A stretch of DNA of 62,656 nt, the filler included, from Porpidia crustulata (taxonomy: Eukaryota): the NCBI GenBank assembly GCA_964255105.1. It is 8 parts of 8 records of this genome, joined end to end, with 100 filler letters (N's around TTAATTAATTAA, not from the genome) between each part and the next. Parts side by side here need not be neighbours in the genome. Positions count along the whole stretch, not along the records: positions 1 to 7,759 come from CAXUWE010001239.1; 7 more parts are not named here. One strand, 5' to 3'. Shown here in pieces: positions 1 to 62,656 of the stretch. Both the position numbers and the translations under genes were made by a program. Below the pieces are notes generated by a model. That model worked only from the letters and a program-made list of their open reading frames with translations. It had not been told where the DNA came from and made no database searches. How positions within the stretch are numbered: position 1 is the stretch's first letter; the number at the start of each line of letters is the position of its first letter.

Positions 1-2780
1 CTTCAAAAAAGAACCCAAATAACTCAACCATCACATCAAAGCCCTCAAACCCACCCCAGCCAAACCAACATCTGCGACGAACGCCCGCAGCGTGGTCAAA
101 GTGCAATGAGGGTGACAGCGCCTCCGGATCTCTAAGTCTTTTGGCTGCTTGCTGTTGGTGTTGTGTGGGAATGCTAAGTGGGGCAAGAAAGGAGGAGGGT
201 AGGTGTTGGGCTTTGTTTGGATTTGTTGGTCTCAACGGCGTCCCTGTCGGTCGCCGCGGTACCGCCAGCATTTATCAACCCTCAGGATAAATCTCTTTGT
301 TCTCGTTGCCGTTTAGATACAGTATTCTTTCCACGGATGACATCACCCCAGCTACTGCTTTCCCAGCTTTCAATACTCGAACAGCTTCAGATATCCTAAC
401 CGTCATTCTCGTCAATAACACTTCCGTCCACGCACTTAAAGCAATATCGAAGGACGCGCTGACTAGGATGTCGAGAGTTCCGGAGGTAGAGGTATGCTGA
501 TCTGAGTACTGGGCTCTTGAAAGTTTTGGTTGGAGATGTTAAGGAAGGAACTGCTGGAGAGTATTTCGGGAATGGAAAGGGGATATGGTAGGGGGGATGT
601 GGAGGATATTACGGATGGTCTTATGCTTCTGATAGCGTGGGATAAAATGAAATTCTGATAGAGCGTTGAAGAGGGTATGGGAAGCGCGGAGGAGATGGAG
701 TGAAGGGCCTTCCTTGTTGGAGATGTTCGAGGAGCCATTAAGAAGGGCGTTCGCGAGGGGGCTGTGTGATGGCGGTGATTGCGCTGGAGGTATGAAGTTG
801 GATGTTGGGTTTCTCGATAAGTTTTGGTCAGACCACACAAAATGGTAGCTTTTTTGAAAGATTGTTTAGTCTTGAGTCGGTAGTGATTCCCATGAACCTT
901 ACCTTTCCTACGGCGTCTCACGTCTTCAACGCTAGCTTCGATATCCTCGCCTTCGATAGTTAACTAGTGCGTCATATCTAACCATCGAGCTAAATTGTCA
1001 TCGCAGAGCCAAAGTGTCTGTGGATATGAAATAGCGAGCTGATTGATCTGGTTATACTGTCATGTGGCAAAATTGATGTATTGCTACGTAGAGATTTGGA
1101 CATCTCTCATTTTCTTTCCGTGAGTTGTGGCACTGCAAGGCTATCCATGGCGTTGAAGCTATTGTAACAACGTGAGAATATGGATGGAGATTTGGATAGA
1201 GCTTTCATCTAGGGCGATAATCGGGGCGCTATTCATGGTAAAGTCTAGAGCACTGGAGTATCTGGTGTGTAGCTTTCATTTCGCTCATTCAACGCAGTCT
1301 CAAAAATCCTCATAGGATGTCGAAGGGTTTGAGAAGGAAATTGGAAGGACGTCAAGGATTCTAAATCATCGGAAAAACACTGTGAATGAGCCCGAGGGCG
1401 AAGACTAGGATGTTCGAGGTGTTCAACACGTTGACCAAGGCGTAGAATCTCGAAGAGGGCGTGGAGGAAGACTTCGAACTCCTGGTGGAGTTTTAGTCAG
1501 AATCTGACCCAAGCGATCGTTATATCAAGAGCAGCGAAAATCGCAAGCGTCCCTTCCCACCTTACCACTAGTACCACCGTCAAAATCCCCACATTTCGTC
1601 TCCTGCAGGCACTGACGGCGTCAACGACTTCCGCAGCTCTCGCAGTCCTTGACACCCCTGGCGATCTCTGACCAATCTTCCAAGCATGCGTGAGGAGATG
1701 CCAAAATGGAGAAGGCGCTGAGGGCGTTGGGGGTGTTCGGAGGCATTTCGAATGGCGGCGATGGCATTGCAAGCGGTGACAGCGGTCCTGAATAATTTTG
1801 AGTTAGTCGTAGACTTTGAAAACTATATGAATCACTGCCGCCTTGTGCTCCACGTTGCTGCTTCTGATGCTTTTGCCGCCACAGTTCTCAAAGCTCTTCA
1901 TAATGTTCTCGGCATTTCATAGAGCGACAAAGGCGACAATGAAGAACGTCTGCGCCCTGGGAAGAGTGAGAAAGTTGAGGGGAGCGTACGTTGAGTGGAA
2001 CGTTTTAAAGAGCAGACGATGAGAGGTGTATCATCCGGTGTGTTTAGTGTCCGTAGCACCCTGCTCAAACCCGGCATTATTCTCACTTTCATTTTGGCTT
2101 CGTGAACAGTTAAACTGGCAGTGGGAACGCCAGGGGTAAGGTCGCGATGAAAAGTTCCGCGGAAGGCGACGGATCATACTTATAAGCAGATCAGTGATAT
2201 GTATTGAACGTGATGAGCATCAGAAGTCCTGCTGAGAAACGAGAAAAGCCGTGAAGCTGAAGAGTTGATGAAAACAAGAAGATGAGAATGAGATTTAGCA
2301 CGCTTGGACTGTAAGCGATTGATACGTTCGAGCATCGTGTTAGCAAAAGGGCTGGAAGTTGGATGAGAGAGATGAAAGCTGTGTCGGTGAAGACTACCAG
2401 CGAGCATGTGTAACCTCCCTTCCTCACACTTGTTCTGCCCTGCGTTTAATCTTTTCTTCATACTCGACGCAGCCAACTCACCCAATGTCCCAAAACACGC
2501 GCAACTCAATCGAAGCCATCGTAACCCTGGAGGTGGAATATTTGGAGCACAAAAAGTCCATGGCTTACAAGTCTCAGCCTTGGTGAATCCGCTGATGAAG
2601 GACAGGAGGGATTCCAAGAGTTGGATGATTGATGTGGGATGGAGGAACGAATAGGGTTAGCGGGGCGAAAACGCGAGAAAATGTATCCATAAAAGCCATA
2701 TGCACCACCTCGCTTAGTCCCGTATGCTTCCTCTCCCTCCACTTTGTTCTCAAGCTTAACCTATACAAACCCCTTAGTAC

Positions 2781-3544
2781 TCACTCAACTTTGCTCTCAA
2801 AATCTCTCCCTTCCACCAAATCCGGGATATCATCATCATCGTCCTCGCCCTCTTCCTCTTTACCCCCGCCACCACCTCCGCCCTCTTTCTTCTGCAGGCT
2901 CTGATAGCTCTCTGCTAGTTTACGCAAGCTTGCCAGGCTGTCGGGACCGAGCTGATTGAGGATCCCTGGGACGAGTTCGGTGAGTTCTTTGTCTTCGCCG
3001 GCGCCGTAGATGGCGAAGGTGTTGGAGGGGACGGAGGCATGGACTATGTATCATAGATCAGCAGATGAAAATTTGGGGCTTCGGTGTTGGGAGGCGGTCA
3101 GGATATGCTAGATGGGTAGAAGGGGCATACCTTTAGGAGCAGCGAAGTGAATTACGTTTCCATCTTCCTTGAACATGTTTACTTCTTCAATGGCCTGGAT
3201 AGGCTGAACATTGAGTTTCTTGAGCGAGGTCTGGAGTTTTTTGTCGTCGGTGCCGGAGGTCTTGTGGACTTTTTTCATCTTTCGGCGGGGAGTACCTTTA
3301 CCGCTGATGTTGATTAGCTTGAGAGGGAAGAAAACGATAGGAGGCTTTAAGATATGATTTGGGCGCGCGGATCTAGCTGGCGTGGTAGAGGGATTTGCTT
3401 ACCCTATATTCGCATTTGATTATTAGCAATGAACATGGGAAGAGTAGCTGCAGAGATTGCATAGAGGATGGAAAGAGAGTTGCCGAGCATTGACTCACCA
3501 ATTCGTACCGACTGCTGCATCTTGGCTAGCTTTGCTTGATCCAT
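2781..3544 (-). CDS. EGD1: Nascent polypeptide-associated complex beta subunit (BTF3/Egd1); exons 3544-3499, 3403 (1 nt), 3303-3131, 3043-2781
   Basis: Manual splicing gives [30 protein letters not shown]...[41 protein letters not shown]...[25 protein letters not shown]...[16 protein letters not shown]. Total 483 nt, canonical GT-AG introns with CTAAT/CTGAT branch sites. Confidence 0.96.
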
Positions 3545-4113
3545 AATTGCGGAGGATTGATATAGAGTTGTCAGTGTAAATATAGTCTTTCAAGAACGGG
3601 CGGTGGGACCCGGAGGTATATGTGTCGGCCGCTGGGAATTGAAGCTTATTTCGATAAGCTGAGAAACAGTAGATTAGGAATTAGAAATAGAACACAACTC
3701 ACGGCGTACTCAGGTACTCAAGCACAAACGTCTGTGGTATGGTGCTTTGGTCCGGGTCCGAAGTTCGTGCAAGGCTAAGCGAGGGTTGGGGAAAAGCTAC
3801 GACCGTTGTTCCCGTTATCAGCCTCCTCGAATCGTCGTGGTTGACGTTTGACATAGGAAGCATATAAATACATGCTTGATGTAGGTAGAGTGATAATTTT
3901 AAATGCCCGTCCAATCATACTAATATCAGTGTAATTTGCAAAAGCTTCCCCATCCCCTCAAATAAAATACAAATATAGATAGTTCCGCCATGAGGTATCA
4001 TTGCTCTGGCTAGAATCGCAAATGCTCCAACGCCTTTTTGTGCTCGCCTCTCCTTTGTATCAAACACTCTGCAAATATTAGAATGGCTTGGTTTGTAGCG
4101 CTTGATTTTCTCT

Positions 4114-6235
4114 TTATTCCTGTTCCTGCTTGATGATACCGGCTCTCAATCGTGCTCTCTTAACCTCAAGAGCTAGTACATCGTTGTCTGACTCGCCAAG
4201 GTCCAATGCCAACCTTTTCCGGGATGCAGGAACTGGTATTGCTGAGCCGGGAGTCACGTTATCCGTAACAATAGATGCCGCGGACGAGGGTTCTGACGTC
4301 CTTCGAGGGACTGCGGCTGTGCTGGGATACCGTATAGTTCGTTCACTCTCATCAGCCGTGATATTTGCGGCTTCGAGAAGTTGGGATCGTGCTTCATTGA
4401 AGCGAGTGTCCTGCTGCTCAGGGCCTGTCTGTAAACGCGGTAGATCACCGTTGGATCTATTCTGAGACTGGTTGCTAATGCTGGCAGCTGGTCGGGCCGG
4501 ATTCGTTGTGCTTTCGTATCCTACAGGCGCGATTGGCGATGTCTGGTTTGTCATATTGGCCACTCCAAATGTATTCCTCAAGTTTGGTAGAGGCCTAGAA
4601 TTCGACAGGCTGGAGTTGTTGGATAGTGCGACATTATTATTCTGCGAATTTCGCGCCGGAAGGGAGCGGCCGTTAGAGTTCCCCATACGTCGCTGCGTAC
4701 TACCTCGAGGTCTGCCCGCCTTTCTCCAACGAGTATGTTCGAACGTAGGTCCATCAACAGCACCTCTCTGCTTTTCCAACCCCTCTATAAACTTCCAGAT
4801 GCTGGCCCAACACTCCCTATTGACCCTTAACTCAGGGTGTATCTCCCTCATCTGTTTCCTCATAGCGAGGATATCACCTCTGAGCATTCCAAGTGGGCGC
4901 TCCATTTTCTGCGAGATCAAGCAGCACACTGCGATGAGCTCAACCGGCGCAAATGTTCTGACAGTCCTATAGCCGTTATCCTCAAATATGCTACGATCCA
5001 GTTCAACTAGCCCTCGGAAAGTTTCAAAGACGAATCGCAGATGTGACTTCGTCATCGCGTCCAATGACTGCGGGTTTGAGCATAAAGATTCGATAGATTT
5101 CATACTGTTCCTTAACCTCGGGACGCCGTTCGCTTGAATAGGATCGAGGCATTCATAGATTTGGGAGAAGCAGGCCAGGATTCCGCGGAACCCGGATGCA
5201 CGTTTCTGTTTGACCAGGTTGACCACATCCGCAAAATCCTTCTCGTACAGCTTGGCGAATTGCTGCCAGCTGCCCTGGGTCGCCCGAAACGCCTCTGCTG
5301 AGGTGAGTGGTTTTCCGAGCTGGACTCTTTGGAAGAGCTCTATCTCTTGTGTCTCTGTGAGACCTCTGTATTCCGTGCATAGAATCTCGATCCTCATAAA
5401 AGCTTCTCGCGCACCATCTGACAATACCTTTCTTTTGTGTCGTTTTATAGGGATACCATTTTCGTCTATTTCTTGGACATCACAGAAGTACCTAGGATAC
5501 AGCTGAGCATCGTGCAATAGTACCATCGAAGTTTCAGAAGCTCTAAAAACTTACCAGAGCTTTTTGTCAATCACAAGTGGAAATTTTCCATTCAAAAAGT
5601 CCCTTATCGACGTCAATCTCTATTATGGTATTAGCCCCATTTCCAAACCAAGGCACCCGACATCATGCTTTACCTGCTTCCCATCCACGCACGTCCGCTT
5701 AAATCTCATGTTTCCATGCTGATCTTTCGTTTCCGTAACATTGAAGATGACCTTTAGGATATTAGCTTAATGAGGTGGCTTCGACATAATTCGTCCGTGG
5801 CTATTCGAAGCATACTGGAGGAATATAATAACCATTTCTCATCGAATCAATCAGCAACCTCATGGCCTTTCTTGACCACACCACACCTCTCTGGTAATGA
5901 GGCGCCAGATCAAGATAGGGACCATTCATCAAATCTGCAATGAATTAGCATCACTTTATTAATTTTGCTTCTCAAAGGGAATCAAGACCAATAAGTTGCG
6001 AGAGCTTTCGCTTGGCAAAGTCATAAGGAGGCATGCGAGGAACATGGTTGAATGGATCTTGAGAAACTTCTTTCTCTTCATTGTCATATTCATCTTCCTC
6101 CTCCGATTCACCAGAATAGGCTTCATCCACTGAGGCTTCATTGACTCCATTTACCCGTGATTCCAAATTAGGGTTGGCCCAAGTTTTATGGACCGAAGGT
6201 GACGCTTTCTGTTGAGCTTTCTGATTTAGAGGCAT
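4114..6235 (-). CDS. DUF262 (GmrSD N-terminal / ParB-Srx-like) domain protein with disordered C-terminus, about 5 exons
   Basis: Spliced exons upstream of the 470-aa ORF give LDLAPHYQRGVVWS...LLIDSMRNGYYIPP|VIFN...CVDGKQ|RLTSIRDFL, followed by ELFQRVQLGKPLT. These are the QR..VW, DGxQRLT and F.R.N/Q.G..L motifs of DUF262. The start codon and first donor are less certain. Confidence 0.8.
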
Positions 6236-7310
6236 CTTGAATCCTTCAGATTTCCTAATGTACTGTTGGATTAGTCTGAGAATTGACGAGCATGGCACAT
6301 GAAACGAAAGAAACCTCCAAGAAATACTTCAAAAATGGAAAAGACATCTTATGAGAATGAGAACAGAAAAAACCAAACATTTGTAACCTACCGCTAAAAG
6401 TGAAACATGCTTTCTTTCTTTGTCAAGTGTTTAATTTATGTACTTAGTAAAACTATTTCCTTTCAGCATGATTTCTTTTCTTGTCGAGTCGTGACATTAT
6501 TGTCGTATTCGTCGCGATTTAATCACTTACTCAAGATAATTTACATACTATTTTACATAAAGTTTGCTCACATAACCTATGCGAATATTCGAGAAAACAA
6601 GAAACTCAAGTAGAAAATTTAATAAATTCCTCGTGTCACATGATTTAATTGGCAGATTTAAATTAAACCTTGATCTTGATTGTTTATCTCTGGTTTGTCG
6701 AGTCCGCAATTGAAAATTTCAATAGCCCGCGGTCTAGAACATTGTGCATGCGAGATTCTACCAATCATATTTCGATATATACTTGTGACACTTTCTTCTA
6801 CCAAATGCTGCTGTGTGACGTGTAGCCATCGACGAGCGAGTTTTGACGATTTTGTGGGAAGTATTTGGGCGAAATGGTTGGTAAAGGACTGAACACTCCT
6901 AAAGACAAAGGAAGTCGATTACTTTGCGATAGGCGTACTCGCCGTTCCATCTAGAGAATAAAGTTGGTTCAAGATCATAGCCTCACAAGTCACCCCAAGC
7001 ATCAATGCCAAGCTGGATTCTAGCAGCGATTCATGCTTGGGCAGCCTAGGCAGAGAGAACAGCGTCGCTATATGCATGGTCCGGTACTTCTTTGTGTATC
7101 TACTGTTAGTAAGAATTAGAATCAGATTTAAACTTTGCATGGGATTCTCACCTTCGGTTCTGCATCTTTCAAGTCTCCCGCATAGGCACGTGAGCCGGTA
7201 CCAAAATAATTTTTAGTCATCCAGCGCCTCGACTTCCCTCTTGATCTCTAGCGTTCCTGGTACGTTCCTCCTTCAATGGTGGTCCTTTGAAGGCGTCGAG
7301 TGACAGCGTC

Positions 7311-7759
7311 TCACAGACCCTCGTCATGGACCTCTTCCATATGCACCCTCCTTAATTCTCTTGAGAACCTCGCCTCTTCTTCTTCCAGATCCCCTCCTCT
7401 CACATGGCTTCCATCAACAAGTGGTGCGGCATCAACTAATATACCGCTTCCATGTGTATTCTGCAATTTAGTAGCTTTTGCACCGTATCCCTCGTCCTCC
7501 AGTCTCTCCACCTCTTCCTCCTCTAGTAAACGACCGTGACCCTTCGTAGCAGCAATTTTGTGCGCAACTGCTGTAGGAATGAAGCGAGAGACCGCCTCTT
7601 TGCGGAGATCGCGCACCATAGGCTTAGATTCATACACAGTCTTCACTACCGGCTGCACTTCTGGTTTAGGAGGGAGCTCGTGCTCCTTCATACCGCTTCG
7701 TTCCCCGCCCCCTCTTCCTTCCCCTAGCGGTTCTAGATTCGCGTTGCCATTGCTCCTAC
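7311..7759 (-). CDS. WW domain-binding protein 11 (Wbp11/Saf1-like) C-terminal part, 5' truncated by contig end
   Basis: KTVYESKPMVRDLRKEAVSRFIPTAV and the VHMEEV tail resemble fungal Wbp11 C-termini. Confidence 0.65.
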
Positions 7760-7859
7760 NNNNNNNNNNNNNNNNNNNNNNNNNNNNNNNNNNNNNNNNN
7801 NNNTTAATTAATTAANNNNNNNNNNNNNNNNNNNNNNNNNNNNNNNNNNNNNNNNNNNN
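7760..7859. other. Artificial contig linker (N44-TTAATTAATTAA-N44)
   Basis: 100-bp N spacer with a six-frame stop 12-mer, identical at 7 sites. Confidence 0.99.
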
Positions 7860-9126
7860 GAGCTTTACAGGGCCGAAAATTGTTCTTTTGCGTCTTCAGT
7901 GTTGGGGGTCTGGGATAAAGTTTTACCTGGTGCCAGCATACTGAGACCGACGTATGCTAGTGTGTTGTTGAGGGTCCAGCCTTCGTCGACGTCATCTTGA
8001 ATAGAGACGTATTGATCTCTGGCTTGGGAGCAAACGGTACCCAGGCCTCTGACAATCTTTTGGATTGTGTCTTCGTTGACAAAGTCTTCGAGCCTCAATC
8101 GATAAGGATTGCGGAATTCGAATTTGTTGTAGTTCGCTAATACACCTAGGAGCAGAAATGGCTTAAAGACAGATGCTTGGGTTTCAAGATCTTGAATGTT
8201 CTAAACCATTGATGTAAGCTTCAAATTGCTTTATTTGCGGGCTAGGGGAAACGACCAAGTCGAAAAGTAGGTCAGGTTTGTGAACAAGTAGAATCCCAAG
8301 TCTTTGAAAAAACTTGCAGAGTAAAAGCGCTTAAGTGTGACAAAAGAATTGAGCACACACACCTTCATTAAAGCTGGAAATAGATCTCGATGGGTAAAGT
8401 ACGAGACAAGGCTCGTTTGCCATGCCCCTGAAGTCAAAGATAGGGCCACTTCGATCGCCTGTTGGCGAACTTCAACTGCGGAGATATCAGTATCAAGACT
8501 CCCCTAGATGCTGTGAACAGACCTACGAGATCGCCCTGTTCGGACTGTATGCTCGATGACTCCCGCGAATTCGAAAAACACAGCATCCACTTTATCCAAT
8601 CCGGCAAGCACTGTGATGATATCGGCGCTCGGATTGGTGTATCTTTTGGCTAAGACGGCACCTAGAAAGACTGTCAAAGTCTGAATCTGTAAGTCTCAAA
8701 CATGGGAACGCATAGTAGACGCAATCAGCTTACATCGAGGGCTGCTTCATCTGTTGGGGCTTGTGCATTTTTTATCTGACTGACGGCACGAACAAATAAT
8801 TGTTGAGATTCGTGCTAAGCTTGATATCAACGATTTGGGTTATTCTGATCTTTTGGGGTCATGCGTACCTGCAGCTCCAGAAGATGGTCTGGGTGCAGTC
8901 CTTCGAGTTTTTGCTGTAGGGTAGGCTTGTCAGGTTTCAAGAGGAAGAATTCCTGCCAGAATCCCTCATACTCCACGATACTCTCATTATTCTATATGTC
9001 TCAGCCTCTGCCATTAGACTTGAATAATCAGGATACCCTCACCCTCAACAGATCGTCGTAGAGTTGAACGATCTTTGGCTGAAATGTCATGGGACGAGCT
9101 TGCTGGGTCAGCGGTGATGCTTCCAT
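7860..9126 (-). CDS. ARMH3 / UPF0668 (DUF1741) family protein, multi-exon, 3' truncated
   Basis: Spliced: MEASPLTQQARPMTFQPKIVQLYDDLL...GFWQEFFLLKPD...YTNPSADIITVLAGLD...SLVSYFTHRDLFPALMK...LLGVLANYNKFEFRNPYRLRLEDFVNE. Confidence 0.85.
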
Positions 9127-9698
9127 TCCCACGCTACAATACTTGTTCAATCAAAACATGATTAGCCTCAATCAATAAATGATCAATGTGAAACTAATAT
9201 TACTGTTACTAGACATGCTGTCTTCACGATGAATTAGGATATCTATCAGTACGGACACGACAGAATTGACGTCCTCGGCGCAAAATTATTTAATCGATAA
9301 TTTCCCGCTTCCTCTTCTCAACAATCGTGACGATAACCAGAACCTAAGTCTACTAACGGTATAATTGTAGCGACTGTACCTTTCATTTGGCCTCATACTT
9401 GCAACATCCTCACAGATATTGCTGCTTCAACGTGTCACATATTCAGGTCCGATGGGCTGATTGGTGTACTTCATTCGTCGCGTCTCATCATTGACCAGAC
9501 CCTACCCTCGTTCGACTAGGTAGAACTTTACGCGTGGATTAGAAAGGTCCTGAGAAACCCTTTCTTTCTCTTTTCAGCTGTCCGAGTCCATATGTATATG
9601 TATATGTCTTGCAGAATGGCTTCCCGAATGTCACATCGGTCTCTGTCTCGTTTCTCTCCTCGTCCATGGTCCTTTGCCCGTCCACACAAAATGACCTG

Positions 9699-10331
9699 CT
9701 AGGGTAATTTTCCAAGAGCTATATCTACCGCGCTCTCGGCACTCCAGATAAAAATGCCTATTGAATGTTCCACCCCTATGACCTCCCACCCCACAAACTC
9801 CTGCGGTTGTACACACGCATTCTATATCCTCACTGCGGCATCCCGGACATGTTCGAATGTTGACTTGTCTCTTCCAGGGTGCGGCCCTGGTGGTCCCCTC
9901 GGGAACGGTTGCGAATCTGGGAAGTCCTGAATCATAGCAATAACGAGCGTACAAGTACCAACGGTATAGCGGCGTGGAACGAAACATGGAGGCCGGGGTC
10001 TAACGAAGGGTGTTGTAAAAGGCGACACAAACTGGAACTCACGATGAAACTTTGCCGAGTCTTCACGAAGCTGAAGGTCAACGACGTCCTCGCAGTCCTT
10101 TACGGTAAATTTTGGGAAAATCCATGGGAGGTCATTCACGCAATGTGTGTGAAAAACAACTTCAGTACTTAGGGACGAATTTGAAATGAAGCCGAAGGGC
10201 TGCGAAGGCAAAGATGCCGGGGCGCTCGCAACGAGGGGAGCGAGGACGATAAGCAGTGCCACTAAATAGGAAGAGTAGCGGAACTTTGCAGGTGTGGAAG
10301 GTATCGGTATTCCAATTCTAGGATTTGACAT
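9699..10331 (-). pseudogene. Small secreted Cys-containing protein with an in-frame premature TAG at 9822-9824
   Basis: Hydrophobic signal segment (YLVALLIVLAPLVASA). After TAG the same frame continues 40 codons (NACVQPQEFVGWEVIG..IGIFIWS..) to TAG at 9699. Confidence 0.6.
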
Positions 10332-11450
10332 TATGACGCTATCCTCATAAGGGTGTTCTGCTGGAGATAGGAGTGATAGGAAAGTTGAGGGAACTTTCGA
10401 AATCTAAAACAATGCCGTCTAAGGCGATCGGCTGCATGCTTTCCCCAGAAAACGCGAGCCTGGGATATTGTCGGCACTATCGTGGGCGCAAGTAAGGTCG
10501 GTAGAGCACCAAGCAATCGGCCGTGGTTGTGAGTAACGAGAACATCTGCCCGATGAAGTGGTGTCTCACAGCGTGTATTTGTTTGCGGACTAGCACCATC
10601 GCCAGTCGAGCCGTTATACAGATTGCTCGGAAACATGGATGTGGAGTTCTACAATGTTTCAAGCTGCAGCATTATCGCTGTATTAAAAGTCTGGTCCCGA
10701 ATTTTCTCACATTCTCAGCATCATTCAGATCTCTTTCAGCTTCATCTCTAACGCTATCCAGATTTCAGTCTTGTACGAACGTAAATCTAGTTAACTAAAT
10801 TGTCTTTTAATCGTGTCGTTCGTAAAAGAGCGACTTTGAAATCTCTGCTTCGTCTACGAACGCAGAGCTGCAACGGGCGCGGAGCGTGGGTTGTTAAAAG
10901 GCTTGGGTTTCGTTTCCGGATGTTTCAGAGCAATTATACTAATGCGTCCCCTCGCCCTTGATAAAGTGCCTGATCGCCCTGGAACGAGAAGGGCGAGGCG
11001 AGACTTTGAGGGTGCGGCGTGAGCATGATGAGGTGAATTAGATGGAAAAAGAGAGCTTAAACGTGAGATGTGGTAAAAAAGGATTGACAGGATTTTTGTG
11101 TACGACACGAGCTACTGTCTCTGATTATTGACATTGCTCTGTTCTTGCTTTTTTAAATGTTATGATTTTGATTCCTGCTTTCTAGGTGATCCCATGCTGA
11201 CAGTCGACCCAAATCAGATTGCCATACCTGGACACGCTCCCACATGGCTATGGCTGCGGTCTTCGCCAACCAGATTCTCGGCCTAATGACGGATGGTAAC
11301 AAGAGCCGAGAGATGACAAATACAAGAGAGTGCCGCAGACCTCTGGCCCAGTGTCCATTCACCCTGTTCTTCATGTTACAAATACTGTATAAATCGCATA
11401 TCAAATCTTTCAAAGTGCTATCACGACATTTTGTTGGCAGTGCTGGCAAA

Positions 11451-11943
11451 ATGACCATCACACATATTGTATTGTTCAAGGTGCACAACATGCTTTTTTG
11501 ATCATCCCATCTTTAAATATTGAATTGATCTTTTTGGTAGTTTAAACAGGACCCGGAACAACCCGCTGTCAAAGAGGTACCCGGATGGCCAGCCGCTCCA
11601 AAGTACCCAGGTATTGACGTATAACAGGCCTATTCGCGCTTTCTCTCCCTCAAGTCTGCATGCGTCCACCCGGATAGTCAGAAACCCTATATCAAATCCA
11701 TTATTGGAGGTAAAAATAGTAGTCCTGAGCACGATGTCAGAGCTCCTTCACCTTATCCATGGAACGGGAGTGAGCTGATATATGTTGAAGGACTATTCAC
11801 ACGGCTTTGTAGTGGAGTTTGATGACACGGCGGACAGGGATTATTATATACGCGATGACCCGGCTCATCTGGCGTTCAAGAAGAGCTTAGTTGGATTGAT
11901 TGACAAGCCTGTTATTGTAGACTTCGAGGAGGGGGTCATTTAG
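11451..11943 (+). CDS. Stress-responsive A/B barrel (Dabb) protein, 4 exons
   Basis: Spliced: MTITHIVLFK|FK...|AYSRFLSLKSACVHPDSQKPYIKSIIGGKNSSPE..|.YSHGFVVEFDDTADRDYYIRDDPAHLAFKKSL...VDFEEGVI*. Missed by the ORF track because the exons are short. Confidence 0.88.
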
Positions 11944-12069
11944 AATAGTTCGCAGAGTGGCGGGATTGGTGCCCATTACCTAGGATGGGAATCATGATTC
12001 TTCATCTTAGCTGATGTCGTCTAGATGCTATTTGGGAATGCTGAGATCTAATTCTAGTCGACGGTATTT

Positions 12070-12879
12070 CTAGACCATGAACGATTCTCCACAGCCGCAT
12101 TGTTCCTCTACAAGACTGCTTAGCTTGACATGTCATTTGATTGAGTAAAGAAAGTAAGACTTACTTATGTTGGGGTTGCGAAACACGAATCGCTGATTCA
12201 ACTTGTCCTCTACCCAATCCATCTCACTACCGATGATGCTAAACAAAGCCTTGCTATCGATCAAAACCGTCACTCCGTCTTGTTCTACTGCTTCGTCAAA
12301 AGCGCCAGCTTTGTCCACATACTCAAGGTGGTAGGCTAAGCCAGAACACCCTCGATTCTTGACACCAACGCGGATAAGCTTCGGCTCCGGCAGTGCGAGA
12401 AGTGTTTTGATTTGACTTATAGCAGTTGGCGTTAAGAGAATTGCAGCTTTCCTCGCTCTAAGCTTCGGCCGCTGTATCTTCGTCGATGTAGCACTTTGAG
12501 CGATCGGCTTCGTCTTTTGTGCCTCACCTTCGGTCACGCTGACGCCTTGTCTCTCCTCTCTCAGTGTATTCTGTGCAAATGCATGTTCCCCCATCAGTTG
12601 AGGAGGCCGTGTGTCATTTATCTCCGGCACAGTTCCTGCTATCGAACTATCTGGGATACCTGTATTTCGAGGTGGCGGAGGAACGGGGTCAAGCGAGTTT
12701 GGTCGATAGGCTGTCTGCGTCTGGAGGTTCCGAGTAGAGGAAAATCTTAGAGCGTTGTAAGAGTTGAGGTCTCGAGGCGTTTGTAAGCATGAGCGTGCAG
12801 CTGTCGCAGCAGCTTGTGATGCGAACTTGAAGATGAGGTGGGATGATGCCAAGGGGAGGGCGGAGCGTGACAGCGACAT
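12070..12879 (-). CDS. ISA1: Iron-sulfur cluster assembly protein Isa1 (A-type carrier), mitochondrial
   Basis: RVGVKNRGCSGLAYHLEY...IDSKALFSIIGSEMDW...FRNPNI, then last exon KEQCGCGESFMV*. Presequence-like N-terminus. Confidence 0.95.
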
Positions 12880-13675
12880 AATTGGCGACGGAGAAGCAGC
12901 GAACCCTCAAAATTGTGGTGGATATGAATATACTATTTGTGGTTGAAGAGAAGAATACAGTGTAGTCGGAGGATAAAGACTGAGATCTTTGCACGATTGT
13001 ACGTAGTATTGTTCATCATTGTGAGGCAAGTCATGACACGGGAATTCCCGGAGCTGACTGAGTGACCAATCAGCAACGATACGATTACGGGTGACACAAA
13101 CCCCCATTGGCTTTTCAGCATCTTCGACTCTATTACTTCTCTTGTGAAGTACAAATCTCACTTGCTACTTATGACACAGCAAGCATGCATATACTAGTCC
13201 CATGTGTCAGAATTCCATCTGCACGATTTGGCATGTACTTTCGCTACGAGTCGATGCACTACCCTACCGAGCATCACCGTCAGCCGTGGTTCACCCTAAA
13301 TGCTCGCAATAGCTTCCACCAGCTTTGACTAATGCAACAATCATGTATGCGACTGGAGTGCGACTTAATGGAAAGGAAACTTTTCTGTGCCGTCTGCAGG
13401 AGAAGCCATAACTTATTATGCCTTCGCCTGTGCCAGCATGGTCATTTGTCAGTTCGAAAGAGCATTCGGTTGCAGTCCTGCAGCTGGTTGTATGCCTGCT
13501 GTTTTCTGCGTTGTAACACAGAGCTTCCCTTATTTTCTCCACTTTACCCACATGTGTTTTTGTTCTAGCTGAGGGACTTTGAGAAAATGATACCTCTATA
13601 AACGCGCTCTGTCAACGATATACAGGACTCAAGCTGCTTACTTCTTCAAGAAGCCGTAGTCCAGACCACACTGTT

Positions 13676-14524
13676 ATGATGCATTTCTCTTCCTTGATTC
13701 TGGTGTTAACGGCTGTCGTGAAGACTGGCTTTGCCGGTTTTATGAATGAAAAGGCATGGCTTGCAACGCTGGCTGCCTTGCTACTCGGTGCTGACGTTTC
13801 CTTGATTTTTGTAGCCTCTCCTCTCATCTGAAACTATCAAGTGCGACTGCACCGGTGCTAATAATACCGGAATGTCTGGGAGCACGTACATCTGCAACGA
13901 TCCTCGTCTTGGACCTAAAACGCTGCCCAAAAAGTTCCCTCTCCTTAGTTTTGTCTCAAACTACGACCGCTTTGGTGGAGAAACCCCTGGAGTCTTTCTG
14001 GAGAAATGGACTGTTGACGGCTACTTCAAATATCCGCCTAAAAACGGCTTTCAGCTAAACACTGATGGCAATCCCATTTTGGGTAATCTGACCCTTCAGG
14101 TTGGGACGAAGGTTGACCGTTTTGGAAGTGAATATGGTATGTAGACTTTGCACTTGAAGCTTTGTTCAATGATCATTGTATGGTCACCACTTGAAATTAG
14201 ACTATCGATTGATATTTAGCTTCAGGCACCTATGTGAGCGCTGCAGACGCGCCATATGCTCAGCGGGCCCTACCACCATCAAATCTAGATACGAACCCAA
14301 CTGCGCCCGATTTCCCCTACAACTACCACGTATATAAAGTAGCGAAGCCACTCGAAGTTTTAGGAGGTCCAATCGCACCATGGTTTGGTCAGCCAGGTCT
14401 TGGTGCCCAGTTCTATACCGGGTACACCGGTAACATTCTGTTTCTACTCTCTCAAGGCTACCTGGAGAGAGTAAACAAAACGAAGATAGAGGCAGGGCCG
14501 GGCAGGGGAAACGTGTGCGGTTAA
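13676..14524 (+). CDS. Secreted TNT-domain (tuberculosis necrotizing toxin / DUF4237) NAD(P)+ glycohydrolase; exons 13676-13753, 13815-14136, 14226-14524
   Basis: Signal peptide MMHFSSLILVLTAVVKTGFA, then CDC..YICNDPRLGP, YPPKNGF, VDRFGSEYG.Y, QRALPPSNL, YHVYKV, GPIAPWFGQPGLGAQF. Same architecture as the Aspergillus conidial surface NADase. Confidence 0.9.
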
Positions 14525-15185
14525 TAGACCGTATGGCTATGATGAAATCCATGGTTATTGAAAAGCGTGGTAGCAACGTGAGATGAACCGCCAACACTTG
14601 GACAAGATTACTCAAGTGGTTTTGAGGGCATTGTGGCATGTCCAATTCCGGGCTTGATCGACGGGTAGGCATTTTGTGTTACATACTTCGAGTGTTGTGA
14701 TAAACTAGACAAAATTGGGTTTCAGGTGCACAGAATCATTTTAACAGGTTTCGCTAAGAACTGTATAATTGAACAATGTGCATCACACTCCAATGACACA
14801 GAACCAAACCACCTATGAAATCCAATATTCAGTTCCCCAAAGTGCTTCACAGTCTCTGTGACAACCACACTATTCAGCCCTCTCAGGATGACATACGACA
14901 CTAGCGCGATCTGATATGATAAGATATTGTGATTCGGAGCTTACGCGGACTTCAAAAAAGCGACAAGATTGATAAAGCAAAGTTACCACAGTCTTGACGC
15001 ACAATGGGAGTGTTGTTTGTTATGTGTTGGGGCCGGAGCCCACGGCTGAAAGGCCTTCGTCATCTCCAACCTCATCACCATTCTCATCAACAAACAATCT
15101 TCTTATCCGATTTCGGCTCTCCAATTCAAGCTTAGTGACTGGACAGAATCCGTATCCTGTTCCCACATCCTACTTGTCTCCCAAC

Positions 15186-15614
15186 ATGCCATACTTTTCG
15201 AATCTCCTCCAACGACGCAAAGGTACACTTAGGCCTAACGTCAGACATGAAAACGGTTTTCTCAAAGCTCTCGAGGGAGACCTATTTCCCAAAGTCGATC
15301 CACTTGTTGATGGCGAAGACTGCGATCACGACTGCGAGAGCTGCGAGATCAAATATCCTTCGGGATGGAAGATCGACAAAGACGCGGAACTATATGGTCA
15401 CGTAAATGGATGGGCGACACACATGCTCGTCGCTACAGGAAAAACTGACTGGGTCCGAGACGTCGCAGACGAGAAAGGCAGTGTCATGGAAGCCGTAAGG
15501 GATTGCGAGATTCGGCCGAGCAATGGCGTAACTTTCCCCTTTCCTTCCTCGAGAACGTGAAACTAGCTGACAGCCCTCTCCAGACGTTGATGGTCTCAGC
15601 CTCCAATATGCTGG
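15186..15614 (+). CDS. APD1: Apd1-like sucrase/ferredoxin (thioredoxin-like 2Fe-2S) protein, N-terminal part, 3' truncated
   Basis: LFPKVDPLVDGEDCDHDCESC..KYP...LYGHVNGWATHMLVATGKTDWVRDVADEKGSVMEA. Confidence 0.82.
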
Positions 15615-15714
15615 NNNNNNNNNNNNNNNNNNNNNNNNNNNNNNNNNNNNNNNNNNNNTTAATTAATTAANNNNNNNNNNNNNNNNNNNNNNNNNNNNNN
15701 NNNNNNNNNNNNNN
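15615..15714. other. Artificial contig linker
   Basis: N44-TTAATTAATTAA-N44. Confidence 0.99.
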
Positions 15715-15808
15715 TTTGCTCGCTCTGCTCGCTCCATGAGCAAGGTGAGCATCCTAAACAGTACGCCTCTAGCGCGTACTTTGTGGTCCATTGATTACTA
15801 ATGACCAA

Positions 15809-15851
15809 TTGGCGATCAACTGGCCTTGGCGGTCAATTGGCCCTTAACATA
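15809..15851 (-). mobile_element. Possible DNA-transposon terminus (pogo/Fot1-like TIR with 17-bp tandem repeat) near contig start
   Basis: TTGGCGATCAACTGGCC / TTGGCGGTCAATTGGCC in tandem (15809-15842), next to a TA, where the neighbouring pseudogene frame loses protein-like character. Confidence 0.3.
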
Positions 15852-15854
15852 AAT

Positions 15855-16300
15855 GTGTAAAGATCTTTTAAAGCGTCGTGTTCACGAACCTCCGCTTTGT
15901 CATCAACAGTGCATAATCGAAGTTTAAGCATTCTGAGATACAATGAGTCATGAAGGGTTGAGGATAGATGCACAATCTCTCGTGCGGCGGCGGTGAATCG
16001 TTTAAATCATGGCTGACAAAGTTCAGCAAGGAGATCGGTGAGTTCGTTGATTTTCTGATCCGTTTCTTCTTCGTTTTCCGAACCATGCAATCGCTCAAGA
16101 TATTTGCACTCAATGGAACCGCCCGGAGCTTCTATCGACAGTAGTACTTCAAAAAGTTTGCCGTCGCACTGGAAGGTAATTTGGCAATCGCCTTGTATAC
16201 CGCAGTCGATTGCCACCACCTCATTTGGTCTGGGAAGCTGCGTTAGTACAGCTTTAAAGTCTTTAACTTGTGATTGACACAGAGTCGTCATTGTCGCCAT
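15855..16300 (-). pseudogene. Truncated fragment resembling the N-terminal region of fungal kinase-like proteins, with in-frame TGA at 16007
   Basis: The frame continues past the stop (LCQP*FKRFTAA...TLHDSLYLRMLKLRLCTVDDKAEV). No kinase catalytic motifs are present, so the family call is weak. Confidence 0.4.
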
Positions 16301-17056
16301 AATGCGAAGATGACTTTCGACGAAGTCGTGATCAGACCATGAAATTTGGGTTTCAAAACGGGTTTTTGACGGGCGGGGGCTAAAACGAACTAAGGTAGTG
16401 TACTGCTGCTCAACATAAGGTAGCCTCTTCAGCCTCCTCCTTGTTTGAAGATACCGCGTTCGTACATGAGATAGATTAAGCGAGGAGGCAATCGGTGGTG
16501 TATAGCCATAGGATACGCTGCAGGGAATGCGTCGCTCCAAGCTGAGGTGCATTCAGCGCAAAGTAGCAAGGGGCGCGCGTTTGGTCAGTCGCCCCCATCG
16601 CAGCATTGCTGCCTTCAAACATCCCGCAATTGGACACCTTGCAGCTTTTCCGAGGTTCAATGGAGGTGTGAATGGGCGTGCTGAGTGCGAAGTAAGCTTA
16701 CTGGTCATCACAAGTTCATAGCTCGAACCCGGGTAGGAAGGTCAGCATCGGAGGTGACTTCAAGCACGTTGAGGTGATTGTTGCTCTCGTCAAGTTGCAA
16801 GCTTGCCTGCGGCATAGCAAATAGTCGGTCCTACGCAGCCGCAACGTTTCGGAGACGAAATTCTTAACTTATTGAATCCTGAATACAATTCGTCACCAAG
16901 AAGAGCAGTTGTGGCGAGTCAGACAAGAAATTGGGAGGCTTCCTACTTAGGCAACTGCTCGTCGTCGGTACCGACATCCTGACATTGACGGCGATACCAA
17001 CGTAAATCCAGGTGTATCTCGGAATTTTTTATCGATCGCGTGAAACAAAGCAGTCC

Positions 17057-18092
17057 AGCTTCGGAGTCGGCTTTGACTCGACAGCCTCTTCAAACAAGGA
17101 TGGAGCACACAAGTTAACTCTGGGACAGCACGGCTGTAATTAGTTCACCAAACGGAACAATCACAACAATTGTCAAGATACCTGCCAAAGATGGATACGA
17201 CGAAATGTTGCAGCGACTTTCCCTCGACTCGTCACACCATCTATCGTATATCTTAACTCAGCTACTCCCCGTCTCTCCTGATATATGAAGAAAACTAATC
17301 CATGATCACTAGTCCCCCCTATCAAAATTCTTTTAACTCATGGTACAGGCCGACAAGCTATACGAAAAGTCCGTAAAGTGATAGGCTTACCTGCCTCGAA
17401 AGATGTCGGCTACCTCGCCAATATGATCACAGCTCTCCTCTGCCGTCGAGAAACACCGTCAAACGAGCGTCTCTTCCGCAGGGACAACAACTTTAGATCT
17501 CGTTGCTCTGTATCCAGAGGATGTGCGCGATGCTTGCGAGTACGCAAAATTAGAGTACTTGTCGTTTTCGATGCGATACGAGATTTTGTACGAAACGAGC
17601 GCTGCTTATGTGGGATACGGGGATAGACTTTGTGATGACTATGTGGATAAAGAAGGCTGTAAAAAGGAACAAGATAACATGGACTCGGAAGTTGTGATGA
17701 TCATACTATTCACGCGAACTGTTCTTACTGTGACACTAAACGTTATGAAGTCAGCATTCTACCTTTACGAACCGGATTTCAGACACTACTTGAACTTCGA
17801 CTTGGGTTACGATTTCAAAGCCTGTCAACAGAATGAGTAAGGCTATTGGGATGCTGTGGCGGACAAGCTCGAGAAAATAATGAGAGAGAATCCGTATTAC
17901 AAACGACCAGCGAAAGCTCTGCTTACAGGCGACTCTACTATTGATGAGAATTTTCGAAGTGCACTAGAGAAAGCGTTGATCAGTCAAATGAAGACTCTGC
18001 CAGACATTCTGAGTCGTGATGCAGAGTTTACGGCGGCGAAGAGAGCTGCCGATCTAACGAAAAGGCTTCCTTGGGATCCTTATAAGAATTAG
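17057..18092 (+). pseudogene. Degenerate Hsp70/actin-like-fold fungal family gene
   Basis: Fragments GVGFDSTAS, TAVISSPNGT, DACEYAKL, ETSAAYVGYG..LC, NFDLGY..*GYWDAV, LLTGDS, FTAAKRAADLTKR (degenerate AAxGAA motif). In-frame TAA at 17838-17840 plus frame breaks. Confidence 0.55.
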
Positions 18093-18598
18093 ATGATCGC
18101 TAGAAACAGTAGTTCAGAGACTTCTCAGTTGTATGTTGACAACACTTCAGAAATAATTCAAAACGTCTAGAGAAAAGATGTCATCCTAGGGACACTGACT
18201 TGATCCCGACTGAATATAGCTAATTCTACAGAGACTGATAACATTAACTCTGGCTTCCTCTATCAATCAGATTAATTCTAGAAATTTGATTCTCAAATAT
18301 AAATGCTTATAGACCTTCAAGTAAATATACTGTCACTAAGTAATGGGATGCGGAAAAGGTTTGACGATGCAACATCGTTAATTGACCGCGTGCCAGGTGA
18401 CGGTCCGGATATAGGAAACATTTTCATTTACAGAAGTAGACGAGGTCGAAAGACTCCGAGTTTAACGAAGTGAACGAGCTCTTTTCGCAAGCTCGTATCC
18501 AAGACCTTTGGTCTCTCTGATCTCTGTTAAAATTTTCATCTTGATGTCTGTTCAATCACAGACTCTGAAATTGTTTACCCGCGATCTCGCTGTTCATA

Positions 18599-19775
18599 AT
18601 GATGCAGAGCTTGATCAGCAACGAAGGGTCAGTCTTTCTGTAGTCTTGTTCGGCTCCATAGTTCATTGCTAACCCACAGCAGAGACATCGACGTGGAAGA
18701 CCCAGAGAATCTAAAAAAAGATGAAGCTCTTCTCCAGAGATTGAAGTAAGATATTAATTACTTAACTCTCTTAGCCTGATTATAATGTATTTCTAATATC
18801 GATGCTAGAGCACGAGCGGGCGCAGGCGGCACAAATAACTCCTGCCTAGTTGATCCTAGCGACTTTACAGCGCGCCTTTATGATATAGCATGCGACAGCC
18901 AAGCACTGTTTCGATCACCCTCTCCCTCATCTTCAACTACTACAACACATAATGAGGAAGAATACTATCGTTATCATCTTAAAGAGATACAGTGCTACAA
19001 TGCCCTTGTCAGTGAAGGCGGGAGACCCTCGCATCCGGTAAGTCTTGGTCGGGATGTACTAGATAATCCTGGGGAGTACCACGAGATTCTGTCGTACTGG
19101 CAAAGTGGCAAGTACGATTGGGAGTTGCTCGGTCGACAGATGGGGAGTTGGCGGATATTCCGTGATTCTCAACGATACAATCGAAAAGAGGGTCGGTTTC
19201 CAAAATATGTTGAGGCGGTAAAGCGTAGTCTAGCAAGCCATGGATTCAGAGAACCATTTCAACTCGATGAAGATCTGGGGCAACAGGACAGGTTGACAAT
19301 CTGGATCGAGTATCTCGATTATGAGCACTGGAAGCAAGACAAAGCTCTGAGGACTGTTCAGCGCCACCAGCTACAATACGATGAAGCCTGGAAGGACCTT
19401 GTAGATTCACAGGTCCTGAGACCATTTGAGACGCAGGAACTTATCTGCAACATCGAATCGGCGTTTCAGCGCGCAGGTGAGGAAGACCGGGCTAAGAAGG
19501 CTGTAGAATCTGTGAAATCAGCCGTTACATTGAGATCAAAAGCCACTACCGGGGTCTCTGTTACAACAAGCGCAAGAGAAAGCTCCATTCGCCAGTCCAG
19601 TTCAAATAGGACAAAATCAGTGGTAAAAACACAGGCGAGGGTCAATCAGGATGACAAAGTTCGCGCGAGGAAGAAAGGAATACAGGATGAGAATTCCCGC
19701 ATTCTTCCTTCTTTTGGCTCTCGTCCTCTGCGACGAAGCACACGGACAAGAAAGCGACCTGAAAGGTTTCAGTAG
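18599..19775 (+). CDS. Hypothetical fungal protein (accessory family), 3 predicted exons, possibly decaying
   Basis: GT-AG introns near 18630-18679 and 18746-18808 link to a long frame containing YNALVSEGGRPSHP and QDRLTIWIEYLDYEHW...AWKDLVDSQVLRPFET, ending in a basic tail. Confidence 0.5.
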
Positions 19776-20360
19776 CAAATTTCACAATTGAGTTCCGCTC
19801 GTTGTCTTATTTTGTCTCGATTCTTGACTATCTTTGATGCTACAGCAATGTAGGCTAGTCAATGGACTTTGAGCCGAAGGACAAAGATCGATCTGCTTCG
19901 CAGCCACGTTCTTGCGCTCTCGCAGTGGACATAGTGTGATGCCGGTCGTATTTGGTTCAAGGAGAAAAATAGAACGGATTGTAGTGAGTGGAATGAAGGA
20001 TTTGAATCACTAAACAAATGTAGCTGAGAATGGAGGGGTTGACTCTGGAGTTCGGGAGTCGGAGGGTGAGTGGGGGAAGAAGGTTGATTGAGATTTCAAG
20101 AGGTTTGGAATTGAAGGTGCGATGAGGATGATGTGGTTGATCAAAACTGCTCGAGGAATGCAGAGAGACACATTTTTTATTGAAACGGGTTATACATTCT
20201 GTGTGGATCTCGCGCTATCTCGAAGACCTCATATTACTTATACTCTACCACAGGTTCCATCAGCCTTTTCCATCGAGATGTATACCTTAAAGCGAGCTCA
20301 GAGTCCTAAAATCAGGCGCCGCCAAGCCCTCCGCTCCTCGCGGTCCGGGCGCGCGCAAGT

Positions 20361-21143
20361 TCAAGCGGCGGGAAAGATCTTGTAACCCGTTCCCGCGACG
20401 AATGTCTGCTGCCACGGTCCCTGGCTCTTACCCTCCGCCAATTCGAGATACAACTTGGCGTGCGCATCCCCATCAACGCCCTTATAGACCGGCGTGCCAT
20501 CCGCTTCGCGCTCGTCGCCGTAGTAGAACCTCCAGCTGTTAGCTGCATGTTACAAAAGACCAGCAACTCACTTACTTGTATCCACGATCCTTGTACGCCG
20601 CCGCAGCAGACTGGATGATGTGTGATGTCGCTGCTTTACCAACGCCGAGGTCGAGGAGCCGGGGGATGGTGGTGGTGTTCAGGATGTTGCCAGTATATAT
20701 AAAAGTTTTCGCCGCCGACTCAGGAAGCTGGGCGAAGCCGCCGACGGCCTGCTGGGCAGCGGCAAAGGCGCTTACCGTATTGACGTTGAGACTGTTTGTG
20801 AAATCGGCGAGTCCGAGCGCGAGAGGGTCTTCGGGAGAGGTGAAGATCACAGCAGCCGCTTCCCAAGTTTAATGAGAGAAATCGGCGCGGTTCTGGAAAA
20901 CAACATACCATTGTAAACGACAACACTTGGGATACCCAGCGATGCCTTGACTTGGGAGAATGCATTGACGACACTGCCGGGATCTGCGAGGTCGCTTTGG
21001 ATGTGAATCTCGTTGGTGGTGTTGTTGGTCTGGGACGCCTTTCTCGAGACCAGAGCTACCTGGTAGCCTTTCGCCGCGAACGCTCTAGCTATGCTTGTAC
21101 CAGCTTTGGGTCCGGCGCCGAGGATGAGAATTATGGGAGACAT
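20361..21143 (-). CDS. Short-chain dehydrogenase/reductase (atypical SDR), 3 exons
   Basis: ILILGAGPKAG Rossmann motif, SDLADP, VVVYN|AA, FIYTGN, LGVGKAA, FYYGDER...GPWQQTFVAGTGYKIFPAA*. Confidence 0.88.
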
Positions 21144-21561
21144 GGTAAAGGCTGTGGGAGAAGAAGACGGAGTAGTCTGGTCGCGAGGCTTGTACTCTGG
21201 TTGCGTGCGGAATATTTTCTCGTAGCGAAGACCACCTCTTTTTACGCAAGCATGGAAGAATTTGTAATCAAGTCAAGCGATAGTCAGATTAGAAATCAGA
21301 TTTGAAACAGAGCTTCGGCGCGGAGGCAAGGTTAGGTAAGCTTCAGTACTTTGGCTTAGTAACTGATTATCCCTGCCGACGCCACCATTTCACCATTGAA
21401 AGGGTGAAAGGCTTCATATCACACTCATTCAGTATTAAGTATGTATATAACATCCGACAAGGGGCCATCCCTCACACAGGAGAATCACCATCAACTTCAC
21501 AGTGAAAAAAATTTAAGCCTCTTCTCAAAAAAAGAAATCTCGGTCTCCAGAGTCGTCACAG

Positions 21562-22542
21562 ATGGCTACAATCAAGAACGTCGCAATAGTCGGTGTAGGT
21601 AACCGTCTTGATTATATATTCTAGAGTGAAGGACAGTAACGCTGATTCGTCTTTACAGGCCTCTGGAGCTCTCGGGAGGCCAGTGCTCGATACACTCGTC
21701 AAGTCTGGTAAATTCAACGTCACCGTCATCAAGCGTCCGTCCTCCTCCGCAAGCTTTCCAGGCTCGGTCACAGTCCGGACGGCCGATCTCTCATCAGTAG
21801 ACTCTGTTACTACTATCTTTGAAGGCCAGGATGCCGTAGTCTCGACCGTTGGGGTAACAGGCCTGGCTGAACAGAATATCCTCGTCAAAGCCGCTGTAGC
21901 TGCAAACGTAAAGCGGTTTCTACCATCCGATTTTGGTAGTGATATTGCCAACCCCAAGGTCGGCGTTCTCCCCGTATTCAAGTTCAAGACTGCGACGCAC
22001 GATGCACTCCGTGAGGCTGCCGCTGCCAATCCCGATTTTACGTATACCCTGGTTTGTAACAATGCCTTTTTGGACTGGGGTATCGAAATGGACTTTCTCC
22101 TCAATTGGCGGGAGAGCAAGCCCAAATTCTACGATGGCGGCAAGAATTTATTGGCGGCACCACGCTGAATTCGATCGGCCAGGCCGTCGTCGGTGTCTTG
22201 AGTCATCCCGAGGAGACTAAAAACCGATTCGTCTATGTAAAAGACATCGACATCTCGCAGAAACAGCTCTTGGAGATCGCCAAGAAGGCCGACCCCGGCA
22301 AGAAATGGGAGGAACCTATGCTTGTCGATACAGCGGAACTTGAAAACTCTTCTTACGAGAAAGTGGCCAAGGGTGATTTTTCTATGCCAGTGATGATGGG
22401 CTTCCTTTTCCGAGTTTTATTTGGGCCACCGGAATATGGTGCTCGGTTCACTAAGACTGATAATGAGCTCCTAGGAATCAAGGAAAAGACGGAGGCGGAC
22501 GTCGAAGCCTTGTTCAAATCAATAGCCCGGAATCCAAAATAG
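21562..22542 (+). pseudogene. NmrA/isoflavone-reductase-like (CipA-like) oxidoreductase with a 1-nt frameshift near 22150 (pseudogene or sequence error)
   Basis: MATIKNVAIVG|ASGALG, QDAVVSTVG, KRFLPSDFGSD, NAFLDWG in frame 1. TTLNSIGQAVVGVLSHPEETKNRFVYV continues in another frame after GGCAAGAATTTATTGGCGGC. Confidence 0.8.
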
Positions 22543-23412
22543 AAGCAGAGAGATATAAATTACTGCAACTGATTCGCAGCATTTGAACCTTAAATATCAA
22601 TGGAGAAGAAGGTAAATGGCCTCTCACGGATTCAAACCTCAAGCCCATAGTTGATACCATGCTCACTGCCATTTTCCTATGTCAATACCCTCATCATTGT
22701 ACGTGGTATCCTGTGATATGGATAGAGCCTGCTTATCGCACCATAGCCAGTACTGTGTAGTCGCACCCCGGAGGATCCAATTCCGTGTTTATGCGATGAC
22801 CTATCGGACCTAATGTCAACCAAAGAGCGTGACCCATCTATTCACAAGTAATCATCATAATCATCAAGCCGTTCCTCCATACAACCGCTCCTGTATCCTC
22901 TCCTCACCAAACCTCCTTCTCTTCGGCCGCAATAGAATAACCTATTGTTCTTGTCTTGATTCCGACCTATTCTACAATAAGCTGTAAACAGCTTGCTGAT
23001 ATAAATAGCGCTTGAGCAGCAGCTAGTATGTCATCATGCAGTAGTCCGTATCGCGAAAGATGAGCGCCTGTCTATCTTGGTAGTCTGTGCCGAATAGTAG
23101 GACTTTCCAGTCTCATCGAGACCTTTGTTGGAAAAGCAGTGCTGAGCTTGGGACTGGTCAGCCACGCAGTATTTGATGGGTATATAGATGCATGAGTGTG
23201 TATCGACACGTCAAGCAGACTGACACTTGAGCGAAAGTCGGACCTTGTTATTGCAAGCAAGCAGTAGGTGTATATATCATAAGAAATATACAGGCGATAC
23301 AACCTCGGAAGTGGACTTCTTGACAACCAAAATACTTGTTCAGCATCGCATGAGAAATCGAATGCTAAAACTTGATACTAGTAGTAGTAGATTTCATTCC
23401 GCCCGGAGGCTC

Positions 23413-23464
23413 TAGGAGTATTCCCGGGCCCGTGCACGTTCCGGTCCCGTGCACACCCCACTTT
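23413..23464 (+). mobile_element. Possible pogo/Fot1-like TIR start at contig end
   Basis: TA followed by a 17-bp tandem repeat TCCCGGGCCCGTGCACG / TTCCGGTCCCGTGCACA (14/17 identical) and CCCCAC, running into the contig break. Confidence 0.35.
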
Positions 23465-23564
23465 NNNNNNNNNNNNNNNNNNNNNNNNNNNNNNNNNNNN
23501 NNNNNNNNTTAATTAATTAANNNNNNNNNNNNNNNNNNNNNNNNNNNNNNNNNNNNNNNNNNNN
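23465..23564. other. Artificial contig linker
   Basis: N44-TTAATTAATTAA-N44. Confidence 0.99.
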
Positions 23565-25396
23565 AGGTAGGGTGGGTGGGGAAAAATCCGGAGAGAGCGA
23601 GGCGGGCTATGGAGCGGAGGGCGGCGGGCACGAGAGCAGTGTTAACGTCGTAGGGGATTCGGGCGCCACCGATTCCTATACCAGTAATGTCAATAAAGAG
23701 TAGTAGAGAGTAGAGAGGATAACCTTTGGCAAGGCTGAGTTGAGTACTACGTAGAATGCCCAGCTTTTCCCCTTACATTGAAGGGAAAATTTACATACCG
23801 TAAGTACTATCACGCCACTCGCCTACGATTTCATTTGCTTTGAGGTGAGCAAGGTTCTCGATGGTCTGATTACCCTTCGCTGCGAAGCGTCCGGCGATGC
23901 CCATGATCTTTTCCGCGCTGATCAAGGCGAGTTGCCCATATGTCAGGTTATTATTTGCAGGATTGACTTTACCAGCCGGAGTCCTAAGCCCAGTGTCAGT
24001 TTCTTGAATTCGAATAAGAAGTTCGACATACTTGAGAAAAACCGAAGCTCGATTGGTGGCATTGGCGTTACTAAGGAAATGTTGATCCATGAGCACCGGC
24101 AGGTAGTAATCTGAGTCGATCTGCTACGCTTAGTATGGGTGTTACTTGAGGATTCCGGAGAAATGTACCATCTTGTAGTCGAAAAGCGGAGCTGTGCTGG
24201 TGACATTGTTCTTTTCATTGAGATATGTCGCGTAGTCCCTAAATTGTTCAATCATTTAGGGGCTACAATATCTCAGGGGAAAAGCTAGACAATGCAATGA
24301 ATTGAAGTATTTAGGACGTCGAGATATTTCATACAACAAATAAGAAATAAAGAAAGAATATAAGAAAGACTAACCCAATCGTCTCTTCATGACAGACGCT
24401 GCCATCAGTTCGGTTTATTCTTTCAAGTACAGCCCCAATGACAGCCTCAACAGCTTGATCGCTAAGTACCGGCTGCAATAGTAAAGCCGCAATCATGGAG
24501 TCTCTACCAAAGTAAGTAAGAAAACGCCAGGCACCGGCGAGCAACTTGTCAGTATACGACAAGAACGACAGTGATGTAGTCTGATCCGGTTGCTGCGTAA
24601 TTAAACCCTGAGAGGCTGTATTAAGCACAACTGAGGCGTTGAGTTGGGTTAGCTGTGGATAGTTGAAGTCGGCGTAGAAAGTATAATCTCCAGCCGTAAA
24701 GCTAAGAGTTCGATTCTGAATTGTCACCGCTGCCCCTTGAGAAGATGCCTGCGGTACGAAGCCGAAGTTGGTTGTCGTAATATTATCAAGCCATAGCCTA
24801 CTTAAGACCGCACCACCCCCTGGTAGACTCATGGCATGAATTGCGTCCTGTATCGCTGGGATCAATATAGAAGGACCCTCGGTGAAGTCACGGATTGTTC
24901 GAATACCACCAAGTAAGGGTACAGTGAGTGTAGCCGAAGCGTTAAATCGAATGATCCCGCTTACTCCAACACTTGGATACTGTGAGCCATTGGCTTTGAC
25001 GGAAACTGGCTGTAGAGTCTGGCCATTGGTAGAGTTAATTAGCTGGATTCCCAACGATCCGTTGATTCCGCTCTGTGGCGCAAAGAACGCACAGACGCCA
25101 CTGTTACCGGCAGGCCAAGCAACGATCAGACGAGGGCCAATAATGGTCAGGTTGCTGTCGGAAAGGGGCGAGGTGACTACTGCTTGGGCATCAATATGGC
25201 AGTCGGAGTAAAAGTAATTCTCATATGGAGGATCACTGAGATGAAGCGCGGTAGGAGGCGCTGAGCATGGTGACACGTCGTTACCTGGGATCAATGTTGA
25301 GACGCTGGTTCCAGGAGGCGAGGATGTAGCAGAAGAAACATGAAGTAGGAGATGTGCCGCTAGGGCAAGAACCCTAATGCGAGAAACTGAAAACAT
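23565..25396 (-). CDS. Secreted six-hairpin glycosidase-like (glycogen-debranching-enzyme-like) protein, multi-exon, 3' truncated
   Basis: Signal peptide MFSVSRIRVLALAAHLLLHVSSA, then KLLAGAWRFLTYFGRDSMI, VCHEETIG|DYA, DYKM|IDSDYYLP, VGEWRDSTYG|IGGARIPYDVNTALVPAALRSI. Many N-glycosylation sequons. Confidence 0.75.
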
Positions 25397-26244
25397 ATTC
25401 AAGCAGGTGGATGCCAATTAAAACCAAGAAACATAAGGAATGGGAGACCCTTTATTCTGCTCTGGTACCTGAGACCAATAGAGCTTGTTTAACTTGTGAC
25501 GAAATGGCGGACGGTAGGAAGATGGACGACTAAGACTGAAAAAGACAAGAGTAGCGACTCTTCTGCGGGGAAGCCAAGCAAGAAACTCTATCTGAACATC
25601 TTTCCGCTCATCCTCGTCTTCTTGAGGAAGAATCATATATGATGCGATGCCAGATAGAGTTAACCTCGCAAGATGGACGTTGTCCGAGACGAAGACATTT
25701 TAATGTTGTAGAATGGAGACATAAGGTTGGACGAGGGAGGACATTTGGTGATTCGCTTGTGGGCTGAGTAATGATGATATCTGTTAGGGGAGTTCTATCT
25801 CTCCCTCCACACCCATAATGTCTTCGAATGTGGGGGAAAAGGAGCCTAGTTGCCAAATAAATTTCAGACGTACGTTTGCTTTGAGCGTTGTGGCTTTGAA
25901 CAATTTTAGACATAGCAAGGGTGCTATGGTTCCAAATAAACACCAGGCCGTTGAATGATTCATGAGAGCCGTGGATTGCCCCTCTGTGATCGTGGATCAG
26001 GTCGGAGCACAGCGCGGCCTGCCAATAGTATGATACTAGGTTGCTCTATCAAGTAACGTGGCTCAATTGCAGCAAGTGTTCTAGAAGGGTATCGAAGCGT
26101 GCGCCAAAAACGAGAAAGACTTCCCCCAGGTACTCAATCCCACTTCCATGCTAGAAGCGCAACCTACTGGGCATATAACGTCCATCCAGTTTTCCGTCAC
26201 ACGTGAGTACAAAGCGCTAAGTATGCATCGCGTACCTTTCCCTT

Positions 26245-28149
26245 CTATACAAGAACGTAAAGCGCACACATCTTGAACTCATATTAGCTTAAGCGAAGAA
26301 TACTTAACCAAGGACAACTCACCATAGCGAGTCCAAGGATCATGGAAATCCAAAATAATACGTTCTGTTTGATTAGTTTGATTAGCTTGGAAATTCGGAT
26401 CTATAGAATGGGCTCACATTAAGTAATCTCCGGCCTCTGACAAACTTTGTCCTCTGAATCGCCACGATGGGAAGCTGCATCATTTGGGCCACGAATCCAT
26501 AACCCCGAAGCTTTTTGGTGATACATCCCATGACAAGCTCATGTCCGAAAGCACTGATGAGGAACGTGATCAAGGTTGCCATGTTGCGTGATACATGAGG
26601 TCGAGACGCCCCGTAGACATGACGACGGAGGAAGTGGTGGACTGGGATGTTCCACTCGCGAGAAAACTCAAGCCTTGAAGATTGTGAGTCCAGGCGCCAG
26701 CAAGTAATATAAGGATGATCTTACCAGTCGCAAGAGTTCCACCAGTCCGAGTAAAAGTGGCGATCAGCGAAGCACGTAATCTCCGCGAAAGCTCCCAAGA
26801 CGTACTCGAAGATGACGAGGAAAACAAGCAACAAGGTCACCATGAAGGGGAAGAGGAGCATGCTTATGGTTTCCGCCAGAATGAGGCCCTTGTCTGGCCA
26901 CCGATGGATTCGTTCGAGCTTCACAGCTGCCTCGTGGAGCACAGGCACAATGAATTCTTCACTGGTGATTGTTAGGAGAAATATGCAGCCAAAAACAGCG
27001 AGAGTCTTCCAGAATAATTCTGTCCATTGTCTTTTGTGTGTTCTTGGATATTCGAGTTCGTAACACAGTGTGGGACAGAGGACGTAGTCAAAGTAATTGT
27101 AGAGAGTGAGATTCTGGGGATATGTAACTCTGCCGAGGGGTGAGGTGAGTTCAAGGGCAAGATCTTCCCGAAGCTGGCTTAATGCCTCTTTGTCATCATC
27201 GTGCTTTTTCTCTTCTGCTGCTCGGTCCAACTCATTGAGATTTGCATTTGAGCTCGGATAGCGTACGGCTGCCGCAATCGAAGCGTTCTCTGGGGTATCC
27301 AAGGCTGATAGTCGATGCTCTGTTCTACTTAGATGGCCATTGTAAAACGCGTATGAATGCATTTTCATCAGGAAGACCAGGCTGTGCAAGGTGAAGAACA
27401 CTTGAGCTGTCCATGTCCAGTGAAGCATAAAGGGCCAACTAGCGATAGTCAGACGAGCTCGATTTTAGATATAGAAGCTTTTAACATACTTCACCCAGAG
27501 GATTGTCCACCCGCCTTGGTATAGAGCCTGAAGAGGCATACCAAAATTCTCCCAACGCAGTAACCCTTTGCTGTTCCTGAAGACTTTCTGCAACAGCATG
27601 CTCAATGCTGTGCTAGCAACCATCGCCAGGTCACTGATAGCCAGCTGCCATGTATTTGCCGTTAGGAGGGCCCAAACCCTGACCCTGAGAGGATAGCCTG
27701 TATCTTTGATGTTCCGCAGCACAGTGGTCAAGACCATAATTCCCAATCCTATCCAGAATAGCACGAAGAAGCCTCTGAAATCTTTGTATTCGCTTTTTGG
27801 ATCGAAGTGCGAGACGCGGGCAGAGTAGTCCACAGTAGGGAACAGTCGGTGCTTCTGGTTTTGTGCTCGTATTTGCTTCCGGGCTGATGAGATAGATTGA
27901 ACCGAAGGAGGCGCATCGGCAGGCAGGGGGGTGGAACGACCGCTATCCCCGGTCTCAGTCAGGTTCTCTTCTATCCTTCTAGAAGCCTCACCTTGAGAGC
28001 CCGGATGGCGGGTGGTCAGTCCCACCGTTAGGCATTAGGCCAACCTCTTCACTTTGAGCTCTGACTATTAAAGGATTTCCAGGTTTGACAGCACGAGGCC
28101 GTAGGATATGATCCGTTGCACCGTCATTTTGAGGAAAATAGGAAGACAT
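26245..28149 (-). CDS. ARE2: Sterol O-acyltransferase (MBOAT, Are1/Are2 family), about 6 exons
   Basis: FRGFFVLFW, FLMKMHSYAFYNG, PTLCYELEYPR, FADRHFYSDWWNSCDW, WNIPVHHFLRRHVY, TFLISAFGHELVM (MBOAT His), last exon MCALYVLV*. Confidence 0.93.
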
Positions 28150-28630
28150 CTTGGAAATGGTCCGTGGAGTTCAGGACTACAAGTAGCTTGTAGTAGGTGA
28201 CAACGTAGTTTAGGCAAACATTGAATGGCACAAAGCTCGATAGAATCAAGTTTTTACGGGAGACTAAGAGAGACAAGAAGTAAAGTTCTTGAACGAAAGT
28301 TAGATTGAGGCATTTCGTCTTACCTTATAAATCGTACTAGCTGTTGCGCAGTGTCAGCCAGCTGATGTTGCTCTGAAGGAAGCCAAACTCTCCGAATTGC
28401 CCGAGTCATTGGAGCCGAGGTGAACGCCGCCCTGTAAGGCGGAGCTAGTGATGTCTGAAGAGCTCAATCAAGTGAAGCAGATTGCTGCAGACCATTTCAA
28501 TCCAAAAAGTTGGCTATGATTGGAAGTAAGATTATGAACCGCCATATGCCAATACACATCGATGTGACTTGTCTGAAGCCGCTTTGAATCCCTGAAGAAA
28601 ATCACTCCGCCTGGGGTCCTTGAGGCCGCC

Positions 28631-31305
28631 ATGAGTTCCTGTGAGCTTGACGATTGGGACTCCAGTACAACTCAACGCTGATCTATGACCTAGTAAAGCA
28701 ATTTATCCGTAACGTACGCGCATCGAAAACAATCGCAGATGAGAGATCGGTCGTGCAAAAGGAAAGTGCGGCAATACGAGCAAGCTTCAGGGAGGAGAGT
28801 GGGGATGCCAATACCAGGTTCGCCGAAGACCCCGTCTGACAGTATTGGGTGTACTCAGACTGCTGCAGACGGAATAATGTCGCGAAGTTGTTGTACCTTT
28901 TTACCCTGGGCGAAAGGACACACTTTGGCCAAATAGAATGTCTCAAATTGCTGGCATCCTCGCGCTTTGCCGACAAGAGACTGGGCTATTTGGGAACGAT
29001 GTTGCTCCTAGATGAGAACCAGGAAGTGCTAACTCTGGTCACGAACTCGCTGAAAAAGTAGGAACTCATACTTCAATTTTATCTACGGTACTAACGGACT
29101 ACGTATAGTGACCTTAATCATTCCAACCAATATGTCGTCGGACTCGCTTTATGTACTCTTGGTAATATTGCTGGTATCGAGATGTCGCGAGATTTGTTTC
29201 CTGAAATCGAAAGCCTCCTGTCTACCTCAAATCCATATATTCGCCGAAAGGCTGCACTATGCGCCATGAGGATATGTCGCAAGGTTCCGGACTTACAAGA
29301 ACATTTTGTTGGCAAGGCAAAACTTTTACTTTCAGATCGAAATCATGGAGTTCTACTTTGTGGCCTTACACTTGTCACAGGAATGTGTGAGGCCGAAGAG
29401 GTCGAGGGCGGAGATGAAACGGTTGTGGAGATGTTCCGTCCTTTGGTGCCCGGCTTGGTCAGGACTTTGAAGGGATTAGCCAGCTCAGGATACGCACCAG
29501 AACATGACGTCACGGGAATAACAGACCCGTTTGTTCAGGTGAAAATTCTTAGACTCCTTCGGGTGCTTGGGCGCGGCGACGCCCATACGAGTGAGCAAAT
29601 CAACGACATTTTGGCCCAGGTGGCCACTAATACAGACTCGTCAAAGAATGTTGGAAATTCGATATTGTATGAGTCAGTCCTGACTATTCTCGATATTGAA
29701 GCGGATTCGGGATTGCGCGTACTTGGGGTTAACATCCTAGGAAAATTCTTGTCCAATAAGGATAACAACATCCGATATGTAGCCTTGAACACGTTGATCA
29801 AAGTGGTCGCTATTGAGCCCAATGCCGTACAACGCCACAGAAATACTATTTTGGAGTGTCTCCGGGACCCAGATATCAGCATCCGAAGAAGAGCACTAGA
29901 CCTCAGCTTCACCCTTATTAATGAAGGAAATGTGCGAGTGCTAATAAGAGAGCTTCTTGCCTTCCTTGAGGTAGCTGACAATGAGTTCAAACCAGTCATG
30001 ACTAGTCAAATAGGTGTTGCTGCAGATCGGTTCGCCCCGAATAAGAGGTGGCATGTAGATACCATGTTCAGGGTGTTGAAGCTGGCCGGAAATTATGTCA
30101 AAGAGCAGATTCTTTCGTCTTTTGTTCGTCTAATTGCTACAACCCCAGATCTCCAGACTTACTCGGTACAAAAACTTTACGCAGGTCTCAAGAACGATAT
30201 TACTCAAGAAGGCCTGACATTAGTAGGCACTTGGGTCATTGGCGAATACGGAGACGCCCTGTTAAGAGGCGGACAATATGAAGAGGAAGAACTAGTCAAG
30301 GAAGTCAGGGAGAGCGATATTGTTGACTTGTTCACAACGATTCTCAATAGCAGCTACTCGACCCAGATAGTTACAGAATACATCATCACCTCGGCCATGA
30401 AACTCACCACAAGACTGAACGAACAAGCTCAAATTGATAGAATACGGCGGCTTTTATCACAGCGAACTGCGAATCTCAGCGTTGAAATCCAGCAGAGATC
30501 CGTCGAATACACCAACCTCTTCGCCTACGACGACATCCGAAAGGGAGTATTAGAGCGAATGCCACCGCCTGAGATACGAGAAGAGCAGCGAGTATTAGGC
30601 GAAGCAACGCCCAAGCAGAAGAAAGCTGCTGCGAAAGCCAAAAAGGGGCCGACGAAAATCACGGAACAAGACATGCTACTAGATCTCATGGGCGGAAGTG
30701 ATGTCCCTGCTACCGATCTGAGCGCCACCATGAACGGCTCGCAGAACAACGCAGATCTCCTCGCAGATATCCTGGGCGGCAGCTCTACGACATCAGCACC
30801 AGCACAATCCTCTCAATCAAACGCAAACTCGATCATGGACCTTTTCAACACCAACAATCCCCCTGCACCCAATGGCTTCTCCTCACCCCCCCCTCAACCC
30901 CAATCCGCCTCGGCCGATTTATTCAGCGGCCTATCCTCATCAGCACCACAAGCATCTAAGCCTCCAGTTCACCAAGCGTACAGGGAAAATGACCTCTCCC
31001 TTACCCTGCAGATACAGCGGAACGCAGGCATAGCTCAAGTGCTCGCTCGCTTCCGTAACACAAGCAATTTCGATCGGTTCACGGGTGTGGGGCTGCAGGC
31101 TGCGGTGCCGAAGAGCCAGAAGCTGCAACTTAATGCTATTAGCAAGGGGGATTTGGATGGAGGCGAGGAGGCGACGCAGCAGATGAAGGTTACGGCTGTT
31201 ACCGGGGTAAGTCAATTTGGTAGTTATCTATCGTCTTGCAGTCGTTCCTCTCCAGACTACCCTTCGCTTTCTGTCCACATTCCATCCCTTCCCCTCCCTC
31301 TTTCT
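28631..31305 (+). CDS. APL4: AP-1 adaptor complex gamma subunit, last exon(s) truncated
   Basis: [66 protein letters not shown], and gamma-ear [13 protein letters not shown]. Confidence 0.97.
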
Positions 31306-31405
31306 NNNNNNNNNNNNNNNNNNNNNNNNNNNNNNNNNNNNNNNNNNNNTTAATTAATTAANNNNNNNNNNNNNNNNNNNNNNNNNNNNNNNNNNNNNNN
31401 NNNNN
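31306..31405. other. Artificial contig linker
   Basis: N44-TTAATTAATTAA-N44. Confidence 0.99.
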
Positions 31406-33161
31406 GTTTTGGAGGGATGGACGAACCTCTTTTTGCGCTTCGATCGCGCCCTCTAAGAACGTCTCCACGCCGCTTTTGAAGTCCTCGACCTTTTCCTTTT
31501 CGAATCTCTCCAGTTCCCCACGCATTAAACGGCCCATGTCTTCGAACAGCAGCCGCGCTTGGTGGCATCGCCGTTCGCCATCGCCAACATCCGCCTGCAG
31601 TTGGTTTAGTCGGTCCTGTTGTGTTTTCCCGGACGACAGTACTTTCTCCTGCGTCGCGCGCCGTTTCGACAGTTCGGTCTCGGCGCTGCGCCAGGAGTGG
31701 AAGGATTTCTGGCGCTGGGAGAAGGCGGTTTTGATGGAGGCGATGAGGCGGATGTATTCGTCAACGGTGATGCCGAGGGTGAGGACGTCTTGCTGGGCTT
31801 GACGCTCGTAGAGCTCGCGGATACGGATTTGGAGATCGGAAAGGCCTTCAAGGGGTGTAGATAGGGATACGGAGAGTTCGACTGTGGCAAGCGCGTGCAG
31901 AGAAGCGGAGAAGTCGCCGGCGGCCTCGGCGAGGGCTTTGCGCTGGATTACCACAGTGTCGATGGATTTCTGCAGGGCTTTGAGCTGATTTTCTAGAGCG
32001 TCTAGGTAGATCTTTCGCTCGTGGAACCAGTCATCGTGTTCGACGAACTTGCCGCCGCTCGCGGTACCGAAGGTCAGAGAACTAAACATGCCTTTGCTTT
32101 CGCCGAGGCCAGGTTCCTTGTGTTCACGGTGTTTGACGTCCACGTTGAAGGCATCGCTTTCGAGAAAGATCTTTAGGTCACCGTCGTGTTGGAGGATGGG
32201 ATGGGCAGCGACTTTGTTCAGCATTCTTTCCAGTGCCGATCTTCGGGATTCGACAAAATTGCTGTCGAAACGGCCGACGACTTGTTTGTCTGGGGGTGGT
32301 GGGACAACGACTCCCGGATTGTTGTTATGCAAGGAATTATAGAGCCATAAAAAATCTCTATAACGGCGGCTGGCTGAGAACTCGGGTTGTTTGTAAGCTT
32401 TAGAGCTCGTCTGGACAGACTTTAGCGTTTGACCCATACTTCAGAATCAGTATTTTGCTCTACCTTCGTCCGCACTTGGTACACAATATGACTGTTTGTC
32501 AAGTCTCCAACCTTGTGCGGGTCTCCAACAGTAATGTCAAAGCTTGGCCGTGCTGCCTGCTCGATACTAACACTTGGTTGAGTCTGCCGCCTGATATTCT
32601 CCGGCCCGCTATGGATTCCTTGAGGATGCCTCGTTTTCGAAGCTGCAGAGTGATCGCTATCGCCGAGATCTACGGAGTCCATCATACTCCTGCTCAGCGG
32701 CGACTGATTAGGAGTTTGTGCTTGGCGAGCGTTTCTGAGAGGTAATGATTGTTCTTTCAACGGGGGCGCGGGTGGATGCTCAGCTCCAAGGGCTGGAGCA
32801 TTGTCACCCAAAGGGCCCAGAGGACCTAAGGAGTCATCGACAGCTTCCAGGCGGGTAGCTTGAGCACCGACCCGGCGCGGTGTCCGCGGACCTCTGCCAA
32901 CTGGGGATCTTGGGGTGGGAGGTTGGGAAGTGGTTGAAATTTGGGAGGGCTTGGGCTTGGTGTCCGATTCTGAAATCTTCGTAAGCTACAGGGCTCATGG
33001 GCAAACGATTTGGTGTACCTGGAGGTTCTGTTGCGCCAACTTTATTAAGGTTGGCGTTCGAACTTGATCGTGAGGGAACATCTGAATTTCTCCATCAACT
33101 CTGAGAGCAAAGAACGGGAGAACGGTGGCACACCTCCCCAGGGAGAGTCTTCCGCGTCCAT
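31406..33161 (-). CDS. VPS5: Sorting nexin Vps5 (PX-BAR, retromer), last exon truncated
   Basis: MDAEDSPWG, FDITVGDPHKVGDLTNSHIVY, RRYRDFLWLY..PGVVVPPPPDKQVVGRF, BAR domain ending FEKEKVEDFKSGVETFLE. Confidence 0.95.
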
Positions 33162-34228
33162 CGCAATTAGATTCAAGATCCTTTACGCCTTAATGCCATA
33201 GATGGAAAGGGTATCATTTGATCATCAGAAGGTGACTGAGTATGATTGGGGTTTCATAGTGTGCTCTATGGGTTCCGACTGTCGGTGTTTCGGATCTCTT
33301 GCGGAAAGTTTTGGCGCTAGCAATTCATGTCCCATTGGAAAGATTTCTATCAAGCATCACAATCAACCTACGAGTCTTATTGCGACAGGCCTCACTGAGT
33401 AAAGGAGTGTCCTATGGGGTTTAATACCTTTACGATATTTTATAAATTGGCTGTTGTGCTCACCCGTACGGGAGGTGGTATCCCAAGGGTTTGTCATAAG
33501 TGAACCTATTCGAAATTATTTGGAGCTGCAAGTACGCCTGGGCATCTTCTCGCACCGCGTCAACTGTATGGTTGACAGCATGTTGACATTGAGCTTATTA
33601 ACTTGGTCGCTACTTCAATTTCTTTGGATATGCTGATGTGATTGTGGAACTGGCTCTCTAGTCATCTCAAGACTTGTAGTTAGCTCCTTGTCGACGATGA
33701 TGGAAACGATTAGTCCCCAATCATTTACTGCTTCTCGAGGATTGTATTCATGAGGGTCAAAGAGGACTGGCATAGAAACCTTTACAGATTGAGACTATGG
33801 CAATGATATCTACTGAAAAGCGGTGGGAGTATTTCCAATAATGCAAGTTTCAGGGACAGAAATGATGGTAATAGTTGAGTATGCAGGATTTGACCATATA
33901 AAGAACATGTGCGTTACTAACGGCGGTCCATTGCCACCTGTTAGTAAGAAGCAGGCTTCCAATGTCCATCCCGGGAGAACTACCGAATCGCCCATACATC
34001 TCATTCTCTGGTAGTGGATGTAGAATTTGAGGTTTCCAGGTGGACTATCAATCTCATAATTGGTGAAGAACCTAGCCTTTGGTTCAGTTAATTGGCCCCA
34101 GCCATCTCCAACGGTGCTGGCTCAACCGTATTGGATGAGAAAACGAAGACCGCGAAAAGTCTTGATGGCCGACCCCGAAGAGGAATAGAGCAGAACTGGG
34201 CTTACTCGATAGCTGGCGATCTTTCATC

Positions 34229-34882
34229 TCACCTGTCTGGTAACTCTTCCATTTCAAGCGTCTGAGGAAAGGTATTACTATTGTTGTCCTTGGCCTTCTG
34301 TTCCTCTAAAGTCTCGACAAATGCTTTCGCTTCCGTCCACAACTCTGCCTCCATCTCCTTTCCAACCTTGTTATTCCTACTGTTCAGCCACCCCACATCG
34401 ATATTGCCTGGTCCAACCCCTTTGCTGAAGTGCTTGTTGGCTTTGGCCTGCCCATTCGAAAGAAGATTCTGCGCCCCCATGATATCTGTAATCGCTGTTG
34501 AGTCGTTTGGAGCGGTTTCGGTGTCTCTTGTTGTCAGTTCTGTGGGTATGATCTCAGCTTCTTTTAAGGCATATATTTGGCGTCGTAGTCGAACGTCAAT
34601 GGCTGAGAGTAGAGAAAAGTATCTAGTAGTTGCAGATATGAAATTCTCTTTTTGCTCATGGATAGATATGGCATCCCCATCATCTGGATCGGAGGATGTG
34701 CTTTTTGTCAAAGCTTTAACGGCAAGGCCGGCAGATTCAAGTAATTTGGTCACGTCCTTGGGATGCGGTCAGCGTTATCGACCAGTGCCAGCCCAAACAC
34801 CACAGCATACTTTGTCGATATCGTTCAGTTGCTTTGTTCTATCACTAGCAGTGAACTCAACCTTTCCAGAGCCTGAAGCCAT
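34229..34882 (-). CDS. MED11: Mediator subunit Med11, 2 exons
   Basis: QLNDIDK|DVTKLLESAGLAVKAL, YFSLLSAIDVRLRRQIYALKEAEII, GNIDVGWLNSRNNKVGKEMEAELW. Confidence 0.88.
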
Positions 34883-35168
34883 TAGGAAATAATTATGGCG
34901 ATGGGAGGAGACTATTGTGCAGTTACGAGCCACGGAGCTAGACTTATGCGGGACATATCGGGGAGTCGGCGTCTGCAGCTTCCCGCGGGGCTAAACCTTA
35001 TTCTGACTGGAGAGATGCCTACTGACCTTCAATACAAATATCCCTTGTGAAAAGTACCTAGAAAGTTACACCAGTTGAACATTCTCTCGACATGTTATCT
35101 TATGTAAGCGTGCCTACTATCACAGCGATTGAATAGATGTTGTATGTTTTTCTTGAATAGAATTCCAA

Positions 35169-38100
35169 ATGGCAGGCGGACCAGGTCCTAGACCTACCAC
35201 CAATGGCAATACCAACGGTGGCCTGGCCATGGCCATGCCGCCTCAGCAGAGAACCAACGACGCTCAAATAGGCGGAAGTGGAGCTGGGCAAAATGGGGGC
35301 ATGTCGCAGCAAAATCTTAACGGTATTGTACGAAAGACAATTTTTCCATCTTTATTGCTCAAAAGATGCACTATTTTGTTATAACTTATAGCTATACATT
35401 TCATGTTACTCTGTATGTACAGTTTCTCAAATTTCTTGTTTGGAGAATATAGCACAACGTTTGTCGTGCTTTCCATTTACACGGCGGACATGTTGAGCTG
35501 CAGGAACACCTTTGTGGTACACATAGCCAAGCACTTGACCAAAGGAAGATGGACTGCTACAATACGTTGAAAATTGCTGCTCTTAAATTCAATATCAACT
35601 ACAATACATTTCCAATGAATCACGTCTTCATTGTGCGCAACAAATTCTCGACTTCACACGCCCAGTCACAACCGTCAGTGACTGTGCACTCGCTGCTATG
35701 AATACACCCGAATATAAGGGCGGCCGTCCTGCTAGAGGGTCTACAAAGAGGGTACAAGGGCCTACAAGGCGGAGCACGCGAATTGAGGACGCTGAACAGG
35801 CACCAGAATCCAGCACCGACACTTTGTCACAGTCACTGAATCCATCCAAGTCGCGTACAGCTAGGAATTTCAAGACACCAAAATCTAGAAAACGCAAGAC
35901 CACAACCACAGCAGAAGGTGGGACCAATACCGACCAAAGAGAGTCCTCGCCCTTGATATGTGGGCACGATTCCGCTAAGCCGTCGAGTTGTTCCATCCAG
36001 CCAAAAGCCAGCATCAGTAACGATTTAGTAATACCACAGCGGCCTGTATCGTCCGGAATGGACCTCAACATCTTGGGAGGCGAGCCTATGTCGCCTGATT
36101 ATAGTAGCCCATACAAAAACGATCAAGATACAGAAGAATCTTCAACAAAGGTCCAGACACAGTCACTGAAACCAAAAGTGTCTTTAAATCAAGCGCAAGC
36201 GCCTCATGCGTTATCTAGCCGTCTTTGGACTACAGAAAATATGACTGCTGCAATGAGACTGGGAGTTAGCGTGATCGATTACGTTACTACAAAAATGCTG
36301 GCTCCCCAGATGACAAACGAAGAGCGCAGGGCCGTGGTCAACGCATCCGAGGATGTATCAATTGCAAGTGTACAGCAGACACAAGATCCAGCATATCCTC
36401 CAGTGCCTTCCATGAAAGTACTACCGTCGACTCAATTGCCACAGCCGTCTCTATTTACAGTGGCATCAAACAATCCTGGGGCGTCTACTTTAGGACTCAG
36501 CGATAGTGCGAATACTAAGATGCGTGGAGCTATGGGTGGAAACTCAAACACACAGAATCACAGGCGTGATGTGAGGTGGCAGGCTGGCGACGAGGAAAGA
36601 AATGCGAGTCGTCCGGAGTCTAGAGGTCAATTTGTTGCGCCACCCAAGACTGGAGACGGGCCCCAGAGAAACTTCGCTTTTCCGGCTAGCCGTGCCTTGA
36701 ATAGAGGCACGTTTGGAATGTATCAACTGGAGCTAAATGTGATTCCTCCGGGTGGTTTGGCAAGTCGCCCGCGTTCTCGAGACCCTACGGTGGGTGCCGT
36801 CACTATGTCTGGACTTCTGTATCTGTCATCTGACAGGACACGGCCTCATGAAAAAACTTTTGATGCAAAAATTCACGGAACGATGCTTGTACCTCAGTAA
36901 TTAGTGAACGCCGCAAATGTTGTCTACAAGTTATTTCTACTTCTTCATCTTCATATTGATGCCGCTTCACCATTTCACCCCCATCCTCAAACACTTCTCT
37001 ATTTCAAAGTTCATGGCGTAACTCTCAAATTTTCAATCACTCTCGTCTGCATTAGTAAAAGCCAAGATGAGTGCTAATGTAACATACCAGGTCATTGAAT
37101 ACCTTTGCAAAAAAGGGTACGCCCGAACTGAGGCGATGCTCCGACTTGAATCTGCAAATCAGGATGCTGAAGGAAAGCCAATACATGCAAGAGCTGAGGA
37201 TGCAGGGGGGGCAAAGTACGGCAAAGCCTTGGGTAAACATTGAAACCTGAGATAATATATTGCATACGTCATAGACTGAATTCGTTCGCAGAACTTATGC
37301 AACGATGGGTGGAGGAGAATTTGGAGATATATAAGGTGAGATACCCTCTTTGGGTATTAATTATTGGTCCTAAGAGAGATTCAGGCCGACCTACGTCGCT
37401 TACTTTGGCCTGTCTTTGTCCATTCCTTCTTGAATCTCGTATCAGACTACTATCCTAGAGAAAGTCGCAACTTCTTCAACTCGTTCAAGCTGCACTTCAG
37501 CAAGGAACACGCGGACGATCTTCGAGTTCTTGAGCCCATAAACCTTCCAGAGCACGTCGTAACAAACGATATCGCTAAGATCTATCGAGGTGCGAAATAC
37601 CGGGTGACGATGAGTTCGACAGCTTTCTACAACCTCTGCCAATTTCTAGAGAGTAGGGAGAAAGAAGGCGGCACTGTCATACTTAGCATCTTATCGAGCT
37701 GTCTCAACATAGTTACTGTAGAGCGCTCCGCGGACGATCAGCAAGGCCTCGCAAGACTAGTAGACAGATCGAGAACAATAGAAGATTTCCCGGCTGAAGA
37801 TGAAGGTATACCGGGTCACAATCCTGGATCTGCGAATCTCGACCGCAATGCAGGATCTACGGTACTGACAAGATTGAGACTCGCACCTCTGCCTATGGAT
37901 CCGGACCTAACAGGCGACGTGAGGGCTGAATTGGAATCAGAAGACGCATTAAAGCCACCGGTCAACGGTCAGAGCTCGCTCATCCAGCATTTTGAGCAAC
38001 ACATCAAACGTGAAGAGAGCGAAGATGCGCCCAACCGTACCGATATTCCTTTACCTCAGGCTTTAGCCCGTGATGTCGCCATGGAAGTCCAGAAGGTCAA

Positions 38101-39145
38101 AGAGAATAGGGATCGATTCAAAATTGAGGGTAGGACAGGGGGCGTTGGGCCCGGTGTTAGCGTAACCATGTTCACGTTCCACAACACCTTCGACAGCATC
38201 ACGTGCCTTGATTTCTCCCAAGATAACCTTCTTGTCGCAGCCGGCATGTCCGAATCCTATATCCGCGTCTGGTCTCTTGACGGCAAAGCCCTCCCCTCGA
38301 TAATTCCCGACACCCAGCCCTCAGCCTCACGCCGCCTAATCGGCCACTCCGCTGCCGTCTACACCGTCTCCTTTTCCCCTTCGACCACACCCCCGACCTC
38401 TTCAGACCCTACTATTCCCTCAACAAGATCTAAACACCTCCTCTCTTGCTCAGCCGACAAGACTGTCCGTCTCTGGTCCCTCGAAACCTGGACCTGCCTC
38501 GTCATCTATAAAGGCCACGAAGAACCTGTCTGGGATGTGACTTGGGGACCATTCGGTCACTACTTCCTGACCGGCTCCCACGACCGCACCGCACGACTTT
38601 GGTCCACGGACAACATTTCGTATCTACGCATGTTCGTCGGCCACGATCTCGACGTCGACACCGTGGCCTTCCACCCCAACAGCGCCTACGTCTTCACCGG
38701 CTCTTGCGACAAGATCGTCCGCATGTGGGCCGTCAGCAACGGCTACCCAGTCCGCATGTTCACGGGCCACACGGGCAACGTGACCGCGCTGGCCTGCAGC
38801 CCCAGTGGCAAGATCCTCGCCTCCGCCGACGACGGCGGCATGATCATCCTCTGGGACCTCGCGCCTGGCCGCCTGATGAAACGCATGCGCGGCCACGCCA
38901 AAGGCGGCACCTGGAGCCTCAGCTGGAGCGTCGAGAGCTCCATCCTCGTCTCCGGCGGCGCCGACGGCACGGTCCGCGTGTGGGACGTCGCGGCCGGCAA
39001 TGACGCCAGCGGCGGCCCTAGTAAAATCGTGCCCGAGGGCGGCAGCGGCCAGAAAATTGACGGCAGCGCGGGCGCGGCGGGTGTGAATGGCGCGGGAACC
39101 GGTGCGTCTGTGGCGGTTGGGCCCGGCGGTGGTGGTGGTGGTGGT
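35169..39145 (+). CDS. TAF5: TFIID/SAGA subunit Taf5 (LisH, NTD2, WD40); exon 1 35169-35327, exon 2 from 37091, 3' truncated
   Basis: ...MSQQNLNGI|VIEYLCKKGYARTEAMLRLES (LisH), LRRLLWPVFVHSFL (NTD2), SVTMFTFHNTFD, WD40 repeats (LIGHSAAVY, GHEEPVWDV, GHDLDVD). Confidence 0.95.
35698..36900 (+). CDS. 400-aa intronless ORF nested in TAF5 intron 1; unknown, S/T/P-rich, basic cluster KSRKRK
   Basis: Uninterrupted ATG-TAA ORF of 1203 nt lying wholly inside the predicted intron 35328-37090. No recognisable domain. Confidence 0.55.
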   Translation: MNTPEYKGGRPARGSTKRVQGPTRRSTRIEDAEQAPESSTDTLSQSLNPSKSRTARNFKTPKSRKRKTTTTAEGGTNTDQRESSPLICGHDSAKPSSCSIQPKASISNDLVIPQRPVSSGMDLNILGGEPMSPDYSSPYKNDQDTEESSTKVQTQSLKPKVSLNQAQAPHALSSRLWTTENMTAAMRLGVSVIDYVTTKMLAPQMTNEERRAVVNASEDVSIASVQQTQDPAYPPVPSMKVLPSTQLPQPSLFTVASNNPGASTLGLSDSANTKMRGAMGGNSNTQNHRRDVRWQAGDEERNASRPESRGQFVAPPKTGDGPQRNFAFPASRALNRGTFGMYQLELNVIPPGGLASRPRSRDPTVGAVTMSGLLYLSSDRTRPHEKTFDAKIHGTMLVPQ

Positions 39146-39245
39146 NNNNNNNNNNNNNNNNNNNNNNNNNNNNNNNNNNNNNNNNNNNNTTAATTAATTA
39201 ANNNNNNNNNNNNNNNNNNNNNNNNNNNNNNNNNNNNNNNNNNNN
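39146..39245. other. Artificial contig linker
   Basis: N44-TTAATTAATTAA-N44. Confidence 0.99.
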
Positions 39246-40910
39246 CTCCCCGCCCTTCAACCTCATCCCACCAAACGCCTCGCAGCTCCTCCAATCCCAG
39301 AAACAAACGCCGCCGCCAGCGTCGCCGCTCATGACAAACCCGCCGTCGGGGCTGATGGCGACATCGACGGCGTAGCCGGCGGTATGGTGGCCCTTGAAGG
39401 CCTTTTTGCGGTTCTGGCGGAAGCGGTCGGTGGCGCTATAGACGACGATCTGGTTGTCGCCGGACTGGAAGGCGACGGCCTTGCCGGACGGGTGGAGGCA
39501 GGCGGCGGTGAGGGAGAACATGTAGGGTTCGACGATGCGCTTGATGGGGACGCCGATGCCGTACTCCCAGACCATGGCGGCGCGGTCGTCGGCGGTGGAG
39601 TAGAAGCGGCGGTCGTGGTCGATGAAGGTGAGGGTGTTGATGGCGCCGAGGTGGTGGTCGTAGGTGTTGATCATGTCGCCGCTGCGGCAGTCGTACTGCA
39701 GGATGGTGTTGTCGGACATGCCGGCGAGGAACTCGTGCGATTGCGACGGGTTGAATTTGATGACGTGCGGGATCTTGCCGTTGCCGAATTTTTGGATCGT
39801 TTGGCCGGTTTCGGTGTCCCAGAGGAGGATCTTGCGGTCGTAGCCCGAAGAGAGGAAGGAGGTTCCACCAGGCGAATAGTCAATGTCGCTGACCGACTTG
39901 CTGTGGCCAATGTAGGTTCGCAGCAGTTCGCGGTCGAAACCAGTATCCCAAAGTGAGATTTTTGTGTCGGCAGAGGCGACGAGGAGTAAGTGTCCGGATT
40001 TAGGAAAGAATCGAATGGCGTTGATTGCTTTGGTGTGGTATTTGTAGGTATGTATGAGCTTTTTGGGAATATAATTCTTGAGAATCTCCGACTCCCTCCG
40101 TGGTGAGTACATGAAGCTTCTACCTTGGTAATCCCGCAGTCGTTCCTCACTGCCATGCCATTCCGTAGTAGGCGAATTCGATATGTCCTCTTGGTAGTCC
40201 GTGGCCAAAGGCGCTGCTGTTGCAGGTACAGGTTCAATATCATCTTCGATGTATTCCTCGTCACTTGCTAGCTCCTCCCCTGCGATGGCTGCCTCATCTT
40301 CAAAGGCAAGGTCGTCATCTCTATATCTTCGCCAAGGTCCTAGATATCGCCCTTCGCCTTCGACAATACTAGCATCCCCCACTTTCTGTCTCTTCGCGCG
40401 CAGCTCTCTACTTCGATTTTTTAATGGCACCAGATCCAAACTTCCATATCTTTGAGCGCCAGAAACATCCCCAATGTCCGCACCAACTCCATTTGGATTT
40501 CTAGCATAGCCTTTCACACTCTGGTAGCTGTTATGATTTGCAGCAAAAGTAGAATCACTGATATGAATTTCTTCCGCACGGCCAGTGAGAACGTTTTTCC
40601 GCTTCAGCGCGTTACCATTAGCATTTTTGAAAGGATGCGCAGGCCCTTGTTCTGGGCGCGACAGATCGGCATACGGGATATTGTAGGTTAAAGTGGTATC
40701 AGTCGGTTGAGCCAGCATCATCTGCAAGCGCATAGGGTCCTGTGAGATGTTAGCTTGGGCACCCAAGACACGGAAATTGTAGGACCAAACATCTAGCGAT
40801 ACTTCGGGAGCAGCGACGACTGAAGCGTTAGTAGTCGCATAGCTCCTTCTAGCGGGAGGTGGAGAACCTTCTTCGTTGCTCGATTCATACTCCTGACCGA
40901 GTAAAGCCAT
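39246..40910 (-). CDS. PRP17: Pre-mRNA splicing factor Prp17/Cdc40 (WD40), 3' truncated
   Basis: LTYNIPYADLSRPEQGP, GRYLGPW, DYQGRSFM, IPKKLIHTYKYHTKAIN..RFFPKSGHLLL, YDHHLGAIN, FRQNRKKAFKGH. One short in-frame intron near 40741-40791. Confidence 0.95.
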
Positions 40911-41511
40911 GATAGCTGGACTCACTGGAATTGAGGGCCAAACCTTTCTGGAGAGAATCCACGGTTGTATTGATAGATCGTAATATTTCAGTACCATTGA
41001 CTAGTGCCCGCGGCTGATGTCTTTTAAGCGCGATATTGTAGGCTTACTTGAATTGGTCACCAGACAGTAGACACTACCTATGCAGAGAGCTCACGAGGTT
41101 TTAGGCAAGCTATAGTTCTCTTATCCCTTCGCTAGTAGATGCTATAATTCCATGCTGTTGAGATAAAGCCTTTATGCCGGTTCAATTGTTTTCATTATTA
41201 AGTCTTCTCGTCTCCAGGTATGAGTATGATAAGCCCAGGTATAATCAACTTAGGAATTCATTCATGAGAATCGTACCAAAGCTATTCATTGCTTCAGCTA
41301 GGACAATACCTTCAGCTACCTGCTACCCCAAGACCCCAAACCTGCGTATTGGCTTCTATCAAAATAGTCTGAAAGCAGTGTGCTGGAGTGGATATAACGA
41401 TGCATTGCTGGGGGCCTGACAATTTGGGATATGCCATGGCCCAGGTTATTCCGTGCCGGCTACTCAAGATTATCCTCCTTCGCGCATACTCTTACTTGCA
41501 GCCGCTCGTAG

Positions 41512-42265
41512 TCAATGCGATTCGTCCCTTATTAGCGCCACTGTATACCAGTATGAGCATGTAAGCGAGTGGACTCGATTGGTAAACTTACCTATCATTG
41601 AGTATAGGTAGAAGAAAAACATTATCAAATGGAAGCCCAGTTTTACAAATGATTCCTATGCCCAGTATATAATGTATTAGCCTGATACTCTTCGACTTTC
41701 CATTTTTTCAACAAAAACCGGCCAGCCCTCTTACCTTTTTGTGTACGTTGAGCTTCCGGAAGATTTCGGTAGCATCAAGAAGGTGTTGGTTCTCAAATAT
41801 CCTGTGATATATCTTAGCCTCATCCTTGTCATATGCTGCAATGCTATCTAGCAGTTTGCTTGTACTTCTTAGCGTTCCATGCCAACAGCGGTAGGTTGAG
41901 GACTAGGGCAATCCAATATCCGTTGATCAAGAACAGGAAGGTTAGGAAAGCGTGTACAGCCGCCTCAGGTACAATGTAGGTGTTGAGTCTATTACAGAGG
42001 TCGATGGGATTGATGTAATCACTAGTCAGGTTAGCCTGATGGTCTCCTAACGGTACCACGCACCATGGGACGAAGCGCGTAGAAACACGTTCTCCCCCTT
42101 CTCCGGGCTGTTACGAATAGTGTCTCCGCCTCCCGAGTATGACGCTGAGAGATCCACATACCATTCTAGGTCGCTATACATGATTGTAAAGAAGACCTGC
42201 AGAAAGAGATTTACGGCATTTATCAGTACCGACAGGAGGTACAGCCATGCTTCGCCTGACATCAT
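41512..42265 (-). CDS. ERV14: Cornichon family ER cargo receptor Erv14, 5 exons
   Basis: VNLFLQVFFTIMYSDLE|CDYINPIDLCNRLN..PEAAVH, HLLDATEIFRKLNVHKK|ESFVKLGFHLIMFFFYLY, ..ALIRDESH*. Confidence 0.96.
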
Positions 42266-43105
42266 GAGTGCGGTATTGTACCACCGAATGCGTGGTATAA
42301 CAGCGGGTTCTTAGTGAAGGTTTGGTGGCAGCGAGCTTATAAATTTCGAAGCAAAGCTTGTGCTTCGGAAGCCGATGATGTCGAGGCACGAGAGCTGCTT
42401 GCGGCGGGGATACCAGCTTGGTCCTTGGATGGTTAGTTGAACGAAAGAACTGGCGCAAGCGAGGAGGTAGATGCGAGTTTAAATGCAAGCTTGGAAACTC
42501 TTTACTTTTCTTATCTGAAGCTGCAATGAAGGTTTGCATCAATTTGAGCTATCTAATCGCGTGGTAGACTAGATCACTAGGTATCGATGGAAATTATCAG
42601 GATATCTAGTCACGGAGCAAAATATTTCCGATGCCGAGTACGTATTTATCTAGATAGGGCTTTACAACTCCAACAGCGTCTGTCATAAGATCGCTTCATC
42701 CACGTTTGCTTTTCGTTCGGCATAACGATGCGATGCACTCAACCGACCACGAGAGAGCTGCATGCCATTGTTGCACAGCCTCGCCAGTCAAATCTACCTC
42801 ACTGTACATGTAATGCTCGAGTAGAGAGCTTGTTGATCAGGAACACCACGTTCTCTATGTACAAGCTAGCCCAGCAAACCATTTCATCGCTCTGTTGACC
42901 ACAAGCAGCTCTTGATTATATTGTAATCGTGTTTCATGTTGATGCGCAAATCAGCAAGCTTCAAGCAATGTACCCGCATGTTTTATTTCAAGCGACTTTG
43001 CTCAAATACTTATTGACATACATTTCTTCCATCTTCCCCGTCGTATCATTGTACTTGTGAAGAGTGTTATGGTCGATCGAAGTTCTCTGGAAGACTAATC
43101 ACAGT

Positions 43106-43675
43106 ATGCTCACAAAATCTCTTGTTTACGTTCTATTCAACCTCCAGGTAATATTCGCTGTTGCTGTCGAAAACAATGCTCCCCTCTTTCCCACTAAAAC
43201 GAATCCCACCACGGTCATCGATGGTCATATAACAAACACCACTATGTCCGCACCGATTCAGCGTCCGGAGGCTCTATGCTTTCCCCGATGGGCTCCAAGG
43301 CTACTCCCCGACCACATGGGGTGTAATACTGCACTATCCCACTTAATCTCTGAACCTAATCAGCAGGAATCCCGCCGATGGGCTAGTCCTGAGTCCGGAA
43401 CGCTTATCGTACGCCAATGGCAAAGTACGAGATGTACATTTGCGCTGATGGCGAAGACGGCAAGCGCAAGGGATAGATTCAAGCTAAACGAAGTCTCCTT
43501 GGCGGCGAGCTATACCATGATACGTTGTGTTCTATCAGGCCCCATGAAAGGGGGAACACTGATGGTAGGGAATAGGGAGGTTTTCGAGGTTGTCGTTGCA
43601 GAGCGTATTCCAGCGCTTGATCTGGAGTACCAAAGTGCTGGGTTAAAGGAGGCGAGGGCGGATGGAGGCATCTAG
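43106..43675 (+). CDS. Small secreted 4-Cys protein (effector-like)
   Basis: Signal-like MLTKSLVYVLFNLQVIFAVA, T/P-rich pro-region, Cys pattern ALCF..MGCNTAL..TRCTFAL..IRCV..GG..VG. Single exon, 189 aa. Confidence 0.7.
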   Translation: MLTKSLVYVLFNLQVIFAVAVENNAPLFPTKTNPTTVIDGHITNTTMSAPIQRPEALCFPRWAPRLLPDHMGCNTALSHLISEPNQQESRRWASPESGTLIVRQWQSTRCTFALMAKTASARDRFKLNEVSLAASYTMIRCVLSGPMKGGTLMVGNREVFEVVVAERIPALDLEYQSAGLKEARADGGI

Positions 43676-45463
43676 GTGGTGTACCCAAGGGGAGGAGAAT
43701 CAACCCTACTCTTACACATTTGCAATATTGTGGAAGGAGCAATCTCGCTGTGACCAATTTCGAATGCCTTCCTCAGCCCTCAGGTCTTACTAAGTCCAAA
43801 TGCAAGGATTCAGGAATCCTAGGACTTTGTCTTCACTCTTTCGATATTTGACTTCGAGGTAAACAAGAAATCAAGAAGAAGGGGAAATTTCGCAAAGAAT
43901 CCGATAATAGACGAAAGGTCGTCTGCGAATACTCCAGGTAGCTGTATAGGCTCAGATCAGCTCTGGTTTTACGGTCACGCCCTCTTCCTTATCTGCCAGC
44001 TAAAATCCATACTCCAAATCACTTGTTCACTCTGGTCCTTATACGGAGTCGGATGGTTCAAGTTCCATTTCAGGGGTTAAGCACAGGCAGAATATCGTGA
44101 TGTGACCTCGATGGAAGCAAAATAAAGCTTGGAAATACATCAGTGTACGATATTGATTGATCGAGGGATTTCTAGGAAAGTTTGCGTGGGGGTTTTCGCG
44201 TGTGAGAGCTCCTTTGGGTGCAGCTCAGTCTCGTTACAGTCGCCCTGGATTTAATCTACGCGCACAAATCGTTGGACGTTTCGACAGTGATCGGTAAGCA
44301 TATTGGTGTAAGTAATGAACAGACCATATACCTCACCGCTGCCTGCTCTAACATAGCCCCTCGTCTGACGGTACAACTAATGACCCACACACAGACACTG
44401 GGACCTCAACTGAGGATCGTACCATTGAAATATACAAGATATCTAATTCCTATTCGTTGACTCAGACTGGCCAAAGCTGGTTACGCCGTCTGAAACTCAT
44501 GCTAGTACTCTATTCAGCCCCAAATCCGAGCAGGTTTCGTAACCATGACCATAGTAGGAGTTGTGCAGAATGACACGAAGGTCCAGACAGAGCGTTTTTA
44601 AGCCCACTGTTTCTAAAATCGGCAAGTACTCGCGGTCTCATCTCAGTCATTATTTTGGAGAGCTTTTCAATATGTTATTGCAATTGAGATGATAAATTTC
44701 CAACTTTAACTTTAGACCCTTCGTCGAGGCAAATATCCACGTATGAATCATCCTTAGACGCTCAATCTATGGATTTATCGTTACAGACGAGCTTCCTCTG
44801 GAGCCTCTGTTTTCGGCATTATCATCTTCGACTCCGTTTTCAAGACATTGCTCGTGGTCTCTCTCGGCTGTCATCCTGATGGATTCCAGGCATCGATGTC
44901 TTCCGGCTCCGAACTTCCTCTTACCGGGAAGCTGACCCATTGAAACGTCAAGACAAGATCACTTAACGTCTTCGCTGCAACAGATTCTAACCATTATAGC
45001 TTGTCATCCCGATACGGTCGTGGAACCTCAACTTCGTACCGTGGGTGGCGTAGAACCTTGGAAGGAGATATCTTATCCTCGACCATCACTCAACCGTGCT
45101 CAATGTCTTGGTTTTTGACCAACGATTTCGATGACTCCGCCCATGAATCTCATCTGACCCACATTTCAGGAATGACGACGTATAACCAAAACCTGGTGAT
45201 GCCTGGTCAATGATGGTCTTGCCTCATTCGCATTTATCAGCCCACAGTCATTTGTGGAACCAAGCCGAGCACCTTCGCTCAGCAGTTGAGAATCAGATAT
45301 TCAGGGTATGGCATCCTCCTCGCTATCTCGTAGTATCTATAAATGAGCGACGAGCGCGCTGAATTCTAGACTCTTGTATTCATGTCTTTCTTGTTACTCA
45401 TTTGAACGGTCTCACGCTGTATTTGAACGTTTGTTCTACTTTTACTTCAGATCTCACCTGATT

Positions 45464-46900
45464 ATGTATCTACTCTCTCTTTCCCGATTTTTCACATGCC
45501 TCCTCACGGCCACTTTGGTGGTCTCCCTGCCTCTCGCACCAAGCTTGCTAAAGTCCAGATTAGTCAATTGCTCGGATCTCGGGGCAAGCTTTGATCAAAC
45601 GTGTTGGATCACCCTCGATGTGAGCGACTGGTTGAATAATCCCAAGACAGGATGGAACAAAACGACCCCGGTGTGTACAGCAACTGAAGATGATGCAGCA
45701 TGTTGCATCCAGGATGAGCCTTGGACGACCTGTTTCTTGCGCCTTATTCGAGGCAGGCCAGATGAAGACTGTAGTATGATCAGCGCCCGAAATTGTCCAC
45801 CCAATCTTCCGGACCGCTTGGATCCTAATATTACTGCTCAAGAGCAGTATGTCATGAAGAATATTTACGGTCAGCCCCCTCAGGAGTGCTACCTCATTAC
45901 TAGAAAAGCTGCTAAACCACGCATAGCAACCAAAGATTTCTTCACCACGTGGTTCGAATCAATAGGCTACGCCACCACCCAAGCCCTGACGATAGTCCAA
46001 CCCGTAATCACCGAGCTTGATCCAATCCAAACCACCAACTTTCTGCTGCACGACATCCTCACCGCCCTATCCTTCGGCCTAGCCTTCATCGCCCGCCCCG
46101 AAGTCGCATCCGGAGTCGCAGGCATCGAAGCCGCCACCACCGCCGCCGCCAAAGCCTTCGTCACCGGCCTGCAAAACGCCCCCGCCGTCGCCCAAGCCCT
46201 CTGGCCCTCCGGCACATCCGACTCCCAATCCATCCAGATCAGCGGCCTGGAAAGCGAACTCAGCCACATCACCGCCAACCTCTCCCGCATCGTCGACGCC
46301 GGCCTCCGGCGCATCATGACCGACGTGCCCTCCTTCATCGCCTTCGCATCCACCGGCGCCTTCTCGGGTCCGACATCGCTCTCCCTCCCCGCGACCGCGC
46401 AGGGCCTTGACCTCGCGCTCCGGACCTACCTCCTCTCCGGCGCCATGGCCCAGAACCGCTGGCAAGCCACCGGCTTCGCTAACGTGACGCGCGAGCAGGT
46501 GCAGTCGAGCGCGCCCGGCGCCGGCGGTTGGGCCTGCACGCTCGACGCCAACGACATCTGTGTGGGTGAATACGGAGGCGTTTTTTACAGCGCGTCGAGC
46601 ATGCGGGCGTTTTCGCTGTCGACCACGGACGATACGGATATAACGCCGCTGCGGTTGATGAACGATATCGTCGACAACGGATGGTCGACTCTGCCGCTTC
46701 TGTTCGACGGCGCATACGATTGCGCTGCGGCAGGGAATTCGGGGACGACGCCTTTTGCGTTTAGGCCTGATGGCGGGGTTGATTTGTCATGCATGTCGCA
46801 GCTGCGTATGTGTATCGCTTGCGGTTCCCCGTGTCCTGTTGATTTCATCGATGGGGCGTGTCCGTTTGCTCCTTGTCAGAGGCATGAGGGGTTTTTTTAG
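45464..46900 (+). CDS. Secreted Cys-rich hypothetical protein with central hydrophobic Ala/Gly-rich segment
   Basis: Signal peptide MYLLSLSRFFTCLLTATLVVS. Cys-rich N- and C-termini. Probable in-frame intron about 45870-45926 (GTCAGC..GCTAAAC..TAG). Strong coding codon bias. Confidence 0.75.
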   Translation: MYLLSLSRFFTCLLTATLVVSLPLAPSLLKSRLVNCSDLGASFDQTCWITLDVSDWLNNPKTGWNKTTPVCTATEDDAACCIQDEPWTTCFLRLIRGRPDEDCSMISARNCPPNLPDRLDPNITAQEQYVMKNIYGQPPQECYLITRKAAKPRIATKDFFTTWFESIGYATTQALTIVQPVITELDPIQTTNFLLHDILTALSFGLAFIARPEVASGVAGIEAATTAAAKAFVTGLQNAPAVAQALWPSGTSDSQSIQISGLESELSHITANLSRIVDAGLRRIMTDVPSFIAFASTGAFSGPTSLSLPATAQGLDLALRTYLLSGAMAQNRWQATGFANVTREQVQSSAPGAGGWACTLDANDICVGEYGGVFYSASSMRAFSLSTTDDTDITPLRLMNDIVDNGWSTLPLLFDGAYDCAAAGNSGTTPFAFRPDGGVDLSCMSQLRMCIACGSPCPVDFIDGACPFAPCQRHEGFF

Positions 46901-46984
46901 GGGTGATTGTGGTTGTGATTGATTTTGCATTGCATCGGATAGCGTTGTCAAATTAGGATACACGTGTTTTACCTCTTTTCTAGA

Positions 46985-47084
46985 NNNNNNNNNNNNNNNN
47001 NNNNNNNNNNNNNNNNNNNNNNNNNNNNTTAATTAATTAANNNNNNNNNNNNNNNNNNNNNNNNNNNNNNNNNNNNNNNNNNNN
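46985..47084. other. Artificial contig linker
   Basis: N44-TTAATTAATTAA-N44. Confidence 0.99.
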
Positions 47085-47330
47085 TAATAGTCCCATCCTC
47101 GGGGGCATCTAAGAACATCCAATTCATAGCGGCTCTCTCCCTGACGATGCCGGGAGCTTGGAGCAGATACTCAACGACCGTACCGAGCTCCACATGTGCC
47201 TGGAGTGGAAATCTATGCGTCGAGACCAGATGTATGTGGGGCAACTGTAATGGTATAAAAACAAAGGCATCAATTACTGGAGGGTTCGACTTACCAGGGC
47301 TTGGGGAACGCCATTGCTTGGGTCATTCAT
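47085..47330 (-). CDS. SWI/SNF-RSC subunit Ssr4 (DUF1750) N-terminus, 3' truncated
   Basis: MNDPSNGVPQAL|LPHIHLVSTHRFP...EYLLQAPGIVRERAAMNWMFLDAPEDGTI. Confidence 0.75.
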
Positions 47331-47986
47331 TGTTGCGAATGAGCCCTTTTGAGATCCGATACCTTTGTAAGTCGCAAGATAGAAGCCGAATGCAGTGTGT
47401 CAAATATTGCTTACTCGGTATCTAGCTGTTAAGTTACCGACCAGGCGCTCGATCAGTATCGCGACGCGAGTGCTTCGTGCCTAGGTAAATGGTTCTACGC
47501 CAGTAATTATCTAGGCTTAGAGAGATAGGGTGGATGGTCGCTAAACGCGCTTGGCGGGACCGACGAGCAGCTGCGGTACCTTTGACGATCGGCATTTTAC
47601 AGACACAACCTCGTGCACATAGATAGATTATACAACTTGAATTCTAATAGATTTCGCGATAGGTCAAGGCCTGAGTCCTCTTGACAGAAAATGAAGTGCC
47701 CGGCCATAACCTGCACATACTTATTGACGACTCAAAGGCGGCTCAACCTCGGCTCGGTCTCGACCGCAGCTGATACTGACGCATTCAACAATTGTGCTCC
47801 ATCATTTCACCCCCATCTCTTGTCTAGTTTTCTCTGAGTAAGCGTGAGATTTTCAGCAACGACTTTAAAATCTATTTCCAAGTATTGAACGAAGTTTATG
47901 CATGGTAACTTTGCCTACAGAGGGAACAAAGAGGTTGGAGGACTACAGGAATTACCTGCCAGCCCATCAAGACCACCTCTCTAAAC

Positions 47987-49719
47987 ATGAATAACACGCA
48001 ATTCCGCCGGCTTGTACTTGATACTCCGACCGGAGAAAGGGAAAATGGCAGCGCGAGCGGTGGGACTCCAAGAAGCGGGGCAACACCTTTAGTCTTGGGC
48101 TCTCGCATGCGGTCAAATATCCCAATGACACCGTAAGTTCACCCTGCTTATACTTGACTCGCCAACACTGAGATCTGTGTAGACGCTCTGTCGCAACATC
48201 TGGTGGGACTGATTTTGCTCGTCAATTAGCTGAGCGAAATGCCTCTCTCAACCCGACGGCCGCGAAGAAATTCCGCTCCTCTGTCGCTCCTAAAGGTACT
48301 AAACTTCGCACAGGCTACCAGGATCGAACGCAACTGCGGACTTCCACAGAAGAAGATGATAAGGCTACGAGGGTGAAGGCATTAGAGGAAATGGTCAAGC
48401 TTGGCCAGATGGATATAGCTACGTTCGAGAAGCTAAGAGACGAAATAGTGGGGGGAGATGTGAAAGATGTACATTTGGTCAAGGGACTAGACTGGAAACT
48501 TTTGGAGAGGGTTAGAAGGGGAGAGGACGTCTTGGCAGACAATGGAAAGTCCAAAGATCCAGAGGAATCGTCTAATGATCCACGGGGGGAAGCTCACAAT
48601 GACCATGCTGACATTGACAACGAATTGGAAAAGGTCGAAGCTGAACAGGTCCAGCCAGTGTCCAAGGAAAAACAAGAGAAAAGGGGTGAATTAGCATCGC
48701 CGTCAGCAGTCCCCAGTAAGAAGAGGAATAGAGATGAGATTCTCAAGGAATTGAAGGCATCCAGACTGGCAGCTGCGGACAAGGAGAAGCAGGCGCAGCA
48801 GGCAAGCTTAGGACCTAAGTTTCTAAAGCTTGGCGATAGGAGGGAGAGATCTAGGATTGAAAAAGATGATCGAGGTAGAGAAATACTGATTATAACGGAT
48901 AAGGACGGGAATATAAAGAGAAAAGTGAAAAGGGTCAAGGTCGACGAGGATGCGGCTAGCAACCATGGATTGCTAATGCCCGACAAGGATCTGAAGCCTT
49001 TAGGAATGGAGGTGCCTCAAGCTGTAATACCAACGGACACAAATGAGCAAGACGATGATATCTTTGCGGATGTAGGGGCAGATTATGATCCATTAGGGCG
49101 CGCCGACGACGATGACGAAGGAGAAGATTCGGATGAGGGAGGCGAGACGGTCAAAGGCAGAGTGGACAGCGTGTTAAGACTACCAGCGAAGGAGCTCAGT
49201 GAAGAAGAATCACGAATTGACAAGGATCGGTCAATAATGCCACCTCCAGCGCTACCTGGAAAAACCGAAGGCAGGATACGGAACTATTTTGGCGATACTA
49301 CCAAGCCCAGCGAGATCGAGGTTTCGGTGCCTCCTTCGAACCCACTGACCGATCCTACAATACTCGCAGCTCTGAAGAAAGCATCATCAATCAACCCTGT
49401 GTCTTCGAGTCATGACTTAAGCGAAGAAGAAGCTACCAAGCTCACACGTCGCAAGAAAATGCTTGAGTCGCATGACCGCGACGCAGAGGATATGGACCTT
49501 GGGTTTGGTAGCAGTCGATTCGAGGATGGGGAAGATGCCGAAGATAAGAAAGTCAAGCTGTCTGTGTGGGGCCAAGATCGTAGAGATGAAGATGGGAAGG
49601 GAGACGGCAAAGGGAAAAAGGAAAGGAAAAGAGGAACGAAGAAGAGGAAAGGCGACGCAAATAGTGCGGCGGACGTTCTGAAAGTGATGGAGAGGAGGAA
49701 GACAGAAGCCAAACAATGA
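47987..49719 (+). CDS. RED-like (IK) N-terminal domain protein, 2 exons
   Basis: MNNTQFRRLV..LGSRMRSNIPMTP|R, APKGTKLRTGYQDR, GGDVKDVHLVKGLDWKLLERVRRGE (RED_N motif), DDDIFADVGADYDPL, DAEDMDLGFGSSR. Confidence 0.85.
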
Positions 49720-51435
49720 CCAAGGCTACGCAAGCCGTAAACCCTCGTTTCAGTCTCAGGATGATGATCGGAAACGAGAAAGTGGGTCTTATGCCAAATC
49801 ATGCCACAGCACCCGGTTTACATTAAACCGCCTCTTTCCCTGGCAATAAATTGAATAGTGGACAGAGCATTCGAGAAGCAATGATATAGTTTTTGAGGAT
49901 GTCAATAGCAATTCCCGAGCGGAATGAAAATCGCTTCAGATGCCGATGACTGTGGGAGGATACAACAAGCCAAAATGCATCACAAGCATTCCAGCAAGCC
50001 CCTCAATGAGATTCTTGTACAAGATCTGTGACCGAGCAGCATCGCCAGATGCATACGAAGCCATCTCCCCATGCATCGATAGACGATCTTGAAAGCTCTG
50101 GGAAGAATAAGGATTCATGTGGATCCATATGGTCTCTAGCAGAAAAGGAGGCGAGTTCTGACATGCTGACCATCTTATTCTATTATCTGGCACACGATTG
50201 CTCAAATCATGTTGGCCTATGATGCTGATGCCATCTCCGTATCGGGCCGTGACCAGCCGAGGTGAAAGACGTAGGATTGGGAGGATTTCGGAAGGATTTC
50301 GACACACATCACATCAACAGTCTGGTACACAGGATTTTGGCCTTGTTGTCGCCAAAATCCGTGGGTATGCTTTGAGAAGAGGCACAGATGTACTTTGACT
50401 GCACGGCGTACTCCTAATTATATACCTCTCCCTGCTCCTGATGAGTAAGTGCAATCTGATACCGTGTAACGCGAATATCAATGGCGCCACAGAGGGTCAG
50501 TTACATACTTGTAGACATGATGGCGGCGGTGCTTTTAGGCACTGCGTTGGAGTTTCATCAATCCCTGACGAAAAAATCATACGTCGGAATGGCTGACCCG
50601 CATTCGGCTTGGATGAAACGGTGGCTTGAATCAAAAAGGGGGCCAACACTGCTAAACATGCCTTTCATTGGACGATCATTCAGGTACCATCTGCTTAGTA
50701 ATACATCGACACGGGCGATTGACAGGGAAAATCTTCGCTCAAGGTTCGTTAGCGGCGACCCTGAGTAATTTTGGGGATCCTCGCTTGACATAAACCTTGC
50801 GGTGAAAAGCCAATTATTGACGATTACGCCTCCCTGTCGTCGTCGCTGGCCGAATGCTAATCTCCTTTGAGGCTCCACTCTGGACCCTTTGGGCTGGTCG
50901 GTGAGTGCTTGGAGTGAATAATTGGTGTCCGAGGTGATAAGTGAAGGATGCGCCTCGGGGAGATTGCGCGGCAAGGAAGACACTGCAGCGCTGACAGGGG
51001 AGGGGGGCCGCACTCCCTCTTTCTTTGTTTCCTCACGCCTGATAATTTAATTATGATGAATGAGATTGGCGAGGAGGGTGGGGGGGAGTCTCCACAGCCC
51101 AGACAGGCTGTCAATCTAGTAATTCACTAAGAAGTGTAATAATAATAATTAAGACTAATTCCTCTCATATACCCATCCGCTCACCCCCTTTCTCTTCTTT
51201 CACCTTCAACCACCTACTTCCGTTCATTGTCCAAAGTTGCTTGACAGAGCAGAGCATTCGCTCGTTACATTCCTTCCGTGATCTGGTCTACTCCTCGACT
51301 CTCATTAAAAACAGCCCTGGTAGGCTTGATTGGCAGTATCACAGCACCCTTTGCTCCATCGACGAATATACGCACCCATTTGGAAAAAAACAAACATATA
51401 CACTGTACAAACAATCAAACAAGCAAGTAATCACG

Positions 51436-53106
51436 ATGACTCGTCTCAACCTTGCACTTTTGTGCCTTTTGCCTGGTGCTCTGGCCGTCCCAAGACTCCA
51501 CAACCGACACGAAAAGCATCATCACCCGTCTGGTCTGTACCCGACCGGTGCTCCGATTGCCCCAACCGGTGGTCCCACCGCACCATACGGTTACGAGAAC
51601 GCAACTTCGGTCGGCCCGACCGGAACCGGTACTGCGCAAGTCATATACTCGACCGTCACCGTTTCTCCTCTACCCGTCAGCAGCAACGGAGCTGTCTCGG
51701 GTGGTGGTGCGGGTGCCAGCTCTTCGGCTGGCGGAATAGCTCCGGTCAATGGGAACCCTCCCGTCAGTGACAACTCCCCGGTGACTGGTGGCTCCGGCAG
51801 TGGTACCTGCGGACCGGCCACAATCACCGTCACGTTGGCCAACACCATCACTGTCACCGTCGGCGCTGGAGCGGGGGCTGCTGGGTCATCCAACGGCGCC
51901 ATTTCGCAGCCAGCAACCAACTTACCCATCTCACCCGTTTCTTCCGGCAACGCTGCTCCTTATGGCAACGCCACTTCTTCCGCCGGTCCAATCGGCACGG
52001 GAACCGCCCCCTCCGGAACTGGCGCGACTAGCCTGCCGGTATACTCTGGCAAGCCGGAGTCTTCGGTCCCCAGCTCCTCCTCCCTTCCTGTGCAGACCGC
52101 CGCTCCAGTCTCCATCCCTCCGGTTTCAACAACTTCGTTGAGTGCATACTCTACACCTGCCGCCAGCTCAGAGGTCGCACCAGTGGTAGCAAGCAGCGCG
52201 GATGCCGTCAGCCCACCTGCAGCCAGCAGCACCGCAGTCGCAGCGTTCTACCAGCCTTCGAAGCCCGTGGCACCGGTTCCTGTCAAGGCGACTCCACCAG
52301 TCGTGATCCCAACCAGTTTGGCTTCATCATCCGTTGCTGCAGTCTCCTCCTCCCCACCAACGTCTCCTTCCACTGGCAGCAGCGGGAAAGCGCGCGGTCT
52401 CGCTTACAACTCTGCCAGCCTAACCAGCAAGTTCAATGCCAACATGATGGGCTGGGCCTACAACTGGGCCCAAAGTCCTTCAGGCTCGCTCCCTGCTGGC
52501 ATTGAATTCGTCCCTATGCTCAAGAGCGACACTGCTGAGTTCACCGGCACCTGGGGAGCCACTGTCGACAACCATGCCTCCGCGGGCGGGAAATACGTCC
52601 TTGCCTTCAACGAACCCGAGCAGCCCTCGTCCGCCGGTGGCGCGGAGATGTTGCTTGCCTCTGGCGGTGCCGACGTGACCCGAGTTGTCAAGGGCTGGCG
52701 CGATTGGATGGAACCGCATGCTGGCAAGGTCCAACTTGGCTCCCCCGCCATTACCAGCACTGAACACTCCGACACTGCCGGCGTTGGCCTTCTGACTGCC
52801 TTCCTGAACCGTTGCACCGGCTGCACCGTTGACTTCATTACTTGCCATTGGTATGGTTCTGACTTTGGCCAATTCAAGCAGCACATTAGCGACGTCAAGG
52901 CGGCCGCGGGTGGACGTCCCATCTGGCTCACCGAGTTCGCTCACACCGATGCGTCACAAGCGGCCTCATTCCTCAAGCAGGCACTGCCCTGGTTGGACAG
53001 CTCTGAGAGCGGCGTTACGCGGTACGCGTACGAATATGTGGATAGCACGTTGACTGCGAATGGAGGGTTGTCGCCGGCTGGAACTGTGTATAACGGTGGC
53101 TCGTAA
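51436..53106 (+). CDS. Secreted GH128 (Asl1-like) beta-1,3-glucanase with long S/T/P-rich N-terminal stalk
   Basis: Signal peptide MTRLNLALLCLLPGALA, then RGLAY, WAYNW, EFVPML, LAFNEP (acid/base Glu), LGSPAI, VDFITCHWY, PIWLTEF (nucleophile Glu). Confidence 0.9.
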   Translation: MTRLNLALLCLLPGALAVPRLHNRHEKHHHPSGLYPTGAPIAPTGGPTAPYGYENATSVGPTGTGTAQVIYSTVTVSPLPVSSNGAVSGGGAGASSSAGGIAPVNGNPPVSDNSPVTGGSGSGTCGPATITVTLANTITVTVGAGAGAAGSSNGAISQPATNLPISPVSSGNAAPYGNATSSAGPIGTGTAPSGTGATSLPVYSGKPESSVPSSSSLPVQTAAPVSIPPVSTTSLSAYSTPAASSEVAPVVASSADAVSPPAASSTAVAAFYQPSKPVAPVPVKATPPVVIPTSLASSSVAAVSSSPPTSPSTGSSGKARGLAYNSASLTSKFNANMMGWAYNWAQSPSGSLPAGIEFVPMLKSDTAEFTGTWGATVDNHASAGGKYVLAFNEPEQPSSAGGAEMLLASGGADVTRVVKGWRDWMEPHAGKVQLGSPAITSTEHSDTAGVGLLTAFLNRCTGCTVDFITCHWYGSDFGQFKQHISDVKAAAGGRPIWLTEFAHTDASQAASFLKQALPWLDSSESGVTRYAYEYVDSTLTANGGLSPAGTVYNGGS

Positions 53107-53584
53107 GTGTGAGGATGAGGGGGGACTCGGGGTCAAGTGGAGAATGTATAGATGAGGAGTTTCGCTGTTGGTACGTGGAACGTGCGATATACGGATTTTC
53201 GGTGTAAATTTCTATTTTGGATATGTATACGATGCATAGTTGAATAGAATCGAAGGGAAATTATTTAAGGTCCATTCTCCTTTCGAATTCTTGACCATTT
53301 AGTTTCATCTCCAAGTGATTGTTTTTCGCGTGAGCCAAGTCTGCTGCTTCTCTTTCCAGCTAATGCAACACTTTAGACTGTACGGTCGCGATGTATAAAA
53401 CGTCAACCTCCCCTCCAATTTTCCAAGATTCGAGAAACGAGAATTTTATTCATAACAGATTGTATCTATTCATCATCATTCTACATGTCATCAAGAGACA
53501 GGATATTTGTCGTTGTAGTGGCACGACTCGGCCATTTGTCTTAACTAGATACGGATGGAATTTCAATAACAGAAAATCTCAACA

Positions 53585-54822
53585 ATGGCTGCAACCAATA
53601 CGAACGAGTATTACCACGCATTGGTTGACATGGGAAGGTACAATTTAGTACTTGACTAGAACCCCATTCAGGATTCTCATTCGTGTCCTATCACTGACGA
53701 AATTCCTCTCCTCACAGCAATGGCATCCGTTTTTCAATTTCAGATTTATCCCCACCCACTGCTCGATTGTTACCCACCATTTACCAAGATCGTTCGGGGA
53801 TATCTCTTTATGATGCACAATACGAGAATGGTACAAAGGTTGAGATATCATCAAATGTCATTGACAATGTCATCACATCACTATTGCGATTCAAGAAGAC
53901 CTGTCAGGACTTTGGGGTACGAGATAATCAAGTCCGAGTCGTGGCCACTGAAGCAATGAGGAACGCTTCGAACAGCCATGATCTTCAACAAAAAATGCAG
54001 ACGAAGACAGGATGGAAAGTCGAGCTGCTACCAAAGGAGGATGAAGGCAGTGTAGGTGCAATGGGAATTGCCAGCAGCTTCCAGAGCATTAAAGGGCTGG
54101 TGCTTGATCTTGGAGGCGGCAGTGTCCAAATGACATGGATGATTGCCGAGGATGGCGAGGTCCAAACAAGCCCAAAGGGCTCTGTGAGCTTTCCCTACGG
54201 CGCAGCCGCTTTGACCATGTTGCTGGAAGAAGCAGGGGGGGAAGGACAAGATGACCTCCGAGAGAAATTAACTACTGGGCTCGCACAAGCTATCAAGGAC
54301 CTGGACATTCCTCAAAGTCTGACAGATGCAGCAGAGAAAGAAGGCGGCTTCACGCTTCACCTCAGTGGCGGTGGATTCCGTGGATGGGGCTACATTCTCA
54401 TGTCTCTCCACGCCATCCAACCTTACCCAATACCCATAATCAACGGTTTTCTCATCCCAAGATCTGCTTTCCTCCCGCGACATAATACCGTTCCTAAAGA
54501 CTCCACATTTCGTATCTCCTCCCGCCGCGCCTCGCAAATCCCTGCGATATCCTTTCTCATCCAAGCCCTCATCCAAGCCCTACCATCCATCTCAAACATC
54601 CGCTTCGCCCAAGGTGGTGTGCGCGAAGGTCTCTTATACTCACAGCTTTCGCCTACTATTCGCGCCCAACATCCCCTCGTTACAGCCACCGTACCCTACG
54701 CCCCGCGATCCGCTGACGCCCTTGTTCACCTCCTCAAATCCGCTATTCCACCTCCTACCAAGGACCCCAACAATCCCCCATCCACTTTGACTTCCTCCGC
54801 CTTCCTCACCTCAGTCATCAAC
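53585..54822 (+). CDS. RTG2: Retrograde regulation protein Rtg2-like (Ppx/GppA family), 3' truncated
   Basis: LVDMGS|NGIRFSISDLSPPTARLLPTIYQDR, VVATEAMRNA, GLVLDLGGGSVQMTW, LSGGGFRGWGY, FAQGGVREG. Confidence 0.88.
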
Positions 54823-54922
54823 NNNNNNNNNNNNNNNNNNNNNNNNNNNNNNNNNNNNNNNNNNNNTTAATTAATTAANNNNNNNNNNNNNNNNNNNNNN
54901 NNNNNNNNNNNNNNNNNNNNNN
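54823..54922. other. Artificial contig linker
   Basis: N44-TTAATTAATTAA-N44. Confidence 0.99.
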
Positions 54923-55272
54923 GGGGAGGAGGATGGGGTTGTCAAGGATGAGGTTGTTGAGGTCTATGATGCTTGAGCGGTAGTGGGAGCGATTGTTGAT
55001 GAGGAAAGGAAGGTGATGGTTCGCAGAGGTGGTTGGCTCGCTGGAGGATTCATTTTGTTGCGTTGCCCTGCGAAGCAAATCAAGTTTCGTCGCCTAGATT
55101 CTCGAGGCAATCATTTGTCTTCTCGGTCTTATGCCTGCCTTGAGCTTTCGTTTCGTGACTCGTAGACTCCTTGCAATGCCGAGAGTTTCCAGTTCGTATA
55201 CGCCATACCATGACATCCTCCTAGCATTCTGCGTAGGCACGAGCTCGTGACACCTTCCACTGTCACTTATTC

Positions 55273-56289
55273 TCATTTCTTGAGTGCTGCAAATCGTTTC
55301 GCCAATTCGTCAACATCGGGGATCTTCCCTCCTACAGCGTTTTTCTTAGACTCAGAATCACTATTCGCTGCGTTTTTCTTGGGTTTCGAGTTGGCAGTCT
55401 GATTCTTCAACCCACTCATTTTCGCGCCGGGCTTGAGTTCTGGTGGACCTGGTAATCTAATCCTCGGACTCAAATTATCTGTGCTCGGACTCGGCGGTGC
55501 TACGCTGACAGGAGACTTGGGCCCAAGGTCTCGTGGCGGGGTTGCCTTGCTTAACTCGTCTGTTGTTAGAGGCTCTTCTAATTGTTTGGTGGTTTGTCCA
55601 CCGCTTGGACTGTCTTCATCGTCGTCTGTGTCATCATCTATTTGCTCTTTCTTTGGCCAAGCTATGCCATAGGTTCGCGCAATCTCTTTCAAGTACAACG
55701 TCACCAATTCCTGGTCGGGCGGCTCTACCTTGAGCTTCTTCAAGATCCTCTCTGCTACTTTACCATCGCTGTTCTCTACTCCCTCTAGCGCGAACTCCTT
55801 CCCATACTTCTCCATCAGTAACGCCCGAGCCTGCTGAAGCTCTTTGATATCTGTTCGTGGTGCTGCGTAAATAATAGATTTGATTGCCTCTTCAAGCCCC
55901 GGGTCACACTCTTTGGCTTCCATCAAGCCAGTGCGTGCAAGAAGAAGTTCGCAGTAAAGTTCAAGAATTTCCAGGAGCTCCGTATTGATGTCGGAACGAA
56001 TTATATTCTCTACACGTATCCGAGCCGATTCTTCTTTGCCTTGCTATTTATGGGTTGGTCAAATTCTGCATAGGGCCAAAGTCATTGGGAGAAGTACATA
56101 CTTCAAGTAATGCTGCCATGTCTCGCCGCTGTTGCTTTGCAATCGCTGTATCTTTCTGCTGCACCATACGGAGCCTGCTGATGGATAGCTTTAATTGTAC
56201 CTTGACTTTTGCCTAGAGACTCTTGAGCATGTGTAACGACGATTGCTATTAAGAGAGTTGTATACCACTATGGCCGATGAGGGTGCCAT
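55273..56289 (-). CDS. IST1: Ist1 (regulator of Vps4, DUF292), 3 exons
   Basis: KVKVQLKLSISRLRMVQQK, GKEESARIRVENII, LELYCELLLAR, SIIYAAPRTDIKEL, C-terminal MIM IPDVDELAKRFAALKK. Confidence 0.93.
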
Positions 56290-56526
56290 TTTCTCCTTCT
56301 GCTACACTCTCTTCGAACTATTTTGCGAGTTTCAAAGAATTATGTCAGTGGGTGATTGTGGAAACTACATGATGGAGCAATAGGCATCAGCGGCTTTTGT
56401 TCCGCCATCTACAATGCCGCTTTATGCACGCAACGGATTCTATATATCTCTGCAAAAGTGGACATGGTACTACACTGAGTCGGGCTGTCAGTATCGCCAT
56501 GCGCTCATATTGGCTTTTGCATTGCA

Positions 56527-59500
56527 ATGGCTGGGGAGCAGTCAGCGTTGCAAAAAGCCCGCGCCTATGGGGCGAATCAAGCTCAACAAATATTCGAGAA
56601 CCTGAAGCAGGATAATTTGTGGAAACGGATATTGAAAAATGTGATAGCAACCACTGCAGCTGGTAACAAGAAATGTCACTGCATTTTAAATTTCCTGCGT
56701 AGGAACTGATGTCTTAATCTATAGTGAGCATATGTCTCATCCCCGGAGCGAGAAATCCGCTTGGCAAAGCAGCATATTTGGCCCCGATAACGACAGTATT
56801 TGGACATCCAGGTCGACGCTTTGGTATGATGGTGGAAGCCCTCGTTCTTGCCCTAGGCGGCTCACTCGTGGGTGTGGCATGGTCAAGCTTGGGCATCTAT
56901 CTTGGATCCCTAGTAATCTACCGTGATTCGCCTGCCACCTATACAATGCGAGGAATTTTCCTAGCGGTTGCAATGATGGTGCATGGTTTTCTACGTTCTG
57001 GAACGCCAAGGCTTTTCATATTTGTCCTACTTCTGATAATCGTGTCTGTGGTGACTTTGACGTCAACAGCCACTGCATTTACCCCAGTGCTTGTGACTCA
57101 GATCCTTTACCCCATAATGATGGCAGCCGGTGTGATAATTCTAGTCAATTTATGCGTCTTCCCAGAGTTCAGTTCCAGCTTCTTGGGGCAAATGACTATT
57201 GAAACACTGAACGACACTGCAAAAGCACTCGATGACGCGGGTCGTTATTTTACATACATAGGTCGCACATCAGAGGGAAACTCAACTACAGGGTCTCCGA
57301 GCCCACTGGAGACAGCTGATAATGCTACCATTAAGGGAGCTCAATCTAGATTGCAGGATTCCTGCCCTCTAAACACCAAACCGGAAATCATGGAGCGATC
57401 AGGGGATATGAAAACCTCCAAACTAGGCGTACCGGTAGACAAAGGGCCGGAAACCCAATCTGTACATTCGAAAAAGGCAAACGTTACGTCTCTAAGTGCC
57501 TTGGCAACAGCAAAGGGGAAACTACGGACAAAATTGGCAAGTTGCAAAGCAGCTCAACGAGAATGTAATTTTGAGGTAGCAGTCTCTGTGCTTCCGCCCC
57601 AAGTCATGAAGCCTGTCAGTGTCGTGTTTATGAAGAAGCTGGTGGCAAATACAGTCGCTCTTGTTGGAGCCTGCGAGTCTAAATATGCCTTACTCGGAGA
57701 TCTCGATGATGGTGATGGGGATTCCGCCCTAAGATCTTCAGAACAACAGGATTTGACCAGTATGGACTTTGAGAAGTCTCTGGAGGAAAAGAATAAACCA
57801 AAGATACCAGGCCAGAACTTGAGTAGCGAAAAGGCAGAACTCGATCTTATCAAACCTCGACGCGAGATTGAATTTGGGGACGTGGAACTTCTCCGGTACC
57901 TTTTAGAGACTGTGACACGCCCGTATGAAGATCTTCAAGTAGTTATTACTCGGACAGTCGGTATAATTAGCGCCTGCATCGCATACACCTATGTAAGTCT
58001 CATATTCAAAGTACGCTATAAATTGTGTGGATTTGTTGATACTGACAAAATTCAGGATGTTCCAGAGCTTCCTTCCGGGGCAAGAGTCCTCAAAGGGATC
58101 ATCATCGAAGAGATGGATTTGCACATCCAGAGCCTACAGCAAGCACTTATTATCTTCGACGGAGACACAGCTTCTGCTCTAGAGAAAGCCGCGGCGATGC
58201 AAGAGCTCAAAGATGAAGAACCTGATATCATGCCAAGAGAGGAGATATTTCTCGTTTCGTCCTTTCTTTTGAACCTTAGACAAGCAGCGTGAGCAATCCA
58301 ATGCCACCGTGTATCCGTGGTCTTGGACTAATCAGCTTTAGTTCCCACCTGGAAACCATGCTAAAGCACTTACGAGACTTAGTACTTCAACGTGAATACC
58401 GACGCGGTCGAAAAACTATTTATGCACCACGTATTCGATGGGCAACGTGGCTGTATTCCGGGGGAGGTGAAGACGAAGCTCTACCGACTAGTGGTCGAAA
58501 AGTAAGCAGACAAGGTGCTACGGAAGACGGTGTAGACGATGACGATGAATCATCCAGCTCGGATAGTAAGGGTAGCCTACTCGAAGTCAACAAGAATGGC
58601 GACCTGGAGAAGGCAGCAGGTCTAGACGTTGGGCAGAGAAAACTGGCAAAGTCTCGTAAAGAAGTAAAGATGCAGGGACCTAAACCCAGCCAGCAGCCCA
58701 AGTCGCTAGCACTGCGCGTACGTGGTCATGTTGCCGATTCATTAGAGTGGCTGCAACGCTCGGACGATTTTCTATATGCAATGAAGATTACTATCGCTGT
58801 ATTTCTTGTAGTCTGGCCTGCTCTCATTACCTCTTGGAATAAATGGTACTCCTTTAATAGAGGACGTAAGTCGAATTTCTCAATTATCGAGTGCCAGCAA
58901 TCGATAGGCTACTGACATTGTCATCTTTCCAGAGTGGGCGGCTTTGCAGTTGGTGCTTATTACCGAAGTTTCCATCGGTAACTCTATAAGAACTTTCATC
59001 GTTCGAGGCATTGGCACTACTCTTGGATGCCTGTGGGGTTGGGCTGCGTGGGAAGCTCGAAAAGGGAATGCCATCGTATGTGCTGTAATGCTATGTATAG
59101 GGATCATCCCTTCGACGTATATTCAGCTCGGCACAAAATACCCCAAAGCTGGGATGGTGAGCATTATCAGTATGACAGTCGTGGCTCTTTCCACGGAGCT
59201 GGTGACAGTGCCGGGTAGGTCTAGTATGTAGATAAGCTTGATGCCATCTAAATAACTCTATACTAGGCACCGCAACCGAGAACTTTCTCAAACGTTGGAT
59301 TGCTTTCATGATTGGTGGAGGTGTTGCCCTTGTCGTCGAAGTCTTTCTTTTGCCAGTCAAAGCTCGCACTCGACTCGTGGAGTCGCTTGCAGCGGCGTTG
59401 AAGCAGATCAACGACATGGAGACCTGTGTGGCTTTCGGGATTGAGCAAGCCGGGAATCTTGACGTCTGCGCTCCTGAAGTAATTTCACATTTTGAAAAAT

Positions 59501-60479
59501 CCAGTGGAAAAGCCAACGTTGCGTTGGGTGCTGCAGAAACTTTCCGTAAGTCAAATTAGCAACTCACGTATCTTGCTCTGAGAGAATCTAACATTTTAAT
59601 AGTACCTTTTTGTAGTAGTGAGCCAAGAATCAAGGGCTCCTTTCAAGGCCTTGCAATGATATACGAAGAGGTAAGTTGGGCAATCCACGGCGCGAATCTG
59701 TTGCTAAAGCCAGATAGATCATATTCGTCCTGCATCAGATTATAGATAGAATGGATAATATGCTTCAGCTACGTACAGCCTACGGATCCGGTCCTCTGGA
59801 AGAATTCAATGTATTCTTATCGAGTTCTACATTCTAGTCTCCAAGCTGACACAGACAGGCTCAAATATACCCCTATCGTCGGAATGTTGCTGGTTCTATC
59901 ACACTGACGCTGTTCGCCATACACGGAGCTCTTGTAACGAATTTGCCTCTTCCACAATACTTCCCGTCTGCAAGGTTGGCTCATCTACGTATGATCAACC
60001 GTGTGAGGGAAGTGGTGAAGCAAGTCGACGATGGCAATCAACACCCTGAGGATAGCAGCAGATTAGCTCATGAACGTGCTGTTCGCCGCAAGTACATGTC
60101 ATGGAATGCTGCATCCGCCGCACAAGCCGAGGTGATTGAATTTCTCGAAGAGTTGATCGATCTATCTAAATTGCTTGTCGGCGCGAATGAGTTCCGAAGT
60201 GGCCTTCTGACAAGGCCGACGTACCACCAATACGTGAAACGAATGGAAGATGGAGACAAAGGCGTCGCCGAGGAAGAGAGATCCGAAGCTCGAGACGAGA
60301 TTAAAGTGACTCCATTGAATCAGCAAGGGCTCACGCGAAGGAAACGAGGTACATTAGCTAGCAACCACGATGACGACAAAGAGATTCCGGCAAGTTTGAG
60401 AAGGATTCAGAGCAGGAAGATTGAAGCCGGGATTCGACGACAAAGAACAAACGACAGTTGGAACCGCCATCTACACTGA
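56527..60479 (+). CDS. Aromatic acid exporter / FUSC-like (Bre4-like) multi-pass membrane protein, about 9 exons
   Basis: WKRILKNVIAT, VFGHPGRRFGMMVEAL, YAMKITIAV, R|GVWAALQLVLITEVSIG, RGIGTTLGCLWG, FLLPVKARTRL, PLPQYFPSARLAH. Confidence 0.85.
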
Positions 60480-61065
60480 ACCACTGGCGACGTTAAATCA
60501 TATCCTCAAGGATACCATATCAGGAGAAGAGGTCTCATCATACATCCTCTAGAATTGACCATCCTATACAATCCACGATGTGTCTCCCCTTCAACTTTCA
60601 TTCCAGGTCTCCACTACAGACACAAATAAACCTACTGTCAATCAAAAAAAAAATCGACAAGCGGGAGTAAGGCTCATTTTTCCAACGAATTAGCAGATAT
60701 GTTGTACAAATATTTATCCCTGATTATTCCAAGTCAAGGAATTGGAAGCGAGACACGTATGAAATTTGTTAGAGTACAGCGACATAAATTAAAGATTTCT
60801 CGATTTAGAACTCCTGGCCTATGGCGCGTGCACCGGCCCCGGACCCTGTGCATGACTAAGCCCGAAATGACAGCCTTATGAGGCACTAAGGTCCGGCTGT
60901 AGGCTTACAATCCGCCCGAATTCGTTGAAAGGTCTTTTGCGACGTTTGGCATCTCATGTCATTGTCCTACGGTGCGATAATAGGGGAGCGTATGCCACTG
61001 ATTGAGGAGAATGTAGTCAAGTTCATAGCTCCTCATCAGGAGATGTTCCCGCATCAACCCTTGTC

Positions 61066-62221
61066 ATGGCCGCTCCGTATATACCAAACCTCAATACCCT
61101 TCGCAGCTTAAAGGGGCCGAGTCGTACCCCAGGGCGTCCTCAAGAGAACCTCGGGAATTCTTTGTTACGTGACGAAGAGGGACAATTTGCCAAGGACAAG
61201 ATCGTCCAGCACACAGATCAGGATGCCAGTGTTTCACGCTTGAGTGCCGTTGAAATTGGCTACCTGGCTGACCCTTACGCGAGGCTCTTCGCGTCTATGG
61301 GAGGGCAGAGAAGGTTTCCAATCATAAATAGAGGTGTGTTGTGAGAGCACAGAATCCCTCCTCCCGCAGATTGCTGATAGAATCTGAAGGAACATATGTC
61401 CGAACAACAGCCATAGATAACCTCGTACATCGGTTTCTGTCGATGCCCACCACTTCGACGAAGCAGATTATATCTCTAGGTGCTGGGTCTGACACACGCT
61501 TCTTCCGACTTATGGCCCATAATCCTGACCAAAATCTTGTCTATCACGAAATCGACTTCCCGGCGAACACTTTCGCTAAGATATCATTCATAAACCGTTC
61601 TAGTGCTCTCATTGCCTGCATCCGTACCCCTCTGGCTATTTTCTCCGATGGATTAGGACTTCATAGTCCAAACTATCATATTCATCCACTCGACCTCCGC
61701 ACATTACAAAACTCTGTCTCCTCATCTTCAAGCCCCCCACCGCCCGAAATCCCTCACATTGACCCCTTGCTCCCAACTTTGCTCATCTCCGAATGCTGTC
61801 TCATCTATCTAGCTCCAGCCGCTGCCGACGCTGTTGCCAACTACTTCACCAAGCACCTCTTCGCTCCAACAACACCCTTGGGGATTATTCTCTACGAGCC
61901 TATCAATCCCGCCGACGCCTTCGGAAAAGTCATGGTTTCGAACCTCGCCCAACGTGGGATAGTGCTACAGACCCTGAGAAGATACGGAAGCCTGGAAGCG
62001 CAGATGGAAAGAATGAGGGTCTATGGGATGTGAAACACCTATGGGCAACTGGTGTGAATGAAACGGAGAAAGAGAGGATTGGCGGTCTCGAGATGATGGA
62101 TGAGGTTGAGGAGTGGAATCTGCTGGCGAGTCATTATTGTGTGGTATGGAGCTGGAGAGGCGGAGAAGATAAGGAGACTTGGAAGTCTTGGGAGGAGGTT
62201 CCAAGGCAGGCTGGAGGCTGA
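61066..62221 (+). CDS. PPM1: Leucine carboxyl methyltransferase Ppm1 (LCMT1) with an apparent frameshift/deletion near 62025
   Basis: VQHTDQDASVSRLSAVEIGYLADP, RRFPIINR|GTYVRT, QIISLGAGSDTR, LLISECCLIYL, LYEPI..DAFG. The C-terminal LEMMDEVEEWNLLASHYC lies in a different frame. Confidence 0.9.
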
Positions 62222-62656
62222 AATTAAACGAGTGGTGGAAATTAGGAACATGGAAACGAAGTGATACCTAGAGAATTGATAAGTGTGGAATACAGAGGCC
62301 ACGGAAGAGCCTCGTGGCCAAAACGGACTTCGGAAGCACCACTGGCGTGGACGGGGATCAGTTGGCTGCGAGCACTGGATTCCACACTTGCCGTCCTACG
62401 AATGGACATACGACATTCGATATACCTCTCAAGGTCGCCGTGTCGCCGAGTCAATCAGGGACACGATACAAGTCGTCGACAAAGCAATCAGCCCTCAACC
62501 TTGAGATTCGACAGATCCGACACCTCTCCTTTGATAGAAGCCGCACTGACCGAAAGGGAAGATAGTAGACATAGTCGGTGAATAATGCCTATTTCACCTT
62601 GTCCTTGAAACAATCATACCTCTCGAGCCCTAAAAACCCCATGAACCATCTTAACC

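Follow-up and report, generated by a model that had tools for sequence, protein, structure and literature searches.

The NAC-beta (EGD1/BTF3) gene of Porpidia crustulata raises the question of whether a single G, at position 3403 of the 62,656-nt stretch of DNA analysed here (the window), is an exon in its own right or an incidental base inside one longer intron. We conclude that it is very probably a real, constitutive one-nucleotide exon of a single-copy gene, a conclusion drawn from sequence, in which the anatomy of the DNA, its conservation and the joined form in relatives are what was directly observed. The window consists of eight contig pieces with N spacers between them (7760-7859 and six similar places), and the NAC-beta contig is confined to positions 1-7759.

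The gene lies on the minus strand, and all coordinates given for it in an earlier sequence-only reading were reproduced when we re-derived the structure from the window sequence. Exon 1 (3499..3544, 46 nt) begins at the ATG, ends on the first G of the Gly16 codon and encodes an N-terminus that matches that of related loci. Intron 1 (3404..3498, 95 nt, phase 1) has the donor GTGAGT, the branch point GCTAAT at 3427-3422 and the acceptor TAG; it is followed by the G at 3403 (3403..3403), the middle base of the Gly16 codon, and directly by intron 2 (3304..3402, 99 nt, phase 2), with the donor GTAAGC, the branch point GCTAAT at 3318-3313 and the acceptor CAG. The single base is flanked by two introns that each have a donor, a branch point and a YAG, as is expected of a single-nucleotide spliceosomal exon. 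Exon 3 (3131..3303, 173 nt), which encodes the basic ribosome-binding motif RRKMKK and the first part of the NAC domain, is separated by intron 3 (3044..3130, 87 nt), our internal control, from exon 4 (2781..3043, 263 nt), which runs to the stop codon. With the G, the four coding-exon pieces amount to 483 nt and 160 amino acids, including [12 protein letters not shown]; the glycine codon is thus assembled from three exons, as had been proposed, and its reconstruction yields the conserved motif. When the G is omitted, the product is 24 amino acids long and has the tail AVKVLPAER before a TGA at 3277-3275, inside exon 3, which is the frameshift that the earlier reading predicted.

The NAC-beta protein is ordinary, and what is unusual is limited to the structure of its gene. 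The predicted product has both the NAC domain (Pfam PF01849, 56.1 bits against a cut-off of 21.3) and the N-terminal basic motif, it is matched by human BTF3 chains (e.g. 7qwq_u, E 4e-17), and human BTF3 aligns without gaps across the RIGGKG motif. Among named proteins, the nearest come from lichen fungi, Lasallia and Lepraria for example. NAC-beta is a single match in the organism's own genome (22.9 Mb), and within the NAC-beta/BTF3/Egd1 family the host gene is an ordinary member that differs only in gene structure.

Conservation provides the first line of evidence that the base matters. A metagenome scan with exon 3 found at least 405 relatives among at least 580 pattern matches, and the best 80 were kept, comprising 76 genomic loci and 4 joined loci that are intron-free and mRNA-like. 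A branch point-YAG-G-GT arrangement is present between exons 1 and 3 in 76 of the 76 genomic loci among these best 80 of at least 405 relatives. The genomic loci form 37 clusters at 92% identity, and each of the 37, from the same best 80 of at least 405, has exactly one strict match, in which the base is always G. Shuffled intron interiors gave a strict match in 1.5% of 11,100 trials for any base and in 0.37% for G. The conserved thing is the motif's place at the junction, not its genome-wide frequency: the tight motif has 4 matches in the 22.9-Mb genome against 4 in the control, and shows no genome-wide enrichment. Of the three other genome matches, two sit at the ends of open coding frames and are ordinary donors. 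One of these, at L084 (G000:C851:7100-8500), is an ordinary exon end in a frame whose SPPCQ and YGLPQQRVR motifs resemble those of a C5 cytosine methyltransferase.

In a quick tree of the 37 loci and 35 named proteins (140 columns, with 41 of 69 forks open), some loci group with Choiromyces (97), Terfezia (98) and Pyronema (86); others fall with Chaetothyriales (98), others with Amylocarpus (95), others with Lepraria, Letharia and Xanthoria (86), and others with Meristemomyces (83). We take these neighbours to represent the Pezizomycetes, Eurotiomycetes, Leotiomycetes, Lecanoromycetes and Dothideomycetes, the last by one Dothideomycete. No Sordariomycete locus occurs among the best 80 of at least 405 relatives, and a search of genome contigs returned no relative. 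A 49-kb viral contig (L082:1201-1269) has a weak match to the NAC domain, 52% over 23 amino acids (E 8e-5).

The second line of evidence comes from forms in which the introns are absent. A listing of runs that contain the stretch included no RNA run. The joined loci L029, L031, L032 and L033 (1.0-1.6 kb), all from other species, are devoid of introns 1, 2 and 3 and read ATx-GG-N-GGN, so that the G is present in all four joined loci among the best 80 of at least 405 relatives. L032 aligns in four BLAST blocks with the genomic locus L041, which has the one-nucleotide exon, at 92.5% identity in exon 3; because it is also without the 135-nt 5' UTR intron of L041, L032 derives from the spliced mRNA of a close relative of the exon-bearing locus. 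The joined loci, L032 included, may be retrocopies. Proteins give the same picture. Among the best 120 proteins found with exon 3 alone, 46 have no NCBI name, and 17 of these have junction 3 joined and are treated here as transcript-like; 16 of the 17 read exactly RIGGKG. The exception, P0097 (on a 1,003-nt contig), has junction 3 joined and intron-2-like sequence before GKG, and is possibly a partly spliced transcript, either retained or unfinished. A further search gave 31 hand-picked full-length proteins from short contigs, of which 29 passed as intact by rule and 2 on inspection by eye, a count biased toward intact forms by a query that contained exon 1.

We propose that two complete U2 introns, each paired across the intron, would be removed one after the other, so that the G stays behind as the second base of the Gly codon in RIG-GKG, just ahead of the basic motif for ribosome binding. 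The ordered, intron-definition splicing suggested in the sequence-only reading is supported to this extent, with the sequential removal drawn from an overlap in the sequence: intron 1's acceptor and intron 2's donor overlap, so that the two would have to be used in turn. With U1 base-paired to donor 2, the AG of acceptor 1 would be masked. Donor 2 is preceded by GG whether or not intron 1 has been removed, which would permit either order, but intron 1 first seems the more likely order since intron 2 is kept long; intron 1 would then leave before transcription reaches intron 2's branch point. In filamentous ascomycetes, splice sites are described as pairing across the intron, nearest first (PMC6616335), and the authors of the APC11 study argue that two introns one base apart cannot be spliced simultaneously (PMC4674806).

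The lengths of the introns bear on this order. Across the 37 clusters from the best 80 of at least 405 relatives, intron 2 is 82-252 nt long (median 131) and exceeds intron 3 (median 88) in 30 of 37 (p 1.4e-4, kinship ignored), whereas intron 1 (median 100) is not longer than intron 3 (22 of 37, p 0.29, kinship likewise ignored). For comparison, A. nidulans introns are reported to average 73 nt and rarely to exceed 160 nt (PMC6616335). Donor 2 is strong, with A at +3 in 36 of the 37 clusters from the best 80 of at least 405, a count to which the strict pattern contributes by partly selecting A. Skipping would be disfavoured, because the intron to be removed would be unusually long and would enclose a closer branch point and acceptor. 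The span to be removed in a skip is 162-570 nt, and at least 203 nt in 35 of 37 clusters (best 80 of at least 405); however, at 195 nt the window's own span is shorter than in those 35 clusters, which is a point against this argument from length. A skipped message would also be expected to give no useful protein, since the exon directly precedes the basic motif by which NAC-beta attaches to the ribosome (PMC8745203). The exon would be kept, then, because the Gly codon is needed and not for regulation. A length trade-off between introns 1 and 2 was considered and rejected (rho -0.32, p 0.057; with two long outliers removed, rho -0.19, p 0.27). In L005, L020 and L023, intron 1 is 475-487 nt long and is paired with the shortest intron 2 (82 nt).

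One alternative gives the intron pair a regulatory role. Here intron 2, gained one base from an ancient intron, would be kept long as a timing spacer in a selected ordered-splicing device, so that intron 1 leaves first, and stress that slows this step would lead to skipping or retention and then to decay; we regard this as quite unlikely, but if true it would mean that the speed of splicing controls a core ribosome chaperone throughout the filamentous ascomycetes. A regulated switch in which condition-dependent skipping or retention produces the 24-amino-acid early-stop product and, through NMD, tunes the level of NAC-beta, is quite improbable. Skipping does shift the frame and stop translation early, all 76 genomic loci (best 80 of at least 405 relatives) retain the two introns, and P0097 reads into intron-2-like sequence with junction 3 joined. 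Decay, moreover, would conceal skipped forms from assembled contigs. However, none of the four joined loci among the best 80 of at least 405 relatives skips the base, and neither does any of the 17 transcript-like proteins. The skip-frame stop falls at six different outcomes over the 37 clusters from the best 80 of at least 405: at shifted-frame codon 9, 27, 30, 41 and 50 in 9, 14, 7, 3 and 1 clusters respectively, and nowhere within exon 3 in the remaining 3. Introns 1 and 2 show no excess folding (mean z 0.17 and 0.16 against shuffles), donor 2 is strong, and some Sordariomycete lineages seem to have lost both introns at once. The splicing-dependent switch on NAC levels that the sequence-only reading offered is therefore disfavoured, with no skipped form, no conserved stop position and no conserved intron structure among the material examined.

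A search of 12 loci against Rfam, L005 and L020 among them, gave no match and thus no known intron-hosted RNA. Intron self-pairing as a guard against skipping is an idea from yeast work. Some copies of intron 2 looked self-complementary by eye, and the candidate was rejected after whole-intron folding, in which introns 1, 2 and 3 had z below -1.65 in just 2, 2 and 3 of 38 cases, respectively.

Less probable still, and in our judgement very unlikely, is a single long intron with a shifted splice site, the inner AG-G-GT being incidental. A tandem donor 4 nt downstream would add one residue (IGx-GKG), and an AAG acceptor 8 nt into exon 3 would drop three (IG-TPRR). The window permits both as in-frame single-intron routes, from a donor at 3494 to give IGD-GKG and to the AAG acceptor at 3296 to give IG-TPRR. 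The earlier description of the exon as obligatory consequently does not follow from the reading frame alone; it rests on the comparative evidence. Both routes alter the conserved motif, and the G restores frame and motif together. Further in favour of a shifted site, GT is found at donor +5/+6 in 30 of 37 clusters (best 80 of at least 405 relatives), and many NCBI models follow such routes. Against it, the inserted residue would differ between species, neither form appears in the 4 joined loci or the 17 transcript-like proteins, and the AAA Lys codon that an in-frame AAG acceptor needs is found in 17 of 37 clusters (best 80 of at least 405). It also leaves unexplained why branch point-YAG-G-GT is conserved inside otherwise divergent introns.

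The one-base exon explains why most public NAC-beta models of such fungi are wrong beside the ribosome-binding motif. Among the best 120 proteins, the junction is intact in 22 and broken in 94, and 4 are without GKG; of the 74 NCBI-named cluster representatives among them, 5 have the exact junction. The proteins counted are representatives of 90% clusters, one correct cluster alone having 57 members, so that the share of wrong models across all genomes is lower than the representative count because correct proteins collapse into fewer clusters. The errors are of three types, namely intron read-through, insertion of one residue (tandem donor) and loss of three residues (AAG acceptor), all of which follow from the anatomy of the junction. 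In the five correct NCBI models the exon may already be annotated. The Lasallia pustulata models P0001 and P0002 have the read-through IG-QVS, which at the protein level suggests a GC donor of intron 2.

A stwintron, or a zero-length recursive splice site, in place of an exon is barely credible. The likeness to fungal stwintrons drawn in the sequence-only reading is apt in function, since two consecutive splicing reactions are needed here as in the stwintrons of filamentous ascomycetes, where they are described as U2 reactions by intron definition (PMC6616335). It fails in structure: a stwintron has a splice signal of one intron split by the other, and the order is forced, whereas neither NAC-beta intron breaks the other's signal and one base remains in the message. 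Donor, branch point and acceptor are intact in both introns in the primary sequence, and removal of either creates no signal for the other; with both introns complete, the pair is not a stwintron. A sequencing or assembly artefact, which the earlier reading had also raised, has a negligible chance, for although the assembly is fragmented (2447 contigs) and the single run that holds the stretch (word depth 9.8) contains one identical contig that is probably its source and not independent support, the artefact is ruled out by the same arrangement on independent contigs in 76 of 76 relatives (best 80 of at least 405).

How the one-nucleotide exon arose can be approached through protein models that run through the introns unspliced. 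Read back from GKG, such a frame has a codon AG+N (Ser/Arg) before it where intron 2 is present, and x-Gly, with x from a codon NYA, where intron 1 stands alone. From 488 proteins we removed 57 that do not contain the motif, 1 of insufficient length and 296 that were spliced or intact, and ascomycete-type and basidiomycete-type groups were assigned by sequence motifs. Ascomycete-type frames read Ser/Arg in 87 of 88 cases, with no x-Gly and 1 other, while basidiomycete-type frames read x-Gly in 37 of 37, with no Ser/Arg (Fisher p 5e-31); unassigned frames number 7 and 2 in the two frame classes. In 36 of the 37 basidiomycete-type frames x is L, I, V, S, P, T or A, as fits a YAG acceptor, against a background of 0.57. 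Named neighbours of these frames belong to Ustilaginomycotina, Tremellomycetes and Agaricomycetes, and P0234, which is similar to an Entrophospora protein, is also x-Gly.

The presence of intron 1 alone in basidiomycete-type frames and of intron 2 in ascomycete-type frames suggests that the exon probably came about by the gain of intron 2. Judged from protein read-through, intron 1 is probably older than the split between ascomycetes and basidiomycetes, which would share its position, and intron 2 was probably gained later, one base further down, no later than the root of Pezizomycotina. The alternative is that intron 2 was lost in basidiomycetes and other lineages instead of being gained in Pezizomycotina. 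One ascomycete-like frame, P0149, reads x-Gly, and intron 2 may thus be lost alone. Twelve unnamed frames, whose nearest named protein is from Cytospora and four of which sit on contigs of 57-130 kb, continue across the junction without a break yet run into intron 3. At the protein level introns 1 and 2 therefore appear to have been lost together in some Sordariomycetes. Sordariomycete-type frames near Cytospora and Sporothrix proteins, with both introns apparently lost and intron 3 kept, are P0185, P0191, P0208, P0263-P0267, P0269 and P0276.

One-base exons are a known class, of which NAC-beta is a new example with unusually deep conservation. A close counterpart is a one-nucleotide exon in Fusarium CYP621A, described by its authors as the first fungal case (Nelson and Syed 2026, PMC12940212). 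As presented there, it too lies in a fungal nuclear gene, within AG-G-GT, with the G in the middle of a Gly codon that belongs to a conserved motif and with public gene models that are wrong there. However, CYP621A is rarely expressed and reported from Fusarium, whereas the exon of NAC-beta lies in a single-copy housekeeping gene and occurs in five classes, and the two introns together measure about 139 nt in CYP621A of F. graminearum versus a median of about 235 nt in NAC-beta (best 80 of at least 405 relatives). That paper also proposes the rescue of a lost base by a cryptic exon, whereas the NAC-beta data point to the gain of a second intron.

In plants, single-nucleotide exons are described for Arabidopsis APC11 (Guo and Liu 2015, PMC4674806) and for VPS55 (Yu et al. 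2022, PMC8831610). By those accounts they resemble the NAC-beta exon in being constitutive, frame-critical, conserved over a deep clade and missed by annotation, in the joint loss of both introns in some lineages, and in the sequential intron definition proposed for them. The APC11 base is an A and was proven by base substitution, whereas the NAC-beta exon is known from sequence comparison; VPS55 is reported to have alternative transcripts in some lineages. In Coprinopsis cinerea, long reads are stated to reveal 13 1-nt exons in 13 genes (PMC12230235), again in a fungus, but one that is a basidiomycete, and basidiomycete-type NAC-beta frames are without intron 2. A literature search, thin on subscription journals and with supplements excluded, found no paper on a one-base exon in NAC-beta. 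With this locus, one-base exons in fungi are no longer a genus-level oddity but a feature of a housekeeping gene kept in at least five ascomycete classes. The locus probably exemplifies the gain of an intron a single base away from an existing one, and it offers a natural substrate for testing how, and in what order, two spliceosomes act one base apart.

The surroundings of the junction yielded some minor observations. In L073, exon 1 is apparently split by an additional intron whose acceptor lies just before MQNAARI, and the Cercospora model P0442 likewise begins MQNAVRIG. In the window, a candidate 5' UTR intron of 44 nt (3659..3702, minus strand; GTGAGT, CTAAT, a pyrimidine tract and CAG) lies 114 nt before the ATG and would measure 51 or 71 nt if upstream donors were used, according to a pattern scan run without a control. 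Candidates fitting a loose pattern, also without a control, occur in 13 of the 37 clusters from the best 80 of at least 405 relatives. The upstream neighbour of the gene is a 478-amino-acid open frame at 4114-5550 on the minus strand.

Follow-up and report, generated by a model that had tools for sequence, protein, structure and literature searches.

The locus lies in a window of 62,656 nt of DNA, filler included, from the lichen-forming fungus Porpidia crustulata (assembly GCA_964255105.1), and all positions are counted along this window; the part at 31,406-39,145 comes from record CAXUWE010001243.1. The gene of the Mediator subunit Med11 stands here next to that of TAF5, a core subunit of TFIID and SAGA, and their structure is as follows.

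34811-34882, minus strand: first coding exon of Med11, from translation, head-to-head with TAF5 exon 1
35169-35327, plus strand: TAF5 exon 1, 53 codons, ending in MSQQNLNGI, the initial half of the LisH helix
35328-37090, plus strand: TAF5 intron 1, 1,763 nt, with donor GTACGA at 35328-35333, branch site GCTAAT at 37073-37078 and acceptor CAG at 37088-37090
37091-37232, plus strand: TAF5 exon 2, starting VIEYLCKKGYARTEAMLR, the remaining part of the LisH motif
37292-37335, plus strand: TAF5 exon 3, read from the sequence, with the frame running on into NTD2
37385-39145, plus strand: TAF5 exon 4, NTD2 and the WD40 propeller, reaching the masked stretch at 39146

The host gene is identified as TAF5 by NTD2 followed by WD40 (Pfam TFIID_NTD2, E 1.4e-33; WD40, E 6.7e-52), and its best named matches are TFIID subunit 5 of Lecanoromycetes, at no more than 76% identity. 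Its neighbour is recognized by the C-terminal piece at 34229-34480 on the minus strand (Pfam Med11 PF10280, E 5.6e-9). The two start codons have 286 nt between them, and the arrangement points to a divergent promoter region shared by Med11 and TAF5 at 34883-35168. A DNA contig probably from the source sample (X1) covers 32000-38682 without differences and is no independent support; two others (X2, X3) contain only conserved parts of other genes, with nothing in 33185-37213.

All coordinates originally predicted for exon 1, the intron signals, the open reading frame (ORF) inside the intron, the short frame upstream of it and the ATG at 37067 were reproduced. The prediction had also stated that the N-terminus of Pezizomycotina Taf5 is continuous across the position of the intron, and this holds: 51 of the 120 TAF5 orthologues read ...NLNxI immediately ahead of V[IL][ED]YL, and the halves encoded by exon 1 and exon 2 align to their continuous ...NLNxI-V[IL][ED]YLxKKGY. 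Exon 2 alone gives no match in a Pfam search, LisH included.

Inside intron 1 we distinguish the following features.

35328-35697, plus strand: AT-rich stretch 5' of the ORF, 370 nt, GC 0.395, putative promoter and 5' UTR
35698-36900, plus strand: nested ORF, 400 codons and a stop, one of a six-member orphan family with members of 381-429 aa
36790-36795, plus strand: GTGGGT, candidate splice donor in codon phase 0 at the invariant V365, giving an in-frame join to exon 2
36901-37066, plus strand: pyrimidine-rich spacer, 166 nt
37067-37069, plus strand: in-frame ATG, 8 codons 5' of exon 2, possible start of a short TAF5

The open frame is far longer than expected from composition. The longest frame of the intron, stop to stop, has 437 codons, while in 2,000 shuffles of the intron the longest has 105 codons on average and 235 at most; analytically, a run of 400 open codons has a probability of 6.2e-10. 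In composition the ORF stands out as an island, with GC of 0.50 versus 0.39-0.40 in its flanks of 370 nt and 190 nt, and the stretch 36901-37090 has GC of 0.39 and C+T of about 0.60. Only short antisense ORFs are present at the locus, as in the second species described below. The GC of third codon positions counts against a coding gene: at 0.40-0.45 it is below that of the WD40 part of TAF5 (0.75-0.77), though near that of the NTD2 part (0.46-0.52).

The same arrangement is found on an independent metagenome contig (L001), which represents a second species. Med11 is again head-to-head with TAF5 exon 1, with 321 nt between the start codons, and exon 1 is followed by an intron of 1,770 nt that carries a 398-codon homologue of the ORF, and then by exon 2. 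The positions on the contig are 2739 for the ATG of the ORF, 3852 for GTGGGT, 4095 for the ATG ahead of exon 2 and 4119 for exon 2. The intron has donor GTAAGG, branch site TGCTAAC and acceptor CAG, and in both species the donor comes right after the Ile codon, while the branch site and CAG lie ahead of the Val codon. Comparative support is thus strong that intron 1 is truly long, as predicted, at 1,763 nt in the window against 59 nt and 49 nt for introns 2 and 3, and the proposed search for an orthologue whose first intron is also long and carries the ORF was successful.

The two species are well diverged. The dS of TAF5 between the window and the contig is about 0.8 or higher, and the non-coding flanks fare no better in alignment (0.63-0.64) than shuffled sequence does (0.64). 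Amino acid identity is nevertheless 0.94 in exon 2 and 0.81 in exon 1, where dS is 0.77 and dN/dS is 0.14. Together with its match to the canonical N-terminus, the latter value confirms that exon 1 is part of TAF5. In the ORF dS is saturated and dN/dS is roughly 0.36. Because synonymous sites and non-coding flanks are saturated, we conclude that the frame of the ORF has been held open by selection. As judged from the substitution patterns, the comparison shows purifying selection on exon 1 as well as on the ORF, and an arrangement of the two that is kept in both of these well-diverged species.

The AT-rich stretch cannot be aligned to the contig save for two common 9-mers, including TTGTTATAA at 35376, which is approximately the chance expectation. 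It contains upstream ATGs, including that of the frame 35549-35701, which overlaps the start of the ORF by ATGA. This overlap, pointed out in the original prediction, is present in the window and is not kept in the second species, which makes a role in coupling improbable. The spacer at 36901-37066 has no conserved peptide in any frame in the comparison with the contig, and it must be the 3' end of a nested gene, or a proximal promoter and 5' UTR of TAF5, or purely intronic.

The ORF belongs to a family. A full HMMER scan of 1.84 billion representatives returned four relatives of 381-429 aa (E 7e-52, 5e-11, 3e-8 and 9e-7), and the sixth member is the homologue on the contig. All six are collinear from a common start codon, with 28 invariant columns; for two of them, the ORF of the window and that of the contig, the position inside TAF5 intron 1 is seen. 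No named homologue was found. A word-index protein search with the ORF returned only the ORF itself, and with the family alignment only P0125, one of the four relatives, and the ORF; the ESM Atlas gave no usable match to the ORF, and Pfam at E up to 1 gave no family for any of the six members. A profile search of the PDB with the family at E up to 10 gave 0 matches. Two Rfam matches were far under the gathering scores (20.3 vs 37 bits and 17.2 vs 70 bits), and none of 32 pattern matches in a scan of prokaryote genome contigs was confirmed. As far as these searches reach, the family is lineage-restricted, fast-evolving and previously unannotated. That the frame on the strand of its host is real, coding and conserved is thus borne out by the six collinear homologues and by the one in place in the second species: the ORF at 35698-36900 lies wholly within 35328-37090 and is under coding selection.

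It may be objected that the ORF is non-functional, either a chance open frame or a decaying remnant of mobile or foreign DNA, since it has no named homologue, domain or confident fold, its third-position GC is low, and a very large scan can pick out a rare chance ORF. We regard this as extremely improbable, as the frame is open, of equal length, and with the same start and intron in a species where neutral sites are saturated, and as six members are collinear. A long ORF within an intron does recall intron-encoded proteins and mobile elements (homing endonucleases, maturases, transposons and introner-like elements). However, the TAF5 intron is spliceosomal, and Pfam finds no match to endonuclease, reverse-transcriptase or transposase domains in the ORF, so that it is no remnant of such elements, in line with the original prediction, which saw no such motifs. 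Unlike mobile elements, it is single copy in the window and in the same place in two species. As a mobile element the ORF was rejected: only internal repeats of 12-30 nt were found, with no terminal inverted or direct repeats at the edges and no second copy within the window.

The protein product is best described by its conserved motifs, listed here.

35767-35784, plus strand: RRSTRI, the RRSxRI block, codons 24-29, an HMGN-like motif
35872-35898, plus strand: KTPKSRKRK basic cluster, codons 59-67 around the invariant P61, with KSRKRK as residues 62-67
36250-36387, plus strand: conserved central block, codons 185-230, from alignment and structure prediction

Across the family the isoelectric point is 9.6-10.8, and S, T, P, G, N and Q together make up 0.45-0.48 of the residues. 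The mean pLDDT of the AlphaFold2 (AF2) model is 41, so the protein is predicted to be disordered without a confident fold, and the only predicted helices are at residues 192-200 and 207-214. We model the product as a protein of some 400 aa that is basic, probably nuclear and intrinsically disordered; its strictly conserved elements are, in the alignment, short linear motifs only, RRSxRI foremost. The basic cluster KTPKSRKRK is likely a nuclear localization signal, by its composition.

RRSxRI is the best-conserved block: R24, R25, S26, R28 and I29 are invariant in six of six sequences of the family alignment, all of them thus having the RRSxR[LI] core, and in five of six a Pro stands two residues ahead of it. 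The same motif is printed as RRSARLSA for vertebrate HMGN, RRSSRLTS for tardigrade Dsup and RRSARIAT for S. cerevisiae Dot5 (PMC12487698, PMC13347269), and its three arginines, which are kept in all six members, are reported there to be required for nucleosome binding. The authors of the 2025 structure paper suggest that proteins with such motifs are an unexplored class of chromatin proteins (PMC12487698). By analogy, we infer that RRSxRI is a candidate nucleosome acidic-patch motif of the HMGN/Dsup/Dot5 type. As in Dot5, it is near the N-terminus of a basic, disordered protein. However, unlike among these proteins, no homology is detected beyond the six residues (Pfam at E up to 1, PDB at E up to 10), and the family, going by its sequence, is not an HMGN member and has the motif alone in common with them. 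HMGN proteins are also much shorter than the roughly 400 aa of the ORF product. The match of six residues was noticed post hoc.

How the ORF is expressed can be answered in two ways: it may be a nested gene with a transcript of its own, or it may serve TAF5 as an alternative first exon. We suggest the former as the best explanation. A promoter of its own, most likely situated in the 370 AT-rich nt that follow the donor of exon 1, would drive the nested gene; its transcript would have a separate 3' end and would be read from ATG 35698 to give a protein of some 400 aa. This product, probably nuclear, may insert the arginines of its RRSxRI-type motif into the nucleosome at the H2A-H2B acidic patch. 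The canonical mRNA of TAF5 would start at the promoter shared with Med11, and exon 1 would be spliced to exon 2 across the nested gene. Interference between the transcription of TAF5 and of the nested gene is expected, because the two units share one template. Intron retention, another mode of expression that had been proposed, is unlikely to yield translation of the ORF because the frame of exon 1 reaches a stop at 35384 and further ATGs lie ahead of that of the ORF. The full reading, in which the 1.76 kb form a genuine TAF5 first intron with a real lineage-restricted protein-coding gene inside it on the same strand, has in our estimate an even chance, as judged from sequence.

Some observations count against a nested gene. 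If it lies on the strand of its host, its transcript must be polyadenylated at a site in the host intron, and such a site would also cut the TAF5 pre-mRNA; between the stop of the ORF and exon 2 (166-190 nt) no clear polyadenylation signal is seen. Unless transcription of the ORF begins close to it, several ATGs lie ahead of its own in the transcript. Finally, the last residue to be conserved coincides with the GTGGGT in phase 0, and this, with the loss of conservation beyond, fits an exon that is spliced onward.

The last point leads to the alternative that the ORF is a second, promoter-proximal first exon of TAF5, which starts at ATG 35698 and is spliced from GTGGGT at 36790 to the acceptor at 37090. 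This would yield a long isoform of TAF5, with 364 disordered residues, RRSxRI included, in place of the 53 residues of exon 1. The ORF has its own ATG and a donor whose phase fits the common acceptor, and the same is true of the contig, where GTGGGT is in phase 0 at the homologous valine and exon 2 is also in phase 0; such a fit is, however, a 1-in-3 coincidence that could be inherited once, and in this genome GTGGGT is a candidate donor by its sequence. The spacing from LA[SN] to the valine is exactly 11 residues in all six sequences, while the tail after the valine varies from 11 to 35 aa, with a mean of 22.7, approximately as a non-coding run before a stop would. Of the 15 tail pairs, 12 are no more alike than shuffles, and the tail of P0124 is a shifted frame of the contig's tail. 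On the other side, the remaining three pairs are weakly similar just past the valine (7, 8 and 25 of 1,000 shuffles reached the score), and the P0124 protein implies two missing G's, so that the donor is spoiled if the P0124 assembly is right.

Splicing onward from GTGGGT would also need no polyadenylation site within the intron, and no conserved small exon is found from this donor to exon 2. In three Eurotiales models (P0050, P0063 and P0073), which are predictions, a long upstream frame is likewise connected to exon 2, and at the exact boundary, though hhalign finds the family unrelated to the P0050 extension (probability 0.1%). None of the five matches of the full HMMER scan is a fused protein, and the fusion would lose the first residues of the LisH helix. 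We thus hold the alternative first exon to be unlikely, yet to deserve serious weight. Its further consequence, that the lineage makes by promoter choice both canonical TAF5 and a long form, in which a 364-residue HMGN-type arm tethers the TFIID/SAGA scaffold to the acidic patch, seems to us improbable. Were the frame indeed joined to TAF5 by splicing, the general transcription machinery would carry a nucleosome tether that is selected by promoter.

As with known alternative first exons, 35169-35327 and 35698-36789 each have an ATG and a phase-0 donor and meet a common phase-0 acceptor; unlike the usual ones, the second candidate exon would be 1.1 kb long and would replace part of the LisH helix. 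In the parts of the TAF5 literature covered, we found no report of a nested gene or of a fungal alternative first exon. Two related arrangements were rejected. For a cassette exon (exon 1, ORF, exon 2), the window has a single in-frame AG close to the start of the ORF, which places the exon at 35719; the scan of the contig up to 2760 gave no in-frame AG, and one found by eye places the exon at 2790, a non-homologous position. The common start codon, and an in-frame stop four codons upstream of it in the contig, favor initiation at the ATG of the ORF. As for a small terminal exon located 3' of the candidate donor and 5' of exon 2, the window and the contig have no conserved peptide there in any pair of frames.

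In another alternative there is no nesting at all: TAF5 would be made mainly or only from the ATG at 37067 (MSANVTYQ-VIEYL...), its promoter lying 3' of 36900. The ORF would then be an upstream neighbor, and exon 1 a relic or a rare distal exon. The original prediction carried this ATG as a caveat, and the caveat is real, as the contig keeps the ATG (4095, MDANVRRQ), with a purine at -3 in both species, and as it recurs among the gene models of other taxa. Short, non-canonical N-termini occur in 32 orthologue models, 16 of which begin 8-10 residues before the exon-2 boundary; these are, however, predictions that read across the acceptor, many of them from related taxa. The 166 nt ahead of the ATG are pyrimidine-rich, as is common for DNA just 5' of fungal transcription starts. 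The ATG also adjoins the branch site, which may partly account for the local conservation. Against this reading stands exon 1, which is under purifying selection amid randomized non-coding DNA and keeps in both species the donor after its last codon and its neighborhood to the Med11 promoter. This makes a solely or mainly proximal start decidedly improbable.

We return to the nested gene as the preferred reading and compare it with host/nested gene pairs of Drosophila and mammals, for which transcriptional interference is described (PMC3192792, PMC5174743, PMC11694760). As in those pairs, the ORF is wholly in one TAF5 intron, leaves the host exons untouched, and interference with the host is expected. 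Unlike in them, the host is a compact filamentous-fungal gene with other introns of 49-59 nt, the nested frame shares the strand of this gene, which encodes a core TFIID/SAGA subunit, and sits in its intron 1, the independent transcript being a putative one, and the pair is conserved past synonymous saturation.

To our knowledge, same-strand protein-coding genes in introns are hardly described for compact filamentous-fungal genomes. The ORF occupies the first intron of a subunit common to TFIID and SAGA, beside the Mediator subunit Med11, and its position is kept past the saturation of synonymous sites. Its product defines an unannotated family, whose one invariant block is a putative acidic-patch motif of the HMGN/Dsup/Dot5 type. 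Last, many TAF5 gene models of lichen fungi are without exon 1, and the locus is therefore probably widely mis-annotated.

The first intron of TAF5 is long in the window and, on strong comparative support, genuine, and the same-strand coding sequence within it is conserved and real. The 1,763-nt gap between exons 1 and 2 encloses a 400-codon ATG-to-stop frame (the nested ORF), and every coordinate in the original prediction is borne out by reading of the sequence and by the ORF list. The best named TAF5 relatives belong to lichen-forming Lecanoromycetes, Lasallia pustulata (76%) and Alectoria sarmentosa (73%), which assigns the window to a member of this fungal group.

The TAF5 locus in the window
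34229-34882, minus strand: Med11
35169-35327, plus strand: TAF5 exon 1, 53 codons, ending with MSQQNLNGI and followed by GTACGA
35698-36900, plus strand: nested ORF
37073-37078 and 37088-37090, plus strand: GCTAAT and then CAG, preceding exon 2
37091-37232, plus strand: TAF5 exon 2, beginning with VIEYLCKKGYARTEAMLR
between exons 2 and 4, plus strand: TAF5 introns 2 and 3, 59 nt and 49 nt
from 37385, plus strand: TAF5 exon 4, with TFIID_NTD2 (Pfam, E 1.4e-33) and WD40 repeats (E 6.7e-52)
39246-40997, minus strand: gene of a WD40 protein (at least 584 aa, PF00400 E 1.3e-29), downstream of TAF5 and convergent with it

When metagenome contigs were scanned with the alignment of the nested-ORF family, a single locus was found. 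This locus, L001, is an entire contig of 6,383 bp, and its layout is that of the window. The original prediction had proposed looking elsewhere for a long, ORF-bearing TAF5 intron 1; L001 has one, of 1,770 nt with a 398-codon homologue.

The TAF5 locus in L001 (positions along the contig)
1229-1847, minus strand: Med11, its first exon ending at 1847
2169-2348: TAF5 exon 1, ending with MSQQNLNGI and followed by GTAAGG
2739-3935: nested-ORF homologue, 398 codons
4116-4118: CAG, following TGCTAAC
from 4119: TAF5 exon 2 (VIEYLCKKGYTRTEAMLR), then NTD2 and WD40

The organisms of the window and L001 are well diverged.

Coding divergence between the window and L001
TAF5 exon 1: amino acid identity 0.81, dS 0.77, dN/dS 0.14
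TAF5 exon 2: amino acid identity 0.94, dS 0.90, dN/dS 0.04
TAF5 NTD2 part: amino acid identity 0.88, dS saturated, dN/dS not computable
TAF5 WD40 part: amino acid identity 0.80, dS 0.96, dN/dS 0.14
nested ORF: amino acid identity 0.32, dN 0.72, dS about 2 (saturated), which makes the dN/dS of roughly 0.36 an approximation only

Upstream of exon 1 and in the intron flanks of the ORF the two species align at 0.63-0.64, no better than shuffled sequence (0.64), and the position, start codon and length of the nested ORF are all retained despite these randomised flanks. A frame staying open across that much neutral change needs selection, so the nested ORF is coding and the TAF5 intron arrangement old. 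The observation behind the original prediction is confirmed, and its interpretation holds in part, for a conserved same-strand coding sequence in a long TAF5 intron 1. L001 also carries an extra TAF5 intron (~5224-5338, between FHNTFD and MSESY) where the window reads straight through (38195-38245), so the species differ by intron gain or loss.

The longest open frame of intron 1 spans 437 codons from stop to stop, whereas shuffling the intron 2,000 times gave a mean of 105 and a maximum of 235, and the probability of 400 open codons, given the intron composition, is 6.2e-10. The ORF is a GC island (GC 0.50 versus 0.39-0.40 in the flanks), and antisense frames at both loci are short ones only. 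With the nested ORF as query, a word-index protein search recovered only itself, and HMMER, run exhaustively against 1.84 billion representatives, gave four relatives.

Protein relatives of the nested ORF
P0122: E 7.4e-52, 411 aa, 42% identity
P0123: E 4.9e-11, 409 aa, 32% identity
P0124: E 2.7e-8, 381 aa, 33% identity
P0125: E 8.8e-7, 429 aa, 31% identity

Together with the window and L001 ORFs, the latter 70% identical to P0124, they form a collinear six-member alignment with 28 invariant columns. The nested ORF founds an unannotated protein family with an HMGN-like motif. Pfam holds no family for any of the six members, the family profile search of PDB gave no relative at E up to 10, and Rfam gave nothing close to threshold. 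The edges of the nested ORF carry no terminal inverted or direct repeats, and the window holds no second copy. A 17-nt direct repeat within it (35828-35844 and 36158-36174, 94% identical) codes for a repeated QSL[NK]P peptide; a 12-mer of this repeat is also complementary to 35675-35686, just 5' of the start codon.

AlphaFold2 with the six-sequence alignment predicts only two short helices (192-200 and 207-214), with mean pLDDT 41 and pTM 0.12. All members are basic (pI 9.6-10.8), with S, T, P, G, N and Q making up 45-48% of residues, and conservation is confined mainly to short blocks. The strongest is residues 24-33, where R24, R25, S26, R28, I29, A32 and E33 are invariant in 6/6; conservation extends to a basic cluster, KTPKSRKRK in the window, whose P61 is invariant, to a central block (185-230) and to a C-terminal LA[SN]-x8-V. 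Vertebrate HMGN has RRSARLSA, tardigrade Dsup RRSSRLTS and yeast Dot5 RRSARIAT, and the motif arginines contact the H2A-H2B acidic patch and are needed for nucleosome binding, according to cryo-EM and mutation (PMC12487698; PMC13347269). The likeness of residues 24-29 to these motifs covers six positions, and the protein around them has suitable physical properties. It does not amount to membership of those families, and no homology is detected outside the motif. Given an HMGN-like motif in a basic disordered protein, we tentatively suggest that the product could be nuclear and chromatin-associated, at somewhat less than an even chance.

The exon 1 reading frame stops at 35384 and more ATGs follow, so an internal promoter is probably located in 35328-35697, and the nested ORF would be translated from ATG 35698 on an mRNA that begins within the intron. 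We suggest, with about even confidence, an independent nested gene, whose frame runs to its own stop and whose transcript ends within the 166-190 nt before exon 2. Alternatively, the ORF would be an alternative first exon, spliced at GTGGGT to TAF5 exon 2, which we consider rather unlikely. In both species the GTGGGT hexamer coincides precisely with invariant V365 and is in codon phase 0 (window 36790, L001 3852), and as exon 2 starts in phase 0 a join would be in frame; however, the phase match is one 1-in-3 coincidence, and P0124 implies loss of two G's of the hexamer. The LA[SN]-to-valine spacing is 11 residues in 6/6 sequences, and the tails past the valine (11-35 residues, mean 22.7) approximate the random-sequence distance to a stop. 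The P0124 tail is a shifted frame of the L001 tail, and tail pairs are no more similar than shuffles in 12/15, but three are weakly alike just past the valine. Also in favour of this splicing, no conserved small exon lies between GTGGGT and exon 2. Against it, the first residues of the LisH helix would be lost in the fusion, and a fused protein is absent from the five HMMER matches.

The 120 best TAF5 matches were grouped by N-terminus. The canonical type, NLNxI immediately preceding V[IL][ED]YLxKKGY, is found in 51; 28 begin further downstream, 32 are short non-canonical and 9 long non-canonical. Several Lecanoromycete models, such as P0037 and P0018, resemble window exon 1 over its full length. 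The caveat that ATG 37067 could let TAF5 start without exon 1 proved well placed: this ATG, 8 codons upstream of exon 2, is kept in L001 (4095), and 16/32 short non-canonical models begin 8-10 residues upstream of the same boundary, so a short TAF5 form is possible. As exon 1 is under selection, the distal exon is probably in use too. Many gene models from Lecanoromycetes, and some from Dothideomycetes, share an in-frame ATG 7-10 codons before the exon-2 acceptor (window 37067-37090; L001 4095-4118; P0003, P0007, P0009, P0024, P0025, P0030, P0033 and others), which may be a conserved proximal start of a short form or a by-product of predictors missing exon 1. Many of the short N-termini end in Q or K, a translated CAG/AAG acceptor. 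In the Eurotiales models P0050 (Paecilomyces lecythidis, 1004 aa), P0063 and P0073 (Penicillium), long, basic or serine-rich extensions of 319, 112 and 83 aa replace canonical exon 1, joined exactly at the exon-2 boundary; hhalign gave no relation between P0050 and the nested-ORF family.

Over window 7760-54922 there are 14 runs of 44 N (616 N in total), arranged in pairs spaced about 7.84 kb apart, which look like masking, not biology; the pair at 39146-39245 interrupts the 3' ends of TAF5 and the neighbouring gene. Upstream, Med11 (C-terminal piece Pfam E 5.6e-9, N-terminal exon also located) lies head-to-head with TAF5 exon 1 on the opposite strand in both species. The start codons are 286 nt apart in the window, which fits a common divergent promoter, and 321 nt apart in L001, and this conserved divergent pairing joins a Mediator subunit and TAF5, both general transcription-machinery genes.
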